This document shows, piece by piece, positions 1 to 64,000 of a stretch of 64,000 nt of DNA; position 1 is the first letter of the stretch; each line of letters begins with the position of its first letter. The notes below the pieces were generated by a model, which saw only the letters and a program-made list of their open reading frames with translations, had not been told where the DNA came from and searched no databases. The position numbers and the translations under genes are program-made. Source of the stretch: Sphagnum compactum (taxonomy: Eukaryota); assembly GCA_965153455.1 (NCBI GenBank), contig OZ234494.1, positions 620,001 to 684,000 of the forward strand. The letters run 5' to 3'.

Positions 1-260
1 TTTCTTTAATCCCTCAAAACTGATTGCCTGATTGTTCATATGAAGTTTGTGCTATGCCTCCAAGTCTATTGTGCAGTTTGGGCCAGCTGTGTTTAAGGTG
101 AAGAAGGCTTGATCTATCTCCTTCAGTTTTCTCCACTTATACAGTGTGCAGTCTACATGAACTCAGTTTGGCAAGTTATCATGGTACAGGAAGTGATTAT
201 TGTTTGGGAACTTTTGAAAAATAATTATGCAAAACCTGATTGCTGGTGGGCATGAGTCAG

Positions 261-1803
261 TGGAGTCAAGAATGTTGTGCGCCTGTTCATCAAAAGGCAA
301 CAAACTAACACCAAGGAATGGGAGCAAGTGGAAATACCATCTAAGTAAGAGATCACCTATCAAATCTTGTCCCAAATAACTTTCCAATCATTTTCATTGT
401 AGCTTTAATGAAATTCTGTTACACTGCATCTATGATTCATTCCTGAGATCCTTTGCAGTGTGATGTTGATAACTTTATACTAAAAGGATTTTGTGTTTGG
501 GATGGATGGAGCATACGAGCAATTGTGATACTGAATGTGCAGAGCTATGCTGGAGGCAAAAACCTATGGGGTTGGCCTGGATTTGCAACTTTAGCAAAGG
601 TGGTACAATGCTGGATAAATCAGACTGCCTTATTTGGTGTGTTATGTCAAATTTGGATGCATTTCATCTGTGATTGTCATTACATATCACTCTATGCCTT
701 CACTCTTGTTCTCGTTTTCTTAATGAGCTCATCTCCCTGAAACCTTCTTCATATAGGCCAAGACTCACCCATCATCTGTCCACTGGACCTTGCTTTGGAC
801 AATTAAGAAAAGCTTTTGTGTGGTTGGTGGTGGGTTTATCCTCTGCCCACCCTTCATGTTGTCTTATCAGTGCATTTTTTGTGCTTTGGGATGATAGAGA
901 GGATTTACAGAAGCAAAGCCTGATGATGGGCTTCTTGAGATTATTGGATTGCGTGATGGCTGGCATGCAGCATTTATTATGATCAGCGTCCTCACAGCTA
1001 TTAGAATGTGCCAGGTACTTGCATGCCAGAGCAACTCAGATGCAAGCCTGACCATGTGCAGGTTGACAATCTTAGTGATATCTCCCTTGCATTCGTCAAC
1101 TAGATGTGGGGTTATGGATTAATTCGGGTCCGTAGGTGAGCAAGTATTCTGTCATTGCTCTTTGAAATGTGGCATTGCAGGCATGTCTTGTCATCTTCAC
1201 ATTCTATGATCCAAAAGCAGATGTTTCATTTCTGAGATTGGCTGAAGCTTAGATTCATAGTTGAGACAACGTGGAACACAAAATACATTTATAACTCACT
1301 CTGCCTTGTGGGTCATTAGGACAGGGATTGAGGTTGTGTATGATGTGTTTATCCCATGCAATAGTCAGAAATTACTTGCATTCTTGGAATTCACGTGTCT
1401 TTAGGTCATGTTAGTTACTTTTCTGCTTTTGAGTATAATAGTGGATGCACTGGCCATTTGAAGTGATGTACTGCTAGAGTTCTATGCAATACTGTTTCAA
1501 ATCTCAACTAGACATTTGAACCTAGTTGGTATGAAGATGATTTCTCCTCCAATGTGACAGTGGTGCCTATCACTGTTCCACTTTCTCTTGGAAACAACAT
1601 TCTTTATATCTCCGGATGTCTAAGAGCAGGCAGAAGCAGTACGACTGGAGCTGAGTGGAGATCGGTCAATGGGCTACTTACAGATGGATGGAGAGCCCTG
1701 GCAACAACCCTTGTGTCAATCAGACCAGCCTGCTACAATTCTGCAGATTGAGCAAAATCTAGCTCCATTCATTATGTTGCGTGCACACAGAAAATACAAG
1801 TGA
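261..1803 (+). CDS. DGK: Diacylglycerol kinase, DGK3/4/7-like; last four exons (accessory domain), 5' part outside window
   Basis: Manually spliced exons 261-344, 512-599, 898-1014, 1630-1803 with consistent phases. They give ...GVKNVVRLFIKRQQTNTKEWEQVEIPSNIRAIVILNVQSYAGGKNLWGWPGFATLAK/RGFTEAKPDDGLLEIIGLRDGWHAAFIMISVLTAIRMCQ/AEAVRLELSGDRSMGYLQMDGEPWQQP...YK*. The SYAGG, DDGLLE and MDGEPW motifs are hallmarks of the DAGK accessory domain. Confidence 0.92.
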
Positions 1804-2064
1804 GTACATACACCAAGCAAATGCACTATGTATTTGCATTCTGTTGCTTGTTTTTGCTCAAGTTTTGTTTACAGTCACAAGCTCAAAAGCACTACTGACA
1901 TGTCTTGTGAGATTTCAAATATACACAGAATAACTGACAATTTATTGGGCAATTTGTTGGCCATCCAAGATGACCAAGTCCCAAAGAAATGGGACCCTTT
2001 GTAAAATTAATGAGACACAGGAAAAAGAACCCATGGCCGGAGTTGTGATTGCAATGTTCACTAC

Positions 2065-2240
2065 AGTCTTAAGAGTGATAGAAAGGAGGTTCTTAATTTG
2101 AGTGTCTGTTGGGTACCCAGACCATCCCATACACTCTTAGAGTGGTAAGCAGGGAGGTCCTTAATTTGAGTGTGTGTGTTGGGCTACCCATAACATCCAC
2201 TACATTCTTAGTGATTAGAAGGGAGTTTCTTAATTTAAGT
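2065..2240. repeat. Short tandem duplication, ~68 bp unit, ~2.5 copies
   Basis: cttaagagtgatagaaaggaggttcttaatttgagtgt...acccagaccatcc recurs at ~2068, ~2136 and ~2207. Confidence 0.75.
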
Positions 2241-2967
2241 GAAACTGATAAACACCCTTTTCAGAGTATGCAATTCACAAGTTAAAACTGTAGCTTGGCA
2301 CAAGGGGAGGACCTTTCATTGAGGTGACTAGTTGATTGGAAAGAAGAACATTGTGCAGTTGACGCATGTTCAGTTTCCAAACTGCTGCAGACTTCAAACA
2401 AAGAAAACTTGAGGCTTAGAAATAGGTGCTGTCAAATAGGTCCAGAGCAGTGTTGAAGAATGAAGGGCATTCCAAAAATCATTTTCTGGTATAAACTAGT
2501 CTAATTTTCTTGTCCTTTTACCAGGCTGCTTTTTTATTATGTCCCTTCTTCAAAATGAAAAGTTCTCCAGTGCTTGGTAGTTTGTCAAACCAAAATGACA
2601 TAAAAAATTAGGGGTTTGAGTGTTTCTTGAGCATTTGAACTTTCAGGTGCACTAAAGAGAATGAGCAAAAAAGGCTCTACTGTTGTTTTTCAAAATTTTG
2701 GGTCCCCTTCTTTCTTTCAGGAAAAAGAAGTCATACAATTTTCTGCCACACCAATTGTAGAAAAGGGTTTGTAGAAAAGTTTACACGTCTTTGGAAGAAG
2801 GCCCAAAATTTTTGGGCATCTTTCTTCTTTTTAGCTAATCATTCAGAGGGAATTGATTGTAAAGGGTGTGAAAGGTCAACTAGAGTAAGACTTCAGTATC
2901 TGAAACTGCTTGAGAGCTCAGAGAGATATGCATGTTCAAGTTTATTAGTGTAAAGCATTAAACTCAA

Positions 2968-3462
2968 GAAGATTTCCTTAAAACACGGATCAGAAACAGC
3001 TTGCTGTTTGGACACTCTGAAGGATTTCCTTATACTACTGTGCATAGAGAGCTTGACTTTTGATAGATACTAGAAGACTTCCTTCAACACACAGATCAGA
3101 ACAGCTTGACTTTCAATAGATACTAGTCCATAGACTTCCTTCAACACAGATCAGAAACAGCTTGACTTTCAATAGATACTAGTCCATAGACTTCCTTCAA
3201 CACAGATCAGAAACAGCTTGACTTTCAATAGATACTAGTCCATAGACTTCCTTCAACACAGATCAGAAACAGCTTGACTGTGAACATTACTAGACAACTA
3301 CATACTAGAAGACTTCCTTCAACACAGATCAGAACAGCTTGACTTTCAATAGATACTAGTAGACTTCCTTCAACACGGATCAGAAACAGCTTGACTATGG
3401 ATAGTACCAAGTAGATTTCCTTCAACATGGATCAGAAAGAGCTTGACTTTGGATGATACTAG
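2968..3462. repeat. Minisatellite, ~56 bp unit, ~8-9 copies, between the convergent DGK and GRAS 3' ends
   Basis: agacttccttcaacacagatcagaaacagcttgactttcaatagatactagtccat repeated head-to-tail (near-identical copies at ~3132, 3188, 3244), diverging toward the edges. Confidence 0.93.
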
Positions 3463-4468
3463 TTGTGGCCGTGATGGACAGAATATCTTCCCATAGACTA
3501 GAGGAGTTTTTTAATGTTGGAACAGACCCCGCCAAAAAAAGGAAAAAAAAAAAAAACATTTAATCCCTCTCTTGACAATTAGAATAATTAAAAAATACCT
3601 GCATATACCGAAAATTCAAGAGGAAAACTCACAACAACAGAAAGTTAGAAGTTTGGTAATATGCCAACTAAAAGAAGGAAGGCTGTAACTAGATAGGCAA
3701 ATGGGAAATTTTGTTACCATGCTCCTCCCTGCTGTTCATGATTTCGTAACAAATGAATAAACCAGGACAAATATTATCAGCAATAATGTGTTAGTTCCCA
3801 AGATTAAACTTTCAAACAGTGTCTTTCTATCCAAACAAATCTTCAAAACTAAGCACATCTGCAAATCAACTCAAGACTTTTTTTTAAAAGCACCACCAAA
3901 CCTCGCATAGCTGAAAACATTGGATTTCAAAAAACAAAAGTGAAAAAGGTTGACAAAAAGAAAGAAGGAAACTACTAGGTACATTGAAGAAAACCATAGA
4001 AATTCTTTTTAAAAAGCATCACTTACCCAAAACAAGCAAAATTATCTACAAACCCATCATCTGTATGCCCCCACTGCCCACAAGAAGACAATCCTCACAA
4101 AAAGGGCATTTTTACGTGTGTGTTAGATCAAGCAAACACGCACATTGGTCCTTTTTCAGGTGTCAAAAGCATCTGAAGCTCCAACTGTTGAGCTCCTATT
4201 AGGAATCGGAAAACACATGCATTGTGATCAGAAGTTCAAGAAGGAAAAACTAAAACTAAAACTAAAACCAAAACAAAGGGGGGAGGGGGGAGGGCACAAT
4301 CAATACTGGAGTTTTACACTGTACAAAAGACAGCTGTGTCTATGCATGCTGCTTCAACAGAAGTTAAATCGTCAAGTTCATGTTATGGTACAATGAGAAG
4401 CTGGAAGGAAATAAGGGAAACACACACAGGCACAAAGCAAAAAGCACAAAATGGCCCGCCCTTTTGTG

Positions 4469-7400
4469 TCAAGGGCTAAGGGGTATAGGTTGCCATGCAG
4501 AAAATGCATGGACTATTTTCTCTTTCCAGCCTGCCAGTAACCAGCTGCCGTCTTCACCAATGCCATAATCCCTGTGATACATGGTCATCAAATTCCCGCA
4601 TTTCTCTCTAGCCTTATCCAATATTGGCATCTGTGTGAACCCTGCTCGTAGTGTCCGTGCCTGCCACTGCTTGTAAGGCTCGGCACGCTCCACCCTCTCC
4701 AGACCTTCACAAGCAACTATGTTGAGGATCTCACGGCCGAAGATCTCTTGCTCTACTATGACCCTGTCAGGATGCTCAGCTGGCATTGAAGCTTCTAGCG
4801 CATCAAACAAGGTTGAGAAGTGACTCACAGCCTCACGAAAGCGGGATGTGAAAAAGGGTGCATTGTAGCCTGCATTCACCACTCCTTGCACAAAGACCTG
4901 CAGCAAGCAAAACCATAAGGCCAAGCAGGATATGCATGTAAGAAATAACTTCTAAGCAACACCAATTATCAAATTTTTATCACTCATTAGCTTGATTCAT
5001 GCAGCCCTTCTTATGAAATAGATGCCTTACAGCATTTGCATCAACACATGCATACCACCACACAAATAGAAAACACAATGTGTCACTCCAAAAAGAATTG
5101 AAATACTTCAGAGTTAGTTATTCAAATAGACGCACACTGGCATGGTTATGGCAATTGATAACCTCAAAATACATGAGCAACAGGCCCTCCAAGTAGTCTT
5201 GGATGACATGATACAAAAATGAAATCACAAGAATCCACCAGTACCTTGGGGTTCATGCTTTGAATCCTCTTCAAAACCAGATTGCGAGGGCTTGCTGCCA
5301 TAATTGATTCATCCATCAAATGGCGAAGCCTGAAAATGCAGTTAACTGCTAATACTTCATCATTCCGCAAGAAAAGGTGTGCAGGCGTGATTGCCTCCCA
5401 TTTCTCAGCAATGGCATGGAACTCAAAGGGCACACCACAGTCCTCAGCCACCTGAGCAAGCCTGCGACCAGTCTCTTGAATTCTTTCTGAGGGTCTGAAT
5501 CCCGCTTGTGGCCGATCAATCCCTGAAACAAAATATGCCAATGGAGGTCAGGAATAACACAGTTATGACCTTCAACTTCACTATATCACAACCTTGGAGG
5601 AATGCAAAATATGGAGAATACACAGTTGCTACACATATCAATTCAACATTTTCCTCATCTTTCCTTGCTAGAACTATTATCACTGTGAAAGCCACAGATA
5701 GACTGAGGGCCCACATGAATGCAGAAATACAAAAGAGCATTTAGTAGACCTGGGGAAAGACTTGATGCAGTACAGACAAAAAAAATAAAATAATACCTGT
5801 TATGCGAAGGTGCGGTGGCCCTCCAGGAAGATTAGAAAGATAATACATGAAACATGGCCATTGGACACCATAGAGGATACCATAGTCAACTATATGGACC
5901 CGTTTTGCATCACCAATTTCATTTATAATTGTCATATTGGAGAAGTAATGAGACAACCGCACAAAGGGGCAAGTTTCAGCAAAAAGGCGAAACGCTTTCA
6001 ACATTTCCAGTGCTGACGGACGGTTGTTGTTCAGAGCTGTGTAGAGTTGTCCACCAGTTCCTGACATTCTTGCAACCTGTCATCCACTTATCACACACAA
6101 TCTCAAAAACTCTTGCACAACATTTCCACCTGAGAAATCAGACCCTCACCTTTCACATCACATATGAAGAATAACAACAAAATGGCAAACATCTACCACT
6201 ACCTTCAAGTCATGAGCCAAAAACATAGTTGAGAATGAAGAACTGAAAGAAATGAAAAAGACACATAAGTTTGGATAAGTAGCACTAGAAAAAACAGTCA
6301 AATTATCATCAACCCATTCATCTCCACTTCTATAGTTTGTCCTATTTTCAATGTATCTCATTCCATCACATACTATCCTCTCCCACAGCTACTCCAGTTA
6401 CAGACTGATGAGGGTTGGTGACTAAACGAACCAGAGCTTCCATGAAATAGTGAGCCATGCGCTGTGGCCCATTTCCATAGGCTGATGAATGCTGACGAAG
6501 CTCTGCAATCTGCTCACTAGCATGTGAGAAGTCATTTTGTTCAACAGCCTGTGCACACCTGAAAGTAAAAAATAATAGACATGACTAGATTAGCAGAGAC
6601 ACAAACCTTTGAATTCACATTACAGAAGGCAGACTGTAGACACTGACAACATCACCAGCAGTCACATGAAAGGAGGATTACCGGTTACCATGCATCATGA
6701 TCAGCTGCAGTGTTATTTATGCACAAGACAACTCTCAGGGAGATTCAGCTCAATAGAGAACCTAAATACAGAAATCACCCTCTATTGCAACACAGGTACC
6801 CTTGCCATGTACCAAGCAACTAGATCAACAATATTAATCTGGACCAATGAATCTTGGTTCTTCTTTATACTCCTGCTACCAGATAACATCACTCCTGTGT
6901 GGACCAACTCATCTACAACAAGACATATATATCTGTATTCACAAGCTGCCAGTCTCTGAACAGGTGATCTTCAGTCACCCTTCATTCTACATGAAACACA
7001 GTGAAGGTATGCAATGGAGAAACATCAAGCTGATGAATGTTCTCATCAATGTCTAGTATATACACACAGGTTATTTCAGATTCTTTTGCCAGACAGCAAC
7101 CCTAGTGCTTTCCTTCAAATAGAAGAAGGATGCTCCTTGCTCAAGAAGACCTCCGAGACACCCAGCAGCAAAGAAAATGCTATAATAGACAAAATCATTT
7201 CACAGAAGGTGGCAGTCTAGCACCTGCAAACACATGAATTCCAGAAACCAAGATCTTCCCCTTTATGTCTAGGGTAAGGATGAAGTGGGGTTCCTGAAGC
7301 AGGAAGACAGACTGACAGCCCTTTACCTGAGAAGAAGATAGTTCAGATCAACTGGAGGTATGTGATGCCCATTGCTAATCTGCTGAGAGACGGTTGGCTT

Positions 7401-8516
7401 TGAAACATAGCCATTCCCACCATTGGCCATGTTAGAGTGGTGAAGGGCATCATCATCCAAGCTTGAGGGACAAACAGAATCCAAGTCAGGACCTATGCTT
7501 TGAACTCCGGCAGCCTCAGGGAGCATCTCTACTTCATTTGCCCATGACCCACCATTTCCGACAGCAAAGTTTTGAAATAAATCACAACCTTTGTCACTTG
7601 TGAAGCTTTCATAGCTATGTTCCAGCCCATCTGGGAGTACCTCATCGGGCAAGGGACTATCTGTGATTTCATCGAACCATCTGTCTAGATCCTCCTTGTC
7701 AGAGGATTTGGTGTCAGACTGAAGAGGGGATTCATCCCCTATCAAGTCCCCCAGCTCTTTGGCCATAGCCTGGTAAGCACTACACTCCACAAACATACAC
7801 TTATTATGCTCTGGTTCCTCATCCAGAAGGCTGTTCAGGTACTTGTAGAAAGGAATATTTCTTCCTTCACCCCCAACTGCAGCATCCACGGTGTCAAGAT
7901 CTTGCAAGTCGATGGGACTTCCAACCTCTCCTTCACTAGGAGTACTTCCTGTAGTATAATCAGGAGAGTAAGCACCTGCAAGAGATGCAAGACTACTATG
8001 GCCAGACATGCTGAGAACAGGTGCTGCTGCTGCTGCCAAATTCTCGAAGGAACTGGAGCTCTGAAGCATAGCAGGACTGGCAGAGAGTGATCGATGCTGA
8101 AGGGAAGGAGAAGATGTTGTTTTCTTCTTAGCAGCACCGCTCACCATGCCATCCAAAAGAGACGGACATGAATTCCAAGAGTCATACGCTAGGAGGGACA
8201 GCGACCTGGGCTTTGGGCCTTCACCCTCTTGGAAGACGGAGAAGATCATCGGCTTCTTCTCTTGAGGTAGCGCGGCGAGCTCCGGAAAGATGGAAGAGAG
8301 CGACTTGAAAGCAGACTGCTCCTCCAAGGGGACTGGGGGAGAGTGCGGAGACTGAACCTCTGGGCTGGTCTTCCCCTGGCTAGGAGCGGAGATCAAAGAG
8401 CGCTTCTGCGTCTTTGGCATCTGTGTTTGTAGCCATGCCTGCTGCAGCTGCGCCGCAAGAGGAGACACTTCTCCTCCTCCACTTCCTCCTGATCTACCAT
8501 GCTTGCTTCCTGCCAT
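4469..8516 (-). CDS. GRAS (SCARECROW-like) transcription factor, LISCL/SCL14-type, ~767 aa, 5 exons
   Basis: Exons 8516-7327, 6558-6432, 6076-5797, 5522-5245, 4897-4469. All introns are GT-AG with consistent phases, total 2304 nt. Motifs: LLLRCAQAV (LHRI), GNGPQRMAHYF, VHIVDYGILYGVQWP (VHIID), LRITGIDRPQAGFRPSERIQETGRRL, APFFTSRFREA, RVERAEPYKQWQ, and terminal SAW. N-terminal DEEPEHNKCMFVECSAYQAMAKELGDLIG resembles the LISCL acidic motif. Confidence 0.95.
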
Positions 8517-8676
8517 ACTTAGATTTCTTTTCTCTCGTCCTATTCTGTACCCTCCTCCTATGCTGTGTTCTCTCTTGCCGCACAACTAGTCCTATTTCTG
8601 CTGCCCCTTTCTTTCTCTGCTCCGTGATGCATACTACCAGAAGCTCGTACACCAAATCCCTTGCTGCTGCCGCTAC

Positions 8677-8931
8677 TCTCTCTCTCTCTCTCAGTGCTTC
8701 TCTATCTCTGTCTCTGTCTCTATCTCTCTCTCAGCGTGCTTCTCTCTCTCTCTTTCTGAGATCTCCGTAAAACCTGGCACCTGGCTGAAGGACAGTTCAA
8801 AACCCTGGCTTTCGCTTTTCTGTTTAGAAGCTTAAATTCTCATTTCAAAAGATCTCCAACCCGGATTCCCTCACGAACAATCGAGAAGATCGTACAGCAA
8901 ATTCTTTGCTGCTGCTGCTGCTGCTGCTGCT

Positions 8932-8982
<51 letters not shown>
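8677..8982. repeat. Microsatellites upstream of the GRAS ATG: (CT)n tracts at ~8677-8752, (GCT)n at ~8907-8933, (CT)25 at 8933-8982
   Basis: Directly visible simple repeats; they read GA-rich on the GRAS sense strand, typical of plant 5' UTRs. Confidence 0.9.
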
Positions 8983-8986
<4 letters not shown>

Positions 8987-9019
8987 CACATAAAACACGA
9001 AAACAGTCTTTAGACAATA

Positions 9020-9400
9020 CCAGAGAACCGGCGTAAATTCTGCTTCTTCCTCCAAAACCGAGTTGAGAACTTACTGCTGAATTTCTTCTTCCGTTCACGT
9101 GCGAGAGTAACAGGCGAAGGCGATCACGAACGGCACCGAAAGCAAGAAATTCGGAAGTGCTCTTCTTCCTTACCCCTATTACTCCCACGACCTTTAGCTA
9201 CACCACAAAGATCTGGTCAGGGATCGATTTTTTAATCTCCAGATTTTTCTCTGCAACAGCGGCCATCGTACGCACGTTCAACTTTCAGCGCACAGACGGA
9301 TCGACGCGACGTCCGGGACCCGCAATGCCCATCTGCGAAGGCGGCTGCAGCAACAAGCGTGAGCCGAGAATCCTCGTCATCGTGCGCGAAGCGCTCGCAC
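9020..9400 (-). promoter_or_regulatory. CpG-rich putative promoter/TSS region of the GRAS gene
   Basis: High CpG density (e.g. cgatcacgaacggcaccg, gacgcgacgtccggg, cgtgcgcgaagcgctcgc) against CpG-depleted flanks, just upstream of the GA-rich leader. Confidence 0.55.
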
Positions 9401-9402
9401 CA

Positions 9403-9765
9403 CGATGCTAGTTTTTTATCCACCGGAGAAAGTGCTTTTTAACCAATGGATTATTTCTTTCATACCCAGTCGAAAAATCATGGTTGTTTTTTATCCACAG
9501 GAGAAAGGGCTTTTTTACCCAATGGATTATTTCCTTCATACCTCGTCGAGACGATGGTTGTTTTTATCCACCCGGAGAAAGTGCTTTTTACCAATGGATT
9601 ACTTCCTTCATTACCTCCTGGAAACGATGGTTGTTTTTATCCACCGGAGAAAAGGGCTTTTTACCACTGGATTTCCTTCCTTCATTACCTCGTCGAAAGG
9701 ATGGTTGTTTTTATCCACCGGAGAAAAGGGCTTTTTACCGATAGTTTTTTCCTTCATACCTCAGC
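9403..9765. repeat. Minisatellite, ~74 bp unit, 5 copies
   Basis: cgatggttgtttttatccaccggagaaaagggcttttttaccaatggattatttccttcatacctcgtcga recurs at ~9403, 9479, 9553, 9626, 9699. Confidence 0.92.
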
Positions 9766-10254
9766 TAATCCCGAGGTCAACGGAAGAATCCGACCTGAAA
9801 ACCCGGAGTCTTCCGCCAATAGCGTAGCGGCACCGTAATTAGTTAAACTAAAATTGCTTAACTAGAGAATTACTGCTACTTAGGTCACTAATTAAAATTA
9901 TTGTTGATTTTTAGTTCAACAAATTAGTGGGGATTTTGGGACCAAAAAAAAAAAACTGGTTTTTTTTTCTCACTAATTTCTTCACTAATTATTTTTGCTA
10001 CCGTCTTTTTTTCTTTACTAAAAGTGTCAGGACCAGTGAGGCGTGGGGTATTTTATTTTATTTAAAAAATAATAATAATGGTCGGGTTCGATTTCCACCC
10101 CAAAAAAAAAAATAAAAAAATCCTCATAATCACTTGGGTCCGGTTATTTGAAAATTTTCAATTTTTAAGAATCACTCAAATCCAGCTTAATAAGACGGAT
10201 ATGAGGCGGGGGGCAACAGGTTTGGAGATTATTGCAACTAGGGTATGTGCCATG

Positions 10255-10420
10255 GTTATTTGGCAAAACCTCTTTAACATATATCACCCATAATTTAAGG
10301 TTCTTAAGGTTAGTTGGCACAACCTCTTTAAACCCATAATTTAAGGTTCTTTAGGTCATTTGGCACAACCTCTTTAACATATATCACCCATAATTTAAGG
10401 TTCTTTAGGTCATTTGGCAC
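10255..10420. repeat. Tandem repeat, ~45-55 bp unit, 3 copies
   Basis: atttggcacaacctctttaacatatatcacccataatttaaggttctttaggtc repeated. Confidence 0.85.
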
Positions 10421-11895
10421 TATGCCGAGCAAAAGTATCAACGTTTTTAAAAAAAAGTTAAACTGGTTATCAAAATGTTGGTTTTTGGAAATTTTGAAAA
10501 CAACCAATTATCAATCCTTTGCCAATTCTCACAAACCGGGTATTATTATTTCTAATTAAATATATTGTTTCAAAATTAAATTAAGATTAAATAATCATTG
10601 ATTTGATTTCTCTTTTTAACAATGAAAAAAAAATATAAGCAATGTTATAAAAACAATTTTTAAAATAACCAACAATTTATTTATTGAACTTTTACGCTTC
10701 AACAATTTCATCCCTTTCAAATTCCCCTTCAAACTCTTTTAAGTCCTCTTCTCAATCTATATCCCTTTTAAGGAATTCTACTAAATTAAGTGCAGGTTTA
10801 CATCCTATTCTAAGATCATTAAGCAAATTTTTGTTAATAAAAATTAACTCTCTTTAAATTTTCTATTTGTCAACGACATTTCTTAAGGTTAGTAAGAATT
10901 CCAACCAAAAAAATATCCTTTGTGTTTTTATTTGGGATCCAACGATCCCCAAAATCTATCAAATTAAAAGTTCAATTGTAGGAAAAATTGCTTCATGTTT
11001 CTACCACCATTATGAAACTATTTTGTTAAGGTTGAATAAAAATATAGATCTAAAGTAACAACAAAACATTTCATATAAAATTGTTGTTTTTATATTGAAT
11101 TTTTTTTAATTTAATAATTAAAAAAATTATTCTTCACTAATGTGCATTAATTTTCAAACTCCAATTTGTTTCATTAGGTTTTTTATATATTTATAAAACA
11201 CAAGTAATTACGAAATCTATTTTTCATATTGTGAACTTTTGTTTCAAGTATGTGAAACATGTTCTAAATAATTATAAAGTAGAACTTTTAGAAATGTGCA
11301 ATGATCTTCTAATTCTAACTTAGGCATATATATTTCATTGAACATTTTGTAAGAATTATGTTTGTGAATACAAATGGCTACTAATTTGTATTATTTTGAA
11401 AATGACCGCAATCAAATTGTAACTAAGGGTTATTTTATGTCCCTACCCATCTCCCTCTTATCAACAAACATGTCACCATGGCAACAACAACAATAAAAAC
11501 CAATTTTAATGTTTGTAAATTCATAAGCATCCCAATTAGTTGTTAAGAATGTTTTTAATTACTAATAAAAACCTATGAATTTTGAACATTATCATTTGCC
11601 ATGAAGGTCATGAACATGTTTTCTTAACTTTATTGCAAATGGACATGTTGATTAACCAACTTTGGTAGGAAGATATTGACTTTTGAAATTTAATTGTTAA
11701 ATGGTTGATAGACCTAATGCATGTGGATTGTTAGTCATTATTTCAATTGGACCCAATTTTAGTAAACACTTCATTGAATTAGTGAAGAAAAGATGCAACA
11801 TTTGAACAATTTTCAACATACTTGAAATGGAATGCTATGGGGGTGGAAGATCAAAACACACAAGGTCAATCATTCAAAATCGTGGATTTTACTTA

Positions 11896-12108
11896 AGGTG
11901 CATTCACACTTGATGATAGGGACTATAGTCTTGAGTTCCCTAACATCATGCTACTCATTTAAGACTTAAAACCTACTTAACATGAAAATTATATGTTAAG
12001 CTAACATTCACTTAACATTGAACTACCACCTATTTAAATGGCGTGCCACCTAGGATGCCACCTAGATTTTCATTTAACCTTGACTTAACATCAAATGTGA
12101 ATGCACCA
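11896..12108. mobile_element. Tourist-like MITE (~210 bp)
   Basis: Terminal inverted repeats ggtgcattcacacttgatg / catcaaatgtgaatgcacc (1 mismatch in 19), flanked by tta on both sides. Confidence 0.75.
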
Positions 12109-12944
12109 TTAGTTGGTTAGTAATGAAAAGTGAAATTAATGATTCCATGGTTTCAAGCAGGTGATGAAATAGGGGATGGGTTGAACTTGGGAGTACAACA
12201 CATTTAATTGTGCATTGTATTTAGTTGGTTAATAATGAGAAATGGAATCAATGACATGTTTCAAAAAGGTAATGAAATAGGAGATGGGTTGAACTTGGGA
12301 ACTAAAAAAGGTACTTGAGTTAGTTGCCCCATGGAATCACCTTTTCCTTGCATTCATGAATCATGGCTAAATGCCATTAATGAGACAAAGGGAAGCATAA
12401 ATATTGGACATTTATAGCACAAAAGAGTTCATATCAATGTTGGGCGAGTATCACAAATCCCTCCAGGCATTAGTTGAATATCAAAGTTTGAACCCCTTAG
12501 GGGATCACATGGAATGATACCCTGCCTGAAAATCGAATCATCGATATAAGTGAAAACTGAATGGTGATAATCGATTAGATTTTTTAAAAATAAAAATAGT
12601 GAGACTTGGTTAAAGTCTGACCCCTTATTTGAGTAAGGGTCTCAAGAAAATCCTATGTGAAAAATTTGGGTTAGGTGGAGGCGCCACATTCCAATGACCA
12701 CTTCCAGAAAACCCTAACTTTTTTTATAAAATGCACTTTTCTCCCCTAGTTCTTCCTCTTGTGTTTTTTTCACTTGTGTTCACAAAGGTTGGGCGTTGTG
12801 CATGTTGTGTTCTCTGGTGTTTTTGTGTTGTTTATATTTTGGAGTTTGGAGTTTGGATTACAAAGTTATTTTTTTTCCTTTCTTTTTATTTATTTCCTCA
12901 CCTTTCCTCACTCTAATTCTTTTTTTTCTCAACTACTTCTTTCC

Positions 12945-13300
12945 TTCGAGCCTCTTGTCTTGTCGCCTTACCTCGCTACCTCAATTTGCTGCTTCAAAGC
13001 CTCATCATGCTATTTCGAATTACTACCTCACTGCCTTACTATGCCTTGTGCTGCCTTATCGCCTCGTCCTATTGCTTCGACCTCTTGCCTTGTTGCCTTG
13101 TTGTGTCACGTGTTGCCTCGAATTGCCTCACTGCCTCGAGCTACCGAACTGCCTTTGCCTCTTGTTGCCTTTCGCTGCCTTGTTGTTTCGTTGCCTTTGC
13201 CTTTCATTGCCTCTTGTTGCTTTGTTGTTTCAAGCTGCTTCATAGTACTTTGCTACCTTCTTGCCTTGCGCTACCTTGCTGATCGGCTGCCATCACACCT
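12945..13300. repeat. Low-complexity degenerate (cttgttgc/ctcgct) repeat tract
   Basis: Repeated ttgcct/cttgttg/cctcg motifs, continuing at ~13940-13975 on the far side of the MITE. Confidence 0.7.
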
Positions 13301-13320
13301 CAAGTACCTCCTAACCCCTA

Positions 13321-13916
13321 GGTGTAAGCATGGTCAAATAGACAAAAAAAGTAGTCCGCCTAAAATGTAATTTAAAAATGATAGAATTTTTGATATAAAC
13401 ACATGAAAGTAGATTACAAACTTGTGTAAGTAGAAATATGAAAAAAATGGCCCTCCATTTAGTTTATGGTAAGTTGAATACAAAATTTGAAAAACTTTGG
13501 TATCATAAATAAGGTGAGAAGTAGATTTGAACTTGATTGGGTCAATTTGGTGTTCAAACCTACTTTTACACTAGAAATTTTATGTATTATGATTATAACA
13601 TGCACAATTTCATAGTACACAAATATTTTTTAAGGCTTTCATAACTGGAAAATAGAAAATGTTTAATATTTCATCTACTTGCAACCCATTTTGTAAGATC
13701 GAACACTTCCTGTAAGTAAATGCAATTTTGTAAAATCTACTTAAATTTACATGAAATGTTCATCTTTCAAATTTATAATATTAAAGTGAAATTTTTTTCT
13801 TCATATTAATCATTGTATAAAATAATATTTCTACTTTCATTGCATCAAAAAAATAATTCTACTTGTAATTTTTTGTGACAAGGAACATTTTTTGTCTACT
13901 TGACCATGCCTACACC
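13321..13916. mobile_element. Non-autonomous TIR element/MITE (~600 bp)
   Basis: ~29-bp TIRs ggtgtaagcatggtcaaatagacaaaaaa / ttttttgtctacttgaccatgcctacacc (2 mismatches), AT-rich interior, interrupting the low-complexity tract. Confidence 0.8.
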
Positions 13917-14619
13917 CCCCCCCCCCCCCCCCCGCACATTTGTTGCTTCATTGCCTTGCTACCTCGCTGTCTTATGTTAGTTGGTACTTCCTTCCTCCCT
14001 CCTCTTTTGCAAGGAAGAGCTTGGAGCTTGTAGAAATGAGCTCTCTAGTAACCAGAGAAGGTTAATTTATTTTATTTTATTTTTTCGTGTTCAATTTTTT
14101 TTTGTTTTTTTTCTTTTGCTAAGTAGTTTTTTGTCTTAAATTTATTTTATATTTTATTTTGGTTTTACTTTTTTGATTCTTATAATATGTTTGTTTAGAA
14201 ATGTAATTTTTTTTTGTTTGTTAATGTGTAGGATATCCATAAACCCAAAAAAAATTCTAAAAAAAATATCATTATACATTTTTATAATCTTAATGAAAGA
14301 AAAGTGAATGAACTTTTTTCCCTAACCTTCAACCCCATTGTTTGTAAATGTTTTTATCAAACTCATGACCCTTAAACCCATTGTTTTTGTAAATATTTTT
14401 CTAGATTCTAAACCTTTGTGAACATTTGATTTTTTATTTCTTTTTTTTTGTGAAAAAAAGGGAATTTTTTGTTAATAGAGTTTGCTTGAAAATCTTGTGC
14501 CTTAGCTCCAAAAATATTTTTGTGAAAACTACCAATGGAATAGTCCTTTGCAGGTGAAAATGTTGTAATTGGAAATAATGAGACAATTGAAATTTGTATG
14601 AATGATGAAATTATGGAAG

Positions 14620-16975
14620 AAAATGTACGTGTGTAAACAAAAACAAACAAAAATCTAGAAAATGAAATAGAAGAACAAATGAAGATAAATCTTTAAAAAT
14701 TACATGCACAAAGAAAAAGTTGGTAACCACATGGAAGATTATCTTTGTGTTGGAATTTTTATTGTGTCAATGATAATACAAACATTGACCTTGAGAATAC
14801 ACAAATCATGCATTATATCCTTTGTTATTAAGAACCTATAATAGGAATAAAATCAAGAACTCAAACAAGGAAAGGATTGATTTTTTATTACAAGACAAAT
14901 GGAATAACTTTTTTAAAAAAACATGTGGATGTAGAGCAAAATGTTAGTGCAAAAATGTTTGAAAAAGAAATAAATTATTTGTTGAAAGGAAAAAAAAAAA
15001 GACAACTAGCAAAGAAAAGGGCGATTGTGTTTGGTGGATCAATTCTAAATTTTTTCTATCAAAGATTCCTTCAAAAAGAGGATGTGCCATAAAAAATAAA
15101 TTTAGAAGACTTGGGTCTTTTGATTGTCAAGAACAATTTACCAATTTAATTTGTGGAGAACATGTGATTGAAACGTGTAATTTTGCATTTGTGTCCAAAA
15201 TTAAATTTCCCTTCTAGAATGTAGTTTTCACAAGAGATATTACAATGGTTAGTTGAGAAGACAAGTCAACATTATGTTCTTCCTGCATTGGAAAATTATT
15301 TTTCTATAAGAACTAGCTTTGGATGTCTAAGGGAGCTTATGATGTCCTTGCATTAGTGATTATTTTTGGGGCAGTGATTGGTAGCCAAAACATATAACTA
15401 TTGGCTTGTTTGAGGCGACAAAAACTAACGGTCAAGCATTAGCTAGAAGTTTAATAGAGTTATGAGACAAATATGGTTGAAGGAAAAATATCATTGCTTA
15501 TGTCAAAGATGACGGCTCAAATCTCAATGCAATGACCACTGTATTGAAACTTGTTATAAATTGTGAATCTTTTGGTTTAGAAGAAAGCTTTCAAGGCATT
15601 TGCTTTGCGCATGTTTTTTCCAAAACATGTCAATATGGCATTACAAAGGAAAAGGTGTGTAAGGATCCGAAATATGTTTCTGTTAAGTCTACTCAAGCAA
15701 ATTTGCAAAAGCGCATCATTTGGCTTAAGAAATCTAGAAAGAGAAAACAGGAATGGAACAAGGCTAGTGTTGAAACTGGCATTCACCCTAGAAAATAACA
15801 CTCTAATGAAAACCAAATAGTCCTTTTTGTTTCATTATTATTTCAACAATTTACAATTTTTGAGGTTTTGAATTATACAAGATAATTACTCTTTTTTATT
15901 ATTGGTTGTGTTGTAGGTTTGTTAGTAAGGTCATTATGTTTCAAGAGGCCTTATAATTTCGTTCTACCATTGTGTTCTGTGATAACAAACAAAATTTTGT
16001 GAGAGTCATTGGTCGAATGCTTCCACCTCTAACTTGGCACATTTATCAGATTATAGTGGATTGTCTTTCTCCAATTGTTTATCTTGTGTTCTTAAGTAGT
16101 CCCATGGACATTGACTCCTCAGTGATGTTTTACTCTATGTTATTTCCATGAGTTTGAAACTGAAGGAAAAAAACAAAATTATTCCTTCATTTGAAAACCT
16201 AATCGAAGATGATTCCATTATTTCTGATGAGTTATCTTTGTCGGCCTTTAACATTAGAAGGGACGTAATCAATGTGCTAGATTCTTTCCTTTCATTCTTG
16301 AAAAAATATGAAAACAAGAAAACTCATAATATGATTTATTTAGTGTTAGACCCCAGGTTTAAGAGTCTTTGTATAGTATCCTCATTTGTTGGAAGGGAGC
16401 AAGGTGTTGCTTTTGTTGAAGAATATGATAGAAAATCCTTGTATCTTATGTTGATGAAATGCCATGAGCATTTGCATCCTTTGGTAAGGTTAAATAAACA
16501 TTGTGCTAACCAAGATATTTTTTAGTAGGATTACAATTTGGATATTTTTGAGCAAACTTCAAACACAAGTGAACCAACAGAAGAGCTTGTGAAGAAGGAA
16601 TTGTTGATTTTTAGGAGATTTCAATTGGATGTTAAGGACATCAAATGCCTTCTTCAATGGTGGTAGAAACATAAAACAATGTTTCTTATAGTTTGAATTT
16701 TAGCTCGACATATTTTGGGTGTTGTTGGAATTCAAATTGAAACATAAATGTTTTTTTCTTTGTCTGGAATACCTACTAACCTTAAGAAATGTCCTTTGCA
16801 AACTAAAAATTTAGAGAAGTTGATATTTGTCAACAAAAAATTGGCTTAATGATTTAGAATAGGTTGTGTGTCTCCGTTTAACTTATTGGAGTTCCTTGAA
16901 AGGGATGTAGATTTAGAAAAAGGGAGTTAAAAAACTTTGAAGGTGAATTTGAAAGGGATGAAGTTGTTGAAGTGT
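14620..16975 (+). mobile_element. Degenerate hAT-superfamily transposase (pseudogene)
   Basis: Fragments: BED-finger-like SLCWNFYCV...IMHYILCY...LKKHVD; IAYVKDDGSNLNAM; CFAHVFS (CxxH); LVLDPRFK; C-terminal dimerisation-like LLQWW*KHK.MF..LARHILG...IET.MFFSLSG...NLEKLIFVNK. Many stops and frameshifts. Confidence 0.88.
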
Positions 16976-19190
16976 AAAACTTCAATAAATAACATATTAT
17001 TTAGTGTTAAAAAGTTGTTTGTAACAATGTTTGTAATTTTTTCATTAGTAAGAAAATTAATAAAATCAAGATCCCTTTTTAAAAATGATTTTAATTTTCT
17101 GGAATTTTTAAATAATAACCAATTAATAAGTAATACCCAATTTGTGAGAACTGACAAAAGAGAACCAACTGTTCTCAAAATTTTGAGAACCAGTATTGAG
17201 AACTGATTATGGTGAATGGTTCTTCACCTTATGAGGCTACAACCCCCATACTTGCATGTGATCATTCTATAGCTCACCCAATATGTCCAACTCTCCTCCA
17301 AGGTTTTACATCCCAATTATACAAATTGGACAAGGCTTACTATGGTTGGGTTGGTTCTAGCACATCTAAGGAAAGTTAACATGGCTTAGTGATAAAATGG
17401 ACCCACAACCCATCATCTAGGTACCTATTAAGGTAGTATGTTTGTTTTGTATGTTGCATTGAAATCTCCCAAACCCCCCATGCCTCATGCTACATTCTTC
17501 ATACCATTGGAAAAGCCCTTGATGAGTAAGGAGTACATCCAGGTGGTTTTGCTATGTTTAGACCTACAATGCAAGAGTTATTCGATATTGAGTCATTCAC
17601 AATTTACTAAAACTAAACCTTTAAAAAAAATTGAGGTGTATTTTGGTATTGTTGAAAAGCCTTCAACAAGTAGGATTTTATGCATAACATTTGGACCTAA
17701 AATGTGAGAGATATTGAATCGTGAATAAAGAATTTGTTAAAAAATTCAACTAAATTACAAAGATTGATTTTGAACAGAAAATTTACTTGTGTAATGAGGA
17801 GTTCACACTTGAGTCAACAACATAGACCACAATAGTAAATATGACAATTTGAATGTCAATAACTTTCACTCGATTCTTGATGCATAGAACATACAATATT
17901 TTATTACATGCCCAAGTTTTGTAATCTTCATCTAGTGAATTTTGAATTCTTAGCATTGTTTAACATAACAACAATTCACCACTTTTATTTTGATTTCCCA
18001 ATTAAATATTATTATTGTCTCCCCCGCCCCAAACTACCTATATACCTTACCCAAAATTATTGTTGTGGCTATCTATTAAAATAAAGGATGGGTTTGTTGT
18101 GTCCCACACTACATTACATTTGAGTGCCAAAGGTGATTTGCCTTTGATTTGGAACTTCCCATTATCTCTCCCAATCTGAAAGTTTCCCCCACTTTTCCTT
18201 TCATAACTACAAAGTTTCTCCCCCTCCTTCCACAAGGTACAATTTGGTCTCACTTTGACATATTTGGGCTCAAAACCCTAAAAAAGTCATAGCTTTTGGG
18301 TAAGTGTAAAAAAGCTATGACTAGGGAAGAAACACTTGGTAGCACTAGAAACTACACACAAGTTCATGAATGGAATACACGAGTAGCCACATACAAAGCA
18401 AAAAAAAAATCACTTGTCCTTTGGAAACATAATGGGTCATTTGTTATTGGGTCCTCTTTTGAAAGGAGATTTGTCCATTGTCCCTTTGGCCAAAGTCCTC
18501 TCTATTGGCTCCATCCATCATCCCCTAGAGACTATAATTCCACTTTCTCAATGGCCTTTAGTTTTGGGGAACATTTGGAACACTATAATTTACAAAAACA
18601 ATTGTGGTGGCAATGGTGGTTGGACCCTCTCACTCTAAGTTGGAGATTCTAGGGTTCAAATATTTTTGCCACACCTCAGTGTTTGTTCTGAATGACTTTC
18701 ATTGGGGAAAGTCTTTTGAGGAAATGATTGTGTTCCCAAGGTAACCATGAACCGTGTTCCCTAGTAAAATGCAACCATATTTTTTGAGGAATGCTTATGT
18801 TTATCGAGGAACATGGATGTTTGCTTCTTTTGAAAATGTTTTCTCTTACGAAAGAAAAAATTGTTGAACTATTTCTTGAGGCAATGGTTGTGTTACTAAA
18901 AAAAAATGGTTGATTTTTTTGGGGAAATTTGAAACATGTTCTTCGTGTTCTCAAGGAAAAGCTTTTGCCTGAGAACACAACCATTTTCCCATAAACCTTT
19001 TTGGCATGAATGTTATCCAAAACACAAACAACTCTCTTTTTATTTTTTCTATGTCTATCTTCCCCAGCATAAGAACCCTAGGGCGTTTTGCCAGGGGAGC
19101 TCCCCAATTTTATATGTTCCCACGTTCCCATGGAGATCTTTTTATTTTCTACAAGAAAAATGAGAAAAAAGCGAGGAAATCAAAAGAGAG

Positions 19191-19322
19191 TTGTTTACGT
19201 AAGGGGAGGTTCATGTACTTGTGCGTTCTCCTGAGGTTTGGGAACACCCTCGGGCTCACACCCTTGGGTGCCCCTCCCTCAAGAGAACGCACTTGTGAAG
19301 GAGCCTCCCTTACAACTAAACA
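19191..19322. repeat. ~130-nt foldback (long imperfect inverted repeat)
   Basis: tgttta..gtaaggggaggttc...gtgcgttctcctgagg...gggaacaccc pairs with gggtgcccc...cctcaagagaacgcac...gagcctcccttac..taaaca. Confidence 0.8.
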
Positions 19323-19535
19323 CTAACATGGCAAACAAAATTGAACTCCAAATCTTCCACTTAGGGTGGGAATGTCCAACCAATGTGTCACACAATTGCT
19401 TTGATAAATAGTAGTGTGCCAGCTGAATTATCACGGTCATCAAACAAACTTGGGGAACAAGAAAACATTTTGAAAATTAATTTTATGCTGGGCACCGTGA
19501 ATGGGCATGAGTATTTTTCTGCATGGGGGGGAGAC

Positions 19536-19936
19536 TGAGTTCCACTTTAGACGAGGGTCCAAGGTCCAAGGTCCAATGAAATAGAGCAATCCTATTGGAT
19601 GAGAGTCATAAATTGGACCCATGGCCTTTAGATGAGGGTCCAAGACCAAAAAGTGGCAAATTGAGGCTAAATCTAGATGGCACCATTCTGAAGGGAAAAT
19701 CAATTGGTTCAGACCCTTCACAAAAAATTTATATTTTTAAAGCCAAAAAAAAACTAATTTTTCATTTATTTATAAAAGAGCTAATAAAAAGGAGAGATCA
19801 TGATTTGAAGACCTGAGATGCATGCAGGCAGGGTCCAAGGCAAGGTTCAACTCAAGGGTTCAATTTGCTTCAAATGAGTCCAAATTGGTTCCTAGGAATT
19901 TGGACCCTGGACCCCAATATCTAAAGTGGGCCTTGA
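19536..19936. mobile_element. Putative MITE (~400 bp)
   Basis: ccactttagacgagggtccaaggtccaa at the left end; reverse complement ttggaccctggaccccaatatctaaagtgg at the right end; internal gggtccaa/ttggaccc motifs. Confidence 0.6.
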
Positions 19937-20282
19937 GATTGCATTTAACCTGATGCTAACTAAGGTTTAGTGTTGGCCCAATGTGTGCATGATGATGATG
20001 ATGATGTATATACTTTTGTATGATGTTTTTCTCAAGCGCAACAACGACCAACTCCTTGAAACGAACGAGATAGTTTCATGAGTCACTTAACGAGGTCATC
20101 TAAGTGACATAATTTGCACAAGATTAGACACATGCACCACTTTTTTAGAGTTATCCGTAGTAAAGTCTTGTGATTAGGGGGTGAGAACGGCCAGTTTCGG
20201 CATAACAGGCCATCAAACCACTAACTCTGGGAATGAAAATATTACAAAGCGAAATAACAGGGATCCAAACTAGTTTTTTCCA

Positions 20283-20815
20283 GCAATTTTGGTGGTGAAC
20301 TGAGTTTCATCCTTTTTTCATTTTTCTGTTGAGCGCCTCCAGTGCTGCTGCTACATATATTTTCACTGCTCCTACCTGTACAACTACTATAATTACTCTC
20401 GAACCTTGTGCATTAAATGCTGAGTTTCAGCATTTCATACCCAGGTTTTACAAATTTTCGTTACTTTGCGGACCTCACTCGGAGAGAGAGAGAGGATAGG
20501 GAATGAAAAGAGGCCCAAAGACAGGGCGACTTTACGAATAACTCTTTTGTGCCGAACTGAGTTTCATCCAGTTTTGACCCGTCTTTCCTTTTTACTGAGC
20601 GGCTTCACTGCTGCTACATATGTTTTCACTGCTCCTACATGCACAATTACTATAATTACCTCGAACCTTGTGCATTAAATGCTGAGTTTCAGCATTTCGT
20701 ACCCAGATTTTATAAACTTCCTTACTTACTTTGCGGACCTCACTCAGAGAGAGAGAGAGGATAGGGAATGAAAAGAGGCCCAAAGAGAGGGTGAAGACAG
20801 GATGAGTTTAAGGAA
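20283..20815 (+). repeat. Two tandem copies (~260 bp) of a dispersed repeat; an inverted copy lies at ~36245-36540
   Basis: gctgctacatatattttcactgctcctac...actataattac..tcgaaccttgtgcattaaatgctgagtttcagcatttc.tacccag occurs at ~20345 and ~20610; its reverse complement is at ~36355-36475. Confidence 0.85.
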
Positions 20816-22306
20816 AACTCTAAAGGCATGTGTCTAATCTTGGGCAAGTAAACAATGAAAAGAAAATAATGTGCTTCTTGGTGGACTTAGTGCAAACAAT
20901 ATGTGGATTAGCAATTTGATCATGGAAAAACATTAGGGTAGAGCTGCCCATCACCAGTGGCTGACTAGCATTTGAGTGTATTGCATCAAAAGAATACCCA
21001 AAGAAGCCATTTTAACATTGTAACAGAAGTCAGAACTGGGGACCTGAACTGGATCATGCATGTTACAGTGCTTGTAATAACTTGTTGCAAGTCTGGCCTA
21101 GAAAAAAGAAATGAATTAAAGCTATCCCTGAAGTCCTCCCCAGTTCGATCCCCTGTTTGGATTTCGTCCCCTTTTTGTTTATTATCTGTAAAGTCCCCAG
21201 AACTGAACTGGGGTGAAATTTCAAAACTGAGGTTCGGAGCAGAAAATAGGGGGTGAGATGGGATGTGAACTTCTTTTTTGGGCACTTTTTTTTCTCTTGT
21301 TTGGGCAAACTTAAGGGACTGTTTTAGAACCTTTTTTCTTTTTTTTCTTGGGGGGCAGACTCAATGGGATTTCGTTTAAATTTTATTTGGCCCCCTTTTG
21401 TTTTTTCGACTTTTCTTTTTTTTGCGTGGACTCAAAGGGACTTCTGTAAAACCTTTTTTTGGCCCCTTTCTTTTTGTTTAGGCACACTTGAGGGACTTCT
21501 TTGAAGGTTTCTTTTTGCCATTTTTTCCCCTTTGGGCACACTTGACCAAATTCTTCCATGCTTTTGTTGCCCTTTTATTTAGGGGCTTTTTTTTGGGTTT
21601 ATTTATTTTAGGGTCTAGAATTAGGACTTAGGGAGTTTAGGGATTGTTTTTAGAGTGATTTCTTAGTTGAGTGTTTTTTCTACATCATTGCTTCTTTCAC
21701 TAGGGCTTTTCATGGCATCCTCAAGTCTAATAGCTGTTCATCAAGTAGTGATGAGGAGATGTTCTAGAGGACACATAAACAACATCAAATGGTGTTTATG
21801 GCGTTGGTGGCTGACACTAGTGCATTGGAGCTTTTCAATGTGAATGGATTGGAATTCGGTGCCATGCAATTAGTTGACTAAAATGTGGGGGTTTGGGATG
21901 TGCTCACCACAATGTGAGCCATTCCAAGTTTGTTCAAAACTTTAACAAACTTTAATTTGTCAAAGTTTGATGAGGTATGTGCATTAGTGGTCCCCACTAT
22001 CTAGGCTTATTGCAAGGGCTATCGGCATGACTCACATTGTGGTTGAGTGATTAACCAAACTAACCTTGAAGCAATGATTCATCTTATACATGAAACATGA
22101 TAATGTAGTCATGTATGACACATTCCTCTAAAATTGGAACAAGTCTATTATATGTCATGATGTGATTTTCATTACATTCTGCATCAATGAAGCGATTAAT
22201 GACAAGATTGGATTGTTGAGTTTTGGTACATAGATCCTTGAGCTCCATGGTTGTATCATATTCATTGATGGAACTTTCATTGAAATCTGAAAACTTAAAA
22301 CAATGT

Positions 22307-23402
22307 TGTTAAAAATAGAAATTCCTAAACTAATTACTGTCATAAGCATCTCAATAACTAAAGGGTTACTAGTGGTAGTAACTTAACGTCTTTTTATTAA
22401 AGGATTAAACTAATGGGATTAGTTAGAAGAATGATTGGTGGTAATCCACCAATCATGTGAGGATTTCTAGGAAGGATAAAGATTGGTTATCCAACCAACT
22501 AATGAGATGTGTGAAAGGATTAGGATAAGGAGAGCATATTTTCACAAAAGGCATATGGACCTTGTATGGTATGGGAGATAGGGGATTACGATGAGAATTA
22601 AAGGGGATTGTGGATCGTTCTCTTGGAGTACTCGAAAGATTATGATTTTAAATTGGATGTGACTAGGAAAGTTCTCTTGGGGAAGATGTGTGTATATAAC
22701 ATTGAAAGAAAGAGTAGGAAAGTATAGAAGCAAGTTATACTTTCATTATTGTGATGGAAAATGGTTGATGAATTCTCATGGCTCTTTGTTGATGTTTGGT
22801 TATATTTAGAGTTGGAACAGAGAGGAGAGAGTAGTTCATATTAATATTACATTTTTTTAATGCTCATATATTAATTTTTTGCTTCTTTTATACGTTTCCA
22901 TTTTTTTATGGTAATCTTTGGAATAATAAATACCTTTTACCACAGGATGGTAGCTACCACTAAAAGGCAATAACAAAGAGGTAGGCATGATATTTGAGTT
23001 ATGCATGGAAGGTAATGTTGATGTAAATAGTAGGTAGTAGCCACAAGGGGTTTATAGGTGCTGCAAATAGTAGGTAGTAACCACAAAGGTTTAAAGGTGT
23101 TGTAAACGGTAGGTAACAACCACAAAGTGTTTTAAGGCATTGTAGATGGTAGGTAACAATCATAAAGGGTCTACATGCATTGCAGATGGTAGGCAACAAC
23201 TATAAAAGGTCTATAAACGATTGTGGGTTTTTTTCAAGTCTATAAAGGATAGTAATTATTGCATGATGGTAATTGCAACATGACAATATGCAACAAAAGG
23301 TTGTTCCTACCTTTAAAGCTTTCCATTTTTCTTGTTATTTTGTATTTATTCAACAACCCTTTCCTTGTTGGTAATTGGGTTATCAGATCCCGCAGTTTTA
23401 CA
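22307..23402. mobile_element. Solo LTR (~1.1 kb) inserted in the Harbinger transposase
   Basis: Begins tgttaaaa and ends ttttaca (TG..CA with short inverted termini). 5-bp flanks aatgt (22302-22306) and aatgc (23403-23407) form a near-perfect TSD. Transposase homology resumes immediately on both sides. Internal TATA-like tatataa at ~22694. Confidence 0.75.
22945..23225. repeat. ~39-bp minisatellite inside the solo LTR
   Basis: ggtaggtaacaaccacaaagggtttaaaggcattgtagat-like unit, ~6-7 copies. Confidence 0.8.
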
Positions 23403-25179
23403 AATGCCACCCATAGGTCATGGTTCAATGGGTGGAAAAAATTGTATTTTATGAATAACATGGTGGTCATGAACCATCATGGACTATTCATTTACTTAGA
23501 TGTTGGTTACCTAAGTTCATTTCATGATGTCACCATCTTGCATGGGTCAAATTTGTATAAAAATTAACACCTATTTTTTGCATATTGATGAGTATGTTGA
23601 GTACTTATTAAAAGGTCCAAGTATTTAGGTGAAGAGATGTTTATTATGCATCAAATTGGGAGGTGTGAGCTTGCTTTTAAACATGATATGAATGTAATCA
23701 ATGCCCACAACAAAATGCATGCTAATTATAGGGTGAGGGTGGAGTGGGGAATTAAGGGGTTAAATAAAAAATGGAAACAATTAGTGAAGTGCTTTGATTT
23801 GACAAAACCCAAGTATAGTCATTTATTCCATATAGAAGTTATCTTGACAAACTTTCTACACATATGTTTGATGGTCTTCACACATAAAGTCACCAACAAC
23901 TAGATTGAAGACCTAGCTAACTATGGCTAGGATGGGGAATTTTAGCTATAGATCTAAAACTCCTTTAACTTTCTCCTTAATTTATGCATCTATCGAAATT
24001 CCCATATTTCTAGTTGCTCTACAATTGTGAAGTCTAAATAGGTTACAGTTTGCTTGAGTGTTTACAAAATATTATCCCACGCATCTTTTTATGTGTTTTT
24101 TCTAACAAATTACCATATAATGCAATGTTAAATTTTTTTAATGAAAAATTGAAATTGCAATGTAATATGCAACAAAACATCACAAAAATGTTGAAACATC
24201 CATAATTATGACTATAAATGATATTTTGTAGTATTATAAACACCAAATTTATATCTTGTAAAACAAATACCTCATTCGTGTATGGAAATATATATATAGT
24301 GTATTTTCAATATCCATTAGATGCATCCTTTCACCAATTTTTAAGCCCATCCATTAATAATGACTATGCAAACTTGTGTATTTGGATCCTTTCAAAATTG
24401 TTGAAAATTGTCCACAAAGGAAAATACCTTATTTTATTAAAAAATTATATGAAACCAAATTTGAAAGTGTTAACAAAGAGATATATTAATGCCACTTATA
24501 TTTTTATGTTTGAAATTAGTCCTTTTAAAGTTGTAATTATATAGTTTACAAATGGGTTCCATATTTTTTAAATACCCATAAAATTGACTTTTTTTCATAA
24601 AATACCAATAATTTTCATATATTTGAACCCAAAGTGTGTACACTAATGTCACATGTCATATGGTTCGAATGTTTAAAGATCTGACACATAGAACATTATG
24701 CAATTCATATGTTTAAGTGGGAAGGTTGGTGGAATGTGTAATTTATTTTTGGCATTTGAATATATTCAAAGATTACAATACATAAAAAATTGCACTCAAG
24801 CACATTGTGACTCAAACAATTTTTTCTTTTCTAAACTAACCACCATCTTGGCCTAAATCAAGGCTCTTTAATCCTCATTGTTGACTTGCATTTCATGTAC
24901 CATGGTGGTAAAACTAGTAGATTATGATTTCAACATTTTAGCTTTCGTTTGTGACTTGCCATTTGATGTGTTTGTAAAAATAATGCCATAATTAGATTAT
25001 AGAGTAGGGCTTGGAGTAGATGGCTTTTGTATAAAGTCATTGACTATGGGAAGAGTAAGTGGGGGACATGATGTACCATCAATCACACTTTGTTACCTTT
25101 TGAGGACATTTCAAATGGCCCATGTCCATCCGTGGCTTTAATTATGCCAAGACTTGGTCACTTTGCAACACCACTTTTA

Positions 25180-25460
25180 GGCCCTTCTTCATTGCTTATG
25201 CTTGTCTTCAATTCCTTTAATGCATCTCAAAGACAATCCTTCAATGTGTCTTCTTGGAACGTCAAATTAGGTCAAATTTCCTTATATTCACCATAGATCA
25301 CCTTCCACACAAGACTAGGTATCAATTGGGTGACTTCTTTATAATTTTTAGAGTATATAACAAAGTGTCAATGGTAGCTCACCTTCATGGTTCTCCTTGT
25401 TGCTTTCGCCTTTGTTTGACTAAATAAGACATCAGCTTACTCCAAATCACTTGAATGAAT
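25180..25460 (-). mobile_element. Degenerate Myb/SANT(trihelix)-like ORF, probable second Harbinger gene
   Basis: Minus-strand translation ...IPSLVWKVIYGEYKEI*PNLTFQEDTLKDCL*DALKELK has the W..I..E...F.E..LK pattern. It is convergent with the DDE ORF, as expected for Harbinger elements. Confidence 0.45.
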
Positions 25461-25744
25461 GAATGTTTTGTTTTTATGTTCATTAGCCATGCCTACACAA
25501 TGAAATATCACCCAAACCTTTTTCAATATCCCTTACAACTTATTTGTCAATACAAACTAGTCCAAACTCAATCAACCATCTTTCACAAACATGTCACAAG
25601 TTTAAAAGCAACTTGACTTTTTGGGGTGAAATCCCAAACATGGCTACAACTACCACTTTTAAATGAAAAATTAAACTCAAACATTATTAAGAAGTTGGAG
25701 AAGTTATCCAAAATGTTATATGGAAATCATTAGATGGAAAAGTC

Positions 25745-27400
25745 AATTGGGAAAATAACAAAGCCTAATTGAAGCAAATCAGATTTTAATTGGGTGAAAT
25801 CAAACCAAAGGTAGAATGAAAATAACCAAACCTAGAAAGAACAAGGTTTAATTGAAGCAAATCAGACCTTAATTGGGTGAAATTAAACCAAAGTTGGAAA
25901 GAACAACCCTAATTGAAGTTTTTAAAGCCTAATTGAAACAAATCAAAATTTTATTGGGTGAAGTCAAACCAAAGTTAGAAGGAATAGAACCAAATTGAAG
26001 CAAATCAAACTTTAATTGGGTGAAATCAGACCAAAGCTAGAAAAAAAAACTTAATTAAAGTTTCTAGAACCTAGTTGAAGCAAATCATATTTTAATTAAG
26101 TGAGGTCAAACCTTAATTAGACATATCAAAACCTATTTGAATTTCCAAAACCTGATTGGGTGAAGTGAGACCTTCCTTGGGTGAAATCAAACCATAATTG
26201 AAAAGAGCAAAATCAAATTGAAATTTCTAAAGCCTAATTGGATGAAAATCAAATTTTAATTTGGCATATGGGAGCCAAATTGAAGTTTCCAAAGATTGAT
26301 TGGGTGAAATTAGACTTTAATTGGATAAATCATAGCCAAATTGAAGGTTTTAAAATTTAATGAAGTGAAATTAAACTTTATTTGGGTGAAATCAAACTTT
26401 AATTAAATATATTAGAGCTAAATTCAAGTTTATATAGACCTTACTTGGGTGAAATCATAACTTAATTGGATATATTATAGCCAAATTAATGTTTCTAAAG
26501 CCTAATTGCGTGAAATTACATTAACTAAGTGAAATCAAACTTTAATTAGACATATGAGAACCAAGTTAAAGTTTCCAGAGCTTAATTGGGTGAAATCAAA
26601 CCATAAATATTGGATAGATCAAAACCAAATATATTCAAGTTTATAGATCCTACTTGGGTGAAATCAAACTTTATATTGATTGGACAAATCATAATCTAGA
26701 TGGGTGAGTTTGACCTTAATTGGGTCATTGTAAATTACTTTTAACTAAACATATTAATGGAGTTTAATTGGCTTATTCAAAGATTAAATAAGAGAAAATG
26801 AAGCTCATGGTGACATACTAGTTCCTAAATTGGTGATTTTGACCTTCATTAAGTGAAAACAAAACTTAATGAGATAGATGAAAGCATAATGGCTGATTCT
26901 AACCTTAATTAAATCAAGGTAGACCTTGAACTTTTTAAATAAAGTGAAATTGGGTCACTTCTAAAGCCTACTTTGGTGAAGGAAAAACTTAACAAAATAG
27001 ACTGAAACCTAATTGAGATTGATACAAAAGTTAATAAAATAGATCAAAACGTAATTGAAATAAATATAAATATTAATTAAAACAAAACAAAGACCAAACT
27101 AGTAATTTAAAGCCTACTTTGGTGAAGACAAAATTTAATAATACAAAGTAGAGCCTAATTGGGAGACCAAGGCCCTAGTTGGGTGAAGATTTAAATCATA
27201 AACCACCAATTCTAACCTATTTGAAAACAAATTTGTATAGGAGTGGAAAAAGAACTTAAAACCATGATTCAAGTGAAACCAAACCCTAAGCCATTGATTT
27301 AGAACCTAATTAGTTGATGAAAGATTTTATTGGGTGAAAAGGTTAATTAGGTGATTCAAAATTTAAATATGACAAAATAATGCACAACAATAATAAAAGA
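25745..27400. repeat. Degenerate ~21-bp minisatellite array (~1.6 kb)
   Basis: aattgggtgaaatcaaacctt / aattgaagtttctaaagcct variants recur dozens of times. Confidence 0.88.
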
Positions 27401-29523
27401 CAAAGCTAAAAATGATGCACATAATGTAATTGGTGATTCAAAAGTTTAACTTAAGAAAACTAGAAGCTATTTTGACATCAAAAACATATGCTTGGGAGAA
27501 CTAGAACCTACCGACAATTAAACACAAGGAAATCAAAACACAAGTTATTGGGTGTAATTCCACCAATAAATTTTCACATCAATGGGGTGGGGAAAGTTTA
27601 AAAGGAAAGGACATCAAAGCTTAACTCGCATAATTAGAGTTGAATTGGGTGATGAAAGAACTTATTGGGTGAAGATGGAGTTAATAAGTGATTTAAAGCT
27701 TAAATAAAATAGAGCACAACTTAAGTATCAAAAAACAAAGCTCAATTTGATGAACATAATAACATTGGGTGATTCAAAGGTTTAATTGAGAACTACAAGC
27801 TATTGACATTAAAACATAAGCTTAAGAAAACCAAAACCTAATAATGGTAGAGCTTAAGAAAACTTATTACCAAAAAAACTTAAGAGAATTAAAATGTATT
27901 GACCTTTGAACATAAAACACAAGCCCGTAGTGTAATTCAACCAAGATTTGTAACATAGTTATGAAAATCAAACCCAAGTGCTTTGAGAATCAAAAAATGT
28001 TCAGCTTTTAAATTAACATCAAGTGTTGCATGACAAATATGGGTAGCATTTTCATTCTACATAAAGGTTTGTAGGCTTGACTTTGGGTCCTCAAATGATT
28101 TTGAATCGAAATCAAAATAAAAAAAATTCATTACTACAAAATGTGGGTGTAGTTCATTAGTCCCCGTTCACTAGTCCAGTGAATTCACTACTTCTTCACC
28201 GGTCTTCGTTCACTAGAACTAGGGAATTCACTCAAAATCCAATGAAATCACTTGGCATACAGGGACACCTTTTGTTGTAGCGAATGTTTGTTAATACCAA
28301 ACATTCATTCAAGCAATGAAATTCAAGTTTAGAATGGGTTGAAAGGACTGCCTTTTAATCCCATGTTTTTTAATGCCATTGAGGTGGCGGCGTTTATGAT
28401 GAATTATAACAATCTTAAAAACACTCCCACAAAACATTATTACCCGCAACCCTAAACCATGATTTGTTCACTTGACGAAGACACCATAATATCAAGGGGG
28501 TCCTTGGAAGGTATAGAATAATGTGGTTTATCACTAAAGCATCCAAGAAAAGAGGCAACAGTAACCTTCAAATTGATTGTCAATTTAGGGTTAGGGCACT
28601 ATAAGGAAATTTGGGTGGGTTGGCTTACAACTTTTACATTAGGAGTTCAAGAAGGATGGTTGAAGGAATAAGTCAGTAATATGGATGCCAATGATTGAAT
28701 AAATTGAGCCATGTGGCAGTTGACCACATTGACAACAAAAATGATTGCCACTTGAGTTAAGCTCCACTATGGCAATCAAAAAAATCTCATCTTCATTTGG
28801 ATTTATATTACACCCATGTTGGTTTGAAAACTGGAGATTATAAGCTTTTAGGTTTGTTAACCTTAAACCTCACATGATGGTTTGAGACTAATTGGGTAGT
28901 TTGGGGGTTGTGTTATTCCAATCGGCAGCATTAGTTGTTGTTGAGCTCCTCTGTCAATGGCGATGATATTAATGGTTATTCAACAATGTTGTAATAGTTG
29001 ATGGTTGGAGCTTAAGGGTTCATGAATGTGGTTGGCCGAACTAAATCTTGTGAAGCCTCATGATGATGACAAAATGTGTTAAAGCCTTGAATCCTAAACA
29101 ACACATCACATAAAGTTTTCATGCCTAACAAACCTTTGCAAGAAAAAATTCAACACCCAAAAAACCCAACAATATGTTGAAACTTGAAAAAGTTACCAAA
29201 AAACCTAAAACATGTTGAAACAACACACCTTTTTTGTATAGTTTTACAATAAGATAAGCTTACATCATATTGCATGAAATTAGTTTAATCATGCATCAAA
29301 ATATCACTCGGTTCAAGCTTACAGTGCTTTAAGTTAGAAAGATAAGTCAAGCGTTAATTTCAATAAGTTACACCATTGTGTAAATTAGCCACATTAGTTA
29401 GAATGATGATGATTAAAATAGATCAACTAGTTCCAAAAGTACTCATGAATGTATATATTCTTTTCTTCCCATGTATTCTTTTATCAAATTATTAAATATC
29501 GATCTACATTGAAAATTCCTACA

Positions 29524-29535
29524 TGGTATTAGAGC
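29524..29535 (+). mobile_element. Probable tRNA-iMet primer-binding site of a decayed LTR retrotransposon
   Basis: ...aaattcctaca|tggtattagagc: a CA end followed by a one-mismatch match to the canonical TGGTATCAGAGC. No gag/pol is recognisable downstream. Confidence 0.45.
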
Positions 29536-30026
29536 GATTGATTTTCTTGGATCCAAAGTGATCATGAGTGTTTTTTTAGCATCCCAATTTGTCTTGCATT
29601 ATGTGGGTCGAAAAAATGAAGGAGGTAGGTTGCATAGGGTGGGTGCAAACTATAACCCTATTTTGGTGGCTCTCTTGCAATGAACAAAAGATCCTTGAGA
29701 ACACACTCTACAAACTTCTTGTTCTTCATCTTTCATAGCAATATGGATGCAATAACAATGAGGCAATCAATAAGAACGACATATGTTAGCAAGAATCTTA
29801 ATATCTTGATGAGGAAAAGTCGATTATAGGGTTTACACTACTTGAATAAATGAACATTGGGGAGAAATGAGTTGTTTGTGGTTGTACTCACTTATTACAA
29901 TTGGTTGCGAACACATTTACACGCTTGGATCCAAGACAGGGACATAAGAAGAAACAGAACAGTTGTCCTCTATCAACATCCAAAAAAGAAGAACATGTTT
30001 GGATTGTAGGATCCCCAAGGTTGATA

Positions 30027-30143
30027 GAGGACATACAAATTGATGGAGTGCAACCAATGCGAGATACCTTCCACAACCTCATCACTAGCTGCATGAAAGG
30101 TGATTGATTGTAGGATGTTATGTTAATTTTTGATGAGATGAAA
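30027..30143 (+). pseudogene. Isolated fragment of a PPR gene (At4g35850-like mitochondrial PPR)
   Basis: EDIQIDGVQPMRDTFHNLITSCMKGD*L*DVMLIFDEMK. Restoring TGA>CGA and TAG>CAG gives KGDRLQD..FDEMK, matching the recalled DDMxLDGVQPTxDIFH...MKGARLxDAFFFxxEMK. Confidence 0.6.
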
Positions 30144-30367
30144 TTGTTTTATTGTAACTTTTCTAGAGCTAAGCTGGGGTAGGTTCAATCATGTATTTAC
30201 CCATGGCAAGGATTTTACTTCAATCCGTCTGCTTAATTCGCCCAGCTCAACTGCAATCCACACTCTCTTCTTAAGAACCATAGAGGCAACCCCAATACTG
30301 TCTGTGGGTTGGAAAGGGCAAAACCAAAAGTGGAAAGGAGCTTCCAGGTTAGTTTCTCCCAACATAC

Positions 30368-31831
30368 CTTCTTTGCCTTTGCACGTTGTTGCCCATTAGA
30401 GGTCACAGTCCAAGATGGCAGCTTTTGTTGCATTGGAGTTGGTCCATCAGGATTCAACAACACCTGTGCTGGTGGTCGTACTTCATTCACATTGCTGGTG
30501 TCTGTGAAGTCACTGAAGACCTTATGATTCTCACTCCTTGAGATTCCAGGGCTATGCACCTCAGAGAATGTCCCACTATCCGTATCCAGGCTCCCAGGGC
30601 TGCCTATTTCGGGACCATGGCATTCAAACTTGTGGACAGCAACCCAATGCTGCATTTGACATTCTGTACAACTGGACATCCCCCAAAAACACAACCAAAT
30701 TGTACGTTCATGAACTGCATATATCATCATCAGCAAACCAATCACATCAAGGCCGTATGGGTATGACCCCACAATATGCTAACCCGCATGATGACATTCC
30801 AGAGAGGCTCCAAGAACTGGACAGTCCCAAAACACAACCAAATCATAAGTTCATGAACCGCATGTAATATCATCACCAGCAAACCAAACACATCCATCAA
30901 GGCCATCTCACAACATCCCAACCCACATGATGACATTCCAGACAACCTCTGCCCACATCAACACAGTGTGTTAGGAAAATGCATACCAGTAATGTACCCA
31001 CTTGCACTGCTTGCATCGTATTTTTTTTGATTTCCCACATACAAAATAAAAATATCAACCTTCACCCATCTGTTGCTTGTTCTTAGGCTACACAGCGCTT
31101 GGTACTTCCCCCTGCTGCTGCTGTGCCTCGTCCACACTCTTAGTGTGGTTTGCTAGTTCCTCTGCCTGATTTCTGGGTGGAGCTTCCAACATCTGTTTCT
31201 TTTAAGGGTTAACTTCTAGCTCAGCCTTTTGCTCCTGCTGAAGAATAGCTGCTTCTTCCTCAGCCATTTTCTGGCTCTTAGCCTTCTCCTCCTCCTCAGC
31301 CTGTCTTCTCCTATCTGCAGCTTCATTCTCAGCCTGCTTCCTCCGTTCAATCTCCAATTCAGCTTGCTTCCTAGTGTGAGATTCTTCCCCTTCCCATTTC
31401 CTGTTTGCATCTTCAAGCTCCACCTGCTTCCTAATGTGAGCTTCATCCTCTGCCTGTTTCCTGTTTGCAGCTTCAAACTCCGCTTGCTTCTTGTTTGCAG
31501 CTACAAGCTCCGCCCGCTTCCTCTTGTTGACAGCTTCCAACTCTGCATCCTCTCTGAGTTTAGCTTCAGACTTCGTCTGCTTTCTGTAGTCACCTTCTCC
31601 TCTTGCTCCTACTGCTCCTCAACATCGGTGTTCGGGTCTGGAAATGTCTGACTGCTTCAACCTTTTGGATTCCTCTTCCCACCTGCCGGGCTTGCTCCTC
31701 TATTGCCACGCACTGCAGCCTAAGAAACTCTTCTTCTCTCGCCTTGTTGGACTTCCGTGAGCACAATAATCACATCAAACTGACCACTAACAGCACAGCT
31801 GGGATCTCAGAAGAGGTCTAAGAAATGGCAT
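30368..31831 (-). pseudogene. 3'-truncated UBP15-19-like (zf-MYND ubiquitin-specific protease) N-terminal fragment: TM, coiled coil, MYND finger
   Basis: Candidate ATG at 31831, then SEIPAVLLVVSLM*LLCSRKSNKAREEEFLRLQCVAIEEQAR. A 10-aa coiled-coil repeat follows. The MYND finger YFVCGKSKKIRCKQCKWVHYC/CTECQMQHWVAVHKFEC is split by a GT-AG intron (30672-30986). The last exon ends ..AKAKK|GT at 30368 and no protease exons follow. In-frame TAA/TAG/TGA stops and frameshifts are present. Confidence 0.65.
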
Positions 31832-31889
31832 ATTTGGACAGAAACCCCAAGATTCAATCCCTCTAGTGTACAGTCCTACCGAAGGTGGA

Positions 31890-34800
31890 CATGGAAATCC
31901 ATCCAGTTCCCCAACACGCATGCCTTGGTCAAAATGTTTTTGACAGATCCATCCCAATTCTCCTGTGTCCTTGTAGATCACTCTCTGCAACCCAAATTTA
32001 TTTTAAAATGTCTTTATCTTTCAAAAAATTCACCAACCATTGCTCTGCAGACGCCCTCTCTGCTGTTCTGATGGCAAATGCCTCATCCCTCACAAGCTTT
32101 CCAGGGGCGACAGGGGCCCAATCTATTGGTGGGTCTTTAGCACACCTTCACCAAATGCGACAACAGCCTTTCCATATTCCATTTTAGGATTTGGAACCAT
32201 GTTCCCCAGCCCCATTGCAATGTGTGCCCCCACTTCGGCAGCCAAGAAAACCCATTTCAACCCCTCCACCACCAACTCGTGAACTTTCTTCCAATTCTCG
32301 TCTTCGAGGATCACTTGACAACCAGCTTGTCCTTCAACTATGTGCTCCTGTCCCTTGTATTCACAAAGTAGATGAAGTTGAAGAGCTTTCATCCCTGGAA
32401 CCAGTTTTGTGATCAATTTTTGTTTGAAACTAGCATCTTGTTTGGTGAAGAGTACAATGCGTGGAACTTGCCGTTGTGAGGAGTTCAAGATCAAGTCGCG
32501 TATGAGTCTGGTAACACTCAAAACATCATTTTTGACAAGCTTGTGCATAGAATACATGAGATTGCGTGTATCATACATGAGATTGTGTGTGTATCATGAA
32601 CAACAGTTGATAGCTGCTGGATTTCACATGCTAATTCACCCACTGGTTTGTCTTGATGCTGGGGTGATGGATCAAGCTCTTGTATCTCTCCTTGCAACCT
32701 GTTTGTCCCGGTCAATAGGTCACTTGGCGTGGAAACGATCATGTGCTTATTATTGGACCGAGGCTTCAAGTAGGAGCCTAATATGCTGGAAGAACTTGAA
32801 CTCCACAACCATCCTCTTGAGAATACAGTGGACTGATCCTGATGGGCACCACCAAGCTCATCTATACCCTGCAATCCTCTTCGCACCACATCCTCTCTCT
32901 CTCTCGTCCCCATAAGGTTCATGGCAGATTCACAAGCTACATCAAGAATAACATTTTTCCCTTCTCTCAACTCATCCCATGGGTGTTGGTAGCCAATCCC
33001 ATGAGAAAGAACCGCTCGCTTCAACTCTTCTAAAAGCACTGCTTGGTCTCGTCGCTCCCTGAAAGACATGTGCTGTTTCACACACTCTGTACGAATGACT
33101 CCCTCCACAAGTGCAACCCCTTGACATCCATCTGCAGCAGCACAGCGTTCTCGAATTCTTTCTATAATATGCCCATGAACAATATCGAGAGCTTCATCAA
33201 AACTCTTCTTGTGTGAGCATACCAACACATCGATGTGGGTGCCCACATTTGCACTGTAATCCATTACAATTTCCACTCCATTGAGCATTACATAAATGAA
33301 ATCTCTTTTGGGTTTGTACACTACTCTCATTTCCTTATCCACCTTCAAGAAGTTGTTGTGCAGAACTACCTGTAGGAATAACAATCTCAAAATCAAATGC
33401 CAAATCACATGAAGTAGGATCAAATTAACTTGAAATGGACAGCTTCCATAATGCAGGATATACGGTCTTGCATCAATCTTCTAGATTACTTGGGATGTAA
33501 GTTTTCACTCCCAACTAGTTTGGCCACAAAGTTTCTCCAATGCAATTGACTACCTTGTCAATGGTTTGGAGGAATAGTAACAAAAGTACCTGGAGTCGAC
33601 AAAAAAAACCTTGCGGTATGAAGGTGCAAATTGGGTCATCACATTGGAGCCTCCTTCCAAAGTAGGTGGAGTTCATGTTCTGATTGTTTGGTGACCAATT
33701 CCATGAGCCTGCTGCTTGACCAATGTCCAAAATTGTTGGGACGAACAATTTGTCAACACCATGAGACCTGGTTGTGTGTTCAAAACACAACTCTAACCTC
33801 AACATAAGGTGCACCAAATTTTGTGCTATGACATCCAAAGCACATCCACCATAACCAAGCTCACGAGAAGATTTCAGTGAATCAACCAAAATGTTTTCCA
33901 AGTATGCCCTTGATGTGAAACCATCTGGGTTTGTTGCAGTGGCCAGTTTACTGCGATCATCACTTAGCTTGATCAGGTGACCCATCACCTGATGGCAAAA
34001 CCAATCCAGATCCACAACTAAAAAGTCAAGATCTTCAAAGTAGATGACATCTCGTGAATTGTGCATGCTTGTTGCCACAGCTTTTCGCCTTGCTCCCACC
34101 ATACTTCCTTCAGCAGTTACTTTCACCAACCCTGGCAAATCTGTTTCCTGGCACAGGTCTGAAAAGGTTTTCCAATTCATCATTGGACTTTTTGGATTTC
34201 TCACCATCCAACCATTCAAGGCTGATCTCACATTACTGCACACCTCATACACTTCTAGCAATGCTTTGAGAAGATTTACAATGTTGTCTTCAATAACACT
34301 AGCCACATTGCTAGCTGATTGAGTAGAAAAGCCCTCAACGGCAATTGGTTCCGACCACACATCTAGCAATTTTGCAAATTGCTCTTTCAAACTTGTGACA
34401 CACCCCTGTGCTCAAGCAACAAGCCCAGGAACTTTGTCGGAATGAGTCAAGACCACGATCACCTTTGGTTTGAAGGAAATTGTACTTCGACTTTTGGAAG
34501 CAATGAATCGAAGCCAATACTCCAACTCTTTCTGAATCTCTATGGGTAGTTTAACCTTCTCCTTTGAAGGGAATCCCTCATCTCTCAATACATATGGACT
34601 ACAAACTAGAAGGAACAAGGATGGGTTACCTGTGTCGCTTAGATCAGGAAGGATGAAATAATGGAACCCATGGAACTCTTCCTGACCCCCCATGTCCCAA
34701 ATAGACCATCTAATCCCTTCACTACTTTTCAAGCTATGTACCTCAATTCCACGTGTGTGGTGTGTAAGTTGTTTGCCTCCTTGGATTAGCTGTTGACCCC

Positions 34801-36202
34801 CATCATTCATCATGAAGTCTTTGCAAGAATTGAGAATGCTTTTGCTGATCATGCTTCTGTGTTCTATGGAATGGACCACTGCCTTTCGCAAGGTTGTTTT
34901 GCCTACATAATTCCACAATAAACAGGGTGCATTCATGTGCCATGAACAGAAGATGCAAAAAAAAAATTTCTACTATGAATCAGTCATAAATTATAATTTC
35001 CATGCGACAACATGATTCAGGCAACGACAAAGTTTCAAACACAAACACATTGATGTCCTCTAGTTCAACCAAGAGAGATTTAAGATGTACTGGCATATGG
35101 AGAGCCGCAAAAAATTACTCTCGCAGATGTTGGCTTGGCCATCTCCAGCTTTTTGAGATGTAACTCCTTGGACATCGCATTTCTTCGTAGTTGTTCCTTG
35201 ATGGCCAAATACTTGCCCTTAACATGCAAAGGAGTTTCATGCAATTCTATATCTTTCAAGGTGAAATTGACCAATAGAACATGCATAATGGTAGGAAACA
35301 CAGAGCCTCTTACACCATCACAACCAGATAGGCCTAAGGTTTCAAGGGAATGGTTTTCTACAAGTGATCGTATCAATTCTTGCACATCTGATTCACTTGT
35401 TAAAGAACGACGTTGTCAAATCAAGATGCTTTATGGAAGAATTTTTCTGAAGCATCCTTGCAAAGGTAGCACCAACGTCTGAGCTCATAGCAGAAAGTCC
35501 GATAAGATGAAGAGCGGTGAGTGTAGAGTTGGCTTGGTGTCCGTTTTCGTCCATAATCAATGGTTGGACAAGTTCCTCCAAATCTAATTCCATATAATTA
35601 CTAGAGGAACTTATTTCAAGATGTTGAAGGGTGTGATTCATCTTGAGTGCGTTGCCAAAACCAGAAGGCGGCTTCGTTGCACCTACAATTTCGAATAGCT
35701 CGAGCCTGAAACGTTTGAGGCCTATATTACGACAAAGCATATCCGCAGATTTGTCCAACACGAGTCACTCGTCGAGTTCCCAGGAGATATCAGATGAAAG
35801 CTAGCACTTAATATGGTATGATTGGTGCAGAGACCTTGCAAAAACTGTTCAATAACATCATGGGTATCTGGTCGACGATCGCTAAGCACATCAATGGCTT
35901 TCACATTAGTGCTCTCGAGGAGGACTATAGACACCAATTCCTTCAGATCATCCCCTCCTGAAAGACTCCACTTGGGTTTAATATCTCCATCAACTTGTGG
36001 TTCCTCAAGCCGGCCTTCGCTAGAATCAGCTTTGCATTGATGATATCTCATAACCAAACTAATATAATCCCTAGTGCCACCTTCCCTTAAGGGACCATGT
36101 TCTTGAATATAGATTGCAAGCTCGTCCACCACGACATCGCTAGCTAGCTGTAAGGATTCTCGAAACCTCTTGGACAACATCAGTGATGATTGCGTCTGCC
36201 AT
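31890..36202 (-). pseudogene. TRN1: TORNADO1-like LRR-Roc-COR (Roco-type) pseudogene, with two introns retained
   Basis: RI-like LRRs (ALKMNHTLQHLEI, MLQKNSSIKHLDL, LVENHSLETLGL); P-loop ARVIFCGSPYA(S)KTTL across intron 34903-35090; HHTRGIEV; SIWDMGGQEEFHGFH; ELEYWLRFI; VVLTHSD; COR-like YFGRRLQCDD..FIPQGFFCRLQ/VVLHN (intron 33370-33589); C-terminal QLHLLCE..HIVEGQAGC and KFGLQRVIY..GELGWICQKH. Six frameshifts and one in-frame TGA (34412-34414). Confidence 0.9.
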
Positions 36203-36244
36203 GATCAACAAGCCAAAAAGCTTCTATGATGAGCCCATAAATAT

Positions 36245-36540
36245 ATCCATAAAGTCACCCTGTCTTCACCCTGTCTTTGGACCTCCTTTCACCCCCAAAC
36301 CCCTCTTTCAACCTCAAATCAGTGGTATCCACAAAGTAATGAAATTGCATTATTAAATCTGGGTATGGAATGTTGAAATCTTAAACTAATTTAATGCACA
36401 AGAGTTTGAGACTAATTATAGTAGAGGTACATACATGTAGGAGCAATGAAAATATATGTAACAACACTAGAGGCCCTTAGGAGAAAGGAAAGAGGGGGTG
36501 AAGATGGGATGAAGTCAGATGACCACAAAAATTGATTGAT
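36245..36540 (-). repeat. Inverted copy of the 20.3-20.8 kb repeat, directly upstream of the TRN1-like ATG
   Basis: ctgggtatggaatgttgaaa...atttaatgcacaagagtttgagactaattatagtag...tgtaggagcaatgaaaatatatgtaacaacactagaggc is the reverse complement of ~20335-20445. Confidence 0.8.
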
Positions 36541-36782
36541 GGTTTTCTGAGTTTCACCCCCTTAATGGTAATGTACTGTTTTTTCCAGGTTACTTTTTAA
36601 GCTCACCCCCTTTTATAACCAAACTTGGGCTTGTGTTCTTCACTTCATGGATACCTTTAATGCATTCTCTCAAATGTCCAAGTTCCACACCCCATGTGAC
36701 GAGTGCTTCTTCAAGGAAATGACTCATGCAGCCCAATGGCTATCACTCATAGAAAGACATTAAAAAAATGGCAATCATCCGT

Positions 36783-36827
36783 AACCCTAAACCCATAAAC
36801 CCTAAATCCCTAAACCCTAAACCCTAA
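36783..36827. repeat. Interstitial telomere-like repeat (CCCTAAA)n, ~6 imperfect units
   Basis: aaccctaaacccataaaccctaaatccctaaaccctaaaccctaa. Confidence 0.8.
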
Positions 36828-37789
36828 TGAAATGAATTAGGAAAGATTTCAGTAAGTCTGGTTACAAGCGAGATATGAAATATAAAGATTTAATCATCCT
36901 TCTAAAATGCTTTGTGCACACTCAAAACTAACTATAGAAATCTAGCAATTTCAGGAAAAAAATAAAATTAACTCCAAAAATTAACTTACACCCAAATTCA
37001 ATATATTAAAATTTAATGCGACAAACCTTAGTTTTCTAAAATAATTAATTTCGTTTCAACATGAAAGACCTTGCTATGTGGGTATGTGAATTAGGTGGGT
37101 ATCGGGGATGGCTTTCAAGTTAAAGGTTTTTTTTTTAAAAAAAAATTGAGCTTGGCCCGCCCAATCCAAAAGAGAAAACCCTTCACATTTTGAAAGTCAC
37201 CCAACATCAAAATTTCTATCCTAGATGGGTTGTAGATTTTTTCTCAAAATCCTGTTTTGTATCGATAGCTTTTATGAATGTAATATCTAAACCTGGCAAC
37301 TTTTAACAATTTGGCAAAATTTGGAAATATGGCAAAATTTGGCAAAACAATCCCAGAAAGACCTTTGTAGCATATGCATGTGATTCTTTTTTGACTGCCA
37401 CAATGCAAAAATTCACCCAAAAAAAACGAACCATTGACCATGACCCTCCCAAACTCTCAAGTACCCAACTCCACTTTGGTACCACCAAAAACCCTAAACC
37501 ATGAGACAGGGTATAATAAGTTTCTCATTTCACAATTGTTTGAACCAACAGAGCAAAAGTTATTCAATTTAAAGTGATTATTATTGTCCTTAGAATTTTT
37601 AGAATTTTAACAATGATTTTTTCACAAATTAACCTGGCAAAATTCCATATGAACATTGGAGTTAAACCCCCTGATAGTATTAAGATGGAAGGTTTTAAGT
37701 ATTAGAACCATATACATGGATCAATTACAAATTCTCTGACTTCGGTTACCGTTTTAAGTAACTTAAACATTAGAAAATCCCGCCAAAAA

Positions 37790-37925
37790 ACCTGAATTAA
37801 AACTAGGAACCTGTTTACATGTGGTGAACTCTTTTTGGAGGTGTAATCAAATTTGGTGAAATTTTTCAGAATCTACAAAAGAATAGTCTTCTTTTAACTT
37901 TTTTGGGTGCAATTTTGCACCACTT
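37790..37925. repeat. Dispersed repeat; inverted copy at ~53543-53680
   Basis: ggaacctgtttacatgtggtgaactcttttt..ggtgtaatcaaatttgg..gaatctacaaaa..ttaacttttttgggtgcaattttgc matches the reverse complement near 53545-53675. Confidence 0.8.
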
Positions 37926-40900
37926 TGTAAAAAAAAAAAAACAAAGAGTTGATATATCATGTGCTCTTTTGTCAATGCTTACAATGGTTCATTGTTGTCA
38001 ACATACATGCAACATAATATAAAAATATTTTGAATCATACTTAATAGATCCAAATCAAAATATGACCCGCATGTAACAATATAAGAATCCAAGCCCAAAA
38101 AACACATTGCGAATCACACAAATTCAATGCAAGAAAAACTTACATAAATCATAGAAAACAAGTAACAACCAAACATGTGTGTTTTGAAATCTCAAAAACG
38201 CCAAAAGCGATTTGAAAACACACAACTTGAAATTATATCCCACACACTAAATATTTAAAATTGTGTTCACAATAGAACAAGTTTTAAGCTTACTTACCTC
38301 AATTTATTTATAATAATTAGGATGTAGACATGTAACCAACAAAAACTTCCTAACAACCGTCATGCATTTGTTGTCGCCACATACAACCATCATTGTCAAC
38401 ACACATATAATCCATACTACAAGAATAACTTGAATAGTATAGCACATCTCCATCGTCCCTATATTTGGGCCTAGTCTTTCTAAGCCATATAGCAATGTAA
38501 AAATATCATATCGAAATCCACCATGAATGAACATTTTGGTTTTAAGGTGAAAAGACCAATAGGCTTGATGCAAATATGAGCCCCATCATTAATTTCCTAG
38601 GTGCATTCGAATGTTGGTCAATTCATAAGAATTAGGTGAAATGGCGGTTTTCACCCTAAATTTCACATTTATCATTTTTTTCTCGCACAAGGGCTGAAAT
38701 TCAAGTTTTTTGGTTCTCACTAAGTTAAGAACCGAGCATCATGAGAATCAATCATGTTCTTTTTGTTAAAAAAACTTTATACCTTGGGAAGGTATTGGGT
38801 TTAAAATACCAATCCCAATTCTCACCCTTGTATAAAGGAACTTAAAAAATACATGTCAAGTGTCAAGTGATTGTTAAGAAAAAACTAGTCTCAATGATTT
38901 GTTTTCAAAATTGAGACCCAAGTTCCCATTTGGGCTAAACCTAGGTTTGATTCTCAACCCAATAGGTAATAGAGTTTTCCATAAAATAAAGAAATAAAAA
39001 TCATAAAATCATAAAAAGGATGAAATTTCTAAAACCTATTGAAAAAAATACATTGGACTTAAATAGAAATCAATGTGACCTCAGACTTTAAATTTCATCC
39101 TATATGTCTTTTCTTAATCGTTGTCTACTAATCAATATTGTTCATTGGTGATGTTGGTTGTATTGTAGCTATAAATGATTTTAAACCATGTGCATTAAAT
39201 CCTAAGTTTCAACATTTTATTCCCATATTTTTTTAAAAATCTTATTTACAATAGTGAACTTAAAGCTTGAAAGAGGGTTTGGGGATGAAAGAAGGGCACC
39301 AAATAGGTCAAAGCAAGGTCGCTTTACGGAAAACTTTAGTAGGGAGGATTTTTTTAAAAGTGAGAATTGAATTTGTGAAAACCGGTGTTGAAAACTGATT
39401 GTTCTAAAATGAATGACAACCAAAAACTTTAAAAACCAGATTATAATTTATATTTAAAAATATTGAGAACCAGGTCAATTCTCTCCAACACTAAGTTTTA
39501 AAAAAAATCAAGACCGGATTTCCACCAACCAATAACAAGCTAAAAAAAGAAAAACACAACTAATGAGGTCCAAAACATGAACTCTACTAATAGGGGTAAT
39601 TGACTTTTAAGGGTCATTAAACTTTGTATGGTACCCTCAATCTATTTCTAGTGGTAAGGTGTTGTATACACAAGTGAATATGTAGCTTCGTATAAAGGAC
39701 ATGGCTCAACAACACTTAAAAATGGTTAGCATTAAAAGGAGGCATTCAAGAAATTCAACCATGCTTGGAATGAAAGATTAACTATGCATTTTATTGCCGT
39801 CAAATTTGCCGAAACGTTTTTTTGTTATTTGAGTAACAATCACATAAAACATTACATTAATAACTTAAATCAATGATTTTGGAAATATTTGTGACATCTA
39901 TTTTGTATCTTATTTAACTAATTATTGTTCCTTGCACAAATTTCATTTTCCAATACATTTTTTAAACATCAAAAGATCAAATATTGGTAACCATTATTGT
40001 CATGGTTGTAAAAAGTTGTAGAAAGTTTTTATTATGATTACTAGGAAGGAAATCATGTGACATAAAAACGAAATGATCCATTATAAGTTCTTGATTGGCT
40101 AGGTAGCTCTCAATGGTCATGTAACTAGGTACTTGTTTCATTTTGAATTCTTTGGTTGTTCATGCACCAAGTTTAAGGTGAACTTCATGCAAGGGGGCGT
40201 TTTGATTTCTACTTGGCAGAATGGTCCCAACATGTTGAAATGGTCTCCTACTCACTCATGATGAAATTTACACATGGCTAAAATGAAATATCCCACAACA
40301 CAAGGATTTGTCATCCCCTTTTTGACATTATTTTATTTTACGACTATTTTATAGGCAACAAGAAAAAAAAACCCATTTGGGTTAAATAATTACCAGCAAG
40401 GATTTTAAACTTGAATATCTAAACCAATCTAAATATGTATGTTAAATAATCCATGCAAGGATGCCAACAATTACCTCGAGAGGTGTGCGCTCGTTTTGAA
40501 GTGGAACCCCCTCGAACTTGGTATTATCGCATTTCTCCAAACTCTCGCACCCTAGTGATCTTGTTGCAAGTCGACCCTGCTTCTGGTGACGAACTTGAAA
40601 TTGTCTGTGAAGGTTATTACGAAACTGAAGACACTTCTATCTATCTGTGCATGGTCTTCAATTCCCGGTGTTGGACACTATCGTTGGTTATGCGGTCTAA
40701 TTTGTCGACTGCCTCCTAATAGCAAGGCGAATTACTTAGTTCGCACCATTCGACGCCCCCTAGATTTCCTACAGTTATGAATTATTGTTGTAGCATATCC
40801 TAGGATTCAACTTGTAATTGCAGCTCCTTGTTGAGCTTATCCGTAATTTAAATAAATGTTTCATTCATTATGGAATTTTTGTTACCATTGCTACCCTATC

Positions 40901-42971
40901 ACACTATTTATTTAATCGTCAAGTTGTTTCGAACTAATCTTATGCTTATAAGATTTGAAGATTGTTCTATCTCTATTGGACCTTTCATTGACACCCCTTC
41001 AACTACTTCATGAATCTCAAACATCCTTGCTACTCATTAAATACTATAACAAGACAAATGTTTTGCTGAACACCACGAATTTTGGTGTCTACTTCTACCC
41101 CCAACCCTCTAGAGATTTCTCACCCTTAATTATGCAATTGAGGTCTTAAAACTATGGTTACTAATTTTTTGTTGAAGAAAAGAGCCAACTCAACACCTTA
41201 TTCACCAATATCGTATTTCGAAAAAAAAAACAACCCCCCCACGCAACCATGTGCATTCATCATTCTTTATTCTAACATGAAGTTGCTAAAAACCCCTAAT
41301 AACTTTACCACACTCGAATAACCTTGGCGTAGCTCTTAAAAATTGAGAATACTACACATGGTTATGTTGGTATGGCTCATAGTAGCAATGTTTGTTTTCT
41401 TTCAATATTGTGTTATAACCAAATTGGTGATCATGTAAAAGATGACTTAACCAAGTTTGGCTAAAGACTAGATATTAAAGTTTAGAAAATAAAAATATTT
41501 TTATATTTTGGCAACTTGCTATAACCTTTTGTACACCATTATTTGCCAATTAAGTTGGACTATGACTTGCAAACTTTAGGACATCTTGAAAATAGTTGTT
41601 TAAAACTTAAAGGAAGTCCAATCATGAAGTTGAAGAGTATGCTGCCCACCTTTGACACAACATATTTACAAGACTGATTACATTGGTCTTGTGCTTCACT
41701 TTAAATGTCTTTTTTTTGTTTCTGAGGAATAATTAGTGTGTGTAGCTTTGCACCAACTTTGAAGTATCAAGGGCAAAAATTTGTCCTTTCTCTTAAGATT
41801 GCAAAGCCAGATTGTGGATATATTTGTACATCTTGACAAGGGTAATGCCCATTAGTCATTTGCAAAAGCTATTTATACTGATGGTCATTTTTATCAAAGG
41901 GAGATATTGTCAAGCTTAATTTTCTTCTGGGAATGTGCTATTGTAAATTGTGAAGCTATATCGTATATGAAATTTTTTTTCAACAAAAGACTTTTCAGGC
42001 TTTTTTTTGTTGTCTAAGTGTGGATGGGATGCAAGGTCCACAACCTATAGTTGGGAAAATATTGTATGTCAGTGTTATTCTAATAGGTTCTAACAACACA
42101 TTTATTTGGATTTCAAGCCAATGGTTCAAGTAGTCATTTTTCATATTTATCTATTATTAGTTACATAGTTGGGTCTTCTGGTTATTGCTGATGACTTTTC
42201 TATCCTTGCACTTGTTAACATATATCATTATTGTTGATTGTTGTTAGATTTGTAAGAATGAGTAGTGGTTGAGAGTTATTTGTTACTCGATGGTCATTAG
42301 ATGATTGGTCTTAATGAAAGACAACATGACTAAGACCCATTTTTTAAGGGTCCATGTGCCCAAGCCCACAAAAGGTGGAACTAAGTAAAACTAATTTGAG
42401 CCCTAAAAGCCTGGGCCCAAACTAATGATGGACCAAATCATCCTTGCCATTAATGTTCTTCATATGTTGTGAATGTGTTGTAACAATTTGTGCATTTGGA
42501 AACTTTGCATGTGTTAATATTACTTTGTTTTTATAGTGTTGAGCCAAAAACTTAGGACACAAAGTTTTTGTCCAATGGTTTGCCAAAATTTACGGGCTAA
42601 CTATTGTTTTCACTCATGGTTGGGAGCTGATGAAATTAATGGGTAGAAATGATAATTCATCATTGTTATTCATGGTGAATGCGAAACTTTGACATTTTGT
42701 GAGCCTAACCTCATTTAAGTGTTACTAATATGCTTGTCACCATATGAATTCAACATGCAATGCCTTGGTCCCAACATACACTAGTACATATCAAGGTGAA
42801 GGACTCCAAGTGTAAGTAATTATTTTGTTATTTGGTTGGCATTTGTTGTTAATGACTATACTAGAGTCCAAGGAGAAGTAATGTTGGTTAATTTTGAGAA
42901 AGTTGAGTGCCGTTGTGAGATTATTGCAGGTGACTATGTCATCAATGCCACAATTGCCACACCAAAAGGAA

Positions 42972-44789
42972 CCACCAAAGGATATTGATAGTCGAGCCTG
43001 ATGCCTCGTTAAGGGGCCTTGAAAAGACTCCCACAATCTTGGACCCATAATGTCCCCACATACCTACATAACTCTCCCATCGAAACTTGCCAAAAGAGAC
43101 ATGAAGGAAAAAGAAAGAAGTACTATCTGTGTGAAATAAGAAGGTTGATGAGTTACACATGAGGATAAAATGCCCAAGGCAACCTGGGCGTCTCCTAAAA
43201 GAGGAAAATTATCAATATGCACCATGTCCTGAAATAAAACCTCATCCAAAAACTGCGTGGTAAAGTCTTAAAAATCCACTGGCACATCCATAATGTGTAA
43301 ACCATCTATGACCAAGGTGTAGCCTTGAAGAATCTTTATCCTAGAAAGATCCGTGATGGACTCCAAAGCTTGCACTTTAACACCTTAACCCTAAACCCAA
43401 ATAGGGCTAATTGGGTCGAAAGGTGGTCAAAAGCACGGGTAATTTCATTCAAAGGCCCCACGATGTGCGTATTGTCCACATCGTGCCTGAAAATGATTCA
43501 ATAATGGTGACCCCCTCCACATGCCGCCCATGTTGGTAATAAAAAGAAGAATGAACGCCATAAAACAACCTGGTAAAGGGGACAATGTTTGCCAAAGGCC
43601 CCCCACAATTCTCTAAAAATAGCAACTTGAGAAATGATATTAAAAACATTTTTGACATTGACCTGCAACACGGCCCAATCAAGTAAGTCAAGGAGGGCTG
43701 AGATGCCAAAAGGGATGGCCTCATAGCCTTTAGGGGTTGAAACCTCAAATTGGTGGGGGGATAGGTGCTCCTGAAATGGCCCCCAAAGTTGTATGACAAT
43801 AGGACGAAAACCACCAGTGTCTTTTGCCATTGCCAACAATCTATTAACCCCCAACACCATGACCACTGACTTAGGGATATCCCCACAAGCAACAACAACC
43901 GCAACTTGGAATAATTCTGAAAACCTTGAAGATGAGTCCTTTGGTATGAAACATTTCGAAATATGTTCATATACCATCCCAAAAAACCCACCTGAAGACA
44001 AATGGGGAGTAGTGGCTAAGGCTTGGGCAAATAAAATTTTATCCAGGACAAATGTGTGCTCATGCTGATAATCAAAAATAGGTGGAGGGACAAGGTCTAA
44101 AGGAGGAAGGTGCAGCTAGTGCAGGGTAACAACAAAATCTTCTGAAAGAATAGCTAACATCATGGGCTAGAAAGCTATGGCAACACAACTGTATTCACCA
44201 TCCTTAAAGTTAAACATCGATAAAAACGAATGGTTGAAGAGTCTTCCCATGAATGGAGAGAACGGGGCGCATAAGAAGCACATGAAGACTTTTTCTAAAG
44301 GGAAACCCACTCACTCGCTAAAAACCTCCTGAGGTGAATAAAAACCTTTTGTTGACTTGAACGACCACCTCGAGTATAGAACAAACACCAGCATGGCAAC
44401 ATGATGAATAGGTACCAGGTTAACTTGTCCATGGGGTCTTGGGCAATTTGGTCAAAGGGTAAGCAAAAAGCTTGCTTGACCTTGTTTTGGATGGCTTCAG
44501 GGATCCTACGAAACAAACAAAGGCACACGAAACAAGACTCAAATAGCCCCAAAATGAAGTTCGACTGGGTTTGAAGCTAACCTCAAGAAACAAGAGGAAT
44601 AGAACCAAGGAGAAGCATAGGAGGGGAAGACACTTGCAAAGAAAAAACAACATGGCTAGCCTAGGGAACAAGGTTAGCGAGAGGGTGAACATTTTTTATA
44701 TGCTTTGAGAGGTTGCCTAAAGTGTAAAGACTAGAACAATGAGGACAAGGGTTATCTTGAACTGATGGGGGACACAAAGAGGGAGCCAT
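42972..44789 (-). mobile_element. Degenerate non-LTR retrotransposon, CRE/R2-like (RLE-type) clade, 3'-truncated
   Basis: N-terminal C2H2 finger CPHCSSLYTLGNLSKHIKNVH. RT motifs SSGGFFGMVYEHI, RLLAMAKDTGGFRPI, HQFEVSTPKGYEAI, VLQVNVKNVFN, then (Y)VDNTHIVG. Downstream DAQVALGILSSC and QARLSISFGG. Many stops and frameshifts. Confidence 0.8.
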
Positions 44790-47019
44790 TTGACAACAAA
44801 AACAACTAAAAAAAAAACCCCCCCTAAGAAGTGAAACCCTAAGCACCTCCCCCCCAAACAGTACAAAAACTTTCCTGCCATTGCTCGCTAGCAATGGTGG
44901 GCCCAGTCATGGTTGCCATGGTCAAGGAACTCTGTCACGAAGTAGCAACGTTTCCTAATTGGCTATTGTAGATTTTAGTTGTAATAAAAGTTGATGTTTT
45001 GTTGTTGCATGTGTTTTTATGACACTTGTGTCATTGTTGCATCACCTTTTGACCATTGCTTGCTTGTTCAATTGCTTCTTGTAACTGTTGCTGTGAACTT
45101 CCCTGTAGTTACAATTTTCTTTTTTCTCTCTTTCCTTTCCCATTGCTTCATGTAGTGATGAACACGGTTATATTGATACATAACTGACCCATAACATATG
45201 GAATCCTGTTGCACATAATTAAATGGTAGCCAATTTTAGTTTCACAGCTGAAACTTAGGTTCAACTTTTTTTGGGTCTACTTTCCCCATTTTTTGCAACC
45301 ATGTAAAAAATAGACAAGTGCTCTTTGGCACGCACAATTTGATTAGCAGAATGATTGATAATTTTGAAAATTCTGAAACTATTTTCATTTATGGCAACTC
45401 ACAAAATAATGCACCCCACACCTCCCCCTTGATGCTCCTCGTCTGTGCTGTCAATCACCCATTCATAATGCAGAGGTATCAGTTCTAAATTCATTTGCAA
45501 TTTCTGCATTAATTAACGATATGTGCATTACCCAATCAAGATGATATTGTTCAAAACCCAAATCCTGTTCATGAATTCCTGATTGACTATCAAATATTTC
45601 AATTGTTTTGGCTGATGAGATGGGAAAATCTTTCCTTGATCAATTTTGAGGTTCTGAGATGTGTTGGGATGTTTGCAGTACCTCCTAGAAAGACTGGCCA
45701 TCACCAAATATGAAACTGATGGTGCCTTGGTTGAAGTAACCATAGAAGTAGTGGTGCCATCAGATTTGTTGAGCAAGATCTATGTATTGTGCAAGGATCT
45801 GCGGCAAGATTGAATTTGAGTCAAATGACCTTCAAACTCCAGGTTGAAATCCATCTCAATACCCACTGATTTTTCTGTGCAATGGCCACTAATTTCTTTG
45901 ATTAGATCTTATGAGTCCCAAGGCTGTTTTTGCTGTGAATCACTATGCAAGCCTTTTTTCTCTATCAGAAGATGAAGCTCATTCCCAGGACATCATGAAA
46001 TTCTTTTGACTCCAGTCTATACACCAGTGATTTTTTTTCAATTTTTTCATTTCGCACCAAAAGTGATGATCAGCCACCAGAAGATTTGGCCAAATCTGGC
46101 TACAAGTCAAAAAGGCAAGTAGAAAAATCTAAGAATATTACTGGATGTTGGTGAACCACTTTAATCTATTAGCTAAATATGGAGATTTCAAAAGAGGCAG
46201 GCTATAAATATTCTCAGATTCTCCAAAAATCTTAACAAACCCCAAACTTTTTTACTATAAATATGGCAATTTTTTTAGGGATTTTTCAAAAAATTGCACT
46301 GACCATGTTGCTGGGCACTTCTTTTTTATAGCTAAGTGGCGAGTTTTCGCCAAAAAAAAGACGCTGGTCTATAGACTCAGTAAAGCCCTCACCCACAGTC
46401 TTCGCAAGAATCAGCCTTGCACTCAGCTCCACCTCATGTGAGTCCTTATTATCGTAAAGCTCAGGGCCTTGAAGTTTAGTTCACATAAAGATCTTGTCAT
46501 TTATTGTTCACCCACTCCCTCACTGCCCCCCAGTGGGTCCTGTGTGGGACAAAACTGCCACAAATGCTGCAATGGGATCTAACGCAATTTTTTTACCTTT
46601 ATGGCAATAGACTCTAGTTTCAACTCGTTGTACAACTCTGCAGTGACAAGTTGTTTCACGCATGTCTCACAAAGATGCAGCAGCGCATCAACCCGTGTGT
46701 AAGAGGGTTTGTTTCAGCTTTTGCAGATATTTGATTCAGTTCTTTGTTTTTCATGTTTTGTTGCACCATTGAAGAACCTAAAACCTATGTAAACACAAGT
46801 TTGTAACATTCAGAAGATGAATACATATTATAAATTGACCAATCCATCAAACCTATAGGTGTCGAATTACATTTGTAACAGTTGTAGTTCAAACTATGGA
46901 TTATTTAAAGTTAAAACTTGAATTACAAATTGTGAACTACAATTTGTTGAAGAAGAAAACTTTGTAACATGCATAGGGCTCCTCTACTAATGTTTACACA
47001 CTACAAAACATTTTTTCAC

Positions 47020-47186
47020 TGAAACATTTTGTGACATCAACAAACGCTCTAACAAAATGTTGTCAAGACATTTCTTCGACAAAACATTTTGTGCCATCAA
47101 CAAACACGCCCTAACAAAATGTTGTCAAAACATTTCTTTGATGAAACATTTTGTGCCATCAACAAATGCCCTAACAAAATGTTGTT
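47020..47186. repeat. Tandem repeat, ~61 bp unit, 3 copies
   Basis: aaacattttgtgccatcaacaaacgccctaacaaaatgttgtcaa repeated. Confidence 0.85.
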
Positions 47187-49513
47187 TGCTATACGTGGCC
47201 ACTTCCACAAATATTTGAAGCCATCGATTTGTAACAAGTTAAAAAGCTGACCAGAGCAACGTCTTTAACTTGCAGATTTTCCTGTGCTCCCATTTCGTTG
47301 CCTCCACTGCCCTCATTGCCAAAGTTGTTAGAATAATTTGACAAGGGCAAATTAAACTTTCCATTGACAACAAAACATTATTGAGCACAATTACAAAATA
47401 CTTTGAAGCTGTACAACGATGGAGATAAGTGAGAAGGTACTACACTTGCTTTAAGGTTTAAGGTTTTTAATTCTGGAAACATTACGTGGTTTTGTCTCAC
47501 ACAAAATGGCTATAGCTTTTGAAATTGGTTAGGGTTATAGGTTAGCAAAGTGATTCATAACTTGACATGGGCCATGCCAGTACATGGCATGTGATGATCC
47601 CATGGATGTAATGGGATGGGGGGGACATTATGTGGGGTGGGGGTGTAACATGCCTACATGGCAGTTATGCCAACAGGTTGATGGGTTATGGGCAGGTGTA
47701 GGGTTGCTGACGTCATGGATAGGGTGGTAGTACTTTTGTATCGAACCATTCCTTTGGCATGTTTAATGTTTGCCATGAACAAGCAGTTACATGGGTATGT
47801 AGCCTAGGAGGGGGTCTAGAGCTATGAGGATTATTATTATTAATCCCTTCTAGCACATAAATAGATTAATCAAACATATTTCAAAACAACACTTGCAATA
47901 TTTGTCATTCACATGATTTCAAACATGAAATTTTTCACTCTTTTGGAATAGGATCACTCACACACCTAAAGTTAAATCTTAATCTGAAAATTATACCCCA
48001 AGGGAGTTCATCACACGCGCCTAGAAATTCTCTTATATGAGGATTACTCATTGAAAGACTATAAAGTTACCACAATGACATTCACAATAATTTTCACATT
48101 TTATTTCTTCAAAGTTTCCTATTCACATATGATATTTCTATAAGTCTTGATCTAACTAACAATATGAAATTATTGAATGCAAATTATGAGTCAAAAGTTT
48201 CAATATCTACCCCTTATATATTTGAAAGAAAAAAATGAATGGATAGTCAACCACATCCATCTGCATCTATTCCTCATATATCAAATCAATCATCAAGTGC
48301 CATTCATAACTTTTCATCCTTCTATGGATAGGTTTTACATTATTTGGAGTCTAAGATTTGGTCAAGTTTACATAGTTGACCTCCCATTATTACTAACCTA
48401 AAATAGTTATGTAAATTATTCATAATCAACCTTTCTGCCTTTAGTCAAAAGATTATCAGCTGTTATAAGGCCCATGAAATTCATTACTTTATTCCCCATT
48501 TTTATCCATACTATTATCCCAAACCATAATATTATTATTTGTAATTATAACTCCTAGTAATTTTTGTTGTTACACGTACACTAGTGAAATGAAGATACTA
48601 GAATAAATGTTGTTTCACCCTAGCCTAAATTATCCTAATTCATCAAGGCATACATTGATGTCAGAGCTCCTCATGTACACACGGTTACAAGTATGTGGGA
48701 TGGGTGGGGTCAACAACATGAGGTTCATTTTGAAGACACTTTCCGAAGTCCAGAAGTTGGCCTACTCAATGTTTTTATTTCCTAGCATTTTTTGTCAATT
48801 CTTTTCAAGATTTCTAAAACCTTGCAGAGAACAGAGTTGGAACACAAGAATTTTGAAATTCTGAAATTAAATAAAAGGAACAGGAGGGGTTTTAGAAATT
48901 AAAGAACCCAAGGTTTTGTAATTCTGAAAATTTTTAAAAATCAGAACCAGAAAAGCTTTTATTTCTAAAATTTAAAAAACTGGAATTGTAGAGCAGGTGA
49001 TCAAAATCAATTGAAAATTAAATCCAAGATGTGTACAATGCTGGTTTGAACTTCAAACCTTATTTTGTTGTTGGACCTGCTTAAACTAGGTAGGTTGGCA
49101 ACTTCCTACAATAACCAGTTACCCAACGCTTCAAGTACACTTTTAAAGGTGCAATCACACTTTTTTTTAGGGTTTATGGTGTTAAGTAACTTAACGTCTA
49201 GGTAATATCATAAAACAAAAAGTCAACTATGTTAGAGTAGCATTAACTTGAATTGTTTCTTAATTTTTTTGCTTTCCATTCACGACTACATTACTGTTAA
49301 TTTAAATTATAATTTCAAAAAAAAACTTACCTTTTTCATGATGGAGTCACACCATCAAGATCAATGTTATTGAATGTGTAGGAAAAACAGGGAGGGGAAA
49401 GAGAGAGAAACTTAGAAAATCCATAATATTTGGGGCCTAATAAGGCTATTTAAATGGGTTTTGAGGGTTTTACCTTGATCCAAATGTGAGGGTCAATTCG
49501 CCCTGGCCCCCAA

Positions 49514-50258
49514 TGTCAAGCTCCATGGTAGAAGGCCAGCAGCAGTTTCCCCTGCACACCATTGGGTTTGAAATAACTCAGGTCATCGTCCTAGTATTAT
49601 TGAGCTTGGGGGAACCAGCACATAGACAGTAGTTTCACCTTCAAACGAAGGACACATTTATGACTTACAAGTGCCTGAAATAATGTGGGGCCGAACCGCG
49701 GAAAGTCCAGGGGCAGTCACCAAAGTCAAGCTCAATCAAGCTCAATGGCAGAGGGCCAGCAGCAGTTTCCCCTGCACACCACTAGGTTTGAAATAACTCA
49801 CCGAATCCTCCTAGCATTATCAGGCCAGGTGAAACCCAATAAACACCGGATTTCTGTTTTTTGCACAAATGGAAAACAATCCATTGCAAAGCAGAAAAGG
49901 TACAAAAGATAGGCCATGATTTTTATTTATTTTTGTGGAAAGCCTTTGGCAAGGCCCCAACGTCAAGCTCGATCAAGCTCAATGCAGAGGGCCAGCAGCA
50001 GTTTCCCCTGCACACCACTGGGTTTGAGATAACTCACCGAATCCTCCTAGCATTATTACGCCAGGTGAAACCCAATAAACACGGGATTTCTGTTTTTTTG
50101 CACAAATGGAAAACAATCCATTGGAAAGCAGAAAAGGTACAAAAGATAGGCCATCATTTTCATTTATTTTTGTGGAAAGCCTTCCGCAAGGCCCCAAAGT
50201 CAAGCTCAATGGCAGAGGGCCAGCATGAGTTTCACCTGCACACCACTGGGTTTGAAAC
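49514..50258. repeat. Tandem repeat, ~230-bp unit, 4 partial or complete copies
   Basis: tcaagctcaatggcagagggccagcagcagtttcccctgcacaccact.ggtttga at ~49516, 49736, 49973, 50200; copies 2 and 3 are near-identical over their full length. Confidence 0.9.
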
Positions 50259-51859
50259 CCAGGACCTTTTTGGAGGTTTCGGTTTCCCAGAATGGGCTAT
50301 ATCAGTCAGTCTACATCAGCCCAGCAATGATGATCAGTCCTTTTCTTGTTGCCGATTTATTGCCAAATTGCGAAGTGTGACAGTGACCCTTCAAAATTAA
50401 CTAAGAAGAAATTGAAAGAGCATCACCAGCGGAGAACCTTTTTCACTGATCTTGTCGCTAATATCTTATATTAGCTAATGCTATAAATATTCTTGTAGCC
50501 ATTAAGTGCACCACATTTTTTGTCTCAATCTTTCTCTTATAAAAGCACCAGTTTTGCATTAATGATTGCCATCTGTGCGATATCTACATTTCCTAAGAAA
50601 ATCGCTGGTGAGGATAGGAAGTTTTGGACGTTTACAAATTACAAGTAAGTTGCATCTCGGAACCAAAAAAATTTGGGCTGTTTATGAAGGTGTCAGTATA
50701 GATGCTGGTTCACCCATCATCATCCATGGCAAGTTGCTACATCTGAAGCAACCCCAAGATACTTGGCAGTGTGCAAAAGGTCTACCATAGTACCTTCATC
50801 ATTTTGGCATTAGTTTTTAAAAATTCGATAAATGCCCAATTTTTTCAACATTAGCTGCCCAAAGTGCTGAATTTTTTTAAAGAAAATTGCAAGTGCCAAA
50901 AGTTGAAGGGATTAGGTTTTCTTATATTAGATATGTGCTCTCTGTCTTTGTCCTGCTTCTTCTCAGCTTCTTATAAAAACATGCATGATCCTCAGTCATC
51001 TTGTCTTTTTCTCCACCCAGATACTACTACACAAATTTCATTTAGATTTTGAACCTCTTTGCTTGCAATGTTTTCCTCTTAATCAACTTTGCAATGGGTC
51101 TCTTTGTGAACATTTTTGTCCATGGTAGACCAGTAGCTAACTGATGAGCACGAAGCTCCTGCTCCTGGAACTACAAATGCAGTTTTGCTTGGTGACTGGT
51201 ACCTAATGGATATTCATGAAACTCATGTAGCTGAGCTTTGACAATCTTCCCATTTTGTTTTGCACTTGGTGAGCCTGAAGCCATTGATCCTGCATTCTAC
51301 ATTGAGAATTTAATAGAGATGGAAATGGAGGAAGGGAAGGGAGGAGGAAGAAAGGGAAGAAGAAGAGTAGTAGCTAGGAGCAAACCAAAGTCACACTAAA
51401 AAGTTGGCGATGAATTGGGAGTAGGTAGCAACAACAACAATTGGGGTCCCTAGGCCATACCTGTACACTACGTATAATCATGACTTTCATGACTAGGACA
51501 CTAAACGACTATGTCCACTATAATCATTTCTACTATGGACATGGACAAGGTTATCATGAATACGACTCTATGAACATGAATAGTAAGTGTAACCATTTTG
51601 AGTCATTTGCATGACTCCAAAACTAAGATTATGATTTCATAACTACCTAAGAATATGACTACAACACAAGGTGGTCCCCCAACAATATAAAATTAATTCA
51701 AACAACATATCTAGTATAAAATATTTGGGTATCGATTAATTACACCAAGAAAGTTTAACTAGTACATAATCTTAAGGTTTAGGGTTCCGATACTTAAATT
51801 GAAAAAACCAATGACAAAATGGGAGATTAAATATTATAATTTGAACGGGGGTTCATGCT

Positions 51860-52850
51860 TGGGATGTGAAAAGACCAAAGGGGCAATGGAGGTTCATAAT
51901 GCAAGGCTTGCTTATGTGGGCAATCCATGATTTGCTTGGACATGGACTACTTTCAAACCAAGTAACTCAGGGTTACAAAGGATGTCCAATGTGTAGGCCA
52001 AACACAACTAGTCATCATTCAAAAAGGCTTGGAAAATCTACCTATGTCCATCACCATAGGTGGTTGCAACAAAACAACTCATATCAAACAAATGTTCGTG
52101 ATTTCAATGGGAAGTCTGGAAGAAGTCTGCCCCCACCTATCATGTTAGCTTTTGATGTTCTTTTGCAAGCCAATTTGTTTGAAACTTGGAAACTAAAAGG
52201 TGGGAAGGAGGAGGACAATCCTTTTCAACAAAATGAAGTGCAAAAGTTGTTTACATGATTTACCACTTTGGCATGTTAGTTTTGTTAACCTCATTGGTCT
52301 AATTTGAATTTTTATTACATGGATGATGTCAGACCTACAAAACTTTGATTGGTCATTTTCAATATGTTTTACTATATTGATTACAATGTCCTTTTCTCAC
52401 TTGGTAATAAAGATGTCCATTATTTGAAGGGAAGATAGTTGCCCCTAAAAAAGAACATCATGACTATCATTTGATGAATTCCACAATTTTAATTAACCTA
52501 AAGGATTTGAGGTACCATTGTTGGTTTGACTTATGCCAAATGATAACATTCAAAATTTCATCAATTTTAGGGTTGCCACTCTTGGGATGGTATGATCTTT
52601 TGCCATGGCTAGTTAAAATATCTTGGGCCACTATTAATGTAGTCAATTTGAATTGTTACAGCTTGTTGCCTTAAATCTAGGATATGGGTAGTCAACATAT
52701 GTACTAGTTACACATTGTGTGCTTGTTAGGACCTTCAAATACAACACACATTCGATGTGATGCATTGTGAAAAAAATTTAACAGTGAATATATTACAAAC
52801 CATCCTTAGGGGAAAAAACAATAGAAATGTCAAAGCTGATTTGCAACAGA
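51860..52850 (+). mobile_element. CACTA/En-Spm (Transposase_21/Tnp2-like) fragment
   Basis: FIMQGLLMWAIHDLLGHGLLSNQVTQGYKGCPMC...HHRWL...FNG, then HTFDVMHCEKNLTVNILQTILR; these match recalled WTIHDFP..GY.ACP.C and DVMHIEKN motifs. Confidence 0.78.
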
Positions 52851-53025
52851 ATCCTTATATATTCTTGGCTACCTACTGGAACTTATCATTAAAATCTGGC
52901 AATTTGAATTTTCTTTTTCAAAATCTGGCAAATTCAGGCCAATTTTCAATGAAAAATCCTTTTTACAACTTGGAATCATATTTTTGAGGTTGAAATTTTG
53001 CAAAATTTAGCCCCAAAAAAACACT
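52850..53025. repeat. Short dispersed repeat family member; inverted copy at ~56075-56240, related copies at ~36835, ~41400, ~46030
   Basis: atattcttggctacctactggaacttatcattaaaatctggcaatttgaattttct matches the reverse complement agaaaattcaaattgccagattttaatgataagttccagtaggtagccaagaatat at ~56169-56224. Confidence 0.85.
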
Positions 53026-53842
53026 GAATCATCCATATTTTGAGGACAAAACGCTAGAAGTCACTACATTTAGACAGTGTGTTACTATAGGTTGCCAGAA
53101 CTAGACAGGATTCCAAAAAAAAATCTACTTGTTCACCAGGACAGTCGCCATTTACTGCTATCCTAGCCAGTGCACCTACTTGAGGAAAATATAATTGGTA
53201 GTTCTCAACTGGATATTTGAGAACTGACTTTTGTGCATAATGGATAGTTATTACCCAAAAAATAACTGGGTAAAATTGATAATGGAGGGTATTCACTTAT
53301 GAAATTGATAATTGACGAGTATATATTTTTGAATTTCTTAGCAACCTAACCAGCCAGTTATTACCAAAAACAATAATCAGCCAACACTGATTATGACCAC
53401 CACATAAACAAATACAACTCAATTGCAACATTTCCAAAAAGAGTAATCCATGGCTACCAAGGTCCAGTTGCAATTTGGGTCTAAATAAGAACCCATAAGG
53501 CTACATGGTTTAGGATTAGCCTTTTTTTTCTTTTCTAGCACACTGGAGCAAAATTGCACCCAAAAAAGTTAAATGAAAACAATATTGTTTTGTAGATTCT
53601 TGAAATTTTCGCCAAATTTGATTACACCCCATAAAAGAGTTCACCATATGTAGACAGGTTCTTAATTTTAAATCAGGTTTTACGGATGATGCCAAATACT
53701 CTTTCAGATGATGGCCATTAGTGCTCCATCACCAAAATGAGGGGAAAAAAAAGGGCAGGTGAGGATCCTAGAACCTACCAATCATGGACTCTGCGAAATT
53801 TGAGCAGGAATTGCCCAAGAACTTGGAACCCCTGGACACTGA

Positions 53843-54010
53843 CAAGTATCTGGCTTTTCATACAGCACTGCAAACTGGCTCATTTCCAAGTGCTGGCAAA
53901 CCACTTGCAATCGCCTCACACACTTCAAGTATCTGGGTTTTCATACAGCACTGCAAACTGGCTCATTTCCAAGTGCTGGCAAACCACTTGCAATCGCCTC
54001 ACACACTTCA
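53843..54010. repeat. Near-perfect tandem duplication (~84 bp)
   Basis: aagtatctgg.ttttcatacagcactgcaaactggctcatttccaagtgctggcaaaccacttgcaatcgcctcacacacttca occurs twice. Confidence 0.9.
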
Positions 54011-55482
54011 CCAACTTCTTGAATGTGCACAGTACATAACTGGGATGTACCTGGACCCTCGTCTAAAGTGGGCCTTAGTTATCATTTGTCAGAGAAAGGA
54101 GGTTGGTTGCAAAGGCTACACAGCTAGCGTTGCCCATCCCTGGGCCCTGGCAGATTACCACCAATTTTCATTAAAGCCCATGGAAATTCCATACGTCTCC
54201 GTGTTGTACAACCAGTTGAAAACTTACCACCTCGCACTAATACCATTCAATTTGGGAGCAACCTTTAAAAAAAGAAATAATACCTACCCACCCAGATGCC
54301 TGCACTGACTTCAAGCTCCAGTGCCAGTTTAGGCCTGAAAACAAAACTCTGTCCCACAGTTTGTGCCCCTCCTGTTAGCCTAGCTCAAAAAATGGTAGAG
54401 GCCATAGGTAGGCATACGAATTCTTAGCAGCCAATGAGGTGAGCCACCATGCATCCTAGGTGCCCAATTATTTTTGGAATATGTTGAGAACCCATTGGGA
54501 ACTTTTATGGGAACACATTGAGAACCAAAAAACTTCAAAAAATCCAACACGCTCCCCAAAAGACGAGCACCTTTTGAGTGCAACTACGCTTGTCTCCCAC
54601 TTCACCAACTTCATTAATGTGCATGGTAATGAACTGTCCCCCTCTGCTACAATTCAGGATATGGAGTGTTCCAATCCACTAGTGTGTGTGAATGAGTGAT
54701 TGTCTGAACTAATATAATAATTAGAGTTTGTCAGAGGAAGGAGGTCAGTTTCAAACGGCAAGCAACTTGCCTTGCACATCCTTCAGCCCGGGACCTGGTA
54801 CTTCACCCATTTTCTCCAGGGCACCCCATACCGCTTAGACACAGTTTTCTTCCAACTGGGGAGTGGTGGACAGGCTACTTAGGAGGTGTAGTAGGGTTTT
54901 GTGGATTTTTGTTGTTTCCATCAAGTTTTCACTTTGTTCTCATCAAGTTCGCAATGGGTTCCCCGATGTGTTCCAAGTCGGACCTCACTTTATCCTATAT
55001 GCTTTGCCTTGCCCAACTTCATCCTTTTTGACGGGCCTGTGTGCCCCTGGCCTTTTGGCTTTTCTCTAACTTCATCCTTTTGGAACTGGGGGCAAACATT
55101 GAAATTTATTATATGTTTGAAGTGAATATGTACATCACAAACAGGTTTAGGATCGAAACTATATATGATTATTACATAACTATGAAATCTACATTCTTGG
55201 TTGCAAAATTATTTTTTCACCCTTCTATTGACTATGCAAGCCTCACTATTTTTCTACCATGAACTAAACACAAACAACACCAAAATCATTCAAAACCAAA
55301 AGTCTTTCAAAATCAAAACTTCAATTTTCACAAATTTTGCATTCATACCATAACTTCGTACAAATGAAGGTGTTTCCCAAGGTCACAAACACCCCCTTAA
55401 ATACTAACCAAAAAGAAACAAATCAAGAAACTTCCTAAAGCTTATCCACCACAAGGTTCCCCAAATAATCAAAAAGAAACAT

Positions 55483-55640
55483 AATCAAATGGTTCCCCAT
55501 GAGATTTCACAATTAATCACAAGGAAACAATATCACATGGTTCCCCATGTGATTTCACAATTAATCACAAGGGACAACATCACATGGTTCCCCATATGAT
55601 TCCACAATTAATCACAAGGGACAACATCACATGGTGCACA
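55483..55640. repeat. Tandem repeat, ~47 bp unit, ~3.5 copies
   Basis: atcacatggttccccatgtgatttcacaattaatcacaagggacaac repeated. Confidence 0.88.
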
Positions 55641-56739
55641 TGACATAAGTCATAAATAAAACAGTCACCATTTACTGCTAACTAATGTTAGGATCCTAGC
55701 TAGTGCACCTACTTGAGGAATTTTAACAAAAAACCCCAGCTTTGGACTAGCAAAATAAAACTGCGACCATTCAGTCCAGCCTTATTAGGATTTTACAAAA
55801 ACAAAATTACTATAAGAAATAAATGCTATTAACATTATTGACCACTTCAGATTTGTAGTACAGGTATGTAAATGTCAGAGAAAGACAAAATAACCCTGAC
55901 AAGTGGACCAATTTGTTCCACCTTGACGTTTAGTGGATAAAGTAACAAGTGGGTCGCGACTCGGTAGCACTGATTTTTTAGGAGAGTTTAGGCCATTTTG
56001 TTAAAAATATGAAGGGTTTTTTACTTTTATAGTTTGAATATTGTCAAATTTGGATATATTTATGGATGATTCAGTGTTTTTTATGAGGCGAAATTTCGCA
56101 AAATTTCAACAAGTTGTACAAAGGATTTTCCATTGAAAAATTGGCCTGAATTGGCCAGATTTTGAAGAAGAAAATTCAAATTGCCAGATTTTAATGATAA
56201 GTTCCAGTAGGTAGCCAAGAATATACAAGGATTCTGGTTTTTTCCCTACTTTCATATCTAGCATGTAGCCAAATCTGGCCTAATCATCTTATGGATTATT
56301 GTCACTTCAGCTAGATCACAAAATTGGGGAAAAGAAAACCCTGGGATGATTGTCGGTTGAGCAATAGCACAAAATTGAAAAAAATAGAAACACTGGTTAG
56401 GACTTAGGACTCAGTAATAATGTACAATAGAACAGAAAATATTTTTATCAAAACATCATAAAAATAAGAATACAAATAAATATTGACCATATTGGATGTG
56501 GAGTGGATTCAAACAGACAAGTGGGTCAGAAAAAATATAATCTAAAATTTACACTGAAGATTAGTATTGTGCAATACAAGCTGGGCAGGCAGTCACGCAG
56601 GCAGGTAATAAGCGAGGTTACAGATTTGAAAAGGCAGGGATTGTGTTATGATATTCTTTAACCGACTCCCTTGTGTTGTGCAGAATCTGCCTGAAATTTG
56701 CCCAGGGCCATTCTAGGAAATAGAAAAGACTAGTAAAAG

Positions 56740-57273
56740 ATCAGTTCCGCATCCTCACGAGGATAACCCCACCAAGGAACGACCAGCGATGTCTTCGGAA
56801 GCCGGAAGCGGGTAGTCGTGGTGGTTCCAGTACACCCTCGCTTGGTATCAACCTGCCCGTATCTAATACGCGGCTGGATTGCAACGCAATTCTTTACTTT
56901 GATATGTAAACGCTCTACTCGAGTCCTTCTTACGTTTTATATCATTAATTATATCGTCCGTATATAAGATGCTCATGTCAGCAAACAATCGGGAAGGGGG
57001 GGACGCCTAGGGAATAAGAGACGAAGAAGAATTGGAGAGATCTATCTATCACATAAGGGTGAACTTGAGTTGCTTGAATTTGTTGTGCAGTGTACAACGC
57101 CTCTTGAGACGGTAGTTTGAAGGACCTGATCATGGTGTTATAATCGAGCTCATGTTGGGTAGCCGATTGTTATATTACTGATTTTGTCTTGAGCACTGAC
57201 TGACTGACTTCTACTAGATATCCAACACTTTGGAATTTTCGAAAAGAAACAAAGGGGAATTTAATCGAGCACC
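56740..57273 (+). promoter_or_regulatory. CpG-rich putative promoter/5' UTR of the LRR-RLK
   Basis: Local CpG enrichment and a tatataag TATA-like element at ~56962, ~310 bp before the ATG. Confidence 0.45.
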
Positions 57274-60200
57274 ATGAGTATCCGAGTCATGAAGTTTGTT
57301 CTTTTTGCACTTGTATTGCTTTCCAGCGCTATCTCCAGCAATTGTGAAGTTATCACAATCATTTACCAGGAAACCGAATGTAAGATTCTCATCAAGCTAA
57401 TTATGCAGCCTACGTGAATTACTTTCAAGATATATACATACTGCAGCAGCTCATTTTTTCAATTGTAAGAATGTGATGGTGACTCCAGTCCAAGAATTTG
57501 TAGATTTGGAAAAAAAAATTCGAGGTGTTGAAGAATACTTCATACATGTGCATAATGTTGTACCGTGTCTTCTGCTGTAGTGAATGCGTTGCGAGCCATT
57601 TTCGGAGATTGGAACCAGACTCCCAACATCGCTATAAACTTGCCTGGCTGGACTTCCAATACGAGTATCCTTCCTTGCTTCTCTGATGCTTGGAAAGGAG
57701 TACTTTGCGTGCGATATCCTGTCGTCAACTCTACCAACCAAGTTAGTATTGTTGTTGGCTTGTAAGACTTCCTACTACCTACTACAACATCGTAAAGAAG
57801 TTTTCAAATTTTCTCCTTGCATTTACAATGACCTTCCTAGTCAGAATGTCTCTTCAAAAATAATAGAACTGAACCTTCCATTTGCTAAAGATCCTAATTT
57901 GATTCGGAAAGGAACTTCCACTTTTGTAAGTTCCCAAAATATTGTTTTCGGGCTCTTCTTCGGTTTCCCTCCCAGTCTCATTGGGCCCTCAAACTCAAGC
58001 AGAGCCTTAAAAGATGTTCCTTACAATAGGGAAAAGAACTTTCCAAATTTGGGAGCCTTACAAAAGTCGAAGCTCCTTTCCTAATCGAATAAAGTACATC
58101 TCTTGTTGTGTAAGTCCATGTTTTGACATGATTCTCAATCCAGTTTAAGTACATCCCTTCTTGGGTTTTTTGCAAAATGGATTGCAAAACATGTCAAAAC
58201 ATATAGGGTAAACATACCCCCCACCCAACACTTTTGCAGATCTTTCTCAATTCTTCTCCATTTTGAGTGATTTAAAATGTTATAGGAGCATCTTCTCAAG
58301 CTCTACAAATCATCTGGGGAATACAAAGCCAAAGGAGCAGCCAAACAAGAGCAGTATTTTTTCGAATTGCAAAACGCGCTTTTTTCATTTTTTTTCATTT
58401 TGACCCCTCCTACTTCATCAGTGCATAACTTTCTCATTTTTTGTTCAAATTGAGCGATTTAAACTGCTCTGAAATCGCCACCTTAAGCTCTACAAATCAA
58501 CTTGTAACTCTAAACGCAACAGAGTAATAAACCCTAAGCCTACTTACTGGATTGACACAAACAGGAGTAGTGTGATATATTATTCAATGGTACAAAGCAA
58601 GCATGCTACAAAAATCTCTTGGGGTTAGACTACAAGTCTTTCAGGGCTAGTTTAAGTTCTAACAATTATATGAGGGTGGTGGTGGATGGGCAGAATTTTG
58701 GATGATGCTTCTATAGTGGGCACTTTGCCACCAGCGATAGGAGACCTGACAAATCTTGTCATCTTGTAAGTTTGTGAAGATAGTTGAAATCATGTGCACT
58801 GAAGATATTTTAGAAATGCAAATGCAAATTCTATAATAATTAAAATGTTTACAACTAGACTAATAATTGGCCAACACAGGAAGACAAACGATGGGTATAG
58901 AAAGTCATCAAGAAACCTCTGGGGTACTTCTCTCTGAAAAGTGTGTAAAAGAGCTGCATTTTGTGTCCTTTAGCTGTTGGAGTTCATATTTTAGAAATGA
59001 ACCATCCAAATTTCTTTTGACAAATTTATGTGACATGAATGTTTTTTGCAGGAGTTTGACAAGCAACCCAGGGCTTACTGGTCCCATTCCTGCAGAGATT
59101 AATTACTTGGGATCTTTGGAGATTCTGTAAGAAAATCTTATCAAACATTCCACAACACTTTGTTGAAAATGCATGTTACATCTGCATAGGCTAGGATTAA
59201 CATTGACATTAATATCCTTTGTTTCTACTTGTTTGACAATAGTGTCATCTATTGCATGAACATAATTTCTTAATTTTAAAGTACTAAAACAGAATGAATT
59301 TTGTGCACATCAATGATTGATAGTTTCTACTTTTTTCCTCCAGAGATCTACATGATAACAATTTCAATGGAACCATTCCGGCAATCACAAACCTTTGGGG
59401 CCTGCAAGAGTTGTAAGTCTAAATTTCCGTTGCAATAAACCATTTGCCAGTGTGTGATGTTTGCGAGACCTAATCACAATAACCTTGTAGTCAGGTACCA
59501 ATATTAACCGCTTATTGCTGTGTTTAGGGTTTGGGGGCCCTTTCTAAACCCCAGACCCTAGACATGGAAATGCTGAGCCCTAAACCAACAATAGTGGGTA
59601 ATGGCCAAAACATAATTCAGGGAAAATTGTATTTAGATGAAAGGGCAAGAATATCGTCTTACAACATACAATAACATAATCAGATGGAATATGATGTTTT
59701 GGGCATGGATGTAAAGCTACAAACAATGTAAGAAATTGCAGCTACATGATATTTGAAATGTTCACTTTCTTGTATCTAACTTTGTGATATATCTGCATGA
59801 TTACTGTCCCTTTCCACATTGAGAGAGTGAAGAGATTGAACTAATTCATTTTTGCTCATATTTCAGAGACTTGAGTGGGAATCAATTGAGTGGGCCGATC
59901 CCCAACTTTGGTAGCATGCAATGGTTGCAAACCATTAAACTGTCCGGGAATCAATTATATGGGCCAAGTCCAGTATTTCTTGATAGCAGCTCAATAGGTC
60001 TTGCGAACCTAACACATCTAACAACCTTGTAAGATGAAGTTTCACCAACCAAGTAAATAAATGAGATTACCATTTTTCTTGGTGTATGTGGTCTTGTTTC
60101 AGATTTTAATATTTGGCCTCAAGTTTACCAGGTGTAATTCCATAGTGAATGTGTATTGAGTGATTTCTTGCAACTTTCAATGTACTTAAAATCAAGTCTT

Positions 60201-60922
60201 GTTGGAATGCCCATTGCTAAATTACAATATATTTGTTGAAGGTGTACATATATTTGGATTCTAAGCATTCATCTTTGTCATGTAGGGATCTGTCAAATAA
60301 TCTTATGTTGTCTGGATCCCCACCTAACCTTACAACAATGCCCACGCTTCAATATTTGTGAGTGACTATTTCTTGAACTATAAAATATTGTAACATTTTG
60401 GAAATTTCCTTTTCTTTTGGGCTGCATCCTTGGTTATCTTTTCAAACAAATCATGCAACGTCTTAAGATTGGACATTAAATTAGAATGCTCAAATCAGGT
60501 GGGTATTTGTTCATGTGTGTGTGTATCCGTATGTAACACTACATATATAAGTATTTTTGCTATTTATAATTATAAACCTTATCTAAAGGGCAAAGAAATT
60601 GCAAATTTGCTAAAGATGGCAAGACATATGTTAATGGGAATGGCAAATGATTAAAATGGTTGAAGTTTTCCCAATTTATCATGCCATTTAAATCTTGGAA
60701 TTGTGATAGGACAATTTATGGCAAGAGTATTGTTAGTGTTTTGTATGTTCTTAATCTGTTATGGCTCTTAGATGGTTGTAGCTTGAAAATATTTGATTGG
60801 TCACATGTGTATGCATTCTTTTTAAAGAACTAATTTTGAAGATATGGAACATCAGAATTCTTGTGGGATAACATGTTCTTCATCTCAATTAACCTGCAAC
60901 CAAAAACCACACATACATGTTA

Positions 60923-60954
<32 letters not shown>

Positions 60955-63883
60955 CGTGATTAAATAGTCTTTTGATTTAGGTTTCTATGTGGGACATGAA
61001 TTTGGTTAGATGCATTTTTTGAATTTGACCAGATTGTCCAATTGAGAAGATAGGTTTCTTACTACTTTTTAAATCTTCCTACTTCTCTCGAATGTTGTTA
61101 AATCATTTGATCTAATTGTGTATTGGAAATGCAAATTATTTTTCAGGAATTTAAGTATGAACAAGTTTGGTGGTCCTATAGATCCTGCATCAATCTTCAA
61201 TCCAACTTCGAACTTGAAAGTGTTAGATTTATCACAAAACAATTTTAGTGGCCCCCTGCCCAACATCAGTTTATTCTCAACTTCTTTACAACAATTGTGA
61301 GTTCACATTGCTTGCTCCTCACTGGTCATTTGAAGTTGATATTTCAATAGAGTTTGTATGAAAACCATTAATTAATGTATCCATATGAAATCCAAAATTT
61401 TAACAGATTTGTCTTCATGTGTTACATTAGGGATTTGAGTTATAATCGGTTCAATTCACCACAAGTTCCTACTTGGCTTTTTGGATTCAATCAACTACAA
61501 ACATTGTAAGTACATGCTTTTCCCAAGCCTTTTTGTTTCTATGAATATGATGAACTAACCCTTATGACAAATGACTTTTTTTATTCTATGTACCTAAAAA
61601 CTTCTCCAACAAGATCAAATTTAGATTATTAGTTGTTGATTTTGCTTTTGAGATAGTAAATGGGCATTAATGATATAACAATCTCACATCATTTGAGAGG
61701 GTGGTAATGGTTTGTGATTTGGTTTCAGACGATATATATGATTTGATCATTGTGTAGTTGTGTTTTAAGTGTCATAATTATTGGTTGACATTGTTCTGTA
61801 AATAGAATTTAAATCTATTGACAATGTTGTTTTTTAGCTTTTAAGGTTGAATTGAACATTGTTGTTTGATATTTGCCACATCATTTGGTCTCATATTTAA
61901 CATAAACTAAAATATGAAGGTTACGAATATTGTTATATTTGCAGAGCACTAAGTGGATGTGGTTTAATTGGTTCATTTCCATATCAATTAGCAAATTCCC
62001 TTCCACAATTACAAACCATGTAAGAAGTTTACCTTGGTTCAAGTTGATGGACATGTGTGTATGTAGTTTCAAGAATCAAAGATTGAATTTATAAACCACA
62101 CCCTTATTATTTCAATTTTCTTGATTTAAATGTGTAGGTTACAAAAAAACAACTTTTATTTTTTTGGGGTTTATATTTCATGATTCACCTTAATATATAT
62201 TATGTTATAGTTTACCATTTTAAATATAAAACAAAAGGATTCATAATCCTTTCAACCAATTTTGACCTAAATATGGTTTCTAACAATTACTTGAACAAGT
62301 ACCTTTTTTTTATAAAATTTGAGTTGGTTATAATAAGTAGTGTGTAGTGTGATTAATAGGATGATTTGAATCACAACCACTTTTTAAATAACCAAAAGTT
62401 TACATTGTTAGGGCTATTGGCTCAAAACCTATTTAATGCAATTTCTTTCTCTAATTATTTCTTTCAGGAATCTTGACAACAACAACTTCAATGGGACCTT
62501 ATACATAGGAAACATTTCAAGCTTAAGTAGGAAGTTGACCAATGGCAATATTGCTGGGCATTTACAATCCTTAAATCTTACAAAAACAGATATTTCATAT
62601 GTTGATTACAATTCATCCGACATCATAGATGTGACTACTACTATCATGTAAGTAGATATTTTGATCATTTCCAAAAGTAACCAACATAAATTGTGCATGT
62701 CATTTTAATTTCTAATTTATTAATCTAAATACTAAATGTTAAGTAGGCTATATACATGTATGAACATACTATAATGAAAAAATATGAAATTATGTATTCG
62801 CATGTAATTTTATCTTTTTGAACTTGAATGAAATCTTAAAATGAGAGAAGTTAACATTGTAAAACATCTATGCAATTCATGTCACTTAATATCAAGTGAT
62901 TGTTATTTTGTTTGCAGACTTGAAAACAGTACATATTGTCTAGAATCATCATTGCAAACAAATGGGCAAAGATGTTATTGTGCGCAAAATTGTTTTGTTA
63001 TACCTGGTTAGTACCTATGTTGGATAAAACTCTATTATATATAAATTATTTTCCATTGTATATTTAATTAATAATAAATACAATGGTTTTTTTTTATAGA
63101 TGTAGTGGATTTATGTATAGATCAATATGTTGTTATACATATTTTTACAATAAATATTATTCAATTCCAAAATGTTTTAATGAAACCATTGATCATACTT
63201 ATATTAGCAAAAATAGTTCACTTCAAAAAATAAAGTAGGAATGTAAGTGATTAAGGTTTTAAATAGTTTCTACGGAGATTAGATTTTATGAAACTTTTGT
63301 TAATTGTCAAAATTCATACATATGTGTGGTTTTGTTTTCTTATAGACACAAGTAACAACAATACTCGAAAGGTGATTATAATTTCAACAATTGTAAGTGG
63401 AATTGTCCTAGCACTTGTCATTGCCATCACCACTTGCTTGTTTTGGAGGAGTAGACAAAGACAACGATACCTACTACTTCAACTTCACGAAAGTAAGTGA
63501 ATTTGCGTGCAAACTTATCTTTTGTTCACACTGATTTTTTCACTTATATTAATGACTTCATAAAAACTAGAAACATCACCTAAATCACAAAGTGTTTATT
63601 AGTTTCATGGGACCTAATTTTGATGAACATATATGTCCAAATTTAATATTATTGTTAAATGATCTTGTCTTTTGTTCATTTTTGGGCATATTGACAAAGA
63701 ATATATGACACATGACTTCATGAATTTAAATTATTTTTTTGTTAAATCATTTGGCATTTTATAGGATTTGCACAACATGAAGTTCAACCTACAATCTTTG
63801 GATATGCTGAACTCAAGGTTGCTACAAGAGATTTTCATCCAACTATGAAGTTAGGTGAAGGGAGCTTTGGTGTTGTTTATAAG
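57274..63883 (+). CDS. LRR receptor-like Ser/Thr kinase, LRR-VIII-like; kinase domain continues beyond the window
   Basis: Exons 57274-57379 (signal peptide MSIRVMKFVLFALVLLSSAISS), 57581-57761 (LRRNT, PC...WKGVLC), then LRR exons 58694-58765, 59052-59126, 59344-59412, 59867-60028, 60286-60357, 61147-61296, 61431-61505, 61945-62019, 62468-62647. These are followed by 62918-63006 (Cys-rich cap), 63346-63492 (TM VIIISTIVSGIVLALVIAITTCLFW-RSRQR) and 63765-63883 (FGYAELKVATRDFHPTMKLGEGSFGVVYK). All GT-AG, frame open throughout. Confidence 0.93.
57897..58090. mobile_element. Small MITE/foldback (~195 bp) in intron 2 of the LRR-RLK
   Basis: ~42-bp imperfect inverted repeats atttgattcggaaaggaacttccacttttgtaagttcccaaa / tttgggagccttacaaaagtcgaagctcctttcctaatcgaat. 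Confidence 0.7.
60926..60954. repeat. (AT)n microsatellite in an LRR-RLK intron
   Basis: atatatatatatatatatatatatatata. Confidence 0.95.
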
Positions 63884-64000
63884 GTAACTTGTTTAACAAA
63901 TAATGACATATTGAAAAATTTAATATTCCATATGACATTTTGTCTTGAAAAATTAATGTCCTATAAGTTGAACTAGTGATCATTTTTATTTATTTTTGAC

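Follow-up and report, generated by a model that had tools for sequence, protein, structure and literature searches.

The window analysed here, 64,000 nucleotides of Sphagnum compactum DNA, holds a locus that looks like a TORNADO1 (TRN1)-like Roco gene running into a UBP/MYND module. It is probably a dead member of a Sphagnum TRN1-like array with a non-coding UBP16-type fragment in its 3' flank, the look of a fusion being due to private mutations. This reading is carried by the homology of both parts to Sphagnum proteins, a junction shared with related loci, an ancestral stop codon, lesions common to the copies, mutations found in the window alone and a paralog's spliced contig that crosses the junction.

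A TRN1-like pseudogene followed by a UBP fragment

The first part had been taken for a dead TRN1-like gene, which is borne out by its tblastn match from end to end with P0001 (1287 aa, S. fallax), whose residues 1-1287 are found from 36202 down to 31886 with 71-95% identity (Table 1). It reads from a start ATG at 36202-36200 to a former stop codon at 31882-31880 and features at least six frameshifts, one in-frame TGA and the loss of the stop codon. Its closest proteins are Sphagnum entries (77-90% identity), its ORF pieces give weak Pfam matches to Roc and COR-A, and its 5' flank differs from 36232 onward. At the in-frame TGA (34414-34412) the X24 RNA reads have the CGA state in 28 of 28 cases, while both states occur in X1 DNA, about half of it TGA (34.1 of 69.9 depth). 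The indels at 32001 and 32584 are absent from the run X1 DNA contigs covering those sites and could be polymorphisms or assembly errors. The P-loop of paralog proteins reads GSPYAGKTT; the A at the last exon base before intron 1 (35091) would give SKT, not GKT.

Table 1. Coordinates of the TRN1-like pseudogene, the junction and the UBP fragment in the window.
Feature	Position	Strand	Evidence
TRN1-like LRR-Roc-COR pseudogene with C-terminal module	31880..36202	-	tblastn P0001, 7 pieces, alternating frames
Frameshift 1 of TRN1-like copy	36141..36142	-	frame change between tblastn pieces
Frameshifts of TRN1-like copy	~35762 and ~35410	-	frame changes between tblastn pieces
TRN1-like intron 1, within P-loop codons	34903..35090	-	X15 contig joint links 34903 and 35092
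In-frame TGA, Arg in paralogs (...GLVA-stop-AQG vs ...GLVARAQ)	34412..34414	-	sequence; reads X24, X1
TRN1-like intron 2, GT..AG, 220 nt	33370..33589	-	X15 contig joint skipping 220 nt, ends CT..AC on + strand
Frameshift, 2 nt extra	32584	-	tblastn frame change; covering RNA reads and contigs all unshifted
Frameshift, 1 nt missing	32135	-	tblastn frame change; covering RNA reads and contigs all unshifted
Frameshift, 1 extra A in A-run	32001	-	tblastn frame change; covering RNA reads and contigs all unshifted
Former stop codon, now TCG	31880..31882	-	junction alignment of 15 types; translations of 21 loci
Spacer, ancestral TRN1-like 3' flank, holds ATG 31831-31829	31817..31879	-	homology to module-less 3' flanks
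Private 9-nt deletion	31816..31817	-	15-type alignment; X18 contig loose end at 31817 with undeleted letters
UBP-fragment exon A	30987..31816	-	tblastn P0039 residues 32-283; repeats; translation; shared lesions
UBP-fragment intron 1, GT..AG, splits MYND finger	30672..30986	-	homologous intron removed in L014 vs L012, L010
UBP-fragment exon B: MYND second half (30671-30620), Ser-rich linker	30368..30671	-	Pfam; P0039 residues 286-388, 82% identity
UBP-fragment intron 2, 117 nt	30251..30367	-	homologous 113-nt intron removed in L014
Vestigial terminal exon, reads L-S-W-A-N-stop	30224..30250	-	TAA at 30235-30233; homology end at 30224

The UBP/MYND homology, coiled coil and intron-split MYND finger announced by the sequence-only reading are all present. 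Residues 32-56, 61-283 and 286-388 of P0039 (865 aa, Pfam UCH and zf-MYND) match 31760-30359 in tblastn with 76-92% identity (E 4e-92 / 1e-46). The coiled coil is made of 30-nt tandem repeats, that is a 10-residue repeat, at 31309-31522. The first half of the MYND finger lies at 31048-30987, its first Cys codon being now Tyr, and the half found in exon B covers Pfam zf-MYND model positions 25-39 (E 0.056). Intron 1 contains a tandem duplication of ~140 nt at 30683-30949, and exon B has six short ORF relatives.

A single frameshift had been placed ahead of the UBP part. The lesions are instead several: the hydrophobic N-terminal helix at the start of exon A is interrupted by a TGA at 31772-31770, followed by an 8-nt gap at ~31685-31682, a TGA at 31621-31619 and two further stops before the MYND finger. 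The fragment was also said to end at a donor site with no protease exons. Exon B does end in ...AKAKK followed by a donor GTATGT (30368/30367), and the USP-domain exons kept in paralogs (two exons, P0039 residues 498-591) are found nowhere in the window, but a vestigial exon lies past the next intron. By its place in the spliced order and by comparison with the protein P0039, this exon (30250-30233) would be a remnant of the USP Cys-box region. The homology of the window ends at 30224 against L010, L018, L020 and L027, and positions 26001-30223 are matched by no locus.

The junction and the stop codon in related loci

The survey covered 44 related metagenome loci, of which 21 carry the junction; these fall into 14 distinct junction types that were aligned with the window (15 types). 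Note that the loci mix several Sphagnum species and alleles, so that the 14 junction types should not be equated with 14 paralogs in a single genome, and that the scan by exact peptide patterns from one subfamily gives a biased sample of copies. The UBP-like module begins ~70 nt past the TRN1-like end in 21 of the 44 loci. The TRN1-like frame is full-length, in three pieces without stops, in L018 and is open over 450-500 residues in L001, L002, L003, L005, L010, L015 and L017; L019 and L020 are rearranged or truncated copies.

The fragment itself is interrupted everywhere. Stops occur within the tblastn alignments of the module in 21/21 loci, all 15 aligned junction types show both the helix TGA and the 8-nt gap, and the second TGA is found in all 14 types that reach that site. 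Pooled identity over 36 pairs amounts to 94.3% for exon A, 94.0% for the intron, 92.6% for exon B and 93.4% for the TRN1-like C-terminal coding region; the exons of the fragment are thus conserved no better than its intron. The spacer reaches a pooled identity of 97.0% among copies. Paralog fragments retain the two further USP-domain exons absent from the window, and the Cys-box region (P0039 residues 389-497) and residues 592-865 are missing in all copies.

The lack of a stop after the conserved TRN1 C-terminus had been recognised correctly: beyond ...ELDGFPCP the window frame continues for 33 codons to a TAG at 31789-31787. Where the window has TCG, TAG is found in an identical CCACCT context in four of the other junction types, and a stop lies within three codons of the end in 12 of the 14 other types. 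Counted by locus, the stop is found at most three codons past ...FPC in 17/21, six codons later in 3/21 and the remaining one is frameshifted. The stop after ...FPC is, by comparison of these sequences, ancestral and older than the UBP capture, because both subfamilies without the fragment stop at the same ...FPC end.

The spacer shows where the TRN1-like homology gives way to that of the UBP part. The module-less loci L024, L026 and L029 align to L010 as far as 65 nt past the stop, and their alignment ends at most 4 nt from where P0039 homology begins. The ATG at 31831, which was thought to lead into the UBP part, is indeed in frame but belongs to this TRN1-like 3' flank. It is probably not the UBP start codon, because a TRN1-like subfamily lacking the UBP piece has a homologous spacer; UBP homology begins at about codon 3-5. 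The 9-nt stretch deleted in the window holds in every other copy a TAG that closes the frame of this ATG after five codons. Both the TCG at the stop and the 9-nt deletion are found in one of the 15 junction types, the window alone.

At the protein level, 17 Sphagnum proteins match the window TRN1-like copy with up to 90% identity. None of the 17 lists zf-MYND or UCH, and no extension of more than two residues past the C-terminal motif is found among the 16 TRN1-like proteins examined. The proposal of a fast-turnover, domain-capturing Roco family holds for its first half, an array of many copies in which birth and death can be seen, and not for the second, as no captured domain is seen at the protein level. 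Six gene names of the array fall at 04G115000-04G118800, and its matches lie on one large contig (~24-27 Mb) per assembly, with chromosome-04 gene names in S. fallax and S. magellanicum; L010 and L032 are two copies ~22 kb apart on one contig. The true TRN1 ortholog may belong to a more distant set of loci, L034-L044, whose identity to P0001 is about 27-35%. P0039 and P0040 (865 and 873 aa, both UCH and zf-MYND) are encoded on a ~15-Mb contig, not on the 24-27-Mb array contig; they stand for the UBP16-type parent gene of the fragment.

Probable transcription of the fragment and rival readings

L014, a partly spliced contig, is the only spliced locus among the 21 with the junction. It lacks three GT-AG introns present in L012/L010, to which it is 99.4-100% identical and colinear over 552 nt ahead of the stop and 2.8 kb beyond it; L017 retains the module intron, as its alignment to L001 runs unbroken across it. 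PolyA RNA of X24 covers the module and the junction at a mean depth of 0.45-5.06 per bin, all first mates lying on a single strand (sense). The lowest of these bins is the one with the module intron, depth falls to 0-0.68 below 30193, and it is 0 in five consecutive bins of the divergent LRR part of the window (34813-35967). No splice joint within the module reached the reporting threshold in four runs. Reads at four window lesion sites are all in the paralog state (2/2, 3/3, 8/8 and 28/28), and 374 of the 395 reads placed on the window are only 95-99% alike. RNA reads of the kind that the sequence-only reading asked for thus cover the junction, but they seem to come from paralogs, and the window's own copy looks silent, no RNA of its own being detected. 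To judge from the L014 contig and the low-depth sense-strand reads, the fragment behind the TRN1-like stop seems to be transcribed in paralogs. The presence of TRN1-like coding sequence and fragment on one mRNA, with a regulatory effect, is conjectural. A contig across two features is no proof of such a molecule, as L014 may combine transcripts that overlap or, with lower probability, be a processed DNA copy.

The window locus was originally interpreted as the relic of a protein-level integrated-domain chimera, in which an ancestral Roco protein carried an in-frame C-terminal UBP helix, coiled coil and MYND finger in the manner of NLR-ID receptors. The junction is old and conserved, the spacer ATG is in the TRN1-like frame in the CCACCT-TAG types and in the window, leaving a single stop as sole barrier, and domains of the family do recombine, as in P0017 where a TRN1-like C-terminal module lies behind an MLKL-like kinase. 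Such a chimera is nevertheless very improbable. The ...FPC stop common to fragment-less subfamilies predates the capture, 65 nt of TRN1-like 3' flank separate it from the fragment, and the UBP homology is in another frame, with lesions common to every readable junction type. The module is open in 0/21 loci, 0/16 TRN1-like proteins examined reach past the motif, no splice bypasses the stop in L014, and the run-on frame is confined to the window. When proteins of 658-2000 aa were searched with P0038, four matched, all UCH and MYND and none Roc/COR, which is weak evidence as only 8000 candidates were scored. Still more remote is the idea that two unrelated dead fragments came together by chance at the window locus only: both parts are dead in the window, but the junction is the same to the base in 21/44 related loci, including some with open TRN1-like frames, and this refutes it, also by the test set in the sequence-only reading, since paralogs with the junction have RNA coverage.

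A further reading, in which the fragment is transcribed on its own from a promoter in or just after the TRN1-like 3' end, yielding a non-coding RNA in decayed copies and, in at least some copies, a short membrane-anchored coiled-coil and MYND protein of P0038 type, is unlikely, though clearly less so than the two readings above. P0038 (375 aa, from an intronless contig, in a cluster of 17 members) has an open hydrophobic-helix, coiled-coil and MYND frame with a full zf-MYND (E 1.5e-10). The frame opens with Met and closes at a stop in the vestigial terminal exon that the decayed copies also have, so that one copy or more may still be protein-coding. Contigs, moreover, cannot place the TRN1-like coding sequence and the fragment on one molecule. 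Against this, P0038 shares 96% identity with the intact UBP P0040 across 84% of its length and could be a splice variant or a hybrid created in assembly. Its locus is not among the 44, so that the survey does not place it with respect to a TRN1-like gene. The copies beside TRN1-like genes are without the UBP start codon region and have shared stops, and L014 is unbroken from 552 nt upstream of the stop.

In the preferred reading of a dead array member, a genomic fragment of a UBP16-type deubiquitinase gene lies 65 nt behind the TRN1-like stop, in the 3' flank, in one subfamily. The fragment extends from near codon 3-5 as far as about residue 591; its introns are kept, and the Cys-box region and the final third of the USP domain are gone. 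It would have been non-coding before the subfamily multiplied and would have been carried along with each new copy. In paralogs its transcription on the sense strand past the stop, the old introns being presumably still spliced, would most likely make it a long intron-bearing 3' UTR. The window copy has decayed further through frameshifts, a nonsense codon and truncation at 30224; the change of TAG to TCG, together with the 9-nt deletion that removed the next in-frame TAG, created the 33-codon open frame and the appearance of a Roco-UBP/MYND fusion.

Comparison with known systems

Arabidopsis TORNADO1 (TRN1/LOPPED1) is a plant LRR-Roc-COR protein encoded by a single developmental gene. The Sphagnum family has the same order of N-terminal LRR, Roc, COR-A/COR-B and C-terminal extension without kinase, but forms a multi-copy array. 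The P-loop reads GSPYAGKTT, and P0001 has a WDMGGQ motif and lies beside the cluster 'protein TORNADO 1' in the protein-feature search (score 0.98); the Pfam scores of Roc, COR-A and COR-B are all under the curated cut-offs. NLR-ID immune receptors carry integrated decoy domains. The Sphagnum loci resemble them as a multi-copy, receptor-like LRR/GTPase family that has acquired, at its 3' end, part of a host gene unrelated to it, but here the UBP piece is preceded by an ancestral stop and by 65 nt of 3' flank; it is out of frame, and no copy examined has it intact. Intron-bearing 3' UTRs derived from transcribed gene fragments can mark plant mRNAs for nonsense-mediated decay; L014 is similar in that introns far downstream of the stop are spliced, the link on a single molecule being presumed.

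The plant ubiquitin-specific proteases UBP15-19 constitute the Zf-MYND group in the excerpted text of PMC11236618. The parents P0039 and P0040 likewise have zf-MYND followed by the UCH/USP domain, and the window fragment matches their N-terminal 388 residues; without a catalytic domain, with many stops and with the first MYND cysteine lost, the window piece is a pseudogene fragment and not a UBP15-19 member. Brown-algal ROCO expansions have been proposed as candidate immune receptors (PMC11378527, in its excerpted text). As far as that excerpt goes, the Sphagnum family is alike in being a lineage-specific ROCO expansion and in the greater divergence of the LRR-Roc-COR part (83-85% DNA identity of the window to L009 and L018) than of the 3' part (93-94%), and differs from it in lineage and domain set.

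The TRN1-like gene copy and its decay

The 320-aa ORF of the region has 17 protein matches by sequence search, the best of which, 1229-1294 aa long and 77-90% identical, are S. fallax, S. magellanicum and S. tenellum entries without a name or labelled hypothetical. Within each assembly these matches share one large contig of ~24-27 Mb, and six of the 17 bear gene names 04G115000 to 04G118800. Residues 1-1287 of P0001, a TRN1-like LRR-Roc-COR protein from S. fallax, are all covered by tblastn at window 36202-31886 (minus strand) in seven pieces of alternating frames. Pfam signals for Roc, COR-A, COR-B and LRR in P0001, and for Roc and COR-A in the window ORFs, are all weak and under the curated cut-offs. 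For Roc the window ORF scores 23 bits (E 1e-4) and P0001 22 bits (E 2e-4) against a cut-off of 27 bits; for COR-A the E values are 0.0046 and 0.0011, respectively, and for COR-B the value is 0.018. P0001 carries GxxxxGKT and DxxG-type motifs, and Pfam detects no kinase domain in it. Precomputed annotation assigns COR-A to two of the 17 matches and PF27087 (LRR_TMOD-LMOD) to 14, in keeping with an amino terminal LRR region. In a protein-feature search P0001 neighbours a cluster named "protein TORNADO 1" (score 0.98), which together with the weak domain signals makes "TRN1-like Roco" a reasonable label for the window gene.

The window copy is dead. Its reading frame changes at least six times (near 36141, 35762, 35410, 32584, 32135 and 32001, as delimited by the tblastn pieces), an in-frame TGA at 34414-34412 (minus strand) stands where paralogs encode Arg, and its stop codon is lost. 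The P-loop probably reads SKT instead of GKT (Gly to Ser) because of the final base of exon 1. The 5' flank departs from that of the related loci L009 and L018 at 36232, 30 nt upstream of the ATG. Identity to these two loci over 36232-30224 is mosaic: it amounts to 83-85% at the DNA level in the LRR-Roc-COR part (36232-32787) and to 93-94% in the carboxyl terminal module and the UBP fragment (32545-30224), which suggests exchange among members of the gene array or a quicker change of the 5' part. Note that a very high-copy repeat in the 36199-36400 region begins ~40-100 nt upstream of the pseudogene ATG, with a mean word depth of 11,887 in the DNA contigs of run X1 versus ~30-200 elsewhere, and that many reads have loose ends at 36244-36310.

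The deubiquitinase-derived fragment

The pseudogene is followed by a module derived from a UBP16-type deubiquitinase. A profile-free search of 1.84 billion representatives with the 101-aa MYND exon (30670-30368) gave six matches, all short ORF fragments. P0023 (59% identity) and P0028 continue into sequence that looks like the Cys box of a USP; P0023 and P0038 (375 aa, zf-MYND E 1.5e-10) lead to full-length UBPs. Two such proteins of Sphagnum, the 865-aa P0039 and the 873-aa P0040, feature zf-MYND followed by UCH, and their genes lie on a ~15-Mb contig separate from that of the TRN1-like array. UBP15-19 are described as the Zf-MYND group among plant UBPs (PMC11236618).

Window 31760-30359 matches P0039 residues 32-56, 61-283 and 286-388 with 76-92% identity. 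The sequence-only reading of this piece as a UBP15-19-like amino terminus, a coiled coil and an intron-split MYND finger is thus correct in kind, but the finger has lost its first Cys and the piece contains stops. The second half of the finger alone yields E 0.056 for zf-MYND, the first half being readable apart from the replaced Cys; the values are E 1.9e-8 in the spliced paralog L014 and E 1.1e-9 in the parent P0039. The same reading let the piece end without protease exons at a donor site, 30368/30367. Their absence is confirmed, as no match to P0039 residues 389-865, and hence no USP/UCH catalytic domain, is found anywhere in the window, but the end itself lies further on, behind a 117-nt intron and a short terminal exon. 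The latter is read as what is left of the exon behind the Cys box, judging from the order of parts in L012, L014 and the P0039 protein. Homology of paralogs to the window stops at 30224. Two further USP exons (P0039 residues 498-540 and 538-591) are present in all six loci with 2.8 kb or more of contig beyond the stop, and the contig of L015 ends in the first of these exons; P0039 residues 389-497 and 592-865 are found in none of the module-bearing loci searched. Since introns are kept, the module was copied as DNA and not by retroposition. A ~140-nt tandem duplication (30683-30949) was considered as a doubled MYND exon and rejected, because it sits in the module intron and is also present in paralogs.

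P0038 is encoded by an intronless 1754-nt contig. Its frame is open from Met to stop across the hydrophobic helix, the coiled coil and a full MYND finger, and it terminates in the vestigial last exon that the decayed copies also have. Across 84% of its own length P0038 shares 96% identity with P0040, an intact UBP; it could represent a short MYND gene that has survived, a splice form or a hybrid made in assembly.

Features of the TRN1-like copy, the UBP module and other parts of the window
Feature	Window position	Strand	Remarks
TRN1-like intron 1	35090-34903	-	sequence, and joint in X15 RNA-library contigs
TRN1-like intron 2	33589-33370	-	sequence, and joint in X15 RNA-library contigs
Coiled coil of module			30-nt tandem repeat; repeat analysis of the window
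MYND finger, first half	31048-30987	-	first Cys codon replaced; two stops immediately upstream
Module intron splitting the MYND finger	30986-30672	-	
MYND finger, second half	from 30671	-	
Module terminal exon	30250-30233	-	after 117-nt intron; ends in TAA
Telomere-like short repeat	36797-36828		CCCTAAA type
GRAS-family gene	4469-8585	-	at least three ORF pieces (4469-4951, 5164-5547, 5741-6079), Pfam GRAS E 1e-24 to 1e-36; upstream 420-aa Ser-rich ORF (7323-8585)
Transposase fragment	51845-52258	+	Pfam Transposase_21 (tnp2 family), E 3e-18

The junction among related loci

When metagenome contigs are scanned with the final 86 residues of P0006, 44 TRN1-like loci are identified. The UBP module is found ~70 nt past the TRN1-like end in 21 of them (L001-L018, L020, L027 and L033, the numbering passing over L019, which retains only about the first 115 nt past the stop). 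It is absent from 11 loci with ~57-82% protein identity to P0001 (L021-L026, L028-L032), each with at least 984 nt of downstream flank, and from 11 distant ones with ~27-35% identity (L034-L044). The 21 loci make up 14 distinct junction types; as their contigs stem from several samples, and from what are probably several species, they give no copy number for one genome. In L018 three stop-free pieces make up a full-length TRN1-like frame, and in L001, L002, L003, L005, L010, L015 and L017 the frame is open over 450-500 residues; all these loci have the junction. A chance meeting of two dead fragments, the alternative that the sequence-only reading had set against its own proposal, is rejected by this recurrence in 21 of 44 loci and by the open TRN1-like frames among them. 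L010, which has the module, and L032, which has not, share a 44.5-kb contig, on which they point the same way at a distance of ~22 kb, showing that the subfamilies are interleaved in one array.

The preferred candidate of that reading was an integrated-domain chimera, on the ground that the frame remains open after the conserved ...ELDGFPCP. It does so for 33 codons, to a TAG at 31789-31787, with an in-frame ATG at 31831-31829. The TRN1-like/UBP junction is no protein fusion, because the receptor's stop is kept and ancestral, the spacer is TRN1-like flank, and the module is dead everywhere and free of coding constraint. The stop lies within 3 codons of the ...FPC end in 17 of the 21 loci and 6 codons later in three, the remaining one (L020) having a frameshift; module-less subfamilies terminate at the same position, which makes this stop ancestral. 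The next 65 nt, among which ATG 31831 has its place, share homology with 3' flanking sequence of a module-less subfamily. This homology ends within 4 nt of the point where that to P0039 starts, so the spacer is TRN1-like 3' flank and ATG 31831 is dismissed as the UBP start. The UBP piece begins at about codon 3-5, its own start codon being absent.

The module has stops in 21/21 loci and a frame that differs from the receptor's, and is thus not an extra domain in the receptor's ORF. All 15 aligned types (the 14 and the window) share an 8-nt gap at codons 57-60 and a TGA within the hydrophobic helix, and a second TGA is shared by all 14 types that extend to it, so that death of the module predates the divergence of these copies. 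Identity among nine sequences (36 pairs) is 94.3% and 92.6% in the module exons, 94.0% in the module intron, 93.4% in the TRN1-like carboxyl terminal coding sequence and 97.0% in the spacer. With exons no more alike than the intron, and stops shared, the module does not appear as a domain kept by selection. Two changes are found in the window only among the 15 aligned types: TAG>TCG at 31882-31880, and a 9-nt deletion at 31817/31816 that takes out a TAG by which, in all other aligned copies, the frame from ATG 31831 ends after 5 codons. The run-on chimera look of the window is, on this alignment, the product of these two mutations, private to a dead copy. Private mutations of this kind can mislead screens for integrated domains that consider a single open frame from a single genome.

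A DNA contig of X1 (depth 20.8) links 31453 to 31903 with 6 other letters between, and would be a copy in the X1 organism in which the UBP fragment has no start and both the spacer and the TRN1-like stop are missing. Locus L020 is rearranged: a partial TRN1-like carboxyl terminus is followed by a second one, which has its stop changed to TGG and is fused out of frame to the UBP fragment, with an 8-nt deletion. A further partial TRN1-like piece lies 3.4 kb beyond.

Recombination of domains does occur in the TRN1-like family, though not at the TRN1-like/UBP junction. P0017 (~790 aa) features a helical amino terminus, a protein kinase (Pfam E 1e-54) and the TRN1-like carboxyl terminal ~285 residues, which are thus present in a second architecture. 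Its cluster has 10 members, 231-791 aa long, several metagenome contigs contributing single ORFs of 721-722 aa; the clusters nearest to P0017 in feature space are MLKL-like. Among PDB sequences the kinase part alone is matched, including by two plant chains, 6lba and 6ka4, which we take to be plant MLKL structures; the TRN1-like module of P0017 has no PDB sequence match. The structure predicted for the TRN1-like carboxyl terminal module (mean pLDDT 48.8, pTM 0.45, 18-row alignment) is too poor for a fold search.

RNA over the junction and origin of the fragment

At 99.4-100% identity, L014 is colinear with the genomic loci L012 and L010 over a stretch that begins 552 nt ahead of the TRN1-like stop and extends 2.8 kb beyond that stop. 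L014 is devoid of three GT-AG introns (L012 1452-1774, 2082-2194 and 2283-2829) and retains a later one. It is best read as partly spliced RNA of a paralogous locus, unbroken across the junction, although as a contig it is not proof of a single molecule. L017 spans the first module intron and retains it. Raw reads of one polyA RNA run, X24 (~12% of them used against the window), cover module and junction at a mean depth of 0.45-5.06 per bin, the minimum being the bin with the module intron; depth below 30193 is 0 to 0.68. First mates over this region are on a single strand only, as expected of minus-strand RNA on the assumption of the usual type of stranded library. The X24 reads come from paralogs, given that 374 of the 395 placed are only 95-99% alike to the window, that all show the paralog state at the lesion sites (2/2 at 32001, 3/3 at 32135, 8/8 at 32584, 28/28 at 34414) and that depth is 0 in five bins of the divergent LRR part (34813-35967). 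RNA across the junction, for which the earlier reading had called, is seen in X24 and probably in L014, and is that of paralogs. In X24, the RNA-library contigs of X18 and X15, and X1, nothing is assignable to transcription of the window's own copy and no splice joint within the module reaches the reporting threshold. In paralogs the module appears still to be transcribed in the sense direction, with introns spliced in at least one RNA-like contig.

The proposed course of events is that a UBP16-type gene fragment inserted in the 3' flank of one TRN1-like gene, lost its coding capacity and then travelled along as the subfamily multiplied. The copy in the window would have decayed further; it is truncated, appears silent and, through mutations of its own, resembles a fusion. 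We regard this structural account as very probable. Capture by a transposon, of Pack-MULE or Helitron type, is unsupported: no direct or inverted repeats join both flanks of the 6-kb unit, and window 26001-30223 is matched by no locus. The fragment would today most likely form part of a long, intron-bearing 3' UTR of these TRN1-like genes, a reading towards which the balance leans with less assurance.

One Sphagnum subfamily of TORNADO1-like Roco genes thus shares a decayed piece of a deubiquitinase gene in the 3' flank, a modest but real finding that offers a dated marker for reconstructing growth of the array and a natural case for testing the regulation of receptor-like genes by intron-bearing 3' UTRs. 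A pseudogene with a captured gene fragment is ordinary; the expansion of the TRN1-like family in Sphagnum was not found in print. No paper in the library searched has Sphagnum together with TORNADO1, and none of the matches listed for Sphagnum with Roco uses the latter word in this sense, all being off-topic by title and abstract.

That the fragment is not a mere passenger is a long shot. Its spliced 3' UTR would put the receptor-like genes under nonsense-mediated decay, and the array would be a moss family of Roco-type sensors, whose carboxyl terminal module is also carried by the MLKL-like kinase P0017. Plant NLR transcripts are reported to be under nonsense-mediated decay control, and the decay control conceived here for the TRN1-like subfamily would be akin to theirs.
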